DNA of 64,000 nucleotides from an uncultured delta proteobacterium. GTDB taxonomy: Bacteria > Desulfobacterota > Binatia > Binatales > Binataceae. Made by a program: the position numbers and the translations under genes. Below are positions 1 to 64,000 of this stretch, one piece after another (the stretch's first letter is position 1; every line of letters begins with the position of its first letter). The notes below the pieces were generated by a model, which saw nothing but the letters and a program-made list of their open reading frames with translations, had not been told where the DNA came from and did not search any database. Where the stretch lies: positions 66,847 to 130,846 of the forward strand of contig CAVRJV010000006.1 of NCBI GenBank assembly GCA_963721485.1, written 5' to 3'.

Positions 1-227
1 ACCTTTGAATTTTTGCCTTCAAGTTGCTGGACCTTGCCCTCGAGCGAGCGAATCTCTTCGCGGTCATGCTTGCGCTCCTCGCGCAACTGGCGCATCTCGG
101 CCCTGATTTCTTTGAGCGCGGCGGCGGCATCGGCGTCGCTATCGGCAGCGCGGGCCAGGCCCGTTACTGACAACGTCGTCACACCAAGAGCGAATAGAAG
201 TGTCGAGAAAATTTGTCCGGCTCGCAT
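1..227 (-). CDS. Secreted protein, N-terminal fragment (signal peptide plus coiled coil, porin-like N-terminus). The gene continues past the window start.
   Basis: Not in the ORF track because there is no stop in the window. Minus-strand ATG at 227-225 is preceded by GGGGGA. Translation: MRAGQIFSTLLFALGVTTLSVTGLARAADSDADAAAALKEIRAEMRQLREERKHDREEIRSLEGKVQQLEGKNSK. This is a cleavable-looking signal peptide followed by a heptad-like coiled coil. Function is inference. Confidence 0.45.
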   Translation of the reverse strand, partial: MRAGQIFSTLLFALGVTTLSVTGLARAADSDADAAAALKEIRAEMRQLREERKHDREEIRSLEGKVQQLEGKNSK

Positions 228-666
228 AATTCCCCCGATCGGCGCCAAAGTCGGCGCAGCCATCTGAGAGCAACATTTGTGCCCCTGAGACCCAAGTTGC
301 CTTTCGGGCCATAAGCCGAGATTCGTCAGCGCCCCATCCAACCGGCAGGTCGCCGTGCCCCAGCGTCGGCTAAGCCCGTTCGACAAACTCTTCGCAGAAC
401 AATCGACGCGTCGGAAGTATCGGCACGATCGAATGCCGAATGTTCCGACATGAATGTTCCCTAAAGCACGAAATGCCGCCGCGTCATTTCGGGAGCAGCG
501 TCCGATGCAGATCATGTCGTGAAGGTGTTACGAAAAGCGTCAGGCTCATGCATCCGAACGATACAACTCTCCGCTGACTGTCCGAATTCAGTTCCGATAT
601 CAACCCATCGGGCTCGGCACGAAGAATGAATTGGGTGTCGTTGAGGACGGGAATCAGGAGAGAAAG

Positions 667-1107
667 ATGCATCTCGAGATCACCTCAACTGAATCCGCAG
701 CGGTCGAGGCGCAGATCAAGGATCAGGTCGCAGCGATGGCGAATTACGTCAACAGCTTGACGGGCTGCACGAGGTGTCTCGAACGCCTGCGGTTTATAGT
801 CGTCGCGAAAACGGGGCGCGTCCGCATTCATCTCGACGTGCCTGGGGGTGAAGTGACTATCGACAAGCAAAACGCGACCGATGTCTCGCGGGCTATCGAC
901 GAGGCTTTCGCGGCTACGCGGATCAAACTCGAAGAGTACGTACGCAAGCTGCGCCACGATGTGAAAATGCCGGGACCGTCTCCCGACGTTCGGGTCACCA
1001 CCATCTTTCCATCCGACGGCTACGGCCTATTGGAGACTCTCGACGGAGAGGAAGTCCATTTTCGCTGCGACCGCTATTCGTCAATACGTCCCGGCTTTGG
1101 TGTTTGA
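667..1107 (+). CDS. HPF/RaiA-like ribosome-associated protein with a short cold-shock-like C-terminal tail
   Basis: Track ORF 631..1107. The ATG at 667 has AGGAGA upstream. RIHLDVPGGEVTIDKQNATDVSRAIDEAFAATRIKLEEYVRKLRHD follows the HPF/RaiA pattern. The tail VTTIFPSDGYGLLETLDGEEVHF looks like the start of a CSD/OB module but ends early. Confidence 0.5.
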   Translation: MHLEITSTESAAVEAQIKDQVAAMANYVNSLTGCTRCLERLRFIVVAKTGRVRIHLDVPGGEVTIDKQNATDVSRAIDEAFAATRIKLEEYVRKLRHDVKMPGPSPDVRVTTIFPSDGYGLLETLDGEEVHFRCDRYSSIRPGFGV

Positions 1108-1278
1108 CTGAGCACGACCGCATCAGAAAATAGAACACCTTCATCAAACGATCCGGTGCTGGAAGGGATCTTTCCACGCGAAACGTAAAGGCTTGACAGA
1201 TCTCGGCCAGAGCGAACATATCTTGGGCGCCGAAACGGTGGAACGATACGCGTTCCCGGATCTACGAAGCAGACACAG

Positions 1279-1893
1279 ATGCTGGATCATCTGAAAACAA
1301 ATAATCGCATCTGGGCCGAGCGGATGGTCTCCGCCGATGCCGACTTTTTCAGACGGCTCGAGAGCCAGCAGGCACCGGAGTACTTGTGGATCGGATGCTC
1401 CGATAGCCGGGTGCCTGCCAACGAGATTGTGGGTCTCGCACCGGGCGAACTCTTCGTCCATCGCAACGTGGCCAACCTGGCTCCGCCGCAGGACGCCAAC
1501 TATCTCTCTGTGCTGCAGTTCGCGGTCGATGTGCTGAAGGTCAAACACATAATGGTGGTAGGGCATTACGGATGCGGCGGAGTGAGCGCGGCAGTGGATG
1601 GCAAGCGGCGCGGCCTCGTGGATCACTGGCTGCAACCAATTCGTGAGGTCCGCCATAGGCACCGTCGTGAACTTGAAGCCATCGCGGATGCGCGTGCTCG
1701 CGCCGATCGTTTGTGCGAGCTCAACGTGATCCGCCAGGTGATCAACGTCGCGTCTGACGTCATCGTGCAGGAGGCCTGGGCGCGCGGCCAGAACCTGCTC
1801 GTGCACGGCTGGGTCTATTCTCTGGCAAATGGCTTGATTACGGACCTGGAGGTGACGGTCAGGATTCCGGAAGAAGTCGAAAGGCTGGATTAA
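1279..1893 (+). CDS. can: Beta-class carbonic anhydrase
   Basis: 204 aa. The motifs YLWIGCSDSRVPANEIVGLAPGELFVHRNVANL and GHYGCGGV align closely along the whole length with E. coli Can as I recall it. Confidence 0.9.
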   Translation: MLDHLKTNNRIWAERMVSADADFFRRLESQQAPEYLWIGCSDSRVPANEIVGLAPGELFVHRNVANLAPPQDANYLSVLQFAVDVLKVKHIMVVGHYGCGGVSAAVDGKRRGLVDHWLQPIREVRHRHRRELEAIADARARADRLCELNVIRQVINVASDVIVQEAWARGQNLLVHGWVYSLANGLITDLEVTVRIPEEVERLD

Positions 1894-2000
1894 CGATCAT
1901 TCCTGCGTGACTTGCCAACGTTCGCGAGTCGCGAGAGTATGCAATCCAATCAATGATTGGGCGGCGCTTTCAAATGCGCCAGCCCTTGAGGGAGTTAAAC

Positions 2001-3185
2001 ATGCGAGAAGCGGTAATAGTGTCCACCGCTCGGACACCGATCGGAAAAGCCTATCGCGGCGCCTTCAACGACATCGAGTCGCCATCGATGGCTGCGCCGG
2101 TAATCAAAGAAGCCATTTCGCGCGCGCGCCTGGAACCGGGAGAAATCGATGACGTAATTATGGGCGCTGCGCTCCAACAAGGAACGCAGGGCTTCAACGT
2201 TGCACGCCAATGCGTTATAGCGGCGGGATTGCCGGTCAGCGTCGCGGGTCAGAGCGTCGATCGCCAGTGCTCGTCGGGGCTGATGAGTATCTCGATGGGT
2301 GCGAAACAGATCGTCGCCGACGGCATGCAGACAGTGGTGGCCGGAGGCGTCGAGTCGATAAGCCTGGTTCAGAACGCGCACATGAATCCTTTTCGGCAGG
2401 CCGATCCGATTGTGCTCACGCGCGCGCCTGCGATCTACATGGCGATGATCGATACCGCCGAGGTGGTTTCAAAGCGCTACAAGATCTCGCGCGAGGCGCA
2501 GGACGAATATTCGTTCAAGAGTCAGCAGCGTACGTTTGAAGCGCAGGAAGCCGGCCGTTTCAAAGACGAGATCATCTCGACCACTGTGACCAAGCGCTTC
2601 GATGACAAGAAGACCGGCGAGACCACCAAGCAGCAAGTGACGCTCGAGCGCGATGAATGCAACCGGCCCGGGACCACGCTCGATGGTCTGGCCTCTCTTC
2701 CTCCGGTCAAGGGACCCGGAGGCTTCATCACCGCCGGCAACGCCAGCCAACTTTCCGATGGCGCATCAGTCTGCGTGCTGATGGAGCGCAAACAGGCCGA
2801 GCAGCGCGGGTTGCATCCGCTCGGCATCTATCGAGGTATGGCGGTGGCCGGATGCGAGCCCGACGAGATGGGAATCGGACCCGTGTTCGCGGTGCCCAAG
2901 CTGCTCGAACGCAACGGGCTTCGCATCGACGACATCGGCCTGTGGGAACTCAACGAGGCGTTCGCATGCCAGGTGATCTACTGTCGCGACAAGCTGGGTA
3001 TTCCCGACGAGCGGCTCAACGTCAACGGCGGCGCGATCTCGATCGGGCATCCTTATGGGATGAGCGGATCGCGGATGACGGGGCATGCGCTGATCGAGGG
3101 CAAACGGCGCGGCGTCAAATACGTCGTAATCACGATGTGTGTCGGTGGCGGGATGGGGGCGGCCGGGCTGTTTGAGGTGGCTTGA
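2001..3185 (+). CDS. Acetyl-CoA C-acetyltransferase (thiolase II)
   Basis: Track ORF 1953..3185. The ATG at 2001 is preceded by [38 protein letters not shown] (active-site Cys) and the C-terminal [15 protein letters not shown]...CVGGGMG are thiolase signatures. Confidence 0.9.
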
Positions 3186-3243
3186 AGCCGCAGGGGAAAA
3201 TCATCCGCTGGGACCGGCGCCCGCGAACGGCTTTGGATCGTTG

Positions 3244-3876
3244 CTAGCTGACGCGCGTTTCGCGTGCTCGCGGATGCAGCGCAGTTGACGTGATCAGCGG
3301 CGCGAGCATCAGGCCCGCGGCGTGATCCAGGACTTCCTCGAAGTCCAGGTCGGGGTTCACCACCCACAGGAGCGTCAGGCCCTCGAACAGCGCGACGCCG
3401 CTGATTGCGGCCTTGCGCGGATCGACCGGACGCAGCTCGCCCTTCGCGATTCCGTCGGCGATCAGCCGGGCGAAGGCATCGATGTAAGAGTCGAAATAAC
3501 CGCGCGCGCGGCGGCGAATCGAGGGATTACGTGCCGCCATCGCGTAGGCCTCGAGCTCGACGCCCGCGAGCTGGCGAGCATTGCGGATCTGCTCGGTGGC
3601 GGATCGCGCGACCGTCATGATGCGCTCGACGACGGGGCGGTCTGATTCGATCTGCTCCGCAACGTCGTGCAGCGAGCGCTCAAACATGCGCGCGAGCGAC
3701 GCCGCGATAATGTCGTCCTTACTCTTAAAGTACCAGTAGATTGCACCCTTGCTGAGCTGCGACTCCTCGACGATCTGTTCCATCCGCGATTCCGCAAAGC
3801 CGTTACGCGCAAAGACCTTCTCGGCGGCGTCGAGGATCTGATAGCGGCGCTCCTTGCTAACTTCGGCTCGGGACAT
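3244..3876 (-). CDS. TetR/AcrR family transcriptional regulator
   Basis: 210 aa. The N-terminal HTH is ILDAAEKVFARNGFAESRMEQIVEESQLSKGAIYWYFKSKDDII. It lies immediately downstream of the P450 gene on the same strand. Confidence 0.9.
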   Translation of the reverse strand: MSRAEVSKERRYQILDAAEKVFARNGFAESRMEQIVEESQLSKGAIYWYFKSKDDIIAASLARMFERSLHDVAEQIESDRPVVERIMTVARSATEQIRNARQLAGVELEAYAMAARNPSIRRRARGYFDSYIDAFARLIADGIAKGELRPVDPRKAAISGVALFEGLTLLWVVNPDLDFEEVLDHAAGLMLAPLITSTALHPRARETRVS

Positions 3877-3894
3877 TTTGTCTCGCAGCCTCGT

Positions 3895-5313
3895 TCAGGT
3901 CCGGGCGAGTTCGAGCTGCATCTTCAAGCCATAGCGCGGACGCAGCGTGACCAACGGTTGCAGCTCAACGCGATGTCCCGGGACCATCCGCAGGCGAAAT
4001 TTCTGCGCGACGGCGGCGAGGATCAAACTCGCCTCAGTGAGCGCAAAGGTGTTGCCGATACACAGGCGCGGGCCGCCACCGAAGGGGAAGTATGCGTAGC
4101 GCGGGCGATTGGCGGATCGCTCGGGCGAAAAGCGATCAGGATCGAAGAGTTCGGGATTCTCCCAGAAATCCGGATGCCGATGGGTCAGCCACTGGCTGAG
4201 CATCACGCTGGCGCCCTTGGGAATGCTGAAGCCGAGGATTTCGTCGTCAGCGGTCGGCGAGCGCCCGATCGACCACGCCGGCGGGTAGAGCCGCATCGAC
4301 TCGTCGATAACCATCGAGGTGTAGCGCAGTTTCGGCAGGTCCGCGATCGTCGGCGCGCGCCCGCCGAGCACATCGGCGAGTTCGGCGTGCAGCTTTTGCT
4401 CGACATCGGGATTTTGCGAAAGCAGATACCAGGTCCACGCGAGCGCGTTGGCCGTCGTCTCGTGGCCGGCGGCGATCAACGTGAGCGCCTCGTCTCGAAC
4501 CTGCTTGTCGCTCATCGCTTCGCCCGTGTCCTCGTCGCGCGCGGCGAGCAACAACGAAAGCAGGTCGCCGCGATCCTGGCCGTTGCGCCGATGATCGGCG
4601 ATCATGCCCGCGATGAGCGCGTCGAATGACTCGATGGCGCGGCGGAACTCGCGGTTGCGCCGGGTCGGCAGCCACGGCAGCAATGTACCGAGGTCGAACT
4701 GCCCGAGTCGTTCGTTGGTGACGGTGACATCGTGGCCAATTTCATGCGCCAGCGCGCCCGCGATTTCCACGTTGAACAAAACGCGCGCGACGATCTCGAG
4801 CGTGAGTTGCATCATCTCGTTGCATACGTCGAAGGTGGCGCCTTCGCCGGCGATTGAACTCCACTTATCGAGCATCTTGAGCGTGCTATCCACCATCGTG
4901 GCGCCAAATTCCGCGATGCGCTGGCGGTGGAAGATCGGGGCTATCAAGCGGCGCTGGCGCAACCACAGCGGATCCTCGCTGGTGAGCAATCCCTCGCCGA
5001 GAACGCGCTTGAGGATCTTATAGTCGGGGGACTTGACGTAGTTGCGATGGTTCTCCTGCAGCACGTGCTTGACGCCGTCGGGATGCACGACCAGGTAGAT
5101 TCGCATCGTTCCGATCCGGTAAGCGACCACGTCGCCATAGCGCTTCCAGTCGGCGGCGATATGTTCAAGCGGGTTCCGTACAATCCGAAGCCCGGAGAGA
5201 GGACCGCGCGGGCCCGGTACTGCTCGCGAGGGTCGATCGAGCGGAGCAGCATGAGGTGCGAGTTGGGGCGAATCGAGAGTGGAAGCCTGGGGAGCGTTCG
5301 AAGCATTCATCAT
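3895..5313 (-). CDS. Cytochrome P450
   Basis: 472 aa. Contains the I-helix AGHETTA, the ExxR motif (ESMR), and the heme-binding loop FPFGGGPRLCIGNTFA. Confidence 0.9.
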   Translation of the reverse strand: MMNASNAPQASTLDSPQLAPHAAPLDRPSRAVPGPRGPLSGLRIVRNPLEHIAADWKRYGDVVAYRIGTMRIYLVVHPDGVKHVLQENHRNYVKSPDYKILKRVLGEGLLTSEDPLWLRQRRLIAPIFHRQRIAEFGATMVDSTLKMLDKWSSIAGEGATFDVCNEMMQLTLEIVARVLFNVEIAGALAHEIGHDVTVTNERLGQFDLGTLLPWLPTRRNREFRRAIESFDALIAGMIADHRRNGQDRGDLLSLLLAARDEDTGEAMSDKQVRDEALTLIAAGHETTANALAWTWYLLSQNPDVEQKLHAELADVLGGRAPTIADLPKLRYTSMVIDESMRLYPPAWSIGRSPTADDEILGFSIPKGASVMLSQWLTHRHPDFWENPELFDPDRFSPERSANRPRYAYFPFGGGPRLCIGNTFALTEASLILAAVAQKFRLRMVPGHRVELQPLVTLRPRYGLKMQLELART

Positions 5314-5531
5314 TTAAACCGACCAGTCAGTCTGTAATGGTTGTAATGTAAGAGAAGAGCACCGAAGAGGCAAGAGTTCCGAGCCGGAGAGCCGTTTCGT
5401 ATCCCGGGGGCCTCAGCGCCATCAGGAACTTCATGCGCCGCGTCACCGCCGAGTAGGAGAGAGAGGCGATTTGTGTCCGTTCGGTGATGATGATATCAAT
5501 ATCATTTCATTATCAAGGGAGTTGTATCCTG

Positions 5532-6398
5532 ATGAAATCAATCGAAGGTTTGGAGCCTAAGCGATTTGCGGTTGGCGTTAGGGCAACGTGTCGAAGGGTC
5601 AGCGTCGAGGGCGTCTCGATTGCTTACGACGATCGCGGAGAAGGGTTTCCGATTGTCGGGATGCATGCGATCACCCACGGCGGCCGCGACTTTGAGCAAG
5701 TCGCGGGGGGGCTTGCCAGCCGATCGCGGTTTATTACGCTCGATTGGCCCGGCCAGGGGCGCTCGGGACCCGATGAGCATCCGGCGCGGCTTGGTCGCTA
5801 CACGGCGCTGCTCGCGGGATTCATGGACTCGCTCAAGATCAAGCGTGCGGTCTTGATCGGAAATTCGATTGGTGGTTCGGCAGCGATGGCCTATGCCGCG
5901 CAGTATCCCGATCGCGTAGCTGGACTGGTGCTCGCCAATCCGGGCGGACTTATTCCGATGAACACGTTCGGCTACAGGTTCTGCGGTTTGATGGCGGCAC
6001 TTGGACGCGCAGGGCAGCGCGGCGCATTTTACTTCAAGCCGCTTTTTTCGATGCAGTATCGGCAGATTCTGCGGACGCCGGCCGCGCGCGCGCAACGGGA
6101 CAGGATTGTCGATGCGGCGGCGGAATGCTCTAGAATCTGGGAGCAGGCGTGGCTGGGCTTTCGCATGCCGCAGGCGGATCAGACGAGGATTGGCGAGCAA
6201 ATACATTGTCCGGTTCTGTTCACCTGGGCGGAGCGCGACAGGATCGTCTCGTTGGCACGCAGCAAGGACGCTATCGGCCGCTTTCCGAATCACCAGATCG
6301 CGCCATTCGGCGGCGGACACTGTGCATTTCTGGAGGAGCCGGAAAAGTTTCTCGCGGCAGTGGAACCTTTTTTGGAAAAAATAACCGCCGAGGAATAG
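5532..6398 (+). CDS. Alpha/beta-fold hydrolase
   Basis: Track ORF 5484..6398. The ATG at 5532 follows AAGGGAG. Contains the nucleophile elbow GNSIGG, an HGGGRDF-type oxyanion region, and a C-terminal GGGHCAFLEEPEKF catalytic His region. Confidence 0.85.
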   Translation: MKSIEGLEPKRFAVGVRATCRRVSVEGVSIAYDDRGEGFPIVGMHAITHGGRDFEQVAGGLASRSRFITLDWPGQGRSGPDEHPARLGRYTALLAGFMDSLKIKRAVLIGNSIGGSAAMAYAAQYPDRVAGLVLANPGGLIPMNTFGYRFCGLMAALGRAGQRGAFYFKPLFSMQYRQILRTPAARAQRDRIVDAAAECSRIWEQAWLGFRMPQADQTRIGEQIHCPVLFTWAERDRIVSLARSKDAIGRFPNHQIAPFGGGHCAFLEEPEKFLAAVEPFLEKITAEE

Positions 6399-6467
6399 CG
6401 GTCGCGACCGCTTGCAGCGGCGGCACGGTAAAAGTTGCGCACGAAATACCGAGCGCGAATCGTCGGC

Positions 6468-7100
6468 ATGGCCGAGGAGTTGAAGACCGTCCGATCAGCT
6501 TCCAAATTGGCGGAACGATCCAGGCCGACCCGGAATCGGCGGCCCGAAGAGACGCGGCGTGCGCTGGTGGAAGCGGCCGCCGGAATTTTCAATTCGGCGG
6601 GCTACGATGGCACCGATTCGAACCGGATCGCGCGCGAGGCGGGCTACGCGCCCGGCACTTTCTACATTCATTTTGCCGACAAGCTCGCGATTTTTCTCGA
6701 GGTCTATCAGAACTGGGTGAGCGCAGAGTGGTCGGCGATCGAGGTGATCCTCAAATCCGGCGGGAGTGCGCACTCCCTGCGCAGGCGGCTTAGCCGCGCC
6801 GTTCTGGAACACCATCGCAAGTGGCGGACGTTTCGTGCGAGCTTGCGCGCGTTAAGTGCGACCGATGATCGGGTCCACGCCGCGCGCGTAGCATCGCGCG
6901 ACCGGCAGCTCGAGAAATTGACGCAGCTGATTCGCGCGCGGAACTCGCCGGTGCCAAGCCGGGCTCGGATGCTCGCACAATTGCTGATAGCAGAAGCGCT
7001 ATGCGATGCGGTGGCAGACGGCGACGCCGCGTCATTGGGAATCCGCGAAGAAGAGATTATCGGTTTGGTCGATGAGAGCGCGCGGGAATTGCTGTCCTGA
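6468..7100 (+). CDS. TetR/AcrR family transcriptional regulator
   Basis: Track ORF 6435..7100. The HTH is LVEAAAGIFNSAGYDGTDSNRIAREAGYAPGTFYIHFADKLAIF. The start codon is uncertain (6435 alternative start or ATG 6468). Confidence 0.85.
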   Translation: MAEELKTVRSASKLAERSRPTRNRRPEETRRALVEAAAGIFNSAGYDGTDSNRIAREAGYAPGTFYIHFADKLAIFLEVYQNWVSAEWSAIEVILKSGGSAHSLRRRLSRAVLEHHRKWRTFRASLRALSATDDRVHAARVASRDRQLEKLTQLIRARNSPVPSRARMLAQLLIAEALCDAVADGDAASLGIREEEIIGLVDESARELLS

Positions 7101-7381
7101 TAGGTCGCGCTTACTGAAACTTCGACGCTCATGTGTCTTTGGTTGGGCGAAAAGCGTTACACTCGCGAGGCGCTCAAGCAACGCTTTGCCCCGAGGCGGT
7201 GACAGACATTCCGTACCGACCCCAATATATTCAACGATCCAGATAGTTAGGGTATGGTAATCACGGTTTCGCTGTCACCGGGATAGAGCCGTCCGTCGAG
7301 ATCGCTTGACTTCACGCGGAAGAAAGCGGTTTACCGATAGGCTCGAAAGTGTAAATTTCAAATCAAGCAGGAGAGTGGAAG

Positions 7382-7936
7382 ATGTCCAGAACGCGACCAA
7401 CCCCGATTTGTGCAATAGCCCTGACACTGGCCCTGACCCTGGTTGGTTGTGTTACGCAGTCGAAGTACGATGCGCTGCAGCAGCGGTACGATCAGCTCAA
7501 CCAGACCATGTCGTCAGAAATTAGTCGGAAGCAGATGCACATCGAGCGCTTGCAAAACGCTATCAAGGTCACGGTCGACGATCAGTTGCTGTTCCCGTCG
7601 GGTGAGTGGCAGATGCCTGCGACTGCGCAACAGACGATTGCGAAAATGGCGCCAATCCTCGCTCCAATGCAGCACACGAGGATTGCCGTCAATGGATATA
7701 CCGACGATGTGCCGATCGGTCCCGGACTGAGACGCCAAGGCATCACGAGCAATCTAATACTGTCGCAGAAGCGTGCCGATAACGTGATGCAATTTATGAT
7801 CTCCAACGGAGTCAACCCTGCTCTGATCTCTGCACAGGGATTCGGCGACGCAGATCCGGTCGCTTCGAATGATACGGAGAACGGCCGAGCCCAAAACCGC
7901 CGCGTAGAAATGACGCTGGCGGGCCCGGGCAATTGA
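7382..7936 (+). CDS. OmpA-family lipoprotein (OmpA/MotB C-terminal peptidoglycan-binding domain)
   Basis: 184 aa. Contains the lipobox LTLVGC. The OmpA_C pattern is LFPSGEWQM...INGYTDDVPIG...NLILSQKRADNV...GFGDADPVASNDTENGRAQNRRVEM. Confidence 0.9.
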   Translation: MSRTRPTPICAIALTLALTLVGCVTQSKYDALQQRYDQLNQTMSSEISRKQMHIERLQNAIKVTVDDQLLFPSGEWQMPATAQQTIAKMAPILAPMQHTRIAVNGYTDDVPIGPGLRRQGITSNLILSQKRADNVMQFMISNGVNPALISAQGFGDADPVASNDTENGRAQNRRVEMTLAGPGN

Positions 7937-8126
7937 AGCACCCGAAACCCTGCCGCCTCTAAAGCGCGTGGTCTGCCGACATAGCGGCTAGGTAGCCGGC
8001 CGGTCGGTACACCGCCGCGTAATGGACAAGTGAACCCTCGCGCTCTGTCCACAAAGGTCAGATCTCCTCTCGTGAATTGAAGCGGGCCGCCTCGAAGGAG
8101 TTGTTGCTCGATTTATCAGCCTCAGG

Positions 8127-8288
8127 TTAAAGGACCGCTCGTCCGGCAATGAGAGACACGACAAACAAGACCAGGAATACGAAGAACAGAACTCGAGCAA
8201 ACTCCGTGGCTGTTCCTGCGATGCCGCCGAATCCGAATGCCGCGGCAACCACGGCTATCAAGAGAAACACGAGAGCGTAGTATAGCAT
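8127..8288 (-). CDS. DUF1328 (YtjA-like) small membrane protein, 53 aa
   Basis: Below the ORF-track size cutoff. I translated it by hand: [53 protein letters not shown]. This is the typical DUF1328 two-helix pattern with FGFGGIAG. Confidence 0.75.
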
Positions 8289-8385
8289 TACTCAATGACC
8301 TCCAAGGTTGATGCTAAGTTTGAGCAACGACTATGCCACTGCTAATGCTCATGAATACGAGAGAGAGTGATACCCCTTGGACGAA

Positions 8386-8748
8386 CTAGGCAATATTTTC
8401 CGTTGTAGCAGCTATCAGCGATCGTCGTAACACTTCGGCTACGACTATCGCACCTATACCTACAAGTCCGAACACCTGCCAATAGGGCATCCATTGATGG
8501 AGCAGCAGTACCAAGCTCGCTAGCAGTGCTACCACGCCGGCCGCAGCGAGCGCGATTAGCGTTGATGTGAGGTAGACTTGGCCGAGGAGGGTCTGTGCCG
8601 CGCCAACGATATTCGATTCGAGCAGTCGCGCCTCGGCGGCGATGATTCGGGCGAAGTCCGACAGAATTCGAACCGCCAGCTCCGGCAATTCGTCCCGCGG
8701 CTCGCGCTCGATTGTGAGGTCCGACTCGTTCGACTTAGTCGCGCTCAT
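8386..8748 (-). CDS. YqjE-like 'phage holin family' (holin-X/DUF1469-type) membrane protein, stress-cluster member
   Basis: 120 aa. An amphipathic N-terminus is followed by two TM helices (IALAAAGVVALLASLVLLL, VFGLVGIGAIVVAEVL). Its start overlaps the stop of the upstream gene. Confidence 0.65.
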   Translation of the reverse strand: MSATKSNESDLTIEREPRDELPELAVRILSDFARIIAAEARLLESNIVGAAQTLLGQVYLTSTLIALAAAGVVALLASLVLLLHQWMPYWQVFGLVGIGAIVVAEVLRRSLIAATTENIA

Positions 8749-9010
8749 CGACTTTGTCTTCCTTGGAAAGTACCAAGGCGGCGCCCAACAGCAACAGCGC
8801 TATCATTGCAGCGCCGCCCGACTCCGATCCTAGCGCGAACCCTAAGGCGCCGGCGACGCACGCGGTAGTGACCGGATGGTTGCGGATTCCGCGGTCCGGC
8901 CGGAGCCGGGCGACGCCCTCTTCAACGCGATTGCCAACCTGATTCAACGCGTCGCGCAGATCATGGGTGGCGTCTTTTAGTTCATCTTTTATTTCGGGGG
9001 CGTCTACCAT
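8735..9010 (-). CDS. Small membrane-anchored protein (DUF883/YqjD-like organisation)
   Basis: 91 aa. Has a charged helical N-terminus (EIKDELKDATHDLRDALNQVGNRVEEG), then HPVTTACVAGALGFALG and a second hydrophobic helix. Confidence 0.5.
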   Translation of the reverse strand: MVDAPEIKDELKDATHDLRDALNQVGNRVEEGVARLRPDRGIRNHPVTTACVAGALGFALGSESGGAAMIALLLLGAALVLSKEDKVDERD

Positions 9011-9215
9011 TTTTTCCCGTCTTCGAGGTCATTACTGATGTTAGTCGGTCTCCCAGCATGCCCTCGAGAACCATAAGAATGATTTGGAACGAGGTGCGGT
9101 TGCTGAACCCTCCGCCAATCGCGAAGCCGCCGAGGACGGCAAGTGCTAGCGAGCGCTCTGGATACTCCGCAATTTTCTCACGCAAGTCGGCGAGGTCGGT
9201 CCGTTGCTGCGGCAT
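8982..9215 (-). CDS. Small hypothetical membrane protein
   Basis: 77 aa. Contains SLALAVLGGFAIGGGF. The gene begins 5 nt after the stop of the upstream gene. No family recognised. Confidence 0.4.
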   Translation of the reverse strand: MPQQRTDLADLREKIAEYPERSLALAVLGGFAIGGGFSNRTSFQIILMVLEGMLGDRLTSVMTSKTGKNGRRPRNKR

Positions 9216-9220
9216 GATCG

Positions 9221-9430
9221 TTACCGCCGGGTCGCGTAATTGAGGATGCGCGCGGCGATGTAGCCGACCGTAAACGCGCTGGCAATCGCAATCAGCGGCT
9301 CATCGCGGACGAATTGCGTCACGACGGAATTCGCTGACGAAACGTAATCCATTCCCATCTCGGCAAAGTCACTCATCTTTTCGCGACCCTCGTCGATCAG
9401 ACCGTCAAGATCTACCTTTGCGGTGCTCAT
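9221..9430 (-). CDS. DUF883 (ElaB/YqjD-like) tail-anchored stress protein
   Basis: 69 aa. The C-terminus FVRDEPLIAIASAFTVGYIAARILNYATRR matches the DUF883 C-terminal TM-anchor pattern. AGGAAG lies upstream of the ATG. Confidence 0.55.
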   Translation of the reverse strand: MSTAKVDLDGLIDEGREKMSDFAEMGMDYVSSANSVVTQFVRDEPLIAIASAFTVGYIAARILNYATRR

Positions 9431-9787
9431 TTTGAGGCCCTTCCTTTGGATGACCTAGTCGTACACGCGACTGAAGTTTCGCGGAATATCGAAGCAAGTT
9501 GGCTGCCACCAAATCACTATGATTCAAACGCGCTCGATCCTTTTCTCTGGTGAGGTCGGAAAAAGTTACAGAGTGAAGCGGGCCGCCGGCCATGGTTTCA
9601 GACGGTCCTCGGACCTGCCATGCGGTACCAGGAAGAGTATTTGTCAGTCGGAATTACAGAGTTCTCAGTTTCGATCTGGGCCTGATGACCAAATACTCCG
9701 CATATCGCCGGCAGAAGTTTCTTCGCGTTCGATGGCATAAGGATTGCTGTTTACCAGCGCATCGCATCTGCGCTTGGAGGTTCCCCT

Positions 9788-9874
9788 ATGGCGAACAGAC
9801 CAAGCCCGAATTCCCGCTGCCCGTGCGGTTCCGGCAAGCTTTAGCGGGACTGCTGCGGAAAGAGCAGCAAGTAA
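9788..9874 (+). pseudogene. Mini-ORF encoding a SEC-C metal-binding motif, interrupted by an in-frame TAG
   Basis: GGAGG lies 8 nt upstream. Hand translation: MANRPSPNSRCPCGSGKL*RDCCGKSSK*. The TAG at 9842-9844 sits where the SEC-C motif CPCGSGKK(Y/F)KxCCG has an aromatic residue. Confidence 0.35.
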
Positions 9875-9995
9875 CACCTTCCCCCTCCGGCAGGGTCGGA
9901 AGCCGCCGCGTCCTCCCCCCGCTGGCGGCTTTTCAGGTCCTGCCGGACCTTTTTTCAAGTCTTGCTCTAATAGTTGATCGGCCAGGAGCGCATGT

Positions 9996-10196
9996 ATGCC
10001 CACCAAAAAGTCGAGCGGCAGAAAGTATTCGAAAAAAGCCGGCAAAATGGTTGAACGCGAAATCCACGAAATGAAGCGCGGTACGCTCAAATCCGGCCGC
10101 TCCGGCAAGAAGGTCAAGAGCCGCAAGCAGGCGATCGCGATTGGCCTCTCCGAAGCCAGGCGCGCTGGCGCAAAAGTTCCGCCCGCGGACCCTTAG
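9996..10196 (+). CDS. DUF6496 family small basic protein
   Basis: 66 aa. HEMKRGTLKSGRSGKKVKSRKQAIAIGLSEARRAGAKVP matches my recollection of the DUF6496 pattern. AGGAGC lies upstream. Confidence 0.7.
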   Translation: MPTKKSSGRKYSKKAGKMVEREIHEMKRGTLKSGRSGKKVKSRKQAIAIGLSEARRAGAKVPPADP

Positions 10197-10407
10197 TCCT
10201 GGCAGCTCGCCTCGATCATTCCGCGACGCATCGGTATCGAGTTCGCGGCCCGTCCGAAACGGCGCGCATCGCGGTTTCGAGAACTCAGTAAGAAATCCCC
10301 TGTGAAAAGTGATTGTCCCCTGATTCGGCGAGGCCCGACCACTGCTCTGCCGATTGGCGCGCTTCCTGCTCGTTGAGTTCTTCATTCCACACAAGGAGTA
10401 ATCGAAG

Positions 10408-10488
10408 ATGCGTTATGCGATAGCCTGGCTTCTTGGAGTCCCTGCCTCAATTATCGTGATTTGGTTTGTGCTTGGACATTTGCTGTAG
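10408..10488 (+). CDS. 26-aa hydrophobic mini-protein (hypothetical)
   Basis: Not in the track. AAGGAG at 10393-10398 precedes the ATG at 10408. Translation: MRYAIAWLLGVPASIIVIWFVLGHLL. It lies directly upstream of the DUF3309 sORF. Confidence 0.35.
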   Translation: MRYAIAWLLGVPASIIVIWFVLGHLL

Positions 10489-10542
10489 ACAATCGAACCA
10501 TAATCGAAGGCACACCTTTCCAAAATAGACGAGGATAGTTAC

Positions 10543-10695
10543 ATGAACCTCATACTTCTCATCGTACTAGTTTTTCTCTTACTTGGCGCACTTCCCGCGT
10601 GGCCCTACAGTGCGGACTGGGGTTACTATCCCAGCGGCGCGTTGGGAACCGTCTTAATCATAGTCCTGGCCCTCGCACTGCTCGGACGAGTTTGA
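10543..10695 (+). CDS. DUF3309 family small membrane protein, 50 aa
   Basis: Not in the track. Translation: MNLILLIVLVFLLLGALPAWPYSADWGYYPSGALGTVLIIVLALALLGRV. This is the characteristic LGALPxWPYS...WGY...G pattern. Confidence 0.7.
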   Translation: MNLILLIVLVFLLLGALPAWPYSADWGYYPSGALGTVLIIVLALALLGRV

Positions 10696-10711
10696 TCGGA
10701 AATCGAGGCCT

Positions 10712-12824
10712 GTGAGGAAAAGGACTCTACTGTTATCTGCTCACCGCTCCGCCGATGAAGGACTTTCTCGACTATCCGGCAACCTGAAAATTCTTCACAC
10801 CGAGCCGTCGTCCGAGTGGAGCCGTCGCGGCCCCTTGCTACCAGCAGCGGCGCGGACTAGAAGCTTTTGTTCGGTCCGCGCGGTTGCCGATGTGCCAGCA
10901 AACCGACTCAGGAAAAGCCTGACCGCTACGATCCTGATGCCCAGCATCCTGGTTGGGATGGCGACCGCCGCTCTGCTCTGGGAATCCCACCGTCAGATGT
11001 CCGAAACGGGCTGGGTCGAACATGCCGATCGCGTTGAGCTTCTGGCCGAAACCGCGAAGGCCGAATTCCTGTCGGCACAGAACGCGCTCCGAGGCTACGT
11101 CACTTCTTCGAATCCTGCCGACCGCGGTCCTGCGCAAGAGCATTGGAACGCGAGCCAGCAAGTCATCAAGCAACTTATCGCTCTGGTCGCCGACAATCCC
11201 AGCCAAGAAGTTCGGCTATCGAATCTGAACGACCTGGAAGGTCAATGGCTCGAAGCCGCCAATGCTGCGGACTCGGCCTCGGCAGATGCCGACAAGCGCG
11301 AGCTTGCCAAACGGGCCGCGGCGGTCGGAAGCAAGGTGCTGGCTCAGTTCGATACTGTTTCCCGGGCTGAGGAGGAGTTGCGGATTGCGAGGGACTCGCG
11401 GCGGGATCTGCAATATCGCGTCGCGATTTGGGCCATCCCTATCGCAGCGTTGATCCTCATCATTGGACTGACGTCGACCGCATGGAGAGAAATTCGACGG
11501 GCGAGCAATACATTTGCGGCGGCGCTGAAGGAGGCAGAGGAAGCAAATCAGACGAAGACCACTTTTCTTGCGGTGGTCTCCCATGAGCTGCGCAACCCTC
11601 TCAACTCGATCCTGCTGTGGTGCAACGCGCTGCTCTCTGCCGGCACGCTCGAGGGCAAAGCCGCGCAGGGCATTAGCGCAATCTTACGGGCCGCCAAGTC
11701 CCAGGCGCAGCTGATCGAGGATATTTTGGACATCTGGAGGATCGAGAGTGGCCAGATGCGCTTTGACGTTCAGCTGATTAGTCCCGCCGAGGTCGTGCAG
11801 GCGGCGGTTGACAGCATGACTCCCGCGGCTGAAGCGAAATCGATCGCAGTGCAAACGGTGATCGATCCACGTGCGAGCTTGATCGTCGGCGATTCGCATC
11901 GCCTTCAGCAAGCGGTGTGGAATCTGCTCTCGAACGCGATCAAGTTCACGCCCAAGGATGGCAAGGTGCAGGTGCGCCTGGAGCGGATCAACTCGCACCT
12001 CGAAATTGTGGTTGCCGATAACGGCGCGGGGATCGACCAGCGCGCAATCGAAAACGTCTTCGACCGCTTCTGGCAGGGCTCAAGGGAGAGCGGCGATCGC
12101 GGATTGGGCCTCGGCCTCTCGATCGTCAAGCATATCGTGAATCTTCACGGCGGCACCGTCACTGCCCATAGCGACGGCCCGGGAAAGGGAAGTGTTTTTG
12201 TGATCCGACTTCCGGTGCCGGTCACTACGGCCGGCTTGGAGAGCGCCCCGCGGCGCCATCCTACTGTCGCGCCGGTCGCGCAAAACGCCCGCCTTCAGCG
12301 ACTCGACGGGATATCAGTGCTCGCGGTCGACGACGATGTGGCGACGCTTCAAGGACTGAGATCCTTGCTCACATCGCTTGGAGCAACCTGTCAGGAGACT
12401 GAAACAGTTGAGGACGCAATCACCGCCCTGGCCGAAAGACCTCCTCGACGTCCTTATCTCCGACCTCGGGATGCCAGGCCGCGACGGCTATTCACTGATC
12501 AGAGGAGATCCGGGAAAGGGAAAAAGAAACGCGGCTTCGGCCCATCTGCCGGCTATCGCTCTGACAGCCTATGGCCGCGTCGAAGATAGGGTGGAAATTT
12601 TAGCGGCCGGCTTCGATGGACATGTTGTGAAGCCGGTCGATCCGGCCGAGCTCGCGGCCGTCATCAAGCGGCTGGTGGAAGCCGGACGCCCGGGTACTTA
12701 CAAACCCGACGATCGTCATGAGCACTACTGCGGCGGCTCGGGCTTTCTTCCCGCTGGATCAATCCGACATGACGTGCGAGCAATTGCCAGTTTCCGTTCG
12801 CGTTTCGTCCATACATTCATATAG
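10712..12824 (+). pseudogene. CHASE3-domain hybrid sensor histidine kinase (HisKA-HATPase_c-REC), one frameshift in the receiver as assembled
   Basis: Track ORFs 10712..12589 and 12378..12824. Contains a TM helix, then a CHASE3-like region (WVEHADRVELLAETAKAEFLSAQNALRGYV), the H-box FLAVVSHELRNPLN, the N/G boxes NAIKFTP...DNGAGI...GLGLGLSIV, and a receiver VLAVDDD... that continues in another frame as DVLISDLGMPGRDGYSL...KPV. The shift maps to the A-run at 12435-12437. The start codon and true stop are uncertain. Confidence 0.8.
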
Positions 12825-13147
12825 CTGACGAACAGTCTTGAACATCGCGGTGATCCCGCGACTAGTTGCGAAATCTCATTGCCGGTGCTGACAACCAGAT
12901 CGCCGAAGGTTGCGATTCGAACGGGGCGGCGTTCGTAGGTCTGCAGTTTGAGCCGTCCGTTCTTGATCATTTCGAGCAGGATTTGTTTTCCCGCGATCAG
13001 GTTCGCTGTGCTGTTGACGATCAGAGTCGTCAGCCCACAGCGCCTGCAAGCGTTGAAACGTCGGCGGCGAGCATCGCTTGCGCTTCCTGCTGCTCGAGCG
13101 CTTCGATTTCTCTTTGCTGCCCGGCGTTGCGTCGGTCGGCGCTTCAT
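12725..13147 (-). pseudogene. DUF4440/SnoaL-like (NTF2 fold) protein, N-terminal half frameshifted as assembled
   Basis: Track ORF 12725..13147. The C-terminal part LIVNSTANLIAGKQILLEMIKNGRLKLQTYERRPVRIATFGDLVVSTGNE...YMNVWTKRERKLAIA fits DUF4440. Upstream, EIEALEQQEAQAMLAADVSTL and WADD are readable only in the two other frames. Confidence 0.45.
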
Positions 13148-13541
13148 GGCGTCGGCTCCCGCCTGCAGTAGTGACTCACAGTTGTCAGCAGACGATTCAC
13201 GTCCACTGGTTTAATGATGATTTCGTTGGCGTCAACATCGGCCCGATCGCTCAACGCGGTGACGACGATCACCGGTACATTCTCGCCAGCCGCGGATCTT
13301 TGACTTGTTCGCTGCGAAATTGCCAGCCGTCCATCACCGGCATCCACAAATCGAGAATGATCAAGTCGGGAACCGGTGCCCGGTGCAAGTAATCAAGCGC
13401 TTCCTTGCCGTTGCCCGCCGGGACCGCGCGATAACCCTTCATCTGCAGAAGAGCGACCATCGCTTCGCGCGCGTCTTCGTCGTCCTCGACGACCAGGATG
13501 CGCGCGATCTTCCTTCTTTCTCGTCCTCCGCACCTTTTCAA
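13144..13541 (-). pseudogene. Single-domain response regulator (CheY-like receiver), one frameshift as assembled
   Basis: Track ORFs 13269..13541 (ARILVVEDDEDAREAMVALLQMKGY...DLIILDLWMPVMDGWQF) and 13144..13347 (VPVIVVTALSDRADVDANEIIIKPVD) join to give a complete REC domain. Confidence 0.75.
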
Positions 13542-13876
13542 TTATATCGCAGGCATATCTCCCCTGAAATCTGATTTCCGCCGGTAAGACAACATACGAG
13601 CACCGCGCCGTCCGTTCCTTCAATAACATTTCTCGCAAGCGATGCGCTTTCCGGCTCACAAGTAAATCTTACCTGTTTACCAATGCGCCGTTCGGTCGCG
13701 CGCAAAAAAGCCATCCATTGCGAGCTATGTCTTCTGGCTCGGATTTTGCTGTTTCTTTCCCGCGAAGCTTCGATCCACGGTCGCTCAGGTATGTTTGAGA
13801 CATGTCAAATGGTTGACCGTGACTCTTGCTCCGGTAGCTTTCACAGCGCCCTGCTGATCGCACAATTGGCGTATGG

Positions 13877-16094
13877 ATGCCGATGAATTCCGAACATCTT
13901 CAGCCTGGACTCGATGAGGGTTCATTTCTGACGCCAACCGCATGGGGCGATGCCCGCCCGCATTCACACCTGGTCCAGTTTTACGAGGATGACGGCTTCC
14001 TCATCGATTCGCTGGCCCGTTGGTTCAGCGACGGCTTGAACGCGGGCGACGCATGCGTCTTCATCGGCACCGAAGCTCATCGCATCGGCCTCGAAAAACG
14101 TCTCGAAAGTCAGCGGCTTCGATCTCGACGCGATAGCGCGCCGAGGGACGTTACGTATGCCACGATGCGGCCCGGACGCTCGCCGATTTCATGGTCGATG
14201 GATGGCCGGACGAGGCACTGTTCGTTCGCACAGTTCGAAAACGTTCTCGCCCCGATGTCGAAGCGTGGCAACATCCGGGCATTCGGCGAGATGGTCGCGC
14301 ATGCTTGTGGCGGCAAGGAAACCGGAACGCGGCAATCCGGCTCGAAGAAATCTGGAACGCGTTTATGACAGACGCACGCACTCTCATTGTGCTGCGCGTA
14401 TCCGCTCAAGAGCTTCGGCTCCGAAGCCGACGCGGCGCTGTTCCTGAAAGTCTGCGCACAGCATACCCCCGTCCTGCCGGCCGAGAGTTACAGCGCGTTG
14501 CCCACCCCGACCGAACGCCTTCGCGCCGATGAGCGTGCTCCAACATAAGGCCACGGCACTTGAAATCGAGAAGGCTGGCCGCAAGCAGGCGGAGGAGGCG
14601 CTCCAGCTTCGTCAAAGGGAGCTTGCGGATTTCTTCGAGAACGCGGTCGAAGGTCTGCATCAGGTCGGTCCTGGGGCGAAAATATTGTGGGCCAACCCGG
14701 CGCAACTCGGACTGCTCGGATATACTGCCGAGGAATACGTCGGCCATCGGCTAAGCCGAATTTTACGTTGATCAAACCCGCTTCGACGAGTTCTGGGATC
14801 GGCTCATGCGCCGCGAGATCATCTACGACTTCCCGGCGGCGCTGCGATGCAAGAACGGATCGATCAAGCACGTTCTCATCCACTCGAATGGGCTGTGGGA
14901 GGACGGCAAGTTCCTCTACACGCGATGCTTCATTCGCGACGTGACGGAACGCGTCGAGCTGGAGAGGGAGCTTAAAGCCAGGCTCGCCGAGCTTGCGCAA
15001 GCCGATCAACGCAAGAACGAATTCCTCGCGATGCTCGGTCACGAGCTGCGCAATCCCCTGTCGGCCGTGCTGGACTCGATCGTGACCGCGCAACTCGATC
15101 GAACGCGCCGCGAGCGCGCCCTTACCATCGCGCGTCGCCAGACCGAACAGCTTGCTGGACTGGTGGACGATCTGCTCGACGTCGGACGAATCACGCAAGG
15201 CAGGATCGAGCTGAAGAAGGAGCCGCTGCTTGTCGGATGTACATGCAAGCAGGTGGTCGAAGAAGCGCACAGCCTGGTCGATCCCGGCCAGCATCAGTTG
15301 TCAGTGATCGTGTCGCCGCAAGCGGAGAGCGTCTCAGATCGAAGCGGACCCCGCGCGGCTGCGCCAGGTGATCGCCAATCTCCTACATAACGCCGCCAAG
15401 TTCACCCCTCCAGGCGGCCGTATCGAGGTGATGGCTGATCGCAACGACAACGAGGTGGTCTTCCGCGTGCGCGACTCGGGCATGGGAATCACGGCGGAAT
15501 TGCTGCCGCACATTTTCGATCTCTTTACCCAAGCCGAACGTTCGCTCGATCGTTCGCGCGGCGGGCTGGGAATCGGGCTGACCCTTGTCAAGCAGCTGGT
15601 CGAGATGCATGGTGGTCACGTTCAGGCAAAAAGCGCAGGCCTCGGAATGGGCAGCGAGTTCGAAGTTCATTTCCCATCGCGGCGAACGCTCCCCGGAAGT
15701 AATTGGGACCGTGCGCAACCCCCAAACGGTTAAGCGCCTGCGCGTGCTGGTGGTCGAGGACAACCCCGACGCGGCTGAAGCGCTGGCGATGCTACTCGAA
15801 CTCTACGGACACAATGCAATCGTGTATTCAGACGGACCGAAAGCGATCGAGGCTGTTCGCAAAACCGTGTTCGACCTGGCACTCGTGGATATCGGGCTGC
15901 CGGGTATGGATGGTTATGAAGTTGCGCGACAAATCCGGATGCTGCCGAACGCGAAACCTACGCTGCTGGCAGCGCTTACAGGCTATGGGCAGGATTCTGA
16001 CAAGCAGCACGCTCTCGCGGCCGGCTTCGACGAGCATCTAACCAAGCCGGTAAAGATCGAACGTCTGCAGGCCCTTTTGAAGCGGGCTCGATAA
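13877..16094 (+). pseudogene. MEDS-PAS-HisKA-HATPase_c-REC hybrid sensor kinase, at least 5 frameshifts or interruptions as assembled
   Basis: Fragments are 13877..14368 (MEDS-like HLVQFYEDDGFLIDSLARWFSDGLNAGDACVFI), 14191..14532, 14529..14771 (PAS: FENAVEGLHQVGPGAKILWANPAQLGLLGYTAEEYVGH), 14806..15390 (H-box FLAMLGHELRNPLS), 15368..15733 (NAAKFTP...DSGMGI...GGLGIGLTLV) and 15585..16094 (REC: RVLVVEDNPDAAE...DIGLPGMDGYEV...KPV). Confidence 0.8.
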
Positions 16095-16294
16095 CTGCCC
16101 GCTCAGCCGGGAATGCGCCCGGCGCCTCCCCACTCTTTTGAAATTACTACATGTTCGGAATCGTGAAGAAATTCCTCTGACGATTGGCGAAAACACTCGC
16201 AGTTCAGGGGCTTATGTTCGTGGCCTTATACTTGCTGAATTAGCTTGGAGTCACCGCAAAGGTTCGGTGAAAACCTAATCAGGAGTTCTTCGAA

Positions 16295-16492
16295 ATGAAT
16301 AAAGATCAGATGAAAGGCAAGTTCAAACAGTTGTCGGGCGAAATCAAGCGAAAGTGGGGACAGATCACTGATGACGATCTGAGGCAGGCACAGGGCAGCA
16401 TGGAAATGCTGGTCGGGAAAATCCAGGAGCGCTCGGGCGATCAGCGCGAAGCGATCGAGAAATGGCTCAGGTCGCAGGGGATGGACGAATAG
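16295..16492 (+). CDS. CsbD family general-stress protein
   Basis: 65 aa. MNKDQMKGKFKQLSGEIKRKWGQITDDDLRQAQGSMEMLVGKIQERSG is the canonical CsbD pattern. Confidence 0.9.
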   Translation: MNKDQMKGKFKQLSGEIKRKWGQITDDDLRQAQGSMEMLVGKIQERSGDQREAIEKWLRSQGMDE

Positions 16493-16552
16493 CGATCCGA
16501 AAGCGTCGAACGCTTTGCGCATTTTTCGGTTAGATAAATCAGAGGCGAATTT

Positions 16553-16972
16553 ATGAATAACAACTACGCATTCAAGTTAGCAGTACCGGCAATTCTATTC
16601 GGGCTGGTTCTGTCGGTTCCGTGTTTCGCTCAGGACGAGCCTGCAAGCCAGGAAATGCACCAAGCTGGTCAAAAAATAGAGCAAGCAAGTTCCAACACCG
16701 CGGACGCCGCCAAGGACGCGTTTCAGGGCACCGAGCGAGCGGTCAAAGACACGACCGTCACCGCCAGGGTCAAGACCGCCTTGGCAAGCGATAAGAACGT
16801 CAAGGCCTCCGCAATACACGTCGACACTGTTGCCGGCGTGGTCACTCTGAACGGCCAGGTTCCTTCACCGGAAATCGCGCAGCATGTCGCGCAACTGGCG
16901 CAGCAGACCAAGGGCGTCAGAGGCGTGAACAACCAGTTGATGGTGGCCAGCGCCGCAAGCGCCACCAAGTGA
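16553..16972 (+). CDS. BON domain-containing periplasmic protein (OsmY-like)
   Basis: 139 aa. Has a signal peptide and the BON pattern VTARVKTALASDKNVKASAIHVDTVAGVVTLNGQVPSPEIAQHVAQLAQQTKGVRGVNNQL. Confidence 0.9.
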   Translation: MNNNYAFKLAVPAILFGLVLSVPCFAQDEPASQEMHQAGQKIEQASSNTADAAKDAFQGTERAVKDTTVTARVKTALASDKNVKASAIHVDTVAGVVTLNGQVPSPEIAQHVAQLAQQTKGVRGVNNQLMVASAASATK

Positions 16973-16990
16973 GATCCCGGTTATGTGGGT

Positions 16991-17040
16991 TGTCGCAGAT
17001 TCGCGTGCTAGTCGCGCGAATCTGGCGACAGCTCCCTTTT
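16991..17040 (+). terminator. Rho-independent terminator-like hairpin after the BON gene
   Basis: TGTCGCAGATTCGCG-tgctagt-CGCGAATCTGGCGACA (one bulge), followed by gctcccTTTT. It starts 19 nt after the stop codon. Confidence 0.5.
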
Positions 17041-17187
17041 GTCCCAACTGCGGAGCGCGATCGTTCCCGTGTTTTGAAAGAGCGGTGATACGAGTTGTCC
17101 CGAGCCGCCCCCAACTCGCGAGTATACGTAGTACATCAGCCCCATCTACCCGATCGCGCCCAGTGACCGTCGAACCATTCGTCCGGG

Positions 17188-17220
17188 TGGCGGAGAGGGG
17201 GGATTCGAACCCCCGAGACC
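17188..17220 (-). repeat. 33-nt partial copy of the tRNA-Ser 3' end (CCA, acceptor and T-arm); distal att-like repeat of the islet
   Basis: tggcggagaggggggattcgaacccccgagacc is identical to 19647..19680 except for one G fewer in the G-run. Similarity stops exactly at ...gagacc on both copies. Confidence 0.75.
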
Positions 17221-17264
17221 GGTCTGATCTGAAAGCCGCGGCAATCTTACCGCCAGGAGTAAGT

Positions 17265-18833
17265 CTATGCCGCGTTCCTGTCTCGCACCCTGTCCATGAG
17301 CAGGCGAGTGACAATGCGCCTGACCTCCGTTTCTGACTTGTCTCCTAGCTGGCGGACGATGCGCAGGGGAAAGACTTTTTTGAGCAATGCCGGTTCGGAC
17401 CTGAGAGCGGCGGCGAGTTCATGGGTGACGAGCAGGTTAAGAGCCATACGGTTGATCGGACGCGCTTCCATTGCCGCCTTGATCACTGCGTGGTCGCGAT
17501 TGACGGAGGCAGTGACTGCTTCACGGATGAAATCCACGCGGCACAACGCCCCTTCCATCTCAGCATCGGATAGTGGCCGAATCTCCAACCGGGTGATGGC
17601 GGGGGCCTTGTCTTTGGGTCCATTCTCGCCTGGCTCGGGTGGTTTTTCCTCTTCAGGTCCAGCCCCGAGGCCTTGGGCCTCGGACAACTCGTGTTCCTCG
17701 CGCTGCTCAAGCATTCGTTCTTCCTCGAGGGCGGTATCGATATGAATGTGCGCGCGGGAGCCTGAGTTGAGCGCCGCCTCGAGTTGCAGGGCGATGTCTT
17801 GAAAGATGATCGTCTGTTGCGCCCGCTGCACTTGTACGAGCAGTGGCCGGATACGTCTGAACACCTCATCCATAAGCGCATCCCAAGCGGGCCGATCGCT
17901 GATTGCGTTCTTGGTAGTGGTGAGGAGCGGCTGCCATCCTTCGCCCAGTTGCAGCCAGCCGGTGACGCCGGCGCCGAGGAATTTCTCGCTGCCATCGCTA
18001 AGTCCGAAGCACTCCCGCGTTAACGCAATCACCCGCGGCCCAAAGCCTATCGCTATTCTGGATCGCTCAACTGGGAGGTCCTCGACCACACCGATCTCGC
18101 CATGCACGTTAAGCGCCCGATCGCCTGTTTCCACGACTGCATCGAAAGCGATCTTCCTGTCGGGGTCCTCCGGCAGGCTGATTGGTTCGGTAAGACGGCG
18201 TTTCTCTACCAGCTCGCCGCCCTTGATGGAGTGCCAATGGAGTTCCTTACCAAGACGTATAGCCGGGGCGTAAGTCTGTGAAAGGGAGCGCATAACGCCG
18301 GGCACCGTGCTGGGAGAGAAGCTCCTTTCTCGAGACAGATGCAGCGTGATCGAAGTTCCGTGTCGAGTCTCGAGAAGGTTTGCCGGTGTGTTGTGCGCTG
18401 TCGCCTTCAGCCAGCGATTACTCACAACCGGAAACACGTTGTCCTTCATGCAGCGCTGCCAGTCTACGGTATCGCTGCTGACCAACTCGTCGCGCATCGT
18501 CACAACTTCCACCTTGTCGGCCAGCCACAAAAGAGCGAAAGTACCGCCGCATCCATAGATGCCGATATCGCCCGCCACCTGCCCGATGGTGTTGCCCAAC
18601 TGAAACAATCGCCCTACCGCCTCCATGCCCTGGCCATCGTCGCGTACGACGAGGGTGCGATGGGTAATGTCGTAAGTGATCTGTACAAAGTTGGCGTTCC
18701 CTCTCCCTGGGCCGAAGCTGTTGTCGACCAACTCGGATAACGCCCCCGCTGCAGTCCAGTCCTGATTACGCATGCCGAGAAGGAACGCGGGCTTCGGCGT
18801 GCAGTCGAACTCGGACCTAGTTGGATTGGTCAT
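17265..18833 (-). CDS. GHKL-superfamily (HATPase_c_3 / MORC-MutL-like) ATPase, 522 aa
   Basis: Bergerat-fold motifs are in order: SELVDNSFG (ExxxN), VRDDGQGM (DxGxG) and GIYGCGG (G-rich lid). A middle domain follows, then an acidic low-complexity linker (EEERMLEQREEHELSEAQGLGAGPEEEKPPEPGENGPKD) and a C-terminal domain of about 100 aa. AGGGAGA lies upstream of the ATG. The reading frame is intact. Confidence 0.75.
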   Translation of the reverse strand: MTNPTRSEFDCTPKPAFLLGMRNQDWTAAGALSELVDNSFGPGRGNANFVQITYDITHRTLVVRDDGQGMEAVGRLFQLGNTIGQVAGDIGIYGCGGTFALLWLADKVEVVTMRDELVSSDTVDWQRCMKDNVFPVVSNRWLKATAHNTPANLLETRHGTSITLHLSRERSFSPSTVPGVMRSLSQTYAPAIRLGKELHWHSIKGGELVEKRRLTEPISLPEDPDRKIAFDAVVETGDRALNVHGEIGVVEDLPVERSRIAIGFGPRVIALTRECFGLSDGSEKFLGAGVTGWLQLGEGWQPLLTTTKNAISDRPAWDALMDEVFRRIRPLLVQVQRAQQTIIFQDIALQLEAALNSGSRAHIHIDTALEEERMLEQREEHELSEAQGLGAGPEEEKPPEPGENGPKDKAPAITRLEIRPLSDAEMEGALCRVDFIREAVTASVNRDHAVIKAAMEARPINRMALNLLVTHELAAALRSEPALLKKVFPLRIVRQLGDKSETEVRRIVTRLLMDRVRDRNAA

Positions 18834-19008
18834 TTTGGGTCTCCCTGGGTGCGGATTACCTGAGCGACTAGGAAATCATCGGCCCTAATCCCGTTCTCAC
18901 TTCACGAATGATTTCGTTGCAATTGAAATCGCTGAAAGTCCGGCTCGATTGCGGTCTGACGGCGCTCCCTCCGAAACAGACTTGCCGACTCCATCTTCTC
19001 AACCGGAT

Positions 19009-19398
19009 CTAAATCTGTGCCTTTCGTTTCTTGATAAGTCGCGTAGTGGGTTTAGCAATGTCGAACCGACGCTTCCGAGCGTGGCAGTTCCTGCTGTGCG
19101 TATGGGAACCACAGCCGAGTCGATTCCAAGATGACAATTGCGCTTGACCCAGAGTTGTCAGCGCGAGGTGCCGTTTTTCGCAGGGTTTGAAGCCCAGCAC
19201 CGGCCCCGGGCAGTCGACCCATTCGATGAGCCCCCGCTTCAGCATGCGGCCCATCACGGCGCGAGCTTGCTGGTCCCAGCGCGTCTGCCCCTTGGGAGTG
19301 TTCTCGCGGAGATTGAAATAGAGCTGGAGCTCATCGGGCCAGACTCCGAAGAAATCGCGGGCGCCTGCAAGAAATACGAGGAAGTCATGGTTGGTCAT
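19009..19398 (-). CDS. Small winged-helix (Mrr_N-like) protein with a basic C-terminal tail, 129 aa
   Basis: GQTRWDQQARAVMGRMLKRGLIEWV...HLALTTLGQAQL resembles the Mrr N-terminal wHTH pattern (conserved W/R helix, then 'GLIE', then a wing). The tail is HARKRRFDIAKPTTRLIKKRKAQI. There is no obvious SD, and an AT-rich block sits directly upstream. The call rests on pattern only. Confidence 0.5.
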   Translation of the reverse strand: MTNHDFLVFLAGARDFFGVWPDELQLYFNLRENTPKGQTRWDQQARAVMGRMLKRGLIEWVDCPGPVLGFKPCEKRHLALTTLGQAQLSSWNRLGCGSHTHSRNCHARKRRFDIAKPTTRLIKKRKAQI

Positions 19399-19573
19399 TT
19401 CGCAATCTATATATGTATATGTATACCAACGTCAAGAGCGTACTGTTCCCGCAGAGTCGGAACGAGAGATTGCAATTCCGAAAGAGGAAAGGGCACCGGC
19501 TCGATCCGCAGCAGAGAGAATCGGGCATAAAACCAGCAGCCGATTCCAAATACTCAGCTTCTCCGGTGCCCTC

Positions 19574-19603
19574 AGATTAAGAAAGAGCGCGAGTATGCGC
19601 TCT
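19574..19603 (-). terminator. Terminator-like hairpin downstream of tRNA-Ser
   Basis: The minus strand reads AGAGCGC-auacuc-GCGCUCU followed by UUCUUAAUCU, about 44 nt after the tRNA 3' end. It lies inside the islet side of the att repeat. Confidence 0.4.
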
Positions 19604-19644
19604 ATTTCCCAGGTTTCTGGCGGGGACGCAAAAATCGCCGACTG

Positions 19645-19738
<94 letters not shown>

Positions 19739-19854
19739 GCGCGCGAGACGCGATTATGCCCCACGCCCGCCTGCGGGGCCACACTCGCACTTGATCGCGC
19801 CGCATCGGCCAGACTAAACAGTCATCAGGAGCCAGTCGCACAGACGGCTCACTA

Positions 19855-20873
19855 ATGGGAGACGTTTCGATGCTGCATACGCCGATTTGCGATTACTTCG
19901 GAATCAAATATCCGATTCTGCTGGCCGGGATGGGCGGCGTCGCGATGCACAAGCTGGTCGCCGCGGTTTCCAACGCGGGCGGACTCGGCGTGATTGGCGC
20001 CGCGTCGCTCAGCCCCGACGATCTGCGCGACGAAATCCGCGCGACTCGCGAGCTCACCGACAAGCCGTTCGCCGTCGATCTGCTCGCGCCGATTCCCGAC
20101 ATGATGCGGCCGCACGTGCCCGTGATGATCGAGGAAAAGGTCAAGGTGTTCGTCGCCGGGCTGTCGGTGCCGCAGGAATTCGTCAAGGCGATGCAGGACC
20201 ACGGGAATGAAAATCGTCGTCATGTGCGGCAAGGTGCATCATGGCGAGTAAGGCGCAGCAAGCGGGCGCCGACGTGGTCGTCGCGCAAGGCACCGAGGCC
20301 GGCGGGCATACCGGCGAGATCGGGATGATGTCGCTGGTGCCGCAGATGATCGACGCGGTGCGACTGCCGGTGCTCGCCGCGGGAGGTATCGCGCATGGAC
20401 AGCCAGGTCGCCGCCGCGCTGACGCTCGGCGCGCAGGGCGTGGTCGATCGGCACGCGCTTCATCGCGACGCCCGAGGCGCAGGCGGCGCAGGGCTATCGC
20501 GAGGCGATCGTGAAGGCGCGCGAGGATTCCACGCTGCGCACGCGATGCTACACCGGCAAGCCTGCCGCGTGATCCGCACCGACTACGCGCTGGAATGGGA
20601 GAAGGATCCGTCGAAGATCAAGCCGTTTCCGAAGCAGGCGCTGGTATCGCGCGCAACGGCGTGATGAACTTTGCCGGCACGCGGCGGCGCCACGCCGATC
20701 CGGATCGCACCTTCATGCCGACCGGGCAGGGCGCGGGGCTGATCCACGAGATCAAACCGGCGGCGGAAGTGTTCGCCGATCTGATGCGCGAGACCGAGGC
20801 GGCGCTGCGCAAGGCGCAGCAATTGATGTCCGGCGATCCAGTACGCCAGCATTCGGCGGCGCCTGCGCGATAA
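19855..20873 (+). pseudogene. Nitronate monooxygenase (NMO / 2-nitropropane dioxygenase family), several frameshifts as assembled
   Basis: Fragments are 19855..20328 (ICDYFGIKYPILLAGMGGVA...SNAGGLGVIGA), 20241..20513 (GADVVVAQGTEAGGHTGEIG...PVLAAGGIA), 20395..20664 and 20595..20873. The motifs are contiguous only when the frames are joined. Confidence 0.75.
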
Positions 20874-20928
20874 GAGTCGCTGAATCCCTGCAATCGAACT
20901 ATCGGCGAGGCGATGGTAGGGTTTTTCT

Positions 20929-23079
20929 TTGGCTCGGGTGCAGAGTCCGGACTTATCGCGAATGCGTTTCCGCCGCAAAACTTTTATTCCATCAGCTGTC
21001 GTGCGCCTTCTGATTGTGGGTGCGTATGCGATTGCGCTGGCAATCGCATGCACGCCCGCATCGGCGGCGCCGTCCGCGGCGGCGCCAAGTGCCGACGCGA
21101 CCACCGCGCCGCAGCCGCAGGCTGCGTCGAGTCAAGCGTCCGTGAACGCGCCGGCGGGCGGGACGCCGCCCGACGCGCGCACCGTAATTTCGTATCTGAG
21201 CGACGTGATCAACTGGTACGGGCATCTCGGCGTCGAAGCGCAGCTCGTGCGCGATCCCGACGAGACGCTTTTTTTCGCCGATGACCGCCAGACCGCCGGC
21301 GAAGTACTCGGCTCGCTTTCGAGTACGCACGCGCGCAAGCAGCGTACATTGCCAAGGCCAACCCCGGCGCCGCCGCCGAGAATCCCGGCTGCGGGCTCGG
21401 CAGGCGACACCGGCCTCGCAAATGTGGTTCGCAGTCTGGATAAGCTCGACGCCGCGGCAAACAAGCTCCGCACACGCATCAAGGTTTGCAGGCGCAGCTT
21501 GCGAAGGCGCCGGCCGACAAGCGCGCTGCGATCGCATCCGCAAATTGAGGGCGCGCAGAACGAGCTCGATCTCAACCAGGCGCGCGTCGATGCGTTCAAC
21601 GCGCTCAAGCAGTACGAAAGCGGCAGTGCGCCGGATCAGAGCGTGGGACTGTTCGCGCAAATCGACGAGCTCGAGCATTCGATTTCCGACAGCAGCAAAA
21701 AGACGCGCCACGCCGGCCGATACCGAATGGTGGCGGCTCCGAGCCCACGGGATTCTCGGCCTCCTCACTGAACTGTTCGCGCTGGGCAACAAGCTCGACT
21801 CGCTCGAGCAGAACCGCGCGCTCGCGCAAACGCTGTCCTACACGGGCAGCCGCCGTGCGCAAGTCGATACTCACTCTGATCACCGCGCTCGACGCGCGCG
21901 GCAACGCACTGGCGCAGGGCGCTGGCGCCGCCGATATGGCACGCTCAAGGATCGCAAACAGGCGTTCGAGAACCTGCTCGAAGAGCACAAAATCCTGAGC
22001 GCGCCGCGCTGCCGCTCAGCAAGCAGATCGTGCTGCTGGGAATTTACGCGAACAACGTCGGCAGATGGCACGAGGCGATCCAGCAGCGCCGCAACCAGGA
22101 ATTGCGAAGGCTGTTGATTCGCCTGATCGTACTCGCCGGTTCGTTGCTGCTGATTTTCCTCGGAGCGGTCTGTGTGGCGATGGCTGGCCGCTCGCTACGT
22201 GACCGACGTTCGCCGCCGCGGGCAGGTGATGGCGGCGCGCCGCCTGGTGCTCGGCATGCTGATCGTGATCGTCGTGATGGTGAATTTCTCCGACGAGATC
22301 GGATCGGCCGCGACCGTGGTGGGATTCGCCGCCGCCGGTATCGCGCGTCGCGCTGCAGAACGTGATCCTGTCGATCGCCGGCTACTTCTTTCTTGATCGG
22401 CCGGTTCGGAATCAAGGCCGGCGATCGCGTTCAGATCGGCGGGGTGACCGGCGACGTGATCGACATCGGGCTGGTGAAGCTCTCGCTGATGGAACTCGGC
22501 GGCACCGGGACGCATCGCGAGCCCACCGGCCGCGTGGCGGTGTTTTCCAACGCGATCGTGTTTCAGCCATCGGGCAACTTCTTCAAGCAGGCGCCCGGCA
22601 CCAGCTTCGTGTGGAACGAGGTGCGGCTCACGCTCGCGCCTGACGTCGACTACCGGCTGGCCGAGAAACGCCTGCTCGAGGCGGTCGACGAAGTGTTCGC
22701 GCGCTATCGCGACCGCGTGATGCGCGACTACCGGCATCTCGAGCGCGACCTCAACGTCATGCTCGATACGCCCAAGCCGCAGAGCCGGCTGCATCTCAGC
22801 CAGTCAGGCCTTGAAATAGTCATTCGCTATCCAGCCGAGACTTACACGGCGCCGCAAATCACCGACGAAATTTCGCGCCGCGTGCTCGACGCGATCAACC
22901 GCGAGCCGAGCCTGCGACTTGTCGCCGCAGGGCAACGCGAATATCCAGTTGCAGGTGCCGCCGCCGACGCCGAAGATGGCGCCGATCGGGCCGACGCCAA
23001 TGGACAGCCGGCCGACGAGACGCAAGTCGCAACGGCGGCCGGTGAAAAATCCGCCGGTATCACGCGCGCGAATAAGTAG
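20929..23079 (+). pseudogene. Large MscS-family mechanosensitive channel (MscK-like periplasmic coiled-coil N-domain plus MscS core), multiple frameshifts as assembled
   Basis: Fragments are 20929..21771 (signal peptide and coiled coil), 21281..22117, 22030..22365, 22172..22396 and 22393..23079. The last contains the MscS beta-domain signature GIKAGDRVQIGGVTGDVIDIGLVKLSLMELGG...RVAVFSNAIV. The probable start is the ATG at 20962 (MRFRRKTF...). Confidence 0.7.
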
Positions 23080-23092
23080 AGTTCTCGGACTC

Positions 23093-23173
23093 GGAATCTG
23101 AATCGCGTGCGAAGACGCGCGCTGCGCAAGGACCCTCAGCTTTCGGAACCTCTCCATCCGGGGCGAGGGGCAG
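23093..23173 (+). repeat. REP-like element, family 2, copy 1 (GC palindrome flanked by TGAAT, then AGGACCCTCA, then CCTCTCC hairpin)
   Basis: Sequence is ggaatctgaatcgcgtgcgaagacgcgcgctgcgcaaggaccctcagctttcggaacctctccatccggggcgaggggcag. It aligns with 56093..56172 and with the split copy at 57343... It sits between convergent stops. Confidence 0.6.
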
Positions 23174-23178
23174 ATGGG

Positions 23179-23549
23179 TTACGCGGCGGGGTTGCCGGCG
23201 ATGCTGTCGACGATGTCGGCCAGTTCGGGGATCCGGTAGCGCTCGCCGTTGTAGGCCTTGTACATCAGGAAGACCCAAAAGACCGCCAGACCCGATGTCG
23301 ATCAGGGTCTGAATGAAACCGAGCAGCGCGCCCAATGCCATGCGGCAGGACCGCGATGAAAACGCCGAAGACGACATTGATCGCGAACCACGCCACCGAG
23401 AATCCGATCGACTGACGCGCGTGAAAGCGGATGAACTCATCCTGGTTGTAGGGCTCGAGGTACAGAAAAATAATGCCGGTGACGAAGACCCAGCAGATAG
23501 GCCAGAGCCGCAATCACGTTGGCTTGCGGCTTTCGGTGTCACCGTTCAT
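23179..23549 (-). pseudogene. DUF4870-domain membrane protein, frameshifts as assembled
   Basis: Track ORF 23265..23513 holds IFLYLEPYNQDEFIRFHARQSIGFSVAWFAINVVFGVF. The N-terminus (MNGDTESRKPT, ATG 23549) and the C-terminus (VFWVFLMYKAYNGERYRIPELADIVDSIAGNPAA*, stop 23179-23181) are readable in other frames. Confidence 0.6.
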
Positions 23550-24145
23550 CGCGCAAATTCTCCTTGCTCATCGCGAACCGATGATCGTGAGCGATCGTCA
23601 GGACTAATTTGTAGTCGAAGGTCAGGTGATCGCAATGCGCACCGATGCAGCGCGCGCACTGCGGCAAGGGCAGGCGTATCTGTTGCGCTACTGCGCGCGA
23701 TGCTTCGCTCGCCGCTTCGAGCCGATCCATCGCGTCGGTCGCATTGCGCGCCGTGGCGACCACTTCGAGCTGGGCACGGATGCGGTTGGCGAGCTGGCGG
23801 CGAAATACCGGCTTGGCGAGAAAGTCGCTGACCCCCAGCCGCATCCCCTCGGCGCGCGCATCGAAATCGTCGCGCGCGGTGATCATGATGATCGGAATCT
23901 CGGCGGTCGCCGGATTGTCCTTGAGCGCCTTGCACGACCTGGAAGCCGTCCATCTCGGGCATCATCAGGTCGAGCAGAATCACGTCGACTTCGTTTTCAT
24001 GCACCAGTTTGAGACATTGCGGCGCCCGGAATTGGCCTCGATTGGCGACGAAGCCCTCGCGCTGCAGATGGCGCGCGAGGATGGCGACGGTGTCGTGGTC
24101 GTCGTCGACCACCATGATTTGCGGCGACCTGATTGCTTCATCCAT
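23539..24145 (-). pseudogene. Response regulator receiver protein, frameshift(s) as assembled
   Basis: Track ORFs 23546..24145 ([24 protein letters not shown]...[17 protein letters not shown]) and 23539..23886 (IMITARDDFDARAEGMRLGVSDFLAKPVFRRQL) join to give a REC domain. Confidence 0.7.
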
Positions 24146-24161
24146 AGGATTCCCTGCTCGT

Positions 24162-25250
24162 CTAGCCTTCCTCGCTTTCGTCCGAAGACGCCGGCGCTAT
24201 CACGCCGCAGCGCCGCAGCTTGGCGGAAAAGGTCGTCCGCTTGAGTCCCAGCAGCCGTGCCGCCGCCTGCTTGTTTCCGCCGGTCTGCTTGAGCGCCTCG
24301 TTGATCAATCTTACCTTCCAATTCGCGCACCAAGGCGTTGAGGTTCACGCCGCCGTCGGTCAGCTTGACGCGTGATTGGCGTCGCGCGGGCCGCGCGCTC
24401 GCCACCAGGTTGGGCGGCAGAATCGACGTGTCGATAACCGAGTCCTCGCACATGATCACCAGCCGCTCGATCATATTCTCGAGCTCGCGCACATTGCCCG
24501 GCCAATCGTAGGACCACAGCGCGACCATCGCTTCGCCGGCTGATCGCGAGTTCGCGCGCCAGGCAGGCGATCGCGCATGCGTTCGAGAAAGTGTTCGATC
24601 AGAAGCGGGATATCGGAGCGCCGCTCGCGCAGCGGCGCAATCACGATCGGCACCACCTGCAAACGATAGAAGAGGTCCTCGCGAAACGCGCCCTTCGCCA
24701 CCGCCGGCGCCGAGGTCGACGTTGCTCGCCGCGATCACGCGCACATTGACGTGCGTGCCCCGGTCGGAGCCGACCGGACGCACCACCCCGTCCTCGAGCA
24801 CGCGCAGCAGTTTCGCTTGCAGCGCACCCGGCATCTCGCCGATTTCGTCGAGGAAGATCGTGCCGCCATCGGCCGTCGTCAACAGCCCGTGCCGCGATCC
24901 CGCCGCGCCGGTGAACGCGCCGCGCTCATGGCCGAACATCTCGGACTCGAGCAGGTCGTGCGGAATCGCCGCGCAGTTCACCGGCACGAACGGCTGCGCG
25001 CTGCGCGGCGACAGCGTATGGATGGCCTGCGCGACCACTTCCTTGCCGGTGCCGCTCTCGCCGGTGATCAGCACCGTCGCCTCGGTTGGCGCGACGCGCT
25101 CGATCAGCGCGCGCAGTTTGACGATGGCCGGATGCTCGCCGACCAGCGCCCGCTCGACCGCAAACGGCGTCTCGAGCCTCTGCGAATTTCGCTTGCAATG
25201 CCACCCCTGACTTCGCCCGTAACCGGCGGTACAGACTTTACCCGCCAGGT
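24162..25250 (-). pseudogene. Sigma-54-dependent transcriptional activator (AAA+ EBP with Fis-type HTH), several frameshifts as assembled; N-terminus unresolved
   Basis: Track ORF 23980..25074 carries the Walker A GESGTGKE, the GAFTGA loop ([11 protein letters not shown]), the Walker [10 protein letters not shown] and [10 protein letters not shown]. The HTH tail [30 protein letters not shown]...EEG* is readable in another frame, with its stop at 24162-24164. Upstream, [24 protein letters not shown] is in a third frame. Confidence 0.75.
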
Positions 25251-25440
25251 CACGTGCAGCAATCGTCTCACGCCGCCCGCGTGGTTGACAGGTCGATGAC
25301 TACCAGTGAGCAGAATAGACAAAGCAAGCTGCGGCTTATGGTTACGAGCAGAACACGAAACTACCTCAGATCGTCATCGGTCGAGTTGCGGTAGTGCGCC
25401 GACTGTCCCGGCCCCTCGGCCACCGAGATTTCCATCGTCG

Positions 25441-25893
25441 TCACTTCCTTGCAGCGCGCCGCGCGACGCGCAACGCCGCCGCCAGCTCGTCCCAGATATA
25501 GCGCGCGAGTTCCTCGGCCGAGCTATGCACGATCGGCACGATACACACGTCCGCGGCGGGCAGCACGAACTCGTCATTCTCGTAGCGGATTCGCACGACG
25601 CCAATTTCAGATTGGTCGACCGTCAGACAGTCGCTTTTGCCGGGGACGATCGTGCGCTCGTCGAGCCGATCGACGATCTCCTTGGTGAGTTTTTTGATCA
25701 ACCCGAAATCGATCACGTAGCCGGTCTGCGCCAGCCGCCCTTCGACGTACACGCCGACCTGGTAGTTATGGCCATGCAGCGGTTCGCGAAATCCCGGATA
25801 CGCGATAAAATGCGCCGCCGAGAATTTCAGATTCTCTTTGGCGACATGAATTGAAAATTTCGCGGCCATCGGTTCGCTCATGTCACTATACAA
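25441..25893 (-). CDS. 6-pyruvoyl-tetrahydropterin / 6-carboxytetrahydropterin synthase family protein (PTPS/QueD-like)
   Basis: 150 aa. Contains FSAAHFIAYPGFREPLHGHNYQVGVYVEG...GYVIDFGLIKK and IVHSSAEELARYIW. The start may instead be the internal ATG (MSEPM...). Confidence 0.8.
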   Translation of the reverse strand: MYSDMSEPMAAKFSIHVAKENLKFSAAHFIAYPGFREPLHGHNYQVGVYVEGRLAQTGYVIDFGLIKKLTKEIVDRLDERTIVPGKSDCLTVDQSEIGVVRIRYENDEFVLPAADVCIVPIVHSSAEELARYIWDELAAALRVARRAARK

Positions 25894-26782
25894 CGCCCGC
25901 CAGCTTCAGCAGCGGTCGCCAAGAGCGGCGGTGCGACGCGATGAAAACCGCTCGACCGTAGCGCGCCGCGTCGAGCGAGGTGGCCTCGAGAAACCGCTCG
26001 CGCTCGCCCCGCGCGATCGGCCCAAGATGCGCCGCCAGGTCGCGTGCGCAACCCGCATCCGCATCGAATCCCGCCGCCAGGTCGCCGACCTCCAGGCCAT
26101 GCAACCCGCCGAGAATACACTCGGCGTAATATCCAATCTGCCCCGCGCGATCGAAGCCGGGAATCTCGACGCGCATCGACTCGTCGAGCGAGAGCAGCCG
26201 GTCCATCCCGAATTCCTTGCGCCGCGAAACGACCTCGGGGTCGCCGCTGCCGTCGAATCCCGATCCGATCGCGATTATCGCCACCCGGCCGTCGTCGATC
26301 GGCACAGGATGAAACACGTAGCCGGGCGAGGTGTAGTCGAGCATCCTGCGCAACGCGACCCGATAAGCGAGCAGATCGAAATTCGTGCCGGTCGCGACTT
26401 CCATCAAGAACTCGCCAAGCGGTGTGCCCGCGCGGTCCGCAAGCTCAATCAACCGCTCGAACGCATCGGGATCGTATTCCTCCCGTCGCGCGATCATCGG
26501 CGCAAATTTGCGATCGAACGTCAGCAGCAAACCGCCGATCCCACCGCCGTCCGCCGCGACCGAAGCTTTGATCGGAACGCCACGATTGACAGGCTCGATA
26601 TCCATCGCGAGATATTTGCCATGACTCGACGGCTTGGCCAGTCCGCGGCGGGCATTGTGAATCGCCACCGGATGCGCATCGCGCGCGATCAACCTGCTCG
26701 CACCGCCGCGCCGCTCAGCCAGCAAGCCGTAGCCGCTGAGCAGGGAACCGTATCCGACGACTAGTATTTCGCGATTGCGCAA
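25886..26782 (-). CDS. Hypothetical protein with a GGCT/ChaC-like N-terminal motif
   Basis: Track ORF 25886..26896. Its first ~35 codons run through REP copy 26837..26890, so a later start (TTG at 26782) is more likely. ILVVGYGSLLSGYGL resembles the YGSL motif of gamma-glutamylcyclotransferase-like proteins. The rest is unrecognised. Its stop overlaps the PTPS start. Confidence 0.45.
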   Translation of the reverse strand: MRNREILVVGYGSLLSGYGLLAERRGGASRLIARDAHPVAIHNARRGLAKPSSHGKYLAMDIEPVNRGVPIKASVAADGGGIGGLLLTFDRKFAPMIARREEYDPDAFERLIELADRAGTPLGEFLMEVATGTNFDLLAYRVALRRMLDYTSPGYVFHPVPIDDGRVAIIAIGSGFDGSGDPEVVSRRKEFGMDRLLSLDESMRVEIPGFDRAGQIGYYAECILGGLHGLEVGDLAAGFDADAGCARDLAAHLGPIARGERERFLEATSLDAARYGRAVFIASHRRSWRPLLKLAGVV

Positions 26783-26836
26783 AGTTGATTCAGGAGCCGG
26801 GATTCTTCGCTTCGCTCTAAAATGACACAAAACACT

Positions 26837-26890
26837 GGGTGCAGGGGTCACCCCTGCCCAGGGAGGTGCGGAACCCACGGTGGGTTCTGC
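26837..26890 (-). repeat. REP-like double-hairpin element, family 1, copy A (inverted orientation)
   Basis: The reverse complement gcagaacccaccgtgggttccgcacctccctgggcaggggtgacccctgcaccc aligns with 36069..36122 and 38855..38908. Confidence 0.7.
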
Positions 26891-26914
26891 ATTCAATTAA
26901 GTGATTTTCCCTTC

Positions 26915-28012
26915 TTATATATCCTCCGCGCCCGGATAGTACTTCCCGTTGCCTAACGAATCGACTGCGGCCCAGAACACGGGGCCGCCCGGCTTCATCG
27001 GATCTTCGAGCGCCCATGCCTGCCGCTTGTAGTTCCAGCTCTCCGGGCGCAGCCGCTTGGCCTCCTCGAAATACTTCTGCGCCGCCCCCGGATGTCCGTG
27101 CTCGAACAAAAATTCGCCGAGCCTGAAATTCGCCGCCGCGCGGACCTGCGCGTCATCCGGCGTATGCATCCGCTTGAGCACTTCGGCGTCGCCGGGGACG
27201 AAGCGGCTCTTCGATCCGTTCGCCACCCAGTCGCGCAGTGCATCGAGGTATGCTTTGCGCTTGGCCTGCAGCTCGTTCATCGCGTCGGTGGGGATCGAAA
27301 AATTCGTTCGATTCATTTTTCGGAAAGCGTCGGTCACGCCGGCCGGCTCGCTCGGACGGACTATTTTCCCGCGCTCGTCGATCCAGACGGCGGTCGGCAC
27401 GTTGACCATGTCGTAAAGCTCGGCGACCAGATGCTGCCGGTCGATCAGGCATGGATAGGTGGGCTTGGCCGCCTTGATCCACGGCTCGGTCGCAGCATTA
27501 CCGCCGCTATCGAATGCGATCGCGATCGGCACGAAAGTTTTTGGTCCGAGTTCTTCGTAGAGGGCCTGCCAGACTGGCAGGTCAAAGCGGCATCCTCACC
27601 ACGAGGCCCATGAGACGACGAGGACTTTCTTGCCGCGATAGTCCGACAGCGAATGCGTCTTGCCGCCGAGATCGGGGAGGGTGAAATCCGGCGCCTCGAG
27701 TGAAGTCAGCACGCGCTTTCGCTCCGCGGCAGCCTCGCCGAAGCACCATGCGTTAAACTCCGGGTCCGACACGACGGGCTGTCCAAGGAGATTCGCCAGC
27801 GACGCAAGGTTGTAGCGGCTGCCATCGACAAGCTCGCTCGCACGCGCCGCGGGCACCGGCACGCAGATATCGCCTTTGCAGAAACCCTGCGGCTTGTACT
27901 CCCATCCGCTGACGCGCTTGAGATCATCGCCGCTAAGCCACAACGCGCCGCTCGCAGCGTCCGCATCGACGCCGCCGGTCACGCGGTCGCCGTATATAAT
28001 GTCGATAGCCAT
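26915..28012 (-). CDS. Thioredoxin-fold (TlpA/ResA-like) protein with a TPR-like C-terminus; candidate selenoprotein with an in-frame UGA (W-A-S-W-U-G-C)
   Basis: Track ORFs 27596..28045 and 26915..27532 share one frame and are separated only by the TGA at 27596-27598. Read-through gives ...DYRGKKVLVVSWASW[U]GCRFDLPVWQALYEELGPKTFVPIAIAFDSGG.... The ATG at 28012 is preceded by GAGGGTG. A SECIS-like hairpin lies 14 nt downstream of the TGA. Confidence 0.65.
27565..27581 (-). promoter_or_regulatory. Candidate bacterial SECIS hairpin
   Basis: The RNA reads 5'-CCUGCC-AGUCU-GGCAGG-3', a 6-bp stem with a 5-nt loop containing G-U. It starts 14 nt after the UGA, a spacing compatible with bacterial SECIS elements. 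Confidence 0.5.
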
Positions 28013-28075
28013 CGTTGATTCACCCTCGCGTCGAGATTTCAGCACAAATCCGGCGGACGCACCAAGCGCCTTTCT

Positions 28076-31000
28076 CTATATCCACAAGATCGCGCCGGAC
28101 GCTGGCCTGCCGGTGCTTTCTCGCACCGCTCGCACGTAAAACAGAATCTGTGCGCGATACTCGTCGAGCCGCGGCGCTACTTCAACATCGGTTTTGAAAT
28201 CGACGACGGTCCAAACTGCGCCATCATCCGGTGTTCTCCGCGAACGCCAGGTCCGCGATTCCTTCGACTGCGGTGCCGTCTTCGAGCTTGATCATCAATG
28301 GACATTCTCGCATCACCGTCTGCCGCCGCCTTCGCGCGAAGCATGAGCGAAGACTTGAGCGCTGCGGTCACGGCATTCACCGCGGCAGCGATCTCGTCGT
28401 CCGGCGCACCGATCATCTTGGCCGCGCTCGATGCAATCTTCCCGATCGCGCCGGCGTCCGCGTCGAACGAAGTCCGCAGCATCGTCAGATGCACGAGCGT
28501 GCCGAAGCGCTTGCCATGCGGCCGACCCTTGTCGCGCCGCGTCTCCTCGATTGCGATCGTCTCCGCCGACGCGGGCCCGTCGGCCGGCGCCACAAGTGCA
28601 AGCTCGGTCGCCGTCGCGACGTTCATCCTCGGCGTCGTTCCCGCCGTGAGCATCGCCGTCCGGCTCGCGCTCCATTCTTCATGCAGTTCTGACGCCGCGG
28701 TCCGACACGAGCTTGCTCTCGTCGGCCTGCAGCAGCTTGTCCTGCCGCAGTCCCATCTTTTCCTCGACGTTGAGGATCAGCAGCCGCGGATCCCACCAGA
28801 CAATTTGATGGTCCCCCGTCTGGGCCGATGCAATCCCGGCGCCACCGATTTCACTTTCCCCGGCGCCTTGGGCGGCCGCGTCAGCACGCTGTCGTCGCCG
28901 AATTCGGGGCATCCTGCAGGATGCGTCGACATCGGCGCGCGCCGCTCCGTCGCCGCCGGATAGATGACAGGATTCAGCCGTGCGAGCCAGCCGTCGCTCT
29001 CGTGCGGGTCGTCGCCAACCGCGGGCACGACGATCAGATCACGCGCGCGCGTCGCCGCGACGTACAGCAGGCGGATCGCTTCCTCCTCGTCGCGCTGATG
29101 CTCTCGCGCCTGATTCTCCTGCAGCTCGCGCGGCGCGCATCCCGCAAGTTCCATCGCGGCGAGCTTCGACGCCGGCTCGATATAGCGCGATGCGTGCTCG
29201 CGAGTTTCGTTGCAGGTGATATCGGCCAGAATGACGACCGGGAAACTCGAGGCCCTTCGCGCGATGCACCGTCATGATGCGCACGCCCTCGGTGCCTTCC
29301 TCGACAATCGGCGTCTCGCTCGCCTCGTCGCGCTCGGCGCGCGCTTCAAGCTCATCGACGAACGCGCGAAACGACGTGGTCCCGCCGCGCGCCTCGTAAC
29401 GCCGCGCCTGGTCCATGATTCGCATGACATTCGCGAGCGCCTGCTCGCCGGTCGGCCAAATCGCGAACCCCGCATGCGCGCGCGTCGTCAGCCAGCAGCG
29501 TCGCGATCGTCTCGGCGATCGGCCGTCGATTCCGTCCGCGATGCAGATCGCTTGATCACCTCGAGCGCGCCCTTCACTTCCTTGAGGCTGTCGGGCAAGT
29601 CGTCGGGCAGCTTGCGAAACGGATGCAGGCTGCCGAGCGTCATGCGAAATTCGAGCAGCGCCGCGTCCGACAGCGCGAACACCGGACCGTGCAAGCGCAG
29701 CGAACACCGTCAGCTCGTCATCGGGCCGCTCGATCGCGCCGAGCAGATTGCGCATCGCGATCACTTCTTCGCGCTCGTTGAACGATCCGCCCTTGACCAG
29801 CACATGCGGCAGATGCCGCGCTTCGAGCGCGCGCAGGTAAGGCCGCGTCACGTCGCGGCCGAACGAATTCATGCGGCGAAACAGGATGCAGATATGGCGC
29901 GGGCGAATCGGCACGCGCACGTCGGGCGCCTCGCGCTCGGTCACCGTCCATCCGCTTTCATGAACCAGCCATCGCGCGTACGCGGCGATCGCTTCGGGAA
30001 TCGACTCGTCGATTTTCCAGTTGACGACGCGGCCGAAATCGCCGTACGGCTCGGGCACCGGCAGCACGACGATCGACGGCTGCGTCGCGAGATCGGCGCG
30101 AAACGGCATGAGCGGCGCATACGCCGGCTGCGTGCCGGACTCCTCGCTCATCAGCGGCGCGAACGCAGCATTGACCATCGTCTGAATCTGCCGGCGTCGC
30201 GCGAAAGCTTACCGTCAGATGCTCGAGTTGGGCGCCATGCATCAGCAGCAGTTGCTTGACGCCCTGGTAGAGCGAAACGTCGGCGCGCCGAAAACGGTAA
30301 ATCGATTGTTTCGGATCGCCGACGATAAATAATTTCCCCGGAATCGGCCTGACCTTCAGCCAGTTGGTCTCGACGGCATCGGCCGACGACAGCAGCAGCA
30401 GAATTTCCGCTTGCAGCGGATCGGTATCCTGGAATTCATCGACAAAAATATGCGTGAAGCGATTCTGCAGCTCGGCGCGCACCGCGGGATTGTCGCGAAC
30501 CAGGTTGCGCGCGACCAGCAGCAGATCGAGGAAGTCGAGGCGTCCCGCGCGCCGCTTGAGTTCCTCGTATAGATCGACCACCGGCCACAATTCGTCGCGC
30601 AGCAGCGGCGCGAGATTCGCGCCCGCATCGTCGCGAAACTTCTTCAGCCGCGCGTGCAGATCGGATCGCCGCCGGAAGACATCCGTCGCGCGCGACCTCG
30701 CCAAAGCCGCCGCCGTATCCTTTCCAATTCCAATGCCGGCCCGTGCACAGCCTGATAAGCACGGATTCGAGCGCGTCATAATCGCGTCCGCGCACCGCTT
30801 CCAGGCGCGTTGCTTCGTTCATGGGCCGCGCGATATCGCGTCGAGGCTCTTCGCCAGCCAGTCGTCGTCCTCGCCCAGTTCGGCAAGTTTGCCGAGCGCC
30901 TCGACCTCCGCGATTAGTCGCGTCGATCTCGGCGTCGCGATCGCGAACGGCGAATGCGTGCCACGGCGAATCGAAGTCGCGCCAGTTCATCAGCTCGAGC

Positions 31001-31558
31001 GCCGCATGCCGCGCGATTTCGCGCGGCCCCGTGCGCGCCGACAAATCGCGCCGCCGCAGCAGCCGGCGCATGCCCTCGCCCGGCTGCGTCGAGGATTCGC
31101 TCGAACCATCGCTCGAATGCCGCGTCGAACATCTCGCCCGCAACGTCCTCGGGCGCCACTTCGAACATCGGATCGACGCGCGCCTCAACCGGCCGCTCGC
31201 GCAGCAGGTCGGCGCAAAACGAATGAATCGTTCCGATGCGCGCTTCTTCGAGTTGCTTGAGCGCCAGGTCGAAGCGCGCGCGCCCTTCGCTCGAAGGTTC
31301 GGTGTCCTGCCGCGCCCGCTCGATTTCCGCGCGCAGCCGCAGCTTCAGCTCGCCGGCCGCCTTTTCGGTAAACGTCACCGCGACGATTCGCGCCAGCTCG
31401 CCGCGCCCCGACCCGATCACCGAGACGATTCGATTCACCAGCGCCGTGGTCTTGCCGGTGCCCGCCGCCGCCTCGATCACGAGCGTGGCGTCGAGGTCGT
31501 CGCGAATCCGATCGCGCACCGCCTGGTCGGATATGACAGTTGGATTCGCGAGCGTCAT
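28076..31558 (-). pseudogene. addA: AddA-type UvrD-family helicase with a C-terminal PD-(D/E)xK nuclease, many frameshifts as assembled
   Basis: The start MTLANPTVISDQAVRDRIRDDLDATLVIEAAAGTGKTTALVNRIV (Walker A) is in track ORF 30914..31945. UvrD motifs are spread over 29958..30779 (FTHIFVDEFQDTDPLQ) and 29039..30178 (VRIMTVHRAKGLEF). The nuclease end is ...GIADLAFAEN..DGAVWTVVDFKTDVEV...ILWI*, with its stop at 28076-28078. The ATG overlaps the addB stop (ATGA). Confidence 0.8.
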
Positions 31559-34500
31559 GGCATCTCGCGCAGCCGCGTCAGCGAATTGAGCCGCGCCTCT
31601 CGGTTTGATCTGCGAGCGCCGCTCCTCGTACGGCCCGCACACGCGCTTGTAGTCGCACCAGTCGCATTCGCGATCGTCCGGCGCCGCCGGCAAAAATCCC
31701 GCTTCGAGCGACTCCTTCACGATCGCGACGAAATCGCGCGCCGCTTTGCGCGCCTCGTCATTGATCTCGACCACGCGCTCCTCGTAGCCGCCCGCCGCCG
31801 TGCAGTAGTAAAGCCGTCCCGCGTAAATCTTCTCCTCGAGAACGCTTTCCGCCGCGAGCGCGTACAACACCGGCTGCAGCGTCTTGCCGCCGCCGATCAC
31901 GAAATTCTTCTCCGCGCGCACTTTGCCGGTCTTGTGATCGGTCACGCGGATGCGCCCCGCCGGATCGCGCTCGAGCAGATCGATCGATCCGCGCAGGCTG
32001 AGGCCGCCGTCAATCGCGACCGGATCCGCCGAGCTATGCGGGTCCGCCTTGCGCCCGATCGCTCAGCCCAAAGCCGAGCTCGAACCATTCGGGCCGCCAA
32101 TGCTCCGGATCCTCCGCCGCGCGCCGCAGCCATTCGCGCAAGTCGGCGCGGATACTTTCGATACCGTCGAGCCACACGCGCTCGATCGCCGGCGCCAGCT
32201 CGTCATGCCGTTCGCGCCGCAACTTCGTCGAGCTTCTCGTCGAGCAGCGCGGACGCATCTTCCAAATCTTCAGGCGTCACCGGCAGCACGTCGAGCTCGC
32301 GCAGCGCCGACAGGATTTCGTACTGCACCTCGGCGAAAATGCTGCCGCGCGTCAGCGGATCGAGCGTCTCGATCGCCTCGGGCTCCTCGCGCGGTTCCAG
32401 CCGATGGACCGCTTGCAGAAAAAATCGATACGGGCACGCCGCGAAATTTTGCAGCGCCGTCGGCGAGTACGAACGCGCGCTCAACTGATGCTTCGACAAT
32501 GCCGCGAGCGCCGCCGCGTCCGGATCGACCAGCCCGTCCGCCGGCGTCCATCGCCTGAGCCATCGCCGCGCGCGCGCGCGCAACGCCCGCCCGAGATGCA
32601 TATTGGCGCCGAGCAGATAATTCGCCGCGCCAATCGGTGGTCTGCGGATCGGCGTCGACCAGTTTGTCGAGCACTGCGAGATCGAATTCGGCATCGTCGA
32701 TCGCGTCGGCGGGATTCTCCGGCGCCGGCCACGACAACCGCGTCGTCGGCTGCGAGGCCGCGCGACTCGCCAGCTCGTCGAAGCCGGGCAGGCGGCCCTC
32801 CGCCGCGCGTAGGACTTCGAGCGCATAGAACGACGGCACGCGCGGGCGGCCTTGATCGAGATCAACACGCGGATATGAAAACATGGCGCGCACTCGCGCC
32901 GCGCCCGCCGCAATTCGGAGCGCGAGCCGTTCCGCGCCGACGCGCCGCTCGTTGCGCGCGAGATACGGACTGAGCCGTAAGCGCGCCTCATCGGAAAGAA
33001 TCGGATCCTCGGTCAGCTTGCGCGGAAACATCCGCTCGGCAAGACCGGGAACGATTACGACGTCGAACTCCATGCCGCGCGCGCGATTCGGCGGCGCGAC
33101 GAACACGGCGCCGTAGCGGCGCACGCGCCGCGGAGCTTCGAGCCGGCCGAGCCGATCGTTCAGCACCAGGCGCACCTCGTCGAGTCCGACCGGACCGACC
33201 GGCGCCATCGGCTCGAGCTCCGCCAGCGCGGCGAGCACCGGCTCGCGATCGCGAATCGCCAGGTCAACCAAGTCGCGCAGAAACTTGAGCCAGTCGCCCC
33301 AAGTCGCATCGCGCGGCGCCGCTTCGAGCATCGAGAGAATCGGCATCGCCACTTCGCCGAGATGCGCGAGGTCGAGTATTCGCCGCTTGATGCTCGCCGC
33401 GTGCGCGTCGTCGTCGGCGACTTCAGCGAGACGGGACTTGAGCTCGTTGCCCAAACCCGCCAGACGCGTGCGCCAACGATCGGCGCTGCCGATCACGGCG
33501 GCATCGACAATCAGCCGCTCCCATCGCCATGGCGCGCGCGCGGTTCCATCGATTACGGGAACGGGATCGGAAACGTCGATGTCGGCGCCAGCGTCTGTCG
33601 GAGAGGCGCTTTCAACTTCGAGATCCGATTCCAGCGACGCGGGCGCAAGCTCCGCATCGGGACTGGTTGCCGGCTCGTCGTCGCGCTTGCGATCGGCGTC
33701 GGGCACCTGGGCGAGCGAAAGATATTCCGCGAAACGGCGTGCCGAGAGATCTTCTGCGGCGCAGCAAAGCAGCGCGAGCATCGCGCGGCCGCCGGGTTCG
33801 GGTCGGCGTGTACCGCGCGCGAAGTACGCGGGGATGTCGGCGCGGGCGAGTGCTTCCTGAAGATACGGCGCGTAGCGAACGGGGTCGTGCAGCAGCACAC
33901 TGATTCGATCGAACGGCACACCGCGCCGTGCCTCGGCGGCGATTCGGCGTGCGATCTCGACGCACTCGTGCATCTCGCCCGGCGCTGAAATCACCGTCAC
34001 CGTATCGTCAACGTCGCGTTCGGGCGGGGCGGTATCGGCGAACAGATGTGTCTGCAGGCGGTCGAGGGACGGTGCGGTAGTTTCGTTGACAGTCGGAGAC
34101 GATGCGGTGGCGCGGATGCCGAGCGCGTCTTCGAGGATCGATTGGACTGGAGAGTCGCCGGCGGGAATTGTTGCGAGGATCGACGGCGCGCGCGCGGCGA
34201 GGGCGGCGATGAAGTCGCGGTCGAGCGCACTATCGACAAGAACGTCGAGGAGCAGAATCGGCAGGCCGACGAAGCGAGGCGGATCGTCGGCGAGCGCGGC
34301 GCGGGTCGCGACTTTCAGCATCCCGGCGCGATCGATCAGCTTGGCGTCGGCCAGCTCGGTGTCGAACTGAGCCAGCGTCGCGGCGATCGCTTCGCCGGCA
34401 CTGCCGAGGGCGCGCGATTGATCGGCGGCGACGTTGTTCCATCGAAGCTCGATCAGCGTGCGCGCCAGCGCTCGCGAGAAGCCGGGGAGATTCAGCACGG

Positions 34501-34834
34501 AATCGAAATGCTTGAGCGCGCCTGAGGGCGCGAGGCGGAAGACGGCGCGCGCGGCGACCGCTTCGGCGGCAAGTCCGTCGGCGGGCGCGAGGCCGGCATC
34601 GGCAAGTTCCTCGGCGGCGAGTAATCCGACGAGGCGGTTGAGGGTCATGCGATGAACGCCGAGCATCGCGCCACGCGACAACGCGAAGGCGCGGACGAGG
34701 TCGTCGGCAGCCTCCTTGACCGACGCGATCACGAGTATTTCGCTGGCGGACGGCTGCGACTCTAGCCACGCGCGTGCGGCGGCGACGCGTTCGGCGGCGC
34801 GTTCCGAGATTATGATTTCACGAGAAGCTGGCAT
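31555..34834 (-). pseudogene. addB: AddB-type PD-(D/E)xK nuclease subunit with a C-terminal CxxCxxxxxC cluster, frameshifts in the C-terminal third as assembled
   Basis: Track ORF 32270..34834 (854 aa, no Walker A) continues in 32203..32991 (CPYRFFLQAVHRLEP), 32034..32258 and 30914..31945 (RVTDHKTGKV...GRLYYCTAAGG...RECDWCDYKRVCG). The end ...LNSLTRLREMP* is readable in another frame. Confidence 0.8.
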
Positions 34835-34939
34835 CGGCGCAGCGCGGATCGATGCCGCGCCACGTCTCTATCGTCTGCTTCGACACTCGGATCTCGCAAG
34901 GGGGCGCGCCGCGGGTTTCCACAGCGAGGACAACGGTTG

Positions 34940-36055
34940 TCAGGTTGCTTTTGTTTGACGCGCGAGACCGAGGTCGGCGTACACTGCGTCGAGCGTGGAG
35001 ATCGTGCGAGCGTCGTGGCGGTTTTCCTGCGACTCGAGCATCCCGTTGAATACCAGCGCCACGACGGTCTTGTTCGGTGGATCGACGAAGCCTACGGACG
35101 AGACGTAGCCGGCGTGACCCCAGGCGCGCTTCGAGCAATTGTTGCCGAACCAGGTTGCGCTGTTGCAGTACTGCTTTGAATCGATGACGACGCCGAGGCC
35201 GCGGTCCAGTGGATAGCCGAAGGTTCGATCTCGCATCCCGACCACGTGCCGCGCCCAGATCGCCTCGACCGTCTGCGGGCGAATGACTTTGCCGCCGCCC
35301 GCCAGCATCGCCTCGTAGAACTTCCCGAGGTCGCGAATCGGTCCGCGCGCGCTGCCGCCCGGGCGACATATCGCGAGCGCGTCTGCGCTGTCGCCCCAAA
35401 ATGGATAGGTGTGTGGAACAGGTTTCCTGAGACCGTTTGAGAAGTGCATCGGCGCGATTCGATCCTCGGCCGCGTATTCGCGATGGCGTTCCGGCGGCAT
35501 CCCCAGCCACGTGTCGCGCATCCCGAGCGGCTCGAAGATTTCTTCGCGCGCGTATTGCGAGTAGGGCCGGCCGTCGATTCGGCGCACGATTTCGGCCAGC
35601 GCGTACCATCCCGACGCGACGTGATAGCCCATCCGCTCGCCCGGTATCCATCCGGGATCGAGCGGCGCGGCGCAAAGATCGGCGACGATTTTCTCCCACG
35701 GGTCGGCCGACCACGGCACGATCGCGCGCGGGAATCCGCCGGTATGCGTGAGCACGTGGCGAATCGTCACGCGATCCTTGCGGTTGGCGCCGAATTCGGG
35801 AATGTGGCGCGCGACGGCGTCGTCGAGGTCGAGCTTGCCGCGTTCCCACATCTGCGCGATCGCGACTGCGGTGATCGGCTTGATCGACGACATCCAGAGC
35901 ACCAGCGTGTCCGGGCGCATCGCAATGCCTTCGCGCGCTTCGCCGAATGCGAGATCGCCGATCGTATTGCCGTCGCGCGAAACGTAAAGCTGCGCGCCAA
36001 GATGGAGTCGCGCCTTGATTCCGTCCTCGATGACCGCCGCTGCTTTTTCCAGCAT
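34940..36055 (-). CDS. Serine hydrolase (beta-lactamase / esterase EstB-like family)
   Basis: Track ORF 34940..36139. Its first 28 codons run through REP copy B, so the ATG at 36055 (MLEKAAAVIEDG) is preferred. The SxxK motif lies in LWMSSIKPITAVAIAQMWERGKLDLDD, and there is a YSQ/YxN-type region. Confidence 0.85.
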   Translation of the reverse strand: MLEKAAAVIEDGIKARLHLGAQLYVSRDGNTIGDLAFGEAREGIAMRPDTLVLWMSSIKPITAVAIAQMWERGKLDLDDAVARHIPEFGANRKDRVTIRHVLTHTGGFPRAIVPWSADPWEKIVADLCAAPLDPGWIPGERMGYHVASGWYALAEIVRRIDGRPYSQYAREEIFEPLGMRDTWLGMPPERHREYAAEDRIAPMHFSNGLRKPVPHTYPFWGDSADALAICRPGGSARGPIRDLGKFYEAMLAGGGKVIRPQTVEAIWARHVVGMRDRTFGYPLDRGLGVVIDSKQYCNSATWFGNNCSKRAWGHAGYVSSVGFVDPPNKTVVALVFNGMLESQENRHDARTISTLDAVYADLGLARQTKAT

Positions 36056-36068
36056 TATTTCATTTAAT

Positions 36069-36122
36069 GTGGAACCCGCCGTGGGTTCCACACCTCCTTG
36101 GGCAGGGCTGAGCCCTGCACCC
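36069..36122 (+). repeat. REP-like double-hairpin element, family 1, copy B
   Basis: Sequence is gtggaacccgccgtgggttccacacctccttgggcagggctgagccctgcaccc. The hairpins are GTGGAACCC-gcc-GTGGGTTCCAC and GCAGGGCT-GAGCCCTGC. Confidence 0.7.
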
Positions 36123-36205
36123 GGTGGAAGAAATCGCAAAATGGCGCGGACGCCCTTTTGCTCTCAGGTTTGTTTTCCCGGTGTCAGGCCGTTTTCTTGT
36201 GTCAT

Positions 36206-36799
36206 TCACTTCGCGATGCGGAGGCCGTGCATCAGGAGGCGCCACACGTCGTTGTACGCCGCGTCGATGCCGGGGGCGGACCATTCGGCGGCGTGGGCCG
36301 GGTGGTGGAAGCGGGACGTCGCGAATAACACTGCGCGTCCGGCGGCGACGGGGTCGGCGGTGCGGAAGGTGCCTTCCTTCATGCCGGCGCGGATGATCGT
36401 CGCGGCTAACCCGACTAACTCTTCGACATGGGCGGCGGCGACGGACTGGGCGTCAGCCGCCAGCGTTCGATAGGCGGCGAAGAGTTCCGGGTCGTCGGCA
36501 GCACGGCGGCGTTTGACGGCGATGAGGGCGTCGAACAATCGCCGCAACCGTAGCGGGGCCGGACCCGTGCGAGCGGCGATGGCGCGCAAAGGGGGCATCG
36601 TCGCCTCGGCCCATCGGCTAACGACGAGATCGCGCAGCTCGGCCTTGGTCGCCACGTGCCGGTAGACAGCCGCGTGGCTCACTCCCAGCGCGCGGGCCAC
36701 GTCCACTACGTTCGCCTTCGCCGGACCGAAGCGGCGGATGACATCCTCGGCCGTAGCGATGATTCGATCGCGCGTGAGCGGCGCGTCAGCGGAGGGCAT
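36206..36799 (-). CDS. TetR/AcrR family transcriptional regulator
   Basis: 197 aa. The HTH is IIATAEDVIRRFGPAKANVVDVARALGVSHAAVYRHVATKAEL. Its start overlaps the AKR stop. Confidence 0.9.
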   Translation of the reverse strand: MPSADAPLTRDRIIATAEDVIRRFGPAKANVVDVARALGVSHAAVYRHVATKAELRDLVVSRWAEATMPPLRAIAARTGPAPLRLRRLFDALIAVKRRRAADDPELFAAYRTLAADAQSVAAAHVEELVGLAATIIRAGMKEGTFRTADPVAAGRAVLFATSRFHHPAHAAEWSAPGIDAAYNDVWRLLMHGLRIAK

Positions 36800-37675
36800 G
36801 TGAAGCGGCGGCGATGCCGTCCAACTCCGCCAGGATTTCGCGCGAGAGCGTCAAATCACCGGCAGCCAGGTTCTCGCGAAGATGAGCAACCGACGACGTG
36901 CCGGGGATCAACAGGATGTTGGGCGAGCGGTGCAGCAGCCACGCCTGCGCGACCTGCAATGGAGTGGCCCCGAGCCGGCTCGCGACGGACGAGAGGGTGG
37001 ACGACTGCAGCGGCGAGAATCCGCCGAGCGGGAAAAACGGAACGTAGGCGATGCGATTCCGGGCCAGGTCGTCGATCAGCGCTTCGTCGTGGCGGTAGGC
37101 CAGGTTGTAGTTGTTCTGCACGCACACGATGTCGGTGATCGCATTCGCCTCGGCCACCTGGCACGCGGTGGCGTTGCTCAGGCCGATGTGACGGATGAGC
37201 CCCTTGCGCCGCAGGTCGGCCAGCACCGTTACCTGCTCGGCGATGGATCCTCGGCGGGGCCGTGGCCCGAGCCCATCACGCGGTAGTTGACGACGTTGAG
37301 CACGTCGAGGCCGAGGTTGCGGAGGTTGTCGTGGACACCGGCGGTCAGTTCTTGCGGCGAGATGGCCGGCAGCCACGACATGTCGGGCGGGCGGCGGGCG
37401 CCGAGCTTGGTGACGATCACCAGACCGGCCGGATACGGATGCAGGGCCTGCCGGATTATCTGGTTGGTGACATGCGGGCCGTAGTAGTCGGAAGTATCGA
37501 TATGGTTCACGCCGACGGCTACTGCTTCGCGCAGCACGGCGACGGCAGCGTGCGGATCCTTGGGCGGTCCGTACACGCCGGGGCCGGCCAACTGCATCGC
37601 GCCGTAGCCTATTCGATTGACGGTCAATGACGTGCCGGGAAAAGTGAAGTGTCCACCGAGTTTGGATTCACTCAT
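36786..37675 (-). pseudogene. Aldo/keto reductase, one frameshift as assembled
   Basis: Track ORFs are 37229..37693 (VNRIGYGAMQLAGPGVYGPP...GVNHIDTSDYYGPHVTNQ) and 36786..37376 (LIRHIGLSNATACQVAEA...VQNNYNL...YVPFFPLGG...LIPGTSSVAHLREN). The ATG at 37675 follows AAGGAG. Confidence 0.8.
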
Positions 37676-37938
37676 CGTGTTGCTCCTTTCCAATGCTGAG
37701 ACGAAGCAAGTCTAGGCAAACAAGTTACAGAAGTTAAATCTTGTAACTTATAAGGCCGGAGCGAACTAATCCATGACTCGCTTGAAGGCTGTGCTGAAGT
37801 CGCTTTCCGATTCGTAGCCGAGCGTCAGGCTATCTCGGACGATCGCGAAGATCATACGGACTTTTCAGCATAGATTGAATTTTCTCAAAGACATACGTTG
37901 ATCAAAACAGAGCACCACTCAGTCAAGGAGACAACGCA

Positions 37939-38823
37939 ATGCGTGTATTCATCACCGGTGCTACAGGATTTGTAGGTTCTGCCGTTGTTACGGAGCTGAT
38001 CAACGCGGGCCATCAGGTGATCGGGCTGGCTCGATCGGATGCGGGCGCAAAGTTTCTCATCGACGCCGGCGCGCAGGTGCATCGAGGTCATCTTGAAGAC
38101 CTGGAAAGCTTGCGCAGCGGAGCGGCCGGCTCCGATGGTGTGATCCACTGCGCGTTTATTCACGACTTCTCGAAGTACGTGGAGAACTGCGAGACCGACA
38201 AGCGCGCGATCGAGACTCTCGGCTCGGCGCTCGCGGGCTCCGGCCGCCCTTTGCTCGTCACCTCGGGGACCGCGGGTCTCGCACCGGGGCGCATCGGGAC
38301 CGAAGAAGATGCGCCCGTCCCTGGATTTCCACGCGTTTCAGAACAGACAGCAGCTTCAGTGGCGGAGCGTGGCGTACGCGCGTCGGTGATACGTCTGCCT
38401 CCGTCGGTGCATGACCGAAGCAAGAGTGGATTAGTGACTATGATGATCGCCCTGGCGCGCGAGAAGGGTATCTCGGCGTATGTGGGTGACGGGCTCAATC
38501 GATGGCCCGCGGTGCATGTGCTCGATACGCCGCTTCTCTACAGGCTGGCGCTCGAGAAGGGAGTCGCGGGGGCCAGGTATCACGCAGTCGCGGAAGAAGG
38601 CGTATCGCTTCGGGACATCGCTGAGACGATAGGCAAGGGACTGAAGGTGCCAGTCGTCGCCAAGTCGCCCGAAGAGGCGGCGGCCCATTTTGGCTTTCTC
38701 GGGTTCTTCGTAGGTGTGGACTGTCCGACTTCTAGCGCGCAAACGCGGGCACAACTGGGATGGCGTCCGACGCAGACCGGGCTGATTGCGGATCTCGAGC
38801 ATTCGCGCGAATACGGAGCGTGA
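37939..38823 (+). CDS. SDR-family NAD(P)-dependent oxidoreductase (atypical SDR / NmrA-like)
   Basis: 294 aa. The N-terminal Rossmann motif is MRVFITGATGFVGSAVV. Confidence 0.85.
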   Translation: MRVFITGATGFVGSAVVTELINAGHQVIGLARSDAGAKFLIDAGAQVHRGHLEDLESLRSGAAGSDGVIHCAFIHDFSKYVENCETDKRAIETLGSALAGSGRPLLVTSGTAGLAPGRIGTEEDAPVPGFPRVSEQTAASVAERGVRASVIRLPPSVHDRSKSGLVTMMIALAREKGISAYVGDGLNRWPAVHVLDTPLLYRLALEKGVAGARYHAVAEEGVSLRDIAETIGKGLKVPVVAKSPEEAAAHFGFLGFFVGVDCPTSSAQTRAQLGWRPTQTGLIADLEHSREYGA

Positions 38824-38854
38824 AAGTCAGGAGGCGTAGATCGCTTCATCTAGT

Positions 38855-38908
38855 GTGAAACCCGCGGTGGGTTTCACGCTTCCTTCGGCAGGGGTGACCC
38901 CTGCACCC
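38855..38908 (+). repeat. REP-like double-hairpin element, family 1, copy C
   Basis: Sequence is gtgaaacccgcggtgggtttcacgcttccttcggcaggggtgacccctgcaccc. It lies between convergent stops. Confidence 0.7.
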
Positions 38909-38957
38909 GGCATTAAGAAAGATAAGATGCGGGACTTCGTCCCTGTTAGAAAGGTTG

Positions 38958-40118
38958 TCAGAAGATCAGGGCGCGCGTGTGTTTGGCGATCATAAGGTTT
39001 TCGTTGGTCGGAATTACGCGCACGGTGCAGGGGCTGGAACTTTGGCTGATGATGCCGGCGTTCGAGGCGTTGAGCGCAGGGTGCAGGGCGAGGCCCAGGT
39101 GCGTGAGGCCATTGCATACTTCGGCGCGGATTGCGGGGGCGCGCTCGCCGATGCCACCGGCGAAAACCAGCAGGTCGAGACCGTTCATCGCGGCAGCGAA
39201 TGCGCCGATCTGCTTGCGCAGTTGATAGCAGAACATTTCGATTGCGATTGCCGCGGCGGGATCGCTCTCGCGGCGATCGAGCAGAGTTTTCATGTCCGAG
39301 CTGATCCCGGATACTCCCAGCAACCCGGCGCGTTGATCGACCAGGTCTTCGATTTGGCGGGCATCAAGGCGCTTCTCCTTCATCAGGTACAGCAGGACGC
39401 CGGGATCGAGGTCGCCGCTGCGCGTACCCATCATGAAGCCGCCCATCGGCGTGAAACCCATCGACGTGTCGATGCCCACGCCATCGCGAACCGCGGTCAT
39501 GCTGGCGCCGTTGCCGAGATGAGCGATGACGATTTTCGCTGGACGCGACGGTCCGAGCGTATGCATCACGTATTCGCAGGAGATCCCGTGGAAGCCGTAG
39601 CGTCGCAAACCCTCGTCGTAGAGCGCGGACGGCAGCGCGAAGCGCTCCGCCACCTGGGGCATCTTGCGATGGAATGCGGTATCGAAGCATGCGACCTGTG
39701 GCAGATTCGGGAAGCGGCTCGCGATCGCGCGCATACCAGCGATCGCGCCGGGCATGTGATTCGGAGCGTATGGCACGAGTCGCTCGAGGTCGGCGATCAG
39801 ATCGGGCGTGACCCGCTCGGGCGCGATATGGTTCGCACCGCCGTGGACTACGCGATGACCGACGGCGTCGGCGTCGGGCACCGCTTGACGCTTCATCTCG
39901 TCGCACAACGCGTCGATCGCCTGACGTTGATCAGGATAGTTGCCTCGAGCTTCGGAGATCGTTTTCCCGTTGGCGGCCTGCATCCGCAACACGCCGTCGG
40001 TAAGTCCGATCTTATCGACCTCGCCAGCGATTAGGAGTTTGTCGTCGAGTCCATAGAGCGAGAACTTGCACGAAGACGACCCGACGTTGAGGCAGAGTAT
40101 CGTCTGCTCGTTCGCCAT
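38958..40118 (-). CDS. ackA: Acetate kinase
   Basis: This is the C-terminal 386 aa of track ORF 38958..41114, starting at MANEQTILCLNVGSSSCKFSLY. Also contains VGHRVVHGG, CFDTAFH, YGFHGIS, AHLGNGASM and FAGGIGE. Confidence 0.9.
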   Translation of the reverse strand: MANEQTILCLNVGSSSCKFSLYGLDDKLLIAGEVDKIGLTDGVLRMQAANGKTISEARGNYPDQRQAIDALCDEMKRQAVPDADAVGHRVVHGGANHIAPERVTPDLIADLERLVPYAPNHMPGAIAGMRAIASRFPNLPQVACFDTAFHRKMPQVAERFALPSALYDEGLRRYGFHGISCEYVMHTLGPSRPAKIVIAHLGNGASMTAVRDGVGIDTSMGFTPMGGFMMGTRSGDLDPGVLLYLMKEKRLDARQIEDLVDQRAGLLGVSGISSDMKTLLDRRESDPAAAIAIEMFCYQLRKQIGAFAAAMNGLDLLVFAGGIGERAPAIRAEVCNGLTHLGLALHPALNASNAGIISQSSSPCTVRVIPTNENLMIAKHTRALIF

Positions 40119-40120
40119 TG

Positions 40121-40490
40121 TCAGCCGCCTTTTTCCCTCATCGAGACTTCGTCCCATAGCAGGAGTCTGGTAGCCGTCGGGGTCGCGGAGTTCGGCGCCG
40201 TAGCCCCAGAAATATTTGCCCGGTGGATTCGTGAACGCGACGCCCTTCGATTGCAATTCTTTATACTTCGAATCGACGTCTTCGACCTGCAGCGTCAGCG
40301 AGCATTTCGCGCCGGACAGTTGCGCGGGTTGCTCGTAGAGAAAAATCGTGAAGCCGGCGTCGTCCTGGATCGCGGAGGTCTTGCGCGCGGGAACTTCGAA
40401 TTCAACTTTGAAGCCGAAGTTGCGCACGTACCAGTCGCGCGAAGACTGGTAGTTCGTCACGGGAAGGTTCATGTGATCGAACTTGACCAT
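40121..40490 (-). pseudogene. VOC (glyoxalase/bleomycin-resistance fold) protein, one frameshift near the 3' end as assembled
   Basis: MVKFDHMNLPVTNYQSSRDWYVRNFGFKV...GAELRDPDGY is in the track frame. The natural end RLLLWDEVSMREKGG* is in another frame, with its TGA at 40121-40123, 2 nt before the ackA ATG. The span is 370 nt, which is not a multiple of 3. Confidence 0.75.
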
Positions 40491-40498
40491 CTGCCTCC

Positions 40499-41668
40499 TC
40501 ATTTCTGTCGCGGATGCACGGCGTTGTAGTCGCGGATTGCTTTCAGGATCGCGCCGCCGGCTTTTTCCATCAGCTCTGTCTTTGTTGGCGGTTACGCGGG
40601 CGGCCGATGCTTCGATCGGCTCGATCAGGCCCTGGCATCGCGGCATCACGTAGCGCGCGAGCAGTTCGTAGCTGCGCAGCATTTGCGGACGCGTCGCCCA
40701 GTCGTGCGCGAACACCAGGATCGTGCCGAAGCCGCCCGAGAGTTTCTGCAGCCGCGCGATGCGTTCGAGCGCGTCGTCGGGCGTGCCGAAAATCGCGCCG
40801 CCGTAGTCGCTCATCCGCTTGGCGGCTTCGTAGCCGTCGGGGAACGGCGGGCGATTCGGCGTGCCGAGAATTCCCACGATGTACTCGTTCTGCCAGCGCT
40901 GGAGCCCGGCCGCGACTTCGCGCATCGCCTGCTCTTTCGATTCCGCGAGATGAAACGGCATCACGATTCGCCAGTTCGCGCGATCGATCGTTTGCCCGTG
41001 TTCCTTCGCCGAGGTCTCGCCGAAATTCCATTGCGTCGGCAGCGCCATCAGCCCTTCCTCGGAGTACGACGCGACCGACAGCACGCCCGCGCCGTATTTG
41101 CCCGCGGTCTTCATCCCCGACGGCGAAATCGTCGACGCGACCGCGACCGGGATTTTCTCCTGCAGCGGCCGAATCTGCAGCGCGGCGTTGTGCAGCTCGA
41201 ACCACGAGCCGTTGTAGCTGAAGGGCTCGTCGGTCGTTGAGCAGCCGCAGGATGACGCCGAGGCCTTCGTCCATTCGGTCGCGCTGCGTCATCGGATCGA
41301 TGCCGAGCATGACGGCGTCCGACGGCAGCGCGCCGGGGCCGACCCCGAGCATCGCGCGGCCGTGGCTCAGATGGTCGAGCATCACGATGCGCTGTGCGAC
41401 GTTGAACGGATGATGATACGGAATCGAGACGACGCCGGTGCCGAGCTTGATTCGCTTGGTGCGTTCGGCCGCGGCGACCAGGAACATCTCCGGCGACGCG
41501 ATCGTCTCCCATCCCGCCGAATGATGCTCGCCGACCCAGAACTCGTCGTAGTGAAGATCGTCGAGCCAATTCGGCGAGTTCGAGGTCGCGCTGGAACTGG
41601 AGCGTCGGATGCTCGCCGATAGGATGATGCGGCGCGAGGAACACGCCAAAACCGAGACGCTGTGTCAT
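40499..41668 (-). pseudogene. LLM-class flavin-dependent oxidoreductase (luciferase-like monooxygenase), frameshifts as assembled
   Basis: Fragments are 41111..41713 (MTQRLGFGVFLAPHHPIGEHP), 40570..41649 (DEFWVGEHHSAGWETIASPEMFL...GTGVVSIPYHHPF) and the N-terminal part of 38958..41114 (MKTAGKYGAGVLSVAS...TILVFAHDWA). The end ...AVHPRQK* is readable in another frame. Confidence 0.75.
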
Positions 41669-41722
41669 TCTATTTAACTGCTCCTTGTTTCTCAAGACGG
41701 TCGCGATTTTCAATCGATCGAA

Positions 41723-42404
41723 TTACATGCTGCACTTGGCGAAGCTGACGGTTGAACCGTTGGGACGGGTGTCGCCATCGCGGCCGGGCTTCGGCGACGC
41801 CATTGTAGTTGATGCAGACGCTGCGGGCGCGGGCGGTGCGCTCGACGAGGCTTGAGGGGTGGGCACGGAAACCGTCGGAAGCGGTCCGGACGAAGTCGGC
41901 TCAGCTGCGGGGCTCGCGGCTTCCGACGGCACCGGCGCCGACGCCATCAGCGCCGTGCCTGCGCCGTATTCGTAAACCAGCACGCCGCCGAGATGCGACT
42001 GGTAACCCAGCGTCGCGATCGCCAGGAGGGCAACGATCAGATAAATCGCGCGCGAGCCGGCCATGAAGCCGAACGCCTGGATCATGATTCGCCACACGGC
42101 GAGGACGCCGAAGGCGATCGCGAGATACTCGCCGAGCTCCGCGTGCCGCTTCAGGACTTCCTTGGCTGGATCGGTCCGAGCGCGTCCCAAATGCGATCGG
42201 CCTCCATGTCGCCGGTGAAATACGAACCGCCGGCTGCGAGCGCGCCCAGGATCATCAGCAGCACCGCGGTGTAGCGAAGCCAGATGCGGTTAGGGCTTGC
42301 GCGACGAGATCGATCAGCACGGCGGTGAAGAACAGGGCGACCGAGAAATGATCGACGACCGGATGCAGCTGGTAGGGTTGAAGGAATTTCACGACTGAGT
42401 CCAT
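41723..42404 (-). pseudogene. DUF2231-like membrane protein with a Pro/Ala/Ser-rich tail, frameshifts as assembled
   Basis: The ATG at 42404 follows AAGGAG. MDSVVKFLQPYQLHPVVDHFSVALFFTAVLIDL is the DUF2231-type HPxxVHFP pattern. It continues in 42151..42510 and 41723..42190. Confidence 0.5.
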
Positions 42405-42519
42405 CGATGCTCCTTGAATTGGGCGGGATTCGAGTTCGCGCGGGCGCGGAAACGGGCTGGCGCGATGCGCGGTCTGTGCAGTTTATCGCAAAGCACCGGC
42501 TGACAGGCACCTAATCTGC

Positions 42520-42549
42520 TAAACCCCTTCCCATAGTGGGAAGGGGAAC
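42520..42549 (+). repeat. Short hairpin repeat, family 3, copy 1
   Basis: taaaCCCCTTCCCAtagTGGGAAGGGGaac matches 57298..57328 (taaacgCCCTTCCCAtagTGGGAAGGagaac). Confidence 0.5.
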
Positions 42550-42988
42550 GAGAAAGTGGCACTCCCCGCGCGGAGGGGGTCAGGGATTGGGTTCTTTTTT
42601 AGGCTCGGCATCTCGATTCGAGGTCGCGGATTTCGACGTCGCTCCAATTTCGTTGGGTGAAAAAATAAGTGATCGCCGCGATCCACCGTCAGCGCCTGAA
42701 AATTCGGCGTCCACGACTCCTCGAATCCAAAATGCGCCGCGTCCGGATTGCCTGCGGCCAGCGATCCACCGGTCGTATCGCCGATGTTGACGACGATGTT
42801 CGCGTCGTCGGGCCGAATCCGTCGGCGCCAAGTCGCGCAGGTACCATTGGACCTGCGGCGCGTCGTCGGGGATCATCGCGCTCGCGCCGCCGGGCAACGC
42901 GCTTTGCGCGCGCTCGCACTCTCGCGCCGTCTGAATCGAGGTCGCCGGCTCGGACCAGAACAGCAGCGCGTGCCGCCGCCACGGCGCC

Positions 42989-44130
42989 TCACTCGATGTC
43001 GGGCGCGGGATAAACAAAATTGGTCACGACCTGGACGTACAGCGTCAGCACGAGCACCGCGGCAATCGCGTAACGAATCGAATTCCAATGCGCCACCGAT
43101 GCATCCAATCGACGGCGAAAGCACCCAGGACGGCAAGGGGCAGAATGATAGCGACCACAGCTTCCGCGGAATTTTCGCCGATCGACGCCAGCAATCGCGA
43201 GACTGACGACCGCCCATACCACCGCCCACGCGGCAAATCGATCGCCGATAAATCCCACGACGATCGCGCCGATACCGAAGATCCCGAGCTCCACAACGAT
43301 GAATTCGTAGAACACGCAGAATCGGGACGAGGCGGTGAAGTGCGCGATGCAATGCGATCAACGGCGGTGCGAATGAGGCATTGAAGTCGTAATCAGTAAC
43401 GGCAGGAGCGGCTGCGTGAAGAATGCCGTCGCCAGCAGGAACCACAGAACGATCGCGATGATCGTACAGACGATCACGTGCGCGCGATGCCGGTCCCACC
43501 ATACGCGCAGGCGCAGGCGGCGATGGTCGAGACGAACGCATCGACCGCGCCGACAATCGTCAACGACAGCGATATCGCCGCTGCGGTAATGAAAGCCGAT
43601 CGGATCGGCGCTGAGCCACATCGCGATCGCCACGCCGAGGCCAGCCGCGCGCACGATAGTTCGCACGCCGCCGCATACTCTCCGCGATTGCGATCGCCAC
43701 TATCATGAACGTGACCGACGCGATCGCGGTCGAGCCGCCGCGCGAATAAGTAGGCGATGCTCGGCGAAATCGCGATCAATCGCGGCGAAGGCGAGCGCGC
43801 CTGCGCGGCCGAGCACCGGGCGCATGGCAAAGCCGACCGCGACAGCAGCAGACCGCATAGCGTCACGACGACTCGCGCGCTGGCGTCGCTCGCGCCCACC
43901 GACGCGAAGATCCAGCCCTGCAATATGGTGACCCACGACGCATCGACGGCAGCGAGCGCGTCGCGACCGCCGGTCGCGATGTGAACGCCGAGAGCGCATC
44001 GGACGCCTGCGACGCATCGAGCGGACGTGCTCCCAGAGCCGCAACGCGCGTGACGAGCGCATACGCCGCGACCAGGTACCAGGCGAGATGCTCCGACCGT
44101 AACGACGTAGACCGGACGCGTCAGCCGCTC
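42989..44130 (-). pseudogene. Polytopic membrane protein, possibly a GT39/ArnT-like glycosyltransferase, heavily frameshifted as assembled
   Basis: Hydrophobic fragments lie in several minus-strand frames (42989..43315, 43358..43666, 43474..43923). HLAWYLVAAYALVTRVAALGARPLD near 44060 resembles the N-terminus of PMT_2/ArnT-type enzymes. 42590..42990 may encode its periplasmic C-terminal part. This is a weak call. Confidence 0.3.
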
Positions 44131-44402
44131 ATGCGCTCAGGTTGGTGACGAGCGCTGTCGTTGGCGGCGCGAGTCGAAGCTGCTGCTCGCCGGTATCGGC
44201 CGGCTTGTCGTCGAGGCGCCATTCGTCTTCAGGAATTTTGTCTGGCTCGATCACTATCTTTATTCCACTCTTGCGACTTCGCTATTGTCCGGACAGCGGG
44301 ATGTCAACGCCGCGCGCCGCGAAAATTAATCCGCTCGAAATGCGGTTTGCCCTTGAGCGAAACCGTGGCGCGGCTATGCTGGAAGGTTCGGGCTGGTAGA
44401 GA

Positions 44403-46140
44403 ATGTTCGGCACCAAAATAAATACCGCGACGCCTCGTCAACGGCACCCTGTCGTTCCTCGCGCTCGCGGCGATTATCGCGCTGTTCTTCGCGTATCGCA
44501 GCCACGCGCAGCATTTCATTCCGCACAACGTGCCCGTCTTCGATCCGCCATCTTCCATACTACGCGTTCTGCTCGTTTTACCGGATGCTCGCCGCGTACA
44601 TCATCGCGCTGATTTTTTCGATCATCTACGGCATGGCGGCCGCGCGCGGCGGGCTCTACGAGCGCATCCTGATTCCCGCCATCGACATCGCGCAGTCGGT
44701 GCCGGTGGTCGGTTTCTTTCCGGCCGCGGTTTATTTCTTCGTCGCGCTCACGCATGGCAGCCGGCTCGGGGTCGAGATGGCGGCCGTTTTTCTCATCTTC
44801 ACCAGCCAGGCGTGGAACATGGCGCTCGGCGTTTACGAAGCGGTCAAAACCATTCCCGACGATTCGCGCGAGTGCATCGAGACTTTCGGCGGCCGCGGAT
44901 GGCTCAAGTTCAAGCGACTGCTGCTGCCGGCCAGCATACCCAAGCTGGTGTACAACTCGATCCTGTCGTGGGTCGCGGGCTGGTACTTCCTCATCGCGTG
45001 CGAAATCATCACTGCCGGTCCCGCCACCTACCGGCTGCCGGGGCTCGGCAGTTTCCTGTGGCAGGCGTCCGAGAAAGGGCCGCAACTTCGATCTGGCGGC
45101 AGGCCTGCTCACCCTGCTCGCGATTATCGTGGCTGATGGACATGATCGTGTGGCAGCCGCTGTCGACGTGGGCGGAAAAGTTCAAGTACGAATTTGCGGC
45201 GTCGTCCGGCGCCGTCGCAATCGCTCGGGATGTTCGATGCGCTGTCCGGCGTCGGCCCGGCGGTGACGCGCGCGCTGCGATCGATCCTGGTGCCTCCGAT
45301 GAGGCTGGCCGGCCGCGCGATCGCCGCGCTTGCCGCGCGGTCCCCAGCTTACGCCGGAGCAGAGCAAGCGACTGGGCGCGATCGTGCGAACGCTTGATCA
45401 TCGGATCGATCGTGATCTTCACGACCTGGGCGTTGGTCGCGGCCTCGTAGCGTTGGTCAAAACCCTCGCGCAGCCGTGGCCGTCCGACGCAAAGCAGATT
45501 CCTGAAGCCATCGTGCTCTCGACCATCCGGATGACGATCGCCTACGCGATCTCGCTGGCGTGGACGGTGCCATGCGCGCTGGCCGCGAGCGAGAACGCGC
45601 GCTTTAACCGAATCCTGTCGCCCATCGCGGAAATCGTCGGATCGATGCCGGCGACGGCGCTGTTCCCGATCATCGTCGCGGTCTTCATCGAGTTCACCGG
45701 CGGGATGAATCTCGGCGTCGATCGTGCTGATCCTCACCGGCATGCAATGGTACCTGCTCTTCAACCTGCTCGCGGGAATCAACCAGGTGCCCGAGGACTT
45801 GAAGGAAGCCGCGCGCGCGTTTGGACTCTCCCGCGTCGCGCGATGGCGCAAGCTGATTCTGCCGGCGGTGACGCCGTCGCTGATCACCGGCAGCATCACC
45901 GCCTGGGGCGGCGGATGGAACGCGCTCATCCTGTCCGAATATTTCGTCTACAACGATCAGACTCATCAGGTGCTCGGAATCGGCGCGCTGCTCGACGCCG
46001 CCACTTACGGCAAGGCCAGCAACGGCGTGATGATCCTGCTGAGCCTCTTATCAATGATAGCGGTAGTGCTACTGTTGAACCGGCTGATGTGGCGGCCGCT
46101 GTACAATCTTGCCACGGAGCGTTACAGGCTGGACTACTGA
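44403..46140 (+). pseudogene. Fused double-permease of a NitT/TauT-type ABC transporter (two BPD_transp_1 domains), frameshifts as assembled
   Basis: Fragments are 44585..45136 (LLLPASIPKLVYNSILSWVAGWYFLIACEII), 45330..46196 and 45724..46140 (LILPAVTPSLITGSITAWGGGWNALILSEYF). The N-terminal TM region is readable around 44440-44590 in another frame. Confidence 0.7.
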
Positions 46141-46176
46141 CGCAACTGCGATGTGCGATTCGGATTCATCTGACCC

Positions 46177-46935
46177 ATGGCCTTCCTCGAGCTTAAAAAC
46201 ATCTCGAAAAGTTTCGCCCACGCCAAGGGCATGCTGCAGGTGCTCAATGACATCAGCTTCAACGTCGAGGAGGGCGAGTTCGTCGCGATTGTCGGCCCTT
46301 CGGGATGCGGGAAATCAACGCTGCTCCGCATTATCAACGGCATCGTGCCGATGACTTCGGGGCAGGTGTTGTACCGCGGCCGCCAGGTCGACGGCATCAA
46401 TCTCGAATGCGCGCTCGTATTCCAGTCGTTCGCTCTGCTGCCGTGGCTGTCGGTCAAAGCCAACGTCGAGCTCGGCCTCGAAGCGCAGGGCCTGCCGCCG
46501 GCCGAGCGCGAAAAGCGCGCGGGAATTTACATCGACAAGGTCGGTCTCGACGGCTTCGAAGAGGCCTACCCGCGCGAGCTGTCGGGCGGGATGAAGCAGC
46601 GCGTCGGCTTCGCGCGCGCGCTCGCGGTCGAGCCCAAGGTGCTGATGCTCGATGAGCCGTTCTCGGCGCTCGACGCCCTGACGGCGATCACGCTGCGCGA
46701 AGAGCTGCTCGACATGTGGCAGTCACCCGACATGCCGGTGAAAAATATCCTGCACGTCACCCACATCATCGAGGAGGCAATCGAGCTCGCCGATCGAATC
46801 ATCGTGATGGCGGCGAGCCCCGGCCGAATCGTCAAAGATCTCAAGGTCGAATTGCCGCGACCGCGTGACCGCCGCACCGAAGCCTTCAACGCCTTGACCG
46901 ACAAGGTCTTCTCGATGATCGAGGAGCGCGGTTGA
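46177..46935 (+). CDS. ABC transporter ATP-binding protein (NitT/TauT family)
   Basis: 252 aa. Contains the Walker A GPSGCGKST, the signature LSGGMKQRV and the Walker B LMLDEPFSALD. Confidence 0.9.
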   Translation: MAFLELKNISKSFAHAKGMLQVLNDISFNVEEGEFVAIVGPSGCGKSTLLRIINGIVPMTSGQVLYRGRQVDGINLECALVFQSFALLPWLSVKANVELGLEAQGLPPAEREKRAGIYIDKVGLDGFEEAYPRELSGGMKQRVGFARALAVEPKVLMLDEPFSALDALTAITLREELLDMWQSPDMPVKNILHVTHIIEEAIELADRIIVMAASPGRIVKDLKVELPRPRDRRTEAFNALTDKVFSMIEERG

Positions 46936-47423
46936 TGGCGACACCGGCAATAGCTCCGCTGCCCGATTGCGGGCTGACGCTGGTGTTCGGCCTGCTCGAA
47001 TTGCTCGAGGATCGCGGCGGGCGCGAAGACGGCTACAAAATCGCGCGCGATCTGAATTTCAAATTCGGCGATTTGCTGAAGGTGATGAAGGCCGGTGAAA
47101 TTCTCGGCTTCGTATCGACTCCGGCCGGCGACGTCGTGCTCGAACCGCTCGGCAAGCAATTGCTCGAGGCAAAGATCAACGAGCGCAAATTGATCGTGCG
47201 CGAGCAACTGAAGAAACACAGCCTCTTCAGCTACTTCACTCGCCTGCTTCACGGGCAGGAGGACAAGTCGCTGACCAAGGAAATTGTGCTGGAACATCTC
47301 GCGATGCTGTTGCCGGCTGAAAAACCCGAGCGCCAGTTCCAGGCGATGGTGAATTGGGGGCGTTTCGCCGAGCTGTTCGGCTATAACAAGGACGAGGACC
47401 GTTTCTATCTCGACCACGAATAG
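46932..47423 (+). CDS. AAA-associated-domain protein (accessory component found with NitT/TauT-type ABC ATPases)
   Basis: 163 aa. It overlaps the ATPase stop (ATGA). LLELLEDRGGREDGYKIARDLNFKFGDLLKVMKAGEILGFV fits my recollection of the 'AAA-associated' wHTH-like domain. Confidence 0.65.
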   Translation: MMATPAIAPLPDCGLTLVFGLLELLEDRGGREDGYKIARDLNFKFGDLLKVMKAGEILGFVSTPAGDVVLEPLGKQLLEAKINERKLIVREQLKKHSLFSYFTRLLHGQEDKSLTKEIVLEHLAMLLPAEKPERQFQAMVNWGRFAELFGYNKDEDRFYLDHE

Positions 47424-47433
47424 GAGAACTGCA

Positions 47434-47808
47434 ATGGCAACCGACGCTGAAAAAATCGTGACCGAATTCTGCAACGCATGGCCGCGCAAGAACGTCGACG
47501 AGCTGCTCGGCTTCTTCACCGACGACGCCGTCTATCACAACATCCCGCTCGAACCGGCCAAAGGCAAAGCCGCAATCAAGGCTGTCATCAACATGTTCCT
47601 GCCGATGGCCAAGTCGCTTCACTTCAAAGTTCTAAACAGCGCCGGCGCTGGCAACGTAGTCTTCAACGAGCGCGTCGACGTCTTCGATCTCGGTAACGGC
47701 AAAACGATCTCGCTGGCGGTAGCAGGCGTGTTCGAAGTGACCGGCTCGAAGATCAGCGCATGGCGCGACTACTTCGACATGGCGATGTACACGAAGCAGA
47801 TGTCGTAG
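47434..47808 (+). CDS. Limonene-1,2-epoxide hydrolase / SnoaL-like NTF2-fold protein
   Basis: 124 aa. Contains IVTEFCNAWPRKNVDELLGFFTDDAVYHNIPLEPAKGKAAI...ERVDVF...WRDYFD. Confidence 0.75.
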   Translation: MATDAEKIVTEFCNAWPRKNVDELLGFFTDDAVYHNIPLEPAKGKAAIKAVINMFLPMAKSLHFKVLNSAGAGNVVFNERVDVFDLGNGKTISLAVAGVFEVTGSKISAWRDYFDMAMYTKQMS

Positions 47809-47910
47809 CTCAGGTGTCATCCTGACAGAGCGCGCAACGCGAGCGGCAGGAAGGATCTCGGACAGCTTCGCGAGCGAAGCCGGTTCCGGTTTTGCAATCG
47901 CGCAGCGGTC

Positions 47911-50248
47911 CTACAGATTCATCTGCACGATGGTGGCGCCGGCGCCGCCGTGATGGGGTTCGGCGCCGCGGAAGGATGCGCAGTAGGGCGACGTGCCCAA
48001 GTACTCGGCGACGGCTTTGCGCAGCGCGCCGGAGCCGATGCCGTGGACGATTCGTACCTCGGCGCGATTGGTCAGGAAGGCGGTGTCGAGGAAATCTTCG
48101 AGCTTGCGGAGCGCGTCCGTCGTGCGCATTCCGATGAGGTTCAGCTCGGTGCCCTCACTGCCTTCGACGCTGAAGGTGATCGCGGCCTCCTTCTTTTGTG
48201 CGGGGCGATTCTCAGCGGCGCTCACCGACGAGCGGCGCAGGCGATCGGGCGCGACTTCGATTCGCAGGCCGCCGCGGCTGATGACGGCGCGCGCCGCGTC
48301 GAGCACGATCAGTTCGCCACGGATGTCGCCGACCTGGACGGTGTCGCCGACCTTGAGCGGCGCGTCGGAGTCCGCGGCGTCGTCGGGCGTGGGCGCGAGG
48401 CTCTCCAATTTCGCGGCGGCCTTGGTGACGAAGCCCTTCAAGTCGGTGCGCGATTTTTCGCGCGTCTTCAACTCCTCCATGAGTGCTGTGCCGTCGCGCC
48501 TTAGCTCTTCGATCAGCTCCGCCACTTCGGCGCGCAGCCGCTTGCGATCCGCTTCGGCGCGCGCGTGAGCTTTTTCAGCTTGTTGGAGGACGTTCCTGCT
48601 CGGTCTGGGCCATGTTCAGTTCGCGCTCGCGCAATTTTTCCAGCTGAACAGTGAGCTTGGCGCGCTCGGCGTCGAGTCGTTTCAGCGAGTCGGTGAGCTC
48701 GACGGTGCCGGTGCCCATCGATTGTTCGGCGGCGCGAATTATTTCCTCGGGCAAGCCGAGACGGCGCGCGACTGCGAGTCCGTAGCTTTGGCCGATGGTG
48801 TGCGGCTTCAGGCGATAGAGCGGCGCGAGATGCTCGGCGTCGAAGTCCACGGCGGCGGCTTCGAAGCCGGCCTGCGAGTAGGCGTGCAGCTTCACCGCCG
48901 TCGAATGCGTGGCGATCGCGAGCATGCAGCGGCGCGTGCCGAGATGATTCATCAGGCCGATCGCGAGCGCCGCGCCCTCGGCCGGGTCGGTGCCGGCGCC
49001 GGGCTCGTCGAGAATCACGAGCGCGGGCTCGACCAGCGATCGGATTATATCGGACAGGTTGGCGATGTGGCCGGAGAAGCTCGAGAGGTTGGACTCGATC
49101 GACTGCTCGTCGCCGATGTCGGCGAAGACGCTGTGGAAGACCGTGGCCTTGCTGCCGGCGAGCGCGGGAATCAGCATCCCGGCCTGCGCCATCAGCGAAA
49201 GCAGGCCGACGGTTTTGAGCGCGACGGTTTTGCCGCCGGTGTTGGGGCCGGAGATGACGATGCCGCGTTGGCCTGCGCCGATTTTGACGTCGATCGGAAT
49301 GACATCGCGGCCGCTGGTCATCAGCAGCGGATGACGCGCGCCGATAAGATCGATGCCCTCGTCGACGAGCTGCGGCTCGACGCATCGAAAGCGCTCGGCG
49401 AAAAGCGCGCGGGCGTTGAGCGCGTCGAGTGCGACCATCGCGTCGAAAGTGAGCTGCAACTCGGGCGCGTAGCCGCCGACCATCGCGGTCAGCCGCGCGA
49501 GGATTCGAGTCTCCTCGGCCTCGGCCTCGCGCTCGAGCATCATCAGGCGGTTGTTCAGATCGACCGCCCACATCGGCTCGACGAACAGCGTCTCGCCCGA
49601 CACGCTGCGGTCCTGCACGATGCCCTCGAAGCGCTCGGAGTAGTTAAGCTTCATCGGCAGCACGAAGCGGCGGTTGCGAATCGTGACGATGTAATCGGAG
49701 ACGAACGACTCCATCCCCGACGAGTTGAGCGAGCGGAGCAGGCGCGCTTCGAGATCGGCGCGCTCGTCGCGGAGCCGGCTGCGCAGGCGCTTGAGCTCGG
49801 GGCTCGCGTCGTCGAGGAGCGTACCGTCGTCAGCGAGCGCAGATAGCATCGCGTCGGCGAGTTCCTTGGGCGCGAGCAGGTTGTTCACGAGCGCCGCGAC
49901 ATGGGGGAAGCGCTCGACGCGCGAGCGCAGGAAGCCGCTGACGTGGCGCGCGCCGACGATAAAATCGCGCACCTTGACCAGCGCCTCGCCGCCAAGAATC
50001 GCGCCGACGCGCGCGGCCGCGAGGAGATAGGGTCGCTGATCGGTGAACTCGCTGATGGGAATCGAGCCGGCGTGCGAGCGCAGCTCGACCATCTCGGCCG
50101 TGGTGGTAAGGCGTCTCCGGACTTCGTCGGCGTCGATCGACGGACGCAACTCGGCGGTGGCGTCGCGCCCCGGATCGGAGGCGCAGAGATCCATGACGAG
50201 GTGAATGACCTTGTCGAATTCGAGAGCTTTCAGATCGCGTTCGCGCAT
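47911..50248 (-). pseudogene. mutS2: Endonuclease MutS2 (MutS domain V ATPase plus C-terminal Smr), one frameshift as assembled
   Basis: Track ORFs are 48575..50248 (GPNTGGKTVALKTVGL, DEPGAGTDPAEG) and 47911..48525 (Smr: EVRIVHGIGSGALRKAVAEYL). The 49-nt gap between them is not a multiple of 3. Confidence 0.85.
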
Positions 50249-50316
50249 CGCTAATATCCAGCCAGCTTTCTAAAATTTAGCCCAACTTCGCGCTGCAGGC
50301 ATCAAGGACAAACGAC

Positions 50317-51930
50317 ATGGATCGAATCGAATCGCGGCTGAACACCAACTCCGACGAGTTCCGGCGCAACCGCGAGGCGATGGACGCGCTGGTCAAGCGG
50401 CTGCGCGCTGAGATCGAGCGCGTGCGCCAGGGCGGGCCGGCACAGGCGCGCGAGCGGCACGTCGAGCGCGGCAAGCTGCTCGCGCGCGATCGCGTGAAGA
50501 AACTGATCGACCCCGGCAGTCCGTTCCTCGAGCTGTCGCCGCTGGCCGCGTTCAATATGTACGACGGCGACTCGCCGTCGGCGAGCATCATCACCGGCGT
50601 CGGCAGGATTCACGGGCGGGAGGCGGTGATCGTCGCCAACGACGCGACGGTCAAGGGCGGCACGTACTTTCCGATGACGGTGAAGAAGCATCTGCGCGCG
50701 CAGCAGATCGCGATTGAGAATAATCTGCCGTGCGTTTATCTGGTCGATTCGGGCGGCGCGTTTCTGCCGATGCAGTCCGAGATTTTTCCGGATGAGCGTC
50801 ACTTCGGGCGAATCTTCTACAACCAGGCGCAGATGTCGGCGAAGGGCATCGCGCAGGTCGCGGTTGTGATGGGCAGTTGCACGGCGGGCGGCGCGTACGT
50901 GCCGGCGATGTGCGACGAGAACATTATCGTTCGCGGCGAGGGGACGATCTTTCTCGCAGGCCCGCCGTTGGTGCGCGCGGCGACCGGCGAGGAGGTCAGC
51001 GCCGAGGAGCTGGGTGGCGGCGACGTGCATACGCGATTGTCGGGCGTGAGCGATCACCTGGCCGACGACGACGAGCATGCACTGCAGATCGCGCGCGCGA
51101 TCTTCGAGAACCTCGGGCCGCGCACGGCGAGCGCGATTCAACAGGACACGCCGGAGGATCCGCATTACGATCCCGCCGAGCTGTACGGGATCATCCCGGT
51201 CGATACGCGCAAGCCGTACGACGTGCGCGAGGTGATCGCGCGGCTCGTCGATGGGAGCAGGATGCATGAGTTCAAGGCGCGCTATGCGACAACGCTCGTC
51301 ACCGGCTTCGCGCGAATCTACGGCTACCCGGTCGGCGTCATCGCGAACAACGGCGTGCTATTCAGCGAGTCGGCGCTGAAGGCGACGCACTTCATCGAGC
51401 TGTGCTGCGCGCGGAAAATCCCACTGCTGTTTTTGCAGAACATCACCGGCTTCATCGTCGGCAGGCGCTACGAGCAGGGCGGCATCGCGAAGGACGGCGC
51501 GAAGATGGTCAACGCGGTGGCGAATGCGCAGGTGCCGAAGTTCACGGTGATCATCGGCGCGTCGAACGGCGCGGGAAATTACGGGATGTGCGGGCGCGCA
51601 TACTCGCCGCGACTGCTGTTCATGTGGCCGAACGCGCGGATTTCGGTGATGGGCGGGGAGCAGGCGGCGAACACGCTGCTGACGGTGAAGCTCGAACAGA
51701 TGAAGCACGAAGGCGGCGGGACGATGACGAAGGCGGAGCAGAAGGAGTTTCTGCGGCCGACGCTGGAGAAGTATGAGATCGAGTCGAGCGTGTACTACTC
51801 GAGCGCGCGCTTGTGGGACGACGGCGTGATCGATCCGATCGAGACGCGCGCGGTGCTGGCGCTAGGGATCGCGGCGTCGATGAACGCTTCGATCCCGGAG
51901 CATCAAGGGTTCGGAGTTTTCAGGATGTGA
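50317..51930 (+). CDS. Methylcrotonoyl-CoA carboxylase beta subunit (acyl-CoA carboxyltransferase)
   Basis: 537 aa, intact. Contains [52 protein letters not shown] and [14 protein letters not shown]. The length and N-terminus are typical of MccB/LiuB rather than PccB. Confidence 0.85.
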
Positions 51931-51950
51931 GAGATGGTTCGGAATCGGAA

Positions 51951-53018
51951 TCAGCTGAGGAAGTGGTGGGCGATTATCAGGTTGGTTACCACGAACGAGG
52001 CGGGGATTAGCCAGCGGGAGTATTTGCGGATGGTCAGGCCGATGTCGCGGCGAGCTTCGGAGCGGTGGGTTACGTGGACTGTCATCAGTTCTACCACCGC
52101 GAGGAAGACGTAGATGTAGCACTCGAGGAAGAACGCATCGATGTAGGTCAGGTAGGGCAGGCGTGGCATCGTGGCGGAGATCGCGAAGGCGAACGCGATG
52201 ACGGTGAGGATGGTGGTGACTGCGACCTGGACCTGGTTCGACAGATCGCTCGCCTCGATCCAGAACACCGCCCACGACAGGAAGACCATCAGCAGCAGCG
52301 GCAGGAACACCTTCCACAAATAGAAGCTCGAGCGGCGCTGGACGGAGATCGCGAACCTTGCCTCGGGGACGGTCTGACCGCCGTAGGTCGGGCCGACGCC
52401 GACCTGCGGCTGGATCGCGGTCAGCCTCCATTGCGCCAGCGACGAGTAGCTCTCGAACTCGCTCGCCGTCCATGCCGAAGAACTGTCGAGCTTGAACCTG
52501 ATGTGAGGTACGTCGGCCAGGAACGGGTGAATGATGATCACGAGCGACTGACGATCAAACGGGAAGCGCCGAAGCGCGAACGTGGATGAGAGCCGGACCC
52601 TGCATCGCTCGGCGTAGTTGACGGTGCCGTCAGGAGCGACGCGGATCGAGGTATCGTAGCGGGTGCGCGGGGTGGCGGCGTTGATCATTTCGAGCTGCGG
52701 AATCCAGATTTCCCCGAACGCGTAGTTGCGCTCATCGTCGCCGGGACCGCTCGGGGTGTAAGCGAGACGCGGATCGCTCCATCGCGCGAACAGGTACGCG
52801 TCCATCTGGAATTGCTCGTTCACTTCGTCGATCGACGAGATGTTGACGATGTGCAGGCCGATCGTAACGTCGAGCGGCTCGCCGGTGTAGGGCGGCGGCT
52901 GGAGGATCGGATCGGTGGCGATGCCGGTTGGAGTTTGCGCGGCGCGTGCCGATGACGCCGACGTTGCGCCCACGACGAAAACGATCGCGAGCGCGCACAG
53001 AACGATCCCCCGACGCAT
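51951..53018 (-). CDS. Prokaryotic pentameric ligand-gated ion channel (Cys-loop receptor superfamily, GLIC/ELIC-like)
   Basis: 355 aa, intact. It has a signal peptide, then a beta-rich ectodomain with FARWSDPRLAY (the WxDxRL motif) and IWIPQLEMIN (the WxPxxxxxN motif). Four TM helices follow: M1 LWKVFLPLLLMVFLSWAVFWI, M2 VQVAVTTILTVIAFAFAIS, M3 YIDAFFLECYIYVFLAVVEL, a short M3-M4 loop, and M4. Confidence 0.8.
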   Translation of the reverse strand: MRRGIVLCALAIVFVVGATSASSARAAQTPTGIATDPILQPPPYTGEPLDVTIGLHIVNISSIDEVNEQFQMDAYLFARWSDPRLAYTPSGPGDDERNYAFGEIWIPQLEMINAATPRTRYDTSIRVAPDGTVNYAERCRVRLSSTFALRRFPFDRQSLVIIIHPFLADVPHIRFKLDSSSAWTASEFESYSSLAQWRLTAIQPQVGVGPTYGGQTVPEARFAISVQRRSSFYLWKVFLPLLLMVFLSWAVFWIEASDLSNQVQVAVTTILTVIAFAFAISATMPRLPYLTYIDAFFLECYIYVFLAVVELMTVHVTHRSEARRDIGLTIRKYSRWLIPASFVVTNLIIAHHFLS

Positions 53019-53024
53019 CCCGGC

Positions 53025-54513
<1,489 letters not shown>

Positions 54514-54730
54514 CTTCTATATACCTGTCGTATTTCCGGCGCTCATGCGCCGACTATTCTAGCCCGGCGCGCGGGCGATAACAGCGGTTTTTCGACCTTG
54601 GGGAATGGCCTCGTTTGCCCTTTTCAGAGGGGCTGTGCCGATATAGTTTATGCGGCGTACTCTCGACAATAGGGAGTGCGATTTCAGGTCGAGATTTTAT
54701 AGAGACTGGATTTTAAGCGAGGCTGCAACC

Positions 54731-55090
54731 ATGCCCTGGACGATTACCCGCCTTTGCCGCGACTGCGTTGATACCGGATGCGTCAGCGTGTGCCCCGTCG
54801 ATTGCATCTACGAATACATCGGCGCCGACAAGGTTAAATTCCCGAACCAGCTCTACATCGATCCCGATGAATGTATCGACTGCGGCGCGTGCGAGCCGGA
54901 ATGTCCGTGGCAGGCGATTTTCGAGGAGCCGGCGGTGCCGGATGTGCTGAAGGACGATATCGCGCTGAATCACGCGCTGCTGGAGATCAAGGATCAGTTC
55001 AAGGTGATGCCGTTCAGGAAGGTCGATCATCCGACGCCGGAGCAGGTGGCGGAGAATAAGAAAAAGTGGGGCGTCGATCCGAATAGCTAA
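54731..55090 (+). CDS. Ferredoxin (FdxA-like, two Fe-S cluster motifs)
   Basis: Track ORF 54650..55090; ATG at 54731. [28 protein letters not shown]...[20 protein letters not shown] gives CxxCxxxxCxxxCP plus CxxCxxCxxxCP. Confidence 0.85.
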
Positions 55091-55097
55091 CCCCGCT

Positions 55098-55187
55098 GAG
55101 TGACCGGGATGATTGGTAACCGTTTAGACCGGCAGGATCGGTAACAGATCTGTGAATTTGACGGGAAGGAGCGCGAGGGGGCTGCAC
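55098..55187 (+). mobile_element. Solo terminal remnant (~90 nt) of an IS481-family element
   Basis: tgagtgaccgggatgattggtaaccgtttagaccggcaggatcggtaacagatctgtgaatttgacgggaaggagcgcgagggggctgc aligns with the left end of the intact IS (57391..57480), including both GACCGG..GGTAACA subrepeats. Similarity is then lost. Confidence 0.65.
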
Positions 55188-55246
55188 CTTAACTCGCACC
55201 GGAGCTATTTGAAGGTCCGGAAGGACAAATCAACGCAGTCGATTCT

Positions 55247-55966
55247 GTGCCAGAGTTTAAGATTGAAGGCGATGCCTTAAGGCGCGAAGCTCGATTCAGG
55301 GTGCTGTCGTGGGGCTCAGTGCTGTTGCTGTTGGGGATAACCGTACTGCTGTTCACGCTCGGCGTCTCCGGCGATTTGAGCGCCAGCGCCGATCTTGGCT
55401 GGCTGTTCGTGTTAACTGGTCTTGGGACGGTCGTCGTTGCCTGTGTTGTAGGGTTCCGTGAAGCCCTGCGTTTTGCCGAGCGAGAAATGATTTTTGTTCT
55501 GAACGACAATGAAGTCGTCCGAAAAAGGAAGGGGTACCCTGACGTAAAGATTTCATTTTCTGAAATCGCAACTCTGCGCGAGGAACTACGATGGTTAATT
55601 ATTAGGACCGCAGAGCCTCACAGGAAGATTGCAATTCCCAACACTGTCAGTGGATATGGTGCGATTTGCACCGAACTTGCAAAGCATCACCCGCTTTCTG
55701 CTCGTGTAGATCGCGTAGAGTTCCCGTTGAAAACTACCGCCTTGTTGGCGGCAGCTCTTCTAAGCTGGGCCGCGGTGATGTGGTTTCGCGATGTGAGGTT
55801 TGTCATCCTTTCTGGAACCGGCGGGCTCATCACCATTGCCATCGGCTCGTATAGCGTATGGGCAATGTTACATTCCCGGGTGAGGCGTCCGTTGCTCTGG
55901 GCTTCCCTTGGCTGCACGTGGTTAGTGGCAATCCTATTGCTCTACCTCCGCGTGGTGCATCACTGA
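55247..55966 (+). CDS. Hypothetical polytopic membrane protein (possible bPH-like soluble insert between TM pairs)
   Basis: 239 aa. It has two N-terminal TM helices, a soluble segment (MIFVLNDNEVVRKRKGYPDVKISFSEIATLREELRWLIIRT) and 3-4 C-terminal TM helices. A 60-nt sample at its 5' end has 32/60 G+C, against 43/60 for a sample at 29041-29100. Confidence 0.55.
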   Translation: MPEFKIEGDALRREARFRVLSWGSVLLLLGITVLLFTLGVSGDLSASADLGWLFVLTGLGTVVVACVVGFREALRFAEREMIFVLNDNEVVRKRKGYPDVKISFSEIATLREELRWLIIRTAEPHRKIAIPNTVSGYGAICTELAKHHPLSARVDRVEFPLKTTALLAAALLSWAAVMWFRDVRFVILSGTGGLITIAIGSYSVWAMLHSRVRRPLLWASLGCTWLVAILLLYLRVVHH

Positions 55967-55983
55967 CTTGGACGCAAGCTCGA

Positions 55984-56079
55984 GTTCAAGGTGATGCCGT
56001 TCAAAAAGGTCGAACACCCCACGCCCGAGCAGATCGCGGAGAACAAGAAACAAAGTGGGGCGTCGATCCGAGTAGTTGA
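55984..56079 (+). pseudogene. Displaced, diverged copy of the ferredoxin 3' coding end
   Basis: It encodes FKVMPFKKVEHPTPEQIAENKK..WGVDPSS*, against [30 protein letters not shown] at 54997..55090. There are about a dozen substitutions (mostly synonymous or conservative) plus a 2-nt indel over ~95 nt. No upstream ferredoxin body is present. Confidence 0.65.
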
Positions 56080-56092
56080 TCAGAGCTGCAGC

Positions 56093-56172
56093 GGAATCTT
56101 GAATCGCGCGCGCAGCGCGCGCTGAATAAGGACCCTCACCTTCGATCCTCTCCCTTGCGGGGAGAGGGGAAG
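56093..56172 (+). repeat. REP-like element, family 2, copy 2 (uninterrupted)
   Basis: Sequence is ggaatcttgaatcgcgcgcgcagcgcgcgctgaataaggaccctcaccttcgatcctctcccttgcggggagaggggaag. Confidence 0.6.
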
Positions 56173-56176
56173 AACA

Positions 56177-56698
56177 TCAGACGGCTTCTTCGATTGCGGC
56201 TAGCAGCGACGCGAGGTCTAAGGGGCCGTCGTGCCGATTGCCGTTGATGAAGAAAGTCGGCGTGCCGTTCACGCCGCTTCGTACTCCACTGCTGAAATCT
56301 GCGCGCACACGATCGACGTAGGTGTGATCTTCCATCTCTTTGATGAAGCGCGGGACGTCGAGCTTCAGCGCTTTCGCATAGCGGGCGAGGTCTGCGTCTT
56401 CGAGCGCGTCCTGATGCTCATACAGCATGTCGTGCATCTCCCAGAATTTGCCCTGGGCGCCGGCGGCTTCCGCCGCTTCGGCGGCGTGCTCGGCGTGGGG
56501 ATGCATCTCGCCTAGCGGGAAATTTCGGAAGACGAAGCGCAACTTATTGCCGAGGCGCTTTTGCAGTTCCTTGGTGATGGGATAGGCCTCGCCGCAGTAG
56601 GGGCATTCGTAGTCGCCGTACTCGACGATAGTGATTGGCGCGGTCGCGGAACCCTGCACGTGATCGTTGGCGCCGACCGGCGGCTTCAGCTTGGACAT
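56177..56698 (-). CDS. DsbA-family thiol:disulfide oxidoreductase
   Basis: 173 aa. Contains IVEYGDYECPYCGEAYP (CxxC) and the C-terminal GVNGTPTFFINGNRH. Confidence 0.85.
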   Translation of the reverse strand: MSKLKPPVGANDHVQGSATAPITIVEYGDYECPYCGEAYPITKELQKRLGNKLRFVFRNFPLGEMHPHAEHAAEAAEAAGAQGKFWEMHDMLYEHQDALEDADLARYAKALKLDVPRFIKEMEDHTYVDRVRADFSSGVRSGVNGTPTFFINGNRHDGPLDLASLLAAIEEAV

Positions 56699-56709
56699 CG
56701 CGGCGCCTC

Positions 56710-57198
56710 CTACTTTTTCGATTCGAGTGCTTCGAGCGAGTCGAGGATTCCGTCAGCGCCGGGATTGACGCCGACCGGTGAGAGGTAGCTCCAGGCAATC
56801 GTGCCCTTGGGATCGATCACGAACAGCGCGCGCTCAGTGACGCCTTCGCTATCGCGGTAGGCGCCGTACTTGCGGGCGACGGCGCCCTTGGGCTCGAAAT
56901 CCGACAGCAGCGGGAAGTGCAGCTTGCGGTCGCGGGCGAAGGCCGCATGGCACCAGGAGCCATCGACGGAGATCCCGACGATCGCAGCCTTGAACTTGTG
57001 GAACTCGGCGAGCACCTCATTATATAGCGCCATCTGATCGCCGCAGACGGGGCTCCAGTCGGCGGGATAGAAGGCGAGAATCAGCGGGGCACCGCGGAAG
57101 TCGCTCAGCGAGACGAGCTGATCAGGCGTGCTATGCAGCGAAAAATCCGGCGCAGCGGTGCCCGGCGCGAGAATCTTGTTTGGGGTTTCTGTAGCCAT
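56710..57198 (-). CDS. Peroxiredoxin (AhpC/TSA-redoxin family)
   Basis: 162 aa. Contains APDFSLHSTPDQLVSLSDFRGAPLILAFYPADWSPVCGDQ (peroxidatic Cys) and FPLLSDFEPKG. Confidence 0.9.
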   Translation of the reverse strand: MATETPNKILAPGTAAPDFSLHSTPDQLVSLSDFRGAPLILAFYPADWSPVCGDQMALYNEVLAEFHKFKAAIVGISVDGSWCHAAFARDRKLHFPLLSDFEPKGAVARKYGAYRDSEGVTERALFVIDPKGTIAWSYLSPVGVNPGADGILDSLEALESKK

Positions 57199-57297
57199 CG
57201 GGGGACCTCGTTGAGGTTTGTGGCGGGCCGGGAAGTGGTTCGTGAAATGTCGATCCTAATACCGCCGCATCGCTGTGACAAACCGGGGGCGGAGACC

Positions 57298-57328
57298 TAA
57301 ACGCCCTTCCCATAGTGGGAAGGAGAAC
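57298..57328 (+). repeat. Short hairpin repeat, family 3, copy 2
   Basis: taaacgCCCTTCCCAtagTGGGAAGGagaac; see 42520..42549. Confidence 0.5.
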
Positions 57329-57342
57329 CGGAATGAAGAAGC

Positions 57343-57390
57343 AGAATCCTGAATCGCGCGCGAAACGCGCGCCGAATAAGGACCCTCATT
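57343..57390 (+). repeat. REP-like element, family 2, copy 3, left part (the remainder is at 58747..58767 and 59978..59995, split by two IS insertions)
   Basis: agaatcctgaatcgcgcgcgaaacgcgcgccgaataaggaccctcatt | IS481 | cattttcatcctctccctgac | IS5 | taaagggagagggaaag. With the IS elements removed it aligns with copy 2. Confidence 0.6.
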
Positions 57391-58746
57391 TGAGCGACCG
57401 GGATGATCGGTAACAGTTTAGACCGGCATGATAGGTAACACTTTATCTGAGTTTGACGGGGAGGAGCGCGAGGGGGGCTGCCCCTCTCGCTGGACCGTTG
57501 AACAGCAGTCGGGCTTGAGACGGCGCAGTTTTAGGCTGACGCCGTCGATGAGCCCGAGCAGCATCGGTCCGAAGTAAACCTCCGCGTCGCCGTCATCGGT
57601 TTCAACTACTCCTACTACCTCATTGCCCAAAGTCTCGCTCAGGAACACTGACTCGCCCAACCACTTGATGTCGCCGGTGTGGCGCACGCGGCGCGGCTGG
57701 TAATCGGCCGGATAGTCCGGGTCTTCGAGCCGCGCCGGATAGCGGCGCTCAGACGGCGTGTAATGCGTCGCCGGCGTGGTCTGGCCCAGCGCCTCATGCG
57801 GACGCTGCTGATTAAACTCATCGCGGAACTGATCGAAGCGACTCTGCTGCGCTTGACGGTTGGCTTGCGGCGGACTGGCGCATTCGGCCTTGAGCGTCTT
57901 GTGCATCCGCTCGTGCCGCCCGTTCTGCTCGGGCCGGCCGGGCTCGATTCGCTCCGGCATGATGCCCAACTTCAACCACCACACTGCCAGCCGACTGAGT
58001 CCCGTCACTCCGGCCGAGGCGAATGGCGCACCGTTGTCCGAGCGGATCGCGCGCGGCAGACCGTACTCCCGAAACACCCGCTCCAACTCGCGGCGGCAGT
58101 TCGCATAGCCGGCTTTGTCGACCGCCTTGACGCTCAACAGGTAGCGGCTGTAGGCGTCGGTCAGGGTGAACGGATCGCAGCACACGCCGTCGCCGGTGCG
58201 GAAATGGCCCTTGAAGTCGGTGCACCAGAGGTCGTTGGGCGCCAATGGCGTGCGCAGCGGCACCGGCGACGGTCGCGCGCCGCGCCTGCGCTTGCGCGGC
58301 TGGGTGAGCTGTTGGCGGCGCAGCAACTCGCCAATCGTGCTCGGCGCCGGCCAGCTCTGACCGGGCGCACTTTGCTCAAGCTTGGCACGCAACTTCTTCG
58401 GTCCCCAACTCGGATGCGCCCGGCGCAGTCCCACGATCACCTCGGCCTGGGCCGCGCTAATCGCCCATGGCACCACCTCAGGCGCGTGCGAGCGCTCCTT
58501 CAGTCCCTCAGGGCCGAACTCAAGATAGCGCTGCCACCACTTGTACGCGGTCTTGCGGCTGATGCCGAAGTCCTCGCACAGTTCGCTTACGCTTTCCTCT
58601 CCGGCCGACAGCGCCGCCATCAATCGAATCCTCTCGTCCATCGAACAGATCTCCCGCCACGGCATCGCCTCGCTCCTCCTGCCGTGTCATTCAACCTGTT
58701 ACCCATCCTGCCGGTCTATTTTGTTACCTATCCTGCCGGTCTGTAC
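57391..58746 (-). mobile_element. IS481-family insertion sequence (about 1.36 kb) with a 4-bp CATT target duplication
   Basis: The imperfect terminal IRs each carry two GACCGG(C/G)A(G/T)GATnGGTAACA subrepeats (57397-57440 and the reverse complement of 58690-58742). CATT occurs at 57387-57390 and again at 58747-58750. Removing the IS and one CATT restores the REP-like element. Confidence 0.8.
57418..58665 (-). CDS. IS481-family transposase (HTH plus rve/DDE integrase core)
   Basis: 415 aa, intact. The N-terminal HTH is SVSELCEDFGISRKTAYKWWQRY. The DDE landmarks are WCTDFKG, IRSDNGAPF and PEQNGRHERMHKTLK. Confidence 0.9.
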   Translation of the reverse strand: MPWREICSMDERIRLMAALSAGEESVSELCEDFGISRKTAYKWWQRYLEFGPEGLKERSHAPEVVPWAISAAQAEVIVGLRRAHPSWGPKKLRAKLEQSAPGQSWPAPSTIGELLRRQQLTQPRKRRRGARPSPVPLRTPLAPNDLWCTDFKGHFRTGDGVCCDPFTLTDAYSRYLLSVKAVDKAGYANCRRELERVFREYGLPRAIRSDNGAPFASAGVTGLSRLAVWWLKLGIMPERIEPGRPEQNGRHERMHKTLKAECASPPQANRQAQQSRFDQFRDEFNQQRPHEALGQTTPATHYTPSERRYPARLEDPDYPADYQPRRVRHTGDIKWLGESVFLSETLGNEVVGVVETDDGDAEVYFGPMLLGLIDGVSLKLRRLKPDCCSTVQREGQPPSRSSPSNSDKVLPIMPV

Positions 58747-58767
58747 CATTTTCATCCTCTCCCTGAC

Positions 58768-59977
58768 AGGAGACCTTTGCGTAATTCCGATTCGATGGGC
58801 GATTGAGATGGGGTTGCGATAGCCGGGTCCGACTGCGCGGCAAGCACCGAGTATTTTTTGATGAACGGTTGCTGGTGCGACGCGGTTGAGACCGAGACTC
58901 TTAGCGGCCGGGTCACGCCGCGCTCAGAATCAGCGCGCGGCGCAGATTGATCGCCGTGCACATGACCAACAGCTGGGTGCGATTGCGGACCAGGCCGCGG
59001 TAGCGTACCCGCCGGTACTGGTAGCCACGCTTCATCACCGCGAACACCCGCTCGACCTGATAGCGCACTTTGGACAGCGCCTGGTTGCGTGCCACCAACT
59101 GCGGATCCGGACGTCCCGCGCGCATACTGCCCCACCATGCACGGCGCATGATCCCGTCGGCGATCCCCAGCCGCGCAAGCAACTCGCGCCGCGCCGCGCT
59201 GTCATAGGCTTTGTCCGCGAACAGCGCACCCTCGTCGCCGCAGATCAGCTGGTCGGCTACTTCGCTGTCGTTGGTCTTGGCCCCGGTCATTAACACTTTG
59301 CGGATTATTCCGCTGCCCGCATCGACCGCCACGTGTACCTTGTAGCCGAAGTGCGAACCGCCACCACCTTTGCGATGGGCCCACTGCGCATCGGGATCGA
59401 GCGTCGAACCATGGCCCAGATTTTCTCCGCCTCGTCCTGCTGCCGGCTTGCTCACCGCCGCCTGGATTAACGACGCGTCGATCAATGTGCCGCGCTTGAT
59501 GATCAGGCTGCGCGCCTCCAGCTGCCGGTTCACTTCGCCGAATAACTGTTCGCCGAGTCCTCCGCTCAGTTGCTGGCGGAAGCGGCTGATGGTCGAATAG
59601 TCGGGCACCTCCTGCTCCAGACTCAACCCCACGAAGCGCCGAAAGCTCAGCCGGTCGGCCAGTGCTTCTTCCAGTTGCGGGTCCGACAGCGAGTACCATT
59701 GCTGCAGCAGCAAGGCTTTGAACATGCTCAGCGGTGGATACGATGGCCGTCCTTCGGCGGCCGCATAGATCCGCTTCAGCATGCGCTCCAGCGGCTTCCA
59801 CTGCACCAGCCGATCAATTTTCCCCAGCTGCTCGTTCTGCCCGGCTCGCCGCGCTACCAACTCGTCCGCCAAACTCATCTGCGCCACCTGCTGATGACTC
59901 ATCCTCCGCCGCTCCTCCTCACCCCAACCACTTCCCTCCTTTTGATCATACATCCGTCAGTTATGCAAAGGTCTCCT
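58768..59977 (-). mobile_element. IS5-family insertion sequence (about 1.2 kb)
   Basis: The terminal IRs are AGGAGACCTTTGCGTAATT (58768-) and the reverse complement of 59959-59977, AGGAGACCTTTGCATAACT. It is inserted in the loop of the CCTCTCCC/GGGAGAGG hairpin of the REP-like element. I found no unambiguous target duplication. Confidence 0.75.
58913..59953 (-). CDS. IS5-family transposase (DDE_Tnp_1 with InsH-like N-terminal domain)
   Basis: 346 aa, intact. Contains GRPSYPPLSMFKALLLQQWYSLSDPQLEEALADRLSFRRFVGL, LIDASLI, FGYKVHVAVD and FADKAYDS. The start may be the internal ATG at 59902 (MSHQQ...). Confidence 0.9.
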   Translation of the reverse strand: MYDQKEGSGWGEEERRRMSHQQVAQMSLADELVARRAGQNEQLGKIDRLVQWKPLERMLKRIYAAAEGRPSYPPLSMFKALLLQQWYSLSDPQLEEALADRLSFRRFVGLSLEQEVPDYSTISRFRQQLSGGLGEQLFGEVNRQLEARSLIIKRGTLIDASLIQAAVSKPAAGRGGENLGHGSTLDPDAQWAHRKGGGGSHFGYKVHVAVDAGSGIIRKVLMTGAKTNDSEVADQLICGDEGALFADKAYDSAARRELLARLGIADGIMRRAWWGSMRAGRPDPQLVARNQALSKVRYQVERVFAVMKRGYQYRRVRYRGLVRNRTQLLVMCTAINLRRALILSAA

Positions 59978-60008
59978 TAAAGGGAGAGGGAAAGAGACAA
60001 GCGGAGAG

Positions 60009-60449
60009 CTACTGGGTGATTACCATTGCGGAGGTTCGGGTCAGCGGGATGGTGACAGAGGAGACCAGGCTCGTCAGTGGCGGGTAGTTGTAGGTGACGA
60101 CCACCGTGACGACGCCGCCGGGATTGTTGTTGGGCGACCAGGTGGTGGTGACGGTCATTGCGCTCGTCTTGAGCACGCCGGCGATCAAACCATCGACGTA
60201 GGTTTGCATACTGGCAGCGGTGGCGACCGTGGGCGCGCTCGAGCCATGGACCGTCGCGTAGCGAACGGCCTGCTGAGCGCTGTAACAGACGAAGTCGTAG
60301 CAATAGAGCGCCAGCGCGAAGTTGATGATGCCGAAAAACAGGGTCAGGCACGGCGTCAGTACCAGTGCGAACTCGGCCATCCCCTGTCCGCCGGACGAGC
60401 GCCGGAGAGCATTGCGCAATCGCCGGAGCATAACGCGGATCGGTTTCAT
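60009..60449 (-). CDS. TadE/TadG-family pilus assembly (minor pseudopilin-like) protein
   Basis: 146 aa. GGQGMAEFALVLTPCLTLFFGIINFALALY is the TadE-like N-terminal pattern. Confidence 0.8.
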   Translation of the reverse strand: MKPIRVMLRRLRNALRRSSGGQGMAEFALVLTPCLTLFFGIINFALALYCYDFVCYSAQQAVRYATVHGSSAPTVATAASMQTYVDGLIAGVLKTSAMTVTTTWSPNNNPGGVVTVVVTYNYPPLTSLVSSVTIPLTRTSAMVITQ

Positions 60450-60453
60450 TTAC

Positions 60454-60915
60454 CTATTGGACGACGCGCATAGTGGCTTTGCCGGGCACCGTCATCGGCG
60501 GCAGGATGCCCATGAAGTTGATCAGCGGGGCATACGACGCGCTGGTGTTGACCTGCGTGTACAGCAGGCGATGGCTGGCGGCGCAGTCGGTCGCAAGACA
60601 CGTCGAGGGGCTGCCGTCCGAGCATACGCAAAAATGAGTCGCGGTGGCCGTCATCGAGACGAGATTTGGCGCGTTGCTGGTCGCCGCCGATTGCATCCCG
60701 GCGTTGTCGGCGGCGGTAGAGAGATTCTGCGAGCCGTATTGAACGCCGGCGCGGGCCGCGTTGGCCAGCGAAATCGCGATGTAGAAGGCGCGGCCGGTTT
60801 CGACGACTACCAGGAACATCATCAGCAGCAGCGGCAGACTAAGCGCGAGCTCGACCGAGGCCTGCGCGCGGCTGGGATGACCGCGAATCCAGCTCGATGT
60901 GCGCCGCGTAGTCAT
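60454..60915 (-). CDS. TadE-like pilus assembly protein
   Basis: 153 aa. Contains RAQASVELALSLPLLLMMFLVVVETGRAFY. Confidence 0.8.
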   Translation of the reverse strand: MTTRRTSSWIRGHPSRAQASVELALSLPLLLMMFLVVVETGRAFYIAISLANAARAGVQYGSQNLSTAADNAGMQSAATSNAPNLVSMTATATHFCVCSDGSPSTCLATDCAASHRLLYTQVNTSASYAPLINFMGILPPMTVPGKATMRVVQ

Positions 60916-62180
60916 TCGGCGAGAATTGTTCCCTTGATGGGCGAGCCGCCCGGCAGCGAGGAGTAGTTGTTGCCGAGCGTCGAGTTGCCGTTGATCGTCA
61001 ATTCGTTCGCCACCACGATGCTGTAGCCGTTGGAGCTGCTGTTGCCGTTGAAGTTAAGTGTCGTCGTTGGGAAGTAGACCGCTCCGTCGAAAGTGGAACT
61101 CGAATTACCGTTTATGGTGCTGGCCGCGCCGCTGGCCGGGATCGAGCGATCCTGAAAGAACAGGATTCCGGCGAGCGAGCCTGTTGTCGGCGCGCTGAAA
61201 TTCGCCTGCGAGTTGCCGTTCATCGAAATTGCCCCGTAGCTGCCGGTCCCCGTGGTGTTGTAGAAGGTGACCCCTGTGCCGGTCATCGTCGAGTTGCCGT
61301 TTATACTCATCCCGCCGCCGGCGAGGACGTAAGTTCCGGCATTGAAGTGGAGCACAGAGTTGCCGTTGACCGAGATGCCGCCGCAATAGGTGCCCGAATA
61401 GAGCTGGTAGGGACTGCCGCTGCTTCCGGTGTTCCCGTTCAGCGAGAAATTTGTGTGCGCGCATGAGCCCACGGTCGGTGCCTGTACGTATGCCAGTGGA
61501 TCCGATGCGGCAATCACCCCCGTCTTCGGCGTTGGCGTAAAGCTCGAGTTGCCGTTGGCCGAATAACCGCCGACGACTCCGATGTTCGGCGCTTTGATCG
61601 ATGAATTGCCGTTGAGCGACAATCCGCTTAACGAGCTCGAGTCCACCAGCAAACCGCAGCTACTGACGACGTTGACGTTGCCGTTGGCAGACATCGCGCC
61701 GGAGGCCGACGGATTCAGCACGTAAATGCAATTCGGGCCGTTGCCTTCGTAGGCGACTGCGCGCGCCGACACCGTCATCGTGCTTACTCCAAGGACGCGA
61801 AGAAAATACGTAGGTACCGGCTTGCTGACGATCGCCTCGACATAGGCGGTGTTTGAGATGTTCGGTCCCGTACTCGGAGGATTGTTCACCGACACGGTCA
61901 CGCTGCCGGCGCCGTCGGTGTAGCCGTTGGTGGCGGCGTCCGCTTTTCCGGCGGCCACTTGATCGCCGTAAGCCAACTCCTCGGACGCAGCCATCGCCGC
62001 GCTGTCGGCCGCGGTCTGCATCATGTTGCGCTGATCCTGCATGAAGCTGAAATCGGTCACGACGGCGATCATGCCCATGATGGCGATCAGCGAGACGCAG
62101 ACGAGCACGATCACCTGGCCACTAGCGCGCGCCGATAAATTGACGATCACGTTCGCAGCTCTCATCCTCAAACTATTCAC
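60912..62180 (-). CDS. TadG-like (Tad_N) putative pilus tip/assembly protein with ten NGN(S/T/V) repeats
   Basis: 422 aa. The N-terminus GQVIVLVCVSLIAIMGMIAVVTDFSFMQDQRNMMQTAADSAAMAA is Tad_N-like. The body carries repeated xNGNSxxxF/L units (for example SLNGNSSIKAP, SVNGNSVLHFNAGTYVL, TINGNSTLGNN), which suggests a beta-solenoid. Confidence 0.75.
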   Translation of the reverse strand: MNSLRMRAANVIVNLSARASGQVIVLVCVSLIAIMGMIAVVTDFSFMQDQRNMMQTAADSAAMAASEELAYGDQVAAGKADAATNGYTDGAGSVTVSVNNPPSTGPNISNTAYVEAIVSKPVPTYFLRVLGVSTMTVSARAVAYEGNGPNCIYVLNPSASGAMSANGNVNVVSSCGLLVDSSSLSGLSLNGNSSIKAPNIGVVGGYSANGNSSFTPTPKTGVIAASDPLAYVQAPTVGSCAHTNFSLNGNTGSSGSPYQLYSGTYCGGISVNGNSVLHFNAGTYVLAGGGMSINGNSTMTGTGVTFYNTTGTGSYGAISMNGNSQANFSAPTTGSLAGILFFQDRSIPASGAASTINGNSSSTFDGAVYFPTTTLNFNGNSSSNGYSIVVANELTINGNSTLGNNYSSLPGGSPIKGTILAE

Positions 62181-62401
62181 CCCAACGTACAGAGCACCGC
62201 CCGTGCCATTGGATTAGGCGCGTAGTTCCGCGCGGCGGCGGGCAAAAAATGGCCCGATATGAGACTCGTAGCGACCGAAGCTGGGGCGTTTGAAGGAACG
62301 AAGGGATTGCCGTGCAGGCGGCGCGGCGGACATCTGCGCCTTATTTTGTCCCCCACCCTAACCCTCCCCCCTCGAACGGGGGAGGGAATCAGACGGGCAT
62401 T

Positions 62402-63472
62402 CTAGACGATGCGCTTTTGGCCGTGCTTGAACCCGCCTTGCTCGCCGATGGCTTCGTTGCCGCGCTCGGGCTCTATCCGTTGGACCTCACGCTCGCGTTG
62501 TGGGTCGCGCTCGCGGTCGCGACGACGGCCGCCCCGTGGCGGTCCATCCCCCCTTTGATCGCGACGACCACTCGTGTCGGTCGGGACTATCTCGATCGAG
62601 CGCATCAGGCCTTCGCCGGCCGAGCGGGTGGTGATCATCGGATCGTCCTTGAGCGCGAGATGCACGATGCGGCGGTCGCGCGGCGGCATCGGCTCAAGCC
62701 TCACCGGCTTGTGCTCGCGCTTGGCCTTCTCGCCCATCGAGAGCGCCATCCGATGCAATTGCTGGCGGCGGCGCGCGCGATACGATTCGGTCTCGAGTGA
62801 GATCGGCGCCGCATCTTTGATTCGGCGCGCGAGGATGCGATTGACGATGTATTCGAGCGCGTCGAGCGTTTGGCCGTGGCGTCCGATGAGGATGCCCGAG
62901 CCGTCGCCCTTGATTTCCAGCTCGAGCGTCTCGGCGTCGACTTCTATCTGCGCGGACTTCCGTCTGCTCGCCCATCTGCTCGAGGATCTGCTTGAGGATA
63001 CCGATCGCCTCGCGGCGCTGCTCCTCGACGTCGACGCTCTTGCGGCCGGGCGCACTGCTGTCGTCGTCATCTGCGGCGCCGCTTGATTCTGCCGCGGCGG
63101 ATTAAGGCTGCGTTTGCGCGGCCGCCGCCGCGCCCGCGCCGCGGATTGTCGCGTTGCGGCCGCGCCGTTGGTTTTGAGGCTGTGAGTCTGTCGCGCGACG
63201 TTCCGGCGCGCGCGAGCGACATTGCGTTGCGGCGCGAGTTGCCGCGGGCGGCGCGACGTTGCGCGCTGCCTCCGGCGCGCTTCTTGCGGCGCTCTTGCGC
63301 GTCACGCGCACCCGCGCATCGCGCGCGCCCAGTCCGAGCACGCCCGCGCGCGGCGTGGCGAGGACTTCGACTGACGACCTCGTCCTCGCGCGCGCCGAGT
63401 TGTTCCAGCGCTTCGGTGACTGCCTCATTCGACCGAGATGCCGGTGATTTCTATTGAGTCCATCTTGCTCAT
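62402..63472 (-). pseudogene. jag: Jag/KhpB RNA-binding protein (Jag_N-KH-R3H), frameshifts in the N-terminal half as assembled
   Basis: Track ORF 62402..63070 holds the KH and R3H domains (LELEIKGDGSGILIGRHGQTLDALEYIVNRIL; PMPPRDRRIVHLALKDDPMITTRSAGEG). Jag_N (MSKMDSIEITGISVE..EAVTEALEQLGAREDEV..VEVLATPRAGVLGLG) is readable across frames from the ATG at 63472, which overlaps the yidC stop (ATGA). Confidence 0.75.
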
Positions 63473-64000
63473 GTAGCCGGGGTGTACTGTTTGAATTCGC
63501 GATTAAGAAAGTATTGCTGGATCACGCCCAGCAGGTTGGAAGAAAAATAGTACAAAGCGAGCCCCGCCGGAAAGTTAATAAACATGATCGTAAAGATGAG
63601 TGGCGTCAGCATCATCATGCGCTGCTGATTCGGGTCGGGCTGGGTCGGCGTCATGTACTGCTGCAGAAACTGGTCACGCCCATCAGCAGCACCAGCACCG
63701 GCAGGCCGTGGCAATGCATCAGCGGCAGTTGCGGCAGGCCCGGCACGTGCAGGCAGTCGGGCGCCGACAGGTCGTTGATCCAGCCGACGAACGGCGCGTG
63801 GCGCAGCTCGATCGAGTTCTGCAGCGCCTCGTACAGCCCGATAAAAATCGGCAACTGGATCGCCATCGGCGCGCATCCGCCGAGCGGATTGACGTGATTG
63901 CGCTTGTAGAGATCGACCATCTCTTTCTGCAGCTGCTCGTTGTCGTCCTTGTGCTTCTCGCGCAGGCGCTCGAATCTGCGGCTGCAGGCGCTGCATCCGC
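63469..64000 (-). pseudogene. yidC: Membrane protein insertase YidC, C-terminal part (continues past the window end), frameshift as assembled
   Basis: Track ORFs are 63651..63920 (MVDLYKRNHVNPLGGCAPMAIQLPIFIGLYEAL...RHAPFVGWINDLSAPD) and 63469..63996 (QQRMMMLTPLIFTIMFINFPAGLALYYFSSNLLGVIQQYFL). Confidence 0.8.

Follow-up and report, generated by a model that had tools for sequence, protein, structure and literature searches.

A thioredoxin-fold gene interrupted by one TGA

When the reading frame of a thioredoxin-fold protein is cut by a single TGA at the position of its redox cysteine, is the gene broken, are there two genes, or is the TGA read as selenocysteine (Sec)? The question arises on the minus strand of a 64,000-nucleotide stretch of DNA, the window. 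The DNA comes from an uncultured member of the Binataceae, a soil bacterium similar to Ca. Binatus. A sequence-only reading of the window had proposed a candidate selenoprotein. That proposal is supported by an equivalog match, by the Sec/Cys column in homologs, by a bacterial SECIS (bSECIS) hairpin with covariation, by the presence of a single gene in Cys-form relatives, and by selA in related genomes. The locus very probably holds a single intact gene, whose product is a cytoplasmic selenoprotein of the 'ResA-like WAxxUGC' family with three domains and a thioredoxin fold.

The two open reading frames concerned, 27596..28045 and 26915..27532, share one frame, and the TGA is their sole separator, as first described. 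Translation confirms the read-through product, ...KKVLVVSWASW-U-GCRFDLPVWQALYEELGPKTF..., in which the motif W-A-S-W-[TGA]-G-C occupies residues 135-141 and the redox spacing is U-x-C, not CxxC, again as noted earlier. The coding sequence (Table 1) aligns collinearly with full-length homologs of 363-397 aa, and an alternative start is a GTG at 28045. The other broken genes of the window had been said to need a change of frame. This was checked on the two upstream helicase-nuclease genes and holds for both; comparison with intact orthologs shows at least 10 frame changes in them. The assembly is indel-rich near the selenoprotein gene.

Table 1. Features of the locus (coordinates within the window).
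Feature	Position	Strand	Remarks
Putative Shine-Dalgarno sequence, GAGGGTG	28021..28027	minus	8 nt 5' of ATG; inferred from sequence
Predicted selenoprotein CDS	28012..26915	minus	365 codons + TAA; ATG 28012..28010; Sec = codon 139
N-terminal beta-rich domain, ~residues 1-95	27728..28012	minus	invariant Cys45 and Cys50 (C-x4-C)
ResA/TlpA-like thioredoxin-fold domain, ~residues 96-225	27338..27727	minus	W-A-S-W-U-G-C
In-frame UGA, predicted Sec residue 139	27598..27596	minus	where the thioredoxin-fold CxxC has its nucleophilic first Cys
Predicted bacterial SECIS hairpin	27581..27565	minus	within codons for D-L-P-V-W-Q-A
C-terminal all-helical domain, ~residues 226-365	26918..27337	minus	weak TPR-like signal

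Family membership

For HMM scoring, U was replaced by C in the read-through protein. The whole-protein model NCBIfam NF041054 scores 344.8 bits (E 6e-103) with an equivalog cutoff of 300, and the match spans both sides of the TGA (residues 27-360, profile positions 9-350 of 354). The family name given in the sequence-only reading proved correct: NF041054.1 is WAxxUGC_long, 'ResA-like WAxxUGC motif-containing protein'. The gene resembles this family in its W-A-x-x-U-G-C motif with a TGA-encoded U and in the same three-part length of ~365 aa. It differs in nothing structural and is a new sequence. An exact database look-up found no copy of the window protein on record, and the closest database proteins are 95% identical over the C-terminal half.

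Residues 106-219 match PF00578 (69.1 bits, gathering score 26) and PF08534 Redoxin (54.1 bits, gathering score 26.6), both of which include ResA/TlpA-type proteins too. The specific models for ResA (NF002854, 69.9 bits), StoA (NF041202, 46.9 bits), and TlpA (NF047696, 45.6 bits) all score far below their cutoffs of 170, 210, and 230. The peroxidatic motif of peroxiredoxins is given as PxxxTxxC/U in PMC13188914. The gene product lacks it: the residues before U139 are V-V-S-W-A-S-W, with neither Pro at -7 nor Thr at -3. The TGA almost certainly encodes Sec, which makes the gene a genuine, though ordinary, representative of a selenoprotein family that was catalogued before.

Conservation of the Sec/Cys column

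At 146 related loci the Sec codon is TGA. These loci belong to Binataceae, Methylomirabilota, Proteobacteria, and Chloroflexota and come from independent short- and long-read assemblies. All members of the first set (68/68, the window plus 67 motif-bearing loci) carry it, as do 79 of the 80 loci of a second scan. That scan was aimed at Cys forms and gave Sec forms in 79/80 instead. Aligned protein homologs place Cys at the same column in 10 of 13 full-length sequences. The homolog check proposed by the sequence-only reading thus came out in favor. Cys forms are rarer than TGA forms among the relatives. Two database entries, P0014 and P0058, carry Trp at this column. The Trp of P0014 is an artefact of a TGA codon called under table 4. 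A false Trp from such a call thus affects at least one entry and probably the second one too.

The coding signal continues directly past the UGA. Among 135 sequences the following G-C-R is 100% conserved, the 18 codons past the UGA contain no in-frame stop, and the codon-position entropies after it are 0.62/0.45/1.19, which retains coding periodicity. Separate genes for the two halves had been named as a possible finding in relatives; Cys-form relatives carry a single gene of the full length given above. Database relatives are mostly stored as 205-226 aa fragments labelled 'hypothetical proteins', and the start of the downstream ORF varies between them.

The predicted SECIS hairpin

The hairpin described earlier, C-CUGCC/AGUCU/GGCAG-G, starts 14 nt past the UGA, as stated. 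Its stem has 6 bp, or 7 bp with a GUC loop when an A-U closing pair is added, at -10.4 to -11.5 kcal/mol. E. coli fdhF is the archetype of bacterial SECIS elements, and the hairpin had been likened to its apex. The likeness is only generic and lies in the G-U that opens a small apical loop.

PMC13188914 defines a bSECIS by a loop of 3-9 nt, a stem of 4-16 bp, a G among the first two nucleotides of the loop, a UGA-to-loop distance of 16-37 nt, and an MFE of -7.5 kcal/mol or lower. The hairpin agrees with all four published criteria, with a loop of 3-5 nt, (A)GUC(U), a stem of 6-7 bp, a spacing of 20-21 nt, and the energies given above. The model check suggested by the sequence-only reading therefore succeeds for these published criteria. 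A search of Rfam at gathering and permissive thresholds returned no SECIS-type match, a null result that carries no information where bacterial SECIS elements are short. Folding energies of the single sequence are not significant against shuffles (z-scores -0.29 and -0.19). In a 48-nt context another MFE fold is preferred (-15.0), and that fold is not conserved. Like the consensus bacterial SECIS, the element is a coding-region hairpin immediately 3' of the UGA whose apical loop begins (N)G-U. It differs in its short, minimal stem, in having no conserved lower helix and no Rfam match, and in a sequence that is co-dictated by the conserved D-L-P-V-W-Q peptide.

Across relatives, this hairpin is the sole structure in the RNAalifold consensus. 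Its cells are paired in 98.3% of cases over 135 distinct sequences, against 28-62% in slid controls, and double-change cells number 20 against 3.3 +/- 1.6 in shuffles (0/500). Pair 1 is CG in 97 sequences, UA in 16, and UG in 8, and pair 2 is CG in 120, UG in 11, and UA in 4. In a 141-sequence set, whenever the 3' partner of pair 1 is A, its 5' partner is U (16/16), and CAA always occurs with UUG (4/4). The compensatory changes are confined to two of the six pairs, and the sequences are phylogenetically related.

Because the hairpin overlaps the strongly conserved peptide DLPVWQ, part of its conservation acts at the protein level. Third-position entropy is 0.51 within the hairpin against 1.53 outside. 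Cys forms provide a further control. They were gathered by a DNA-pattern scan and are mostly from Actinomycetota relatives; since only 8 of them share the exact peptide D-L-P-[VIL]-W-Q, the broader set of 79 was used. All six pairs form in 127 of 141 Sec forms and in 8 of 79 Cys forms, and the hairpin energy is -9.6 against -5.4 kcal/mol. The stem Leu codons CTC, CTT, and CTA are absent from Sec forms (0/141) and occur in 29/79 Cys forms, and the loop encodes Val (GUN) in 138/141 against 2/79. The hairpin is thus mostly lost in Cys-form relatives. Conservation, covariation, and the Cys-form control together show that both the TGA and the hairpin are under selection.

Selenocysteine machinery

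The sequence-only reading had reported no selA, selB, selC, or selD gene in the window. For selA, selD, and tRNA-Sec this was borne out: tblastn with SelA and SelD, using approximate E. coli queries, gave no match for selA or selD, and ARAGORN returned only a tRNA-Ser and no tRNA-Sec. In four relatives the contig that carries the ortholog also holds selA (L060; L055/L274; L042/L350, protein P0133; L004/L352, protein P0283). The C-terminal half of the L004/P0283 protein is 92% identical to that of the window protein. The SelA match was confirmed independently by Pfam PF03841 and by NCBI naming. The SelA translation of L274 contains 14 stop codons.

A tRNA-Sec adjoins selA in L280, a related MAG labelled Deltaproteobacteria that was recovered with a Binataceae SelA query. 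ARAGORN found no tRNA-Sec near the selenoprotein genes across the collected loci. Neither selB nor selD was located in Binataceae; tblastn with the approximate E. coli query gave candidate SelD matches in L121 and L124.

Alternative explanations

The TGA could be a nonsense mutation or a sequencing or assembly error, in a pseudogene or at a codon that is truly TGC, TGT, or TGG. The frame changes of the neighboring helicase-nuclease genes lend this some credit, as they mark the assembly or the locus as error-prone or decaying. That damage consists of indels, however, not substitutions, and an error would hardly recur as the same TGA at the same codon in all 146 loci, across independent assemblies and several phyla, next to a SECIS hairpin that is itself conserved and with the coding frame intact on either side. 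An error or pseudogene is accordingly the least probable reading and can be considered negligible. A true stop is scarcely more credible. It would leave a 138-aa N-terminal protein and a C-terminal protein starting from the GTG at 27532, which is how automatic gene callers annotate most relatives, as 'hypothetical proteins' of the fragment lengths noted above. The split would fall at the active-site motif of the thioredoxin fold, however, and the 21 codons between TGA and GTG are protein-constrained, with an invariant G-C-R and clear third-position periodicity. The variable downstream 'start', the single-protein Cys-form homologs, and the coverage of both halves by the curated model NF041054 also weigh against two proteins.

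The UGA could also be decoded as Trp, Cys, or Gly, through stop-codon reassignment or near-cognate read-through, a reading that the Trp entries P0014 and P0058 would favor. The Trp of P0014 is the table-4 artefact described above, and the orthologous genes of relatives are delimited normally under table 11. The conserved G-U-loop hairpin, moreover, is predicted to be the specific SelB signal and is mostly lost in Cys forms, and selA and tRNA-Sec are present in related genomes. A standard amino acid is therefore very improbable, though slightly less so than a true stop. Decoding as Sec within one intact gene is the preferred reading.

Domain organization and structure

Structure was examined on a model of the closest natural Cys homolog, P0018, which is 51-52% identical to the window protein and has a pLDDT of 95.1. 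The central domain of this model superposes on ResA (1st9, 1su9, 2f9s) with target-normalised TM 0.77-0.78 and rmsd 1.3-1.6 A over ~115 residues, and a thioredoxin fold with the ResA-type central insertion is present. Sequence matches in the PDB are thioredoxin-family, ResA, and TlpA chains (E 7e-18 to 1e-9). The UGA had been placed at the first Cys of the TlpA/ResA motif, and the PDB alignment agrees, pairing U with the leading Cys of the 3kcm CPPC; relative to CPPC, the U-G-C motif is a one-residue deletion.

The central domain alone matches PDB entries, and in the P0018 model both flanking domains are without a solved counterpart. Pfam gives no hit to the N-terminal domain, which also lacks a match to any solved structure. 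Its invariant columns among full-length homologs are L24, W25, G36, G43, C45, and C50. The C-terminal domain has many invariant residues in the homolog alignment, forms helices over residues 248-357 in the P0018 model, and reaches 20 bits for TPR_2, below the cutoff of 27.

The protein carries neither a hydrophobic stretch (the highest Kyte-Doolittle value over 19 residues is 1.04 overall and 0.42 within the first 30 residues) nor a signal peptide or membrane anchor. ResA and TlpA are extracytoplasmic, anchored proteins. The gene product shares with ResA (Bacillus subtilis), TlpA (Bradyrhizobium), StoA, and CcmG-type oxidoreductases the central fold and the W-x-x-W-C signature ahead of the nucleophilic residue. 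It differs from all four in a motif, U-x-C, that is one residue shorter than CxxC, in its extra N-terminal C-x4-C and C-terminal helical domains, and in the missing anchor or signal peptide. Because of this last difference, a role in extracytoplasmic cytochrome or Cu-centre maturation, such as ResA and TlpA have, is unlikely. A conserved downstream neighbor was considered as a functional partner and rejected, as the synteny is confined to Binataceae.

Proposed mechanism

By analogy with the established bacterial Sec pathway, a ribosome reaching UGA-139 would meet the hairpin that starts 14 nt downstream and has G-U at the beginning of its loop; the hairpin would recruit SelB-GTP-Sec-tRNA(Sec), and Sec would be inserted in place of termination. 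In position, Sec139 replaces the nucleophilic Cys of ResA/TlpA-type thiol-disulfide oxidoreductases, and it may take over the chemistry of that residue. The invariant Cys141, two residues on, is likely the resolving residue, and a selenenylsulfide (U-G-C) may form during the redox cycle.

A broader and doubtful proposal is that the family is more than a selenium-containing ResA. Its members might be cytoplasmic selenoenzymes of three domains (N-terminal beta with C-x4-C, thioredoxin fold with U-G-C, C-terminal helical) that act on a dedicated substrate or partner. The SECIS would then fix part of the protein, making the loop Val obligatory in Sec forms and leaving Cys forms free to use Ala, Gly, or Leu, and lineages of soil and freshwater, Binataceae and Methylomirabilota among them, would predominantly have the Sec form, not the Cys form.

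Relation to published families and significance

Accounts of a GOS family from 2008 and of an entry in a 2026 review describe thioredoxin-fold proteins (pfam00578 / cd02966) with a single Sec in a UGC motif. They report many Cys homologs and a greater abundance in non-marine samples. The review entry, 'UGC-containing TlpA family', cites the 2008 paper, and a published example is MDE0950781.1. The common motif and domain suggest that the 2008 family, the review entry, and NF041054 are one family. The available sections of these accounts contain no SECIS covariation analysis and give no function. Literature searches returned nothing under 'WAxxUGC' or on selenocysteine in Binatia, and in the literature searched neither selenium incorporation nor enzyme activity has been shown for any family member.

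Little new biology is claimed, because a curated NCBIfam model and published selenoproteome catalogues already include the family. The value of the locus lies partly in annotation. Standard gene callers split the gene into two 'hypothetical proteins'; with Sec at the UGA, a single redox protein of 365 aa is recovered, and the organism is marked as one that uses selenium. The family is also a reasonable target for functional work, because the confident model shows two accessory domains without a solved homolog. Added here are the quantitative demonstration of a SECIS inside the D-L-P-V-W-Q codons that is mostly lost in Cys forms, and the wide distribution of the Sec form among MAGs of Binataceae, Methylomirabilota, Proteobacteria, and Chloroflexota.

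Gene layout and family assignment

The WAxxUGC gene of the window is very likely a genuine selenoprotein gene. The sequence-only reading had proposed a candidate selenoprotein from two open reading frames in one frame, a single TGA as their sole separator, and a hairpin 14 nt 3' of the UGA. The sequence agrees on these points, and every coordinate checked was right. The interpretation itself is supported by the family model, TGA conservation, the SECIS comparison, and selA in relatives. The most plausible start is an ATG with GAGGGTG 8 nt 5' of it, as read from the sequence. The read-through product is ...VVSWASW-U-GCRFDLPVWQALYEELGPKTF....

Coordinates of the features discussed, in window numbering unless a related locus is named
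Feature	Position	Strand	Remark
WAxxUGC gene	28012..26915	minus	ATG 28012..28010; TAA 26917..26915; 365 codons
Sec codon (139)	27598..27596	minus	TGA
Flanking ORFs	27596..28045; 26915..27532	minus	one frame
SECIS hairpin	27581..27565	minus	C-CUGCC/AGUCU/GGCAG-G
REP-like double hairpin	26820-26914		directly 3' of the WAxxUGC TAA
Further REP-like copies	36072-36122; 38887-38908		first copy inverted
336-aa ORF	25886-26896	minus	immediately downstream of WAxxUGC gene
PTPS/QueD-like gene	25441-25893		downstream of 336-aa ORF
Sigma-54 activator ORF	23980-25074	minus	begins within AAA+ domain
Helicase-nuclease genes	28079-34867	minus	two, AddAB/UvrD-PD-(D/E)XK type
tRNA-Ser(GGA)	19647-19738	minus	sole tRNA in window
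DsbD-like gene	L060 7437-9194		directly upstream of L060 WAxxUGC gene
DsbD-like gene	L352 650-2461		on the L004 contig
SelD homolog	L121 5462-6454		
SelD homolog	L124 742-1761		

With Cys put in place of the stop, the window protein reaches 344.8 bits (E 6e-103) against NCBIfam NF041054.1, 'WAxxUGC_long - ResA-like WAxxUGC motif-containing protein', whose equivalog threshold is 300 bits; the match spans profile positions 9-350 of 354. The sequence-only reading had proposed this family name, and it is right. The scores for ResA (69.9 bits, cutoff 170), StoA (46.9 bits, cutoff 210), and TlpA (45.6 bits, cutoff 230) are far below threshold. Pfam places AhpC-TSA and Redoxin on residues 106-219; TPR_2 is sub-threshold.

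Zhang & Gladyshev (2008) describe a 'Prx-like (UGC-containing)' family from GOS, with 46 sequences of the Sec form and 855 of the Cys form, that is commoner in non-marine samples. A 2026 review cites that study and Peng et al. 2016. Judging from the shared motif and domain, these UGC-containing entries and NF041054 probably form one family. Together with the NCBIfam equivalog, these entries make the family a known one, to which the window gene adds a further member from an uncultured Binataceae bacterium. As a member of a catalogued family, the gene carries little novelty.

Conservation of the UGA

In a PDB sequence search, WASW[U]G-CRFDLP pairs with WATWCPPCREEIP of 3kcm. Sec is therefore at the nucleophilic first Cys of CxxC, where the UGA had been placed, and the motif is one residue shorter, in line with the proposed U-x-C spacing.

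Alignment of homologs, named earlier as a check, bears out the Sec codon. The nearest protein-database relatives (70-95% identity) are nearly all deposited as C-terminal fragments of 205-226 aa, which is the signature of gene callers halting at a Sec-UGA. Among 13 full-length relatives (~45-53% identity), C141 is invariant and the Sec column holds Cys (10), Trp (2), or Ser (1). The Trp codon of the database protein P0014 was traced to its contig (L351, JGI contig Ga0526514_059792) and is TGA; it is read as Trp because the gene call used translation table 4. The Trp of P0058 is probably the same artefact. Such entries pass for Trp variants but are Sec forms.

A first scan of GTDB representative genomes found TGA in 67/67 related loci with the motif, mainly from Ca. 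Binatus and Binataceae, and also from Chloroflexota, Dehalococcoidia, and Alphaproteobacteria. When scanning was repeated from Cys-form seeds, TGA again stood in 79 of the 80 loci returned, which came from Methylomirabilota/Rokubacteria, Alpha-, Beta-, and Gammaproteobacteria, Dehalococcoidia, and SAR202, with the cultured Reyranella sp. CPCC 100927 among them. The TGA is near-constant and therefore, on comparative grounds, old and maintained by selection rather than a mistake in this window.

Another explanation is that the two halves are separate genes in relatives, but Cys forms are single proteins. Over 135 distinct sequences, the G-C-R right after the UGA is invariant, no stop occurs in the following 18 codons, and column entropy at codon positions 1/2/3 (0.62/0.45/1.19) gives coding periodicity. 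The earliest usable start codon 3' of the UGA varies among relatives.

The SECIS hairpin

Single-sequence folding is uninformative (z = -0.29 and -0.19), and an Rfam search with the hairpin region gave no match. The sole structure predicted by RNAalifold from 135 distinct 63-nt segments is a 6-bp hairpin. Standard pairs fill 98.3% of stem cells, a share that drops to 28-62% once the 3' partners are shifted by 1-3 columns. Variation is seen at pair 1 (CG 97, UA 16, UG 8), pair 2 (CG 120, UG 11, UA 4), and pair 5 (CG 108, UG 27). Double-change cells number 20, versus 3.3 +/- 1.6 in shuffled alignments (0/500 shuffles). In the 141-sequence set, a 3'-side A at pair 1 always occurs with a 5'-side U (16/16), and CAA always occurs with UUG (4/4). 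At third codon positions, entropy is 0.51 in the hairpin and 1.53 outside.

The hairpin lies over the codons of D-L-P-V-W-Q, a conserved peptide that could itself hold these nucleotides constant, so Cys-form relatives were taken as a control.

Hairpin features in Sec and Cys forms
Feature	Sec forms (n=141)	Cys forms (n=79)
6/6 stem pairs	127/141 (remaining 14 have 5/6)	8/79 (mode 4/6)
Mean hairpin energy, kcal/mol	-9.6	-5.4
Stem Leu codon CTC, CTT or CTA	0/141	29/79
Loop residue Val (GUN, giving apical G-U)	138/141	2/79

Actinomycetota WASWCGCR relatives (within loci L150-L269, mostly Actinomycetota Cys forms) have Ala, Gly, or Leu at the loop-Val site. The comparison suggests that, in Sec forms, the choice of amino acid is limited by the G-U of the SECIS loop. 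The window hairpin agrees with all four published criteria of the bSECIS model (PMC13188914): its loop has 3-5 nt and opens with G-U, its stem has 6-7 bp, the UGA-to-loop distance is 20-21 nt, and the folding energy is -10.4 to -11.5 kcal/mol.

Protein anatomy

In place of the window protein, its nearest natural Cys homolog was modeled: P0018, which is collinear and 51-52% identical, gave confident scores (pLDDT 95.1, pTM 0.91). The model has an N-terminal beta-rich domain with an invariant C-x4-C (window residues C45 and C50), a middle thioredoxin fold, and an all-helical C-terminal domain. In Foldseek searches, ResA/TlpA-type PDB entries resemble only the central ~115 residues (target-normalised TM 0.77, rmsd 1.3-1.6 A). 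The flanking domains are without a solved counterpart in the PDB, since query-normalised TM is ~0.3. True ResA and TlpA have a signal peptide or transmembrane segment, whereas neither was found in the window protein. Sec139 would be the attacking nucleophile and Cys141 would resolve via a selenenylsulfide with Sec139, a chemistry that is likely from position and family knowledge.

Selenocysteine machinery

The window had been read as free of selA, selD, and tRNA-Sec; tblastn found neither gene, and a tRNA search returned tRNA-Ser only. In the Binataceae MAG L060, an intact SelA lies 7 kb from the WAxxUGC ortholog. SelA and ortholog also share one contig in L274/L055 (3.27 Mb), P0133/L042 (392 kb), and P0283/L004 (3.85 Mb, contig_9436). 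The C-terminal half of the L004 protein is 92% identical to that of the window protein, although the DNA around the gene agrees at only ~79-81% of nucleotides. Many more SelA matches carry the name 'Candidatus Binataceae bacterium'. tRNA-Sec adjoins selA in L280, a Deltaproteobacteria-labelled MAG found with a Binataceae SelA query. In two proteobacterial MAGs (L121, L124), putative SelD homologs, matched by tblastn with E. coli SelD, stand no more than ~3 kb from the WAxxUGC gene. Neither selB nor selD was located in Binataceae; the tblastn search of related loci was made with SelA and SelD.

The upstream gene in L060 is for a DsbD-like thiol:disulfide transporter. The same DsbD-RibBA-...-selA neighbourhood occurs on the L352/L004 contig of the closer relative, ~770 kb from the WAxxUGC gene.

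Genomic neighbourhood

Ca. Binatus-group MAGs align collinearly with the window, with ~79-88% of nucleotides identical. The 336-aa ORF and the PTPS/QueD-like gene were considered as functional partners and rejected: their order with the selenoprotein gene is present in all Binataceae loci and not in other phyla, that is, lineage synteny. A Pfam search of the 336-aa ORF gave no match; its N-terminal 'GYGSLLSG' presumably resembles ChaC/gamma-glutamylcyclotransferase motifs.

The REP-like repeat beside the selenoprotein gene folds at -34.6 kcal/mol over 96 nt. It has 56 more copies in 25 related loci, all of the Binatus group (L002-L062), and may be a terminator or a small dispersed element. The helicase-nuclease genes have at least 10 frame changes in the window and are intact in the related loci L002, L062, L016, and L006 (~1,100 and 1,190-1,310 aa). 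The junctions are not obviously homopolymeric, and either assembly indels or gene decay may explain the breaks. For the sigma-54 activator ORF, an N-terminal truncation or another frameshift is suggested because residue 1, where the Pfam match opens, already falls on profile position 25.
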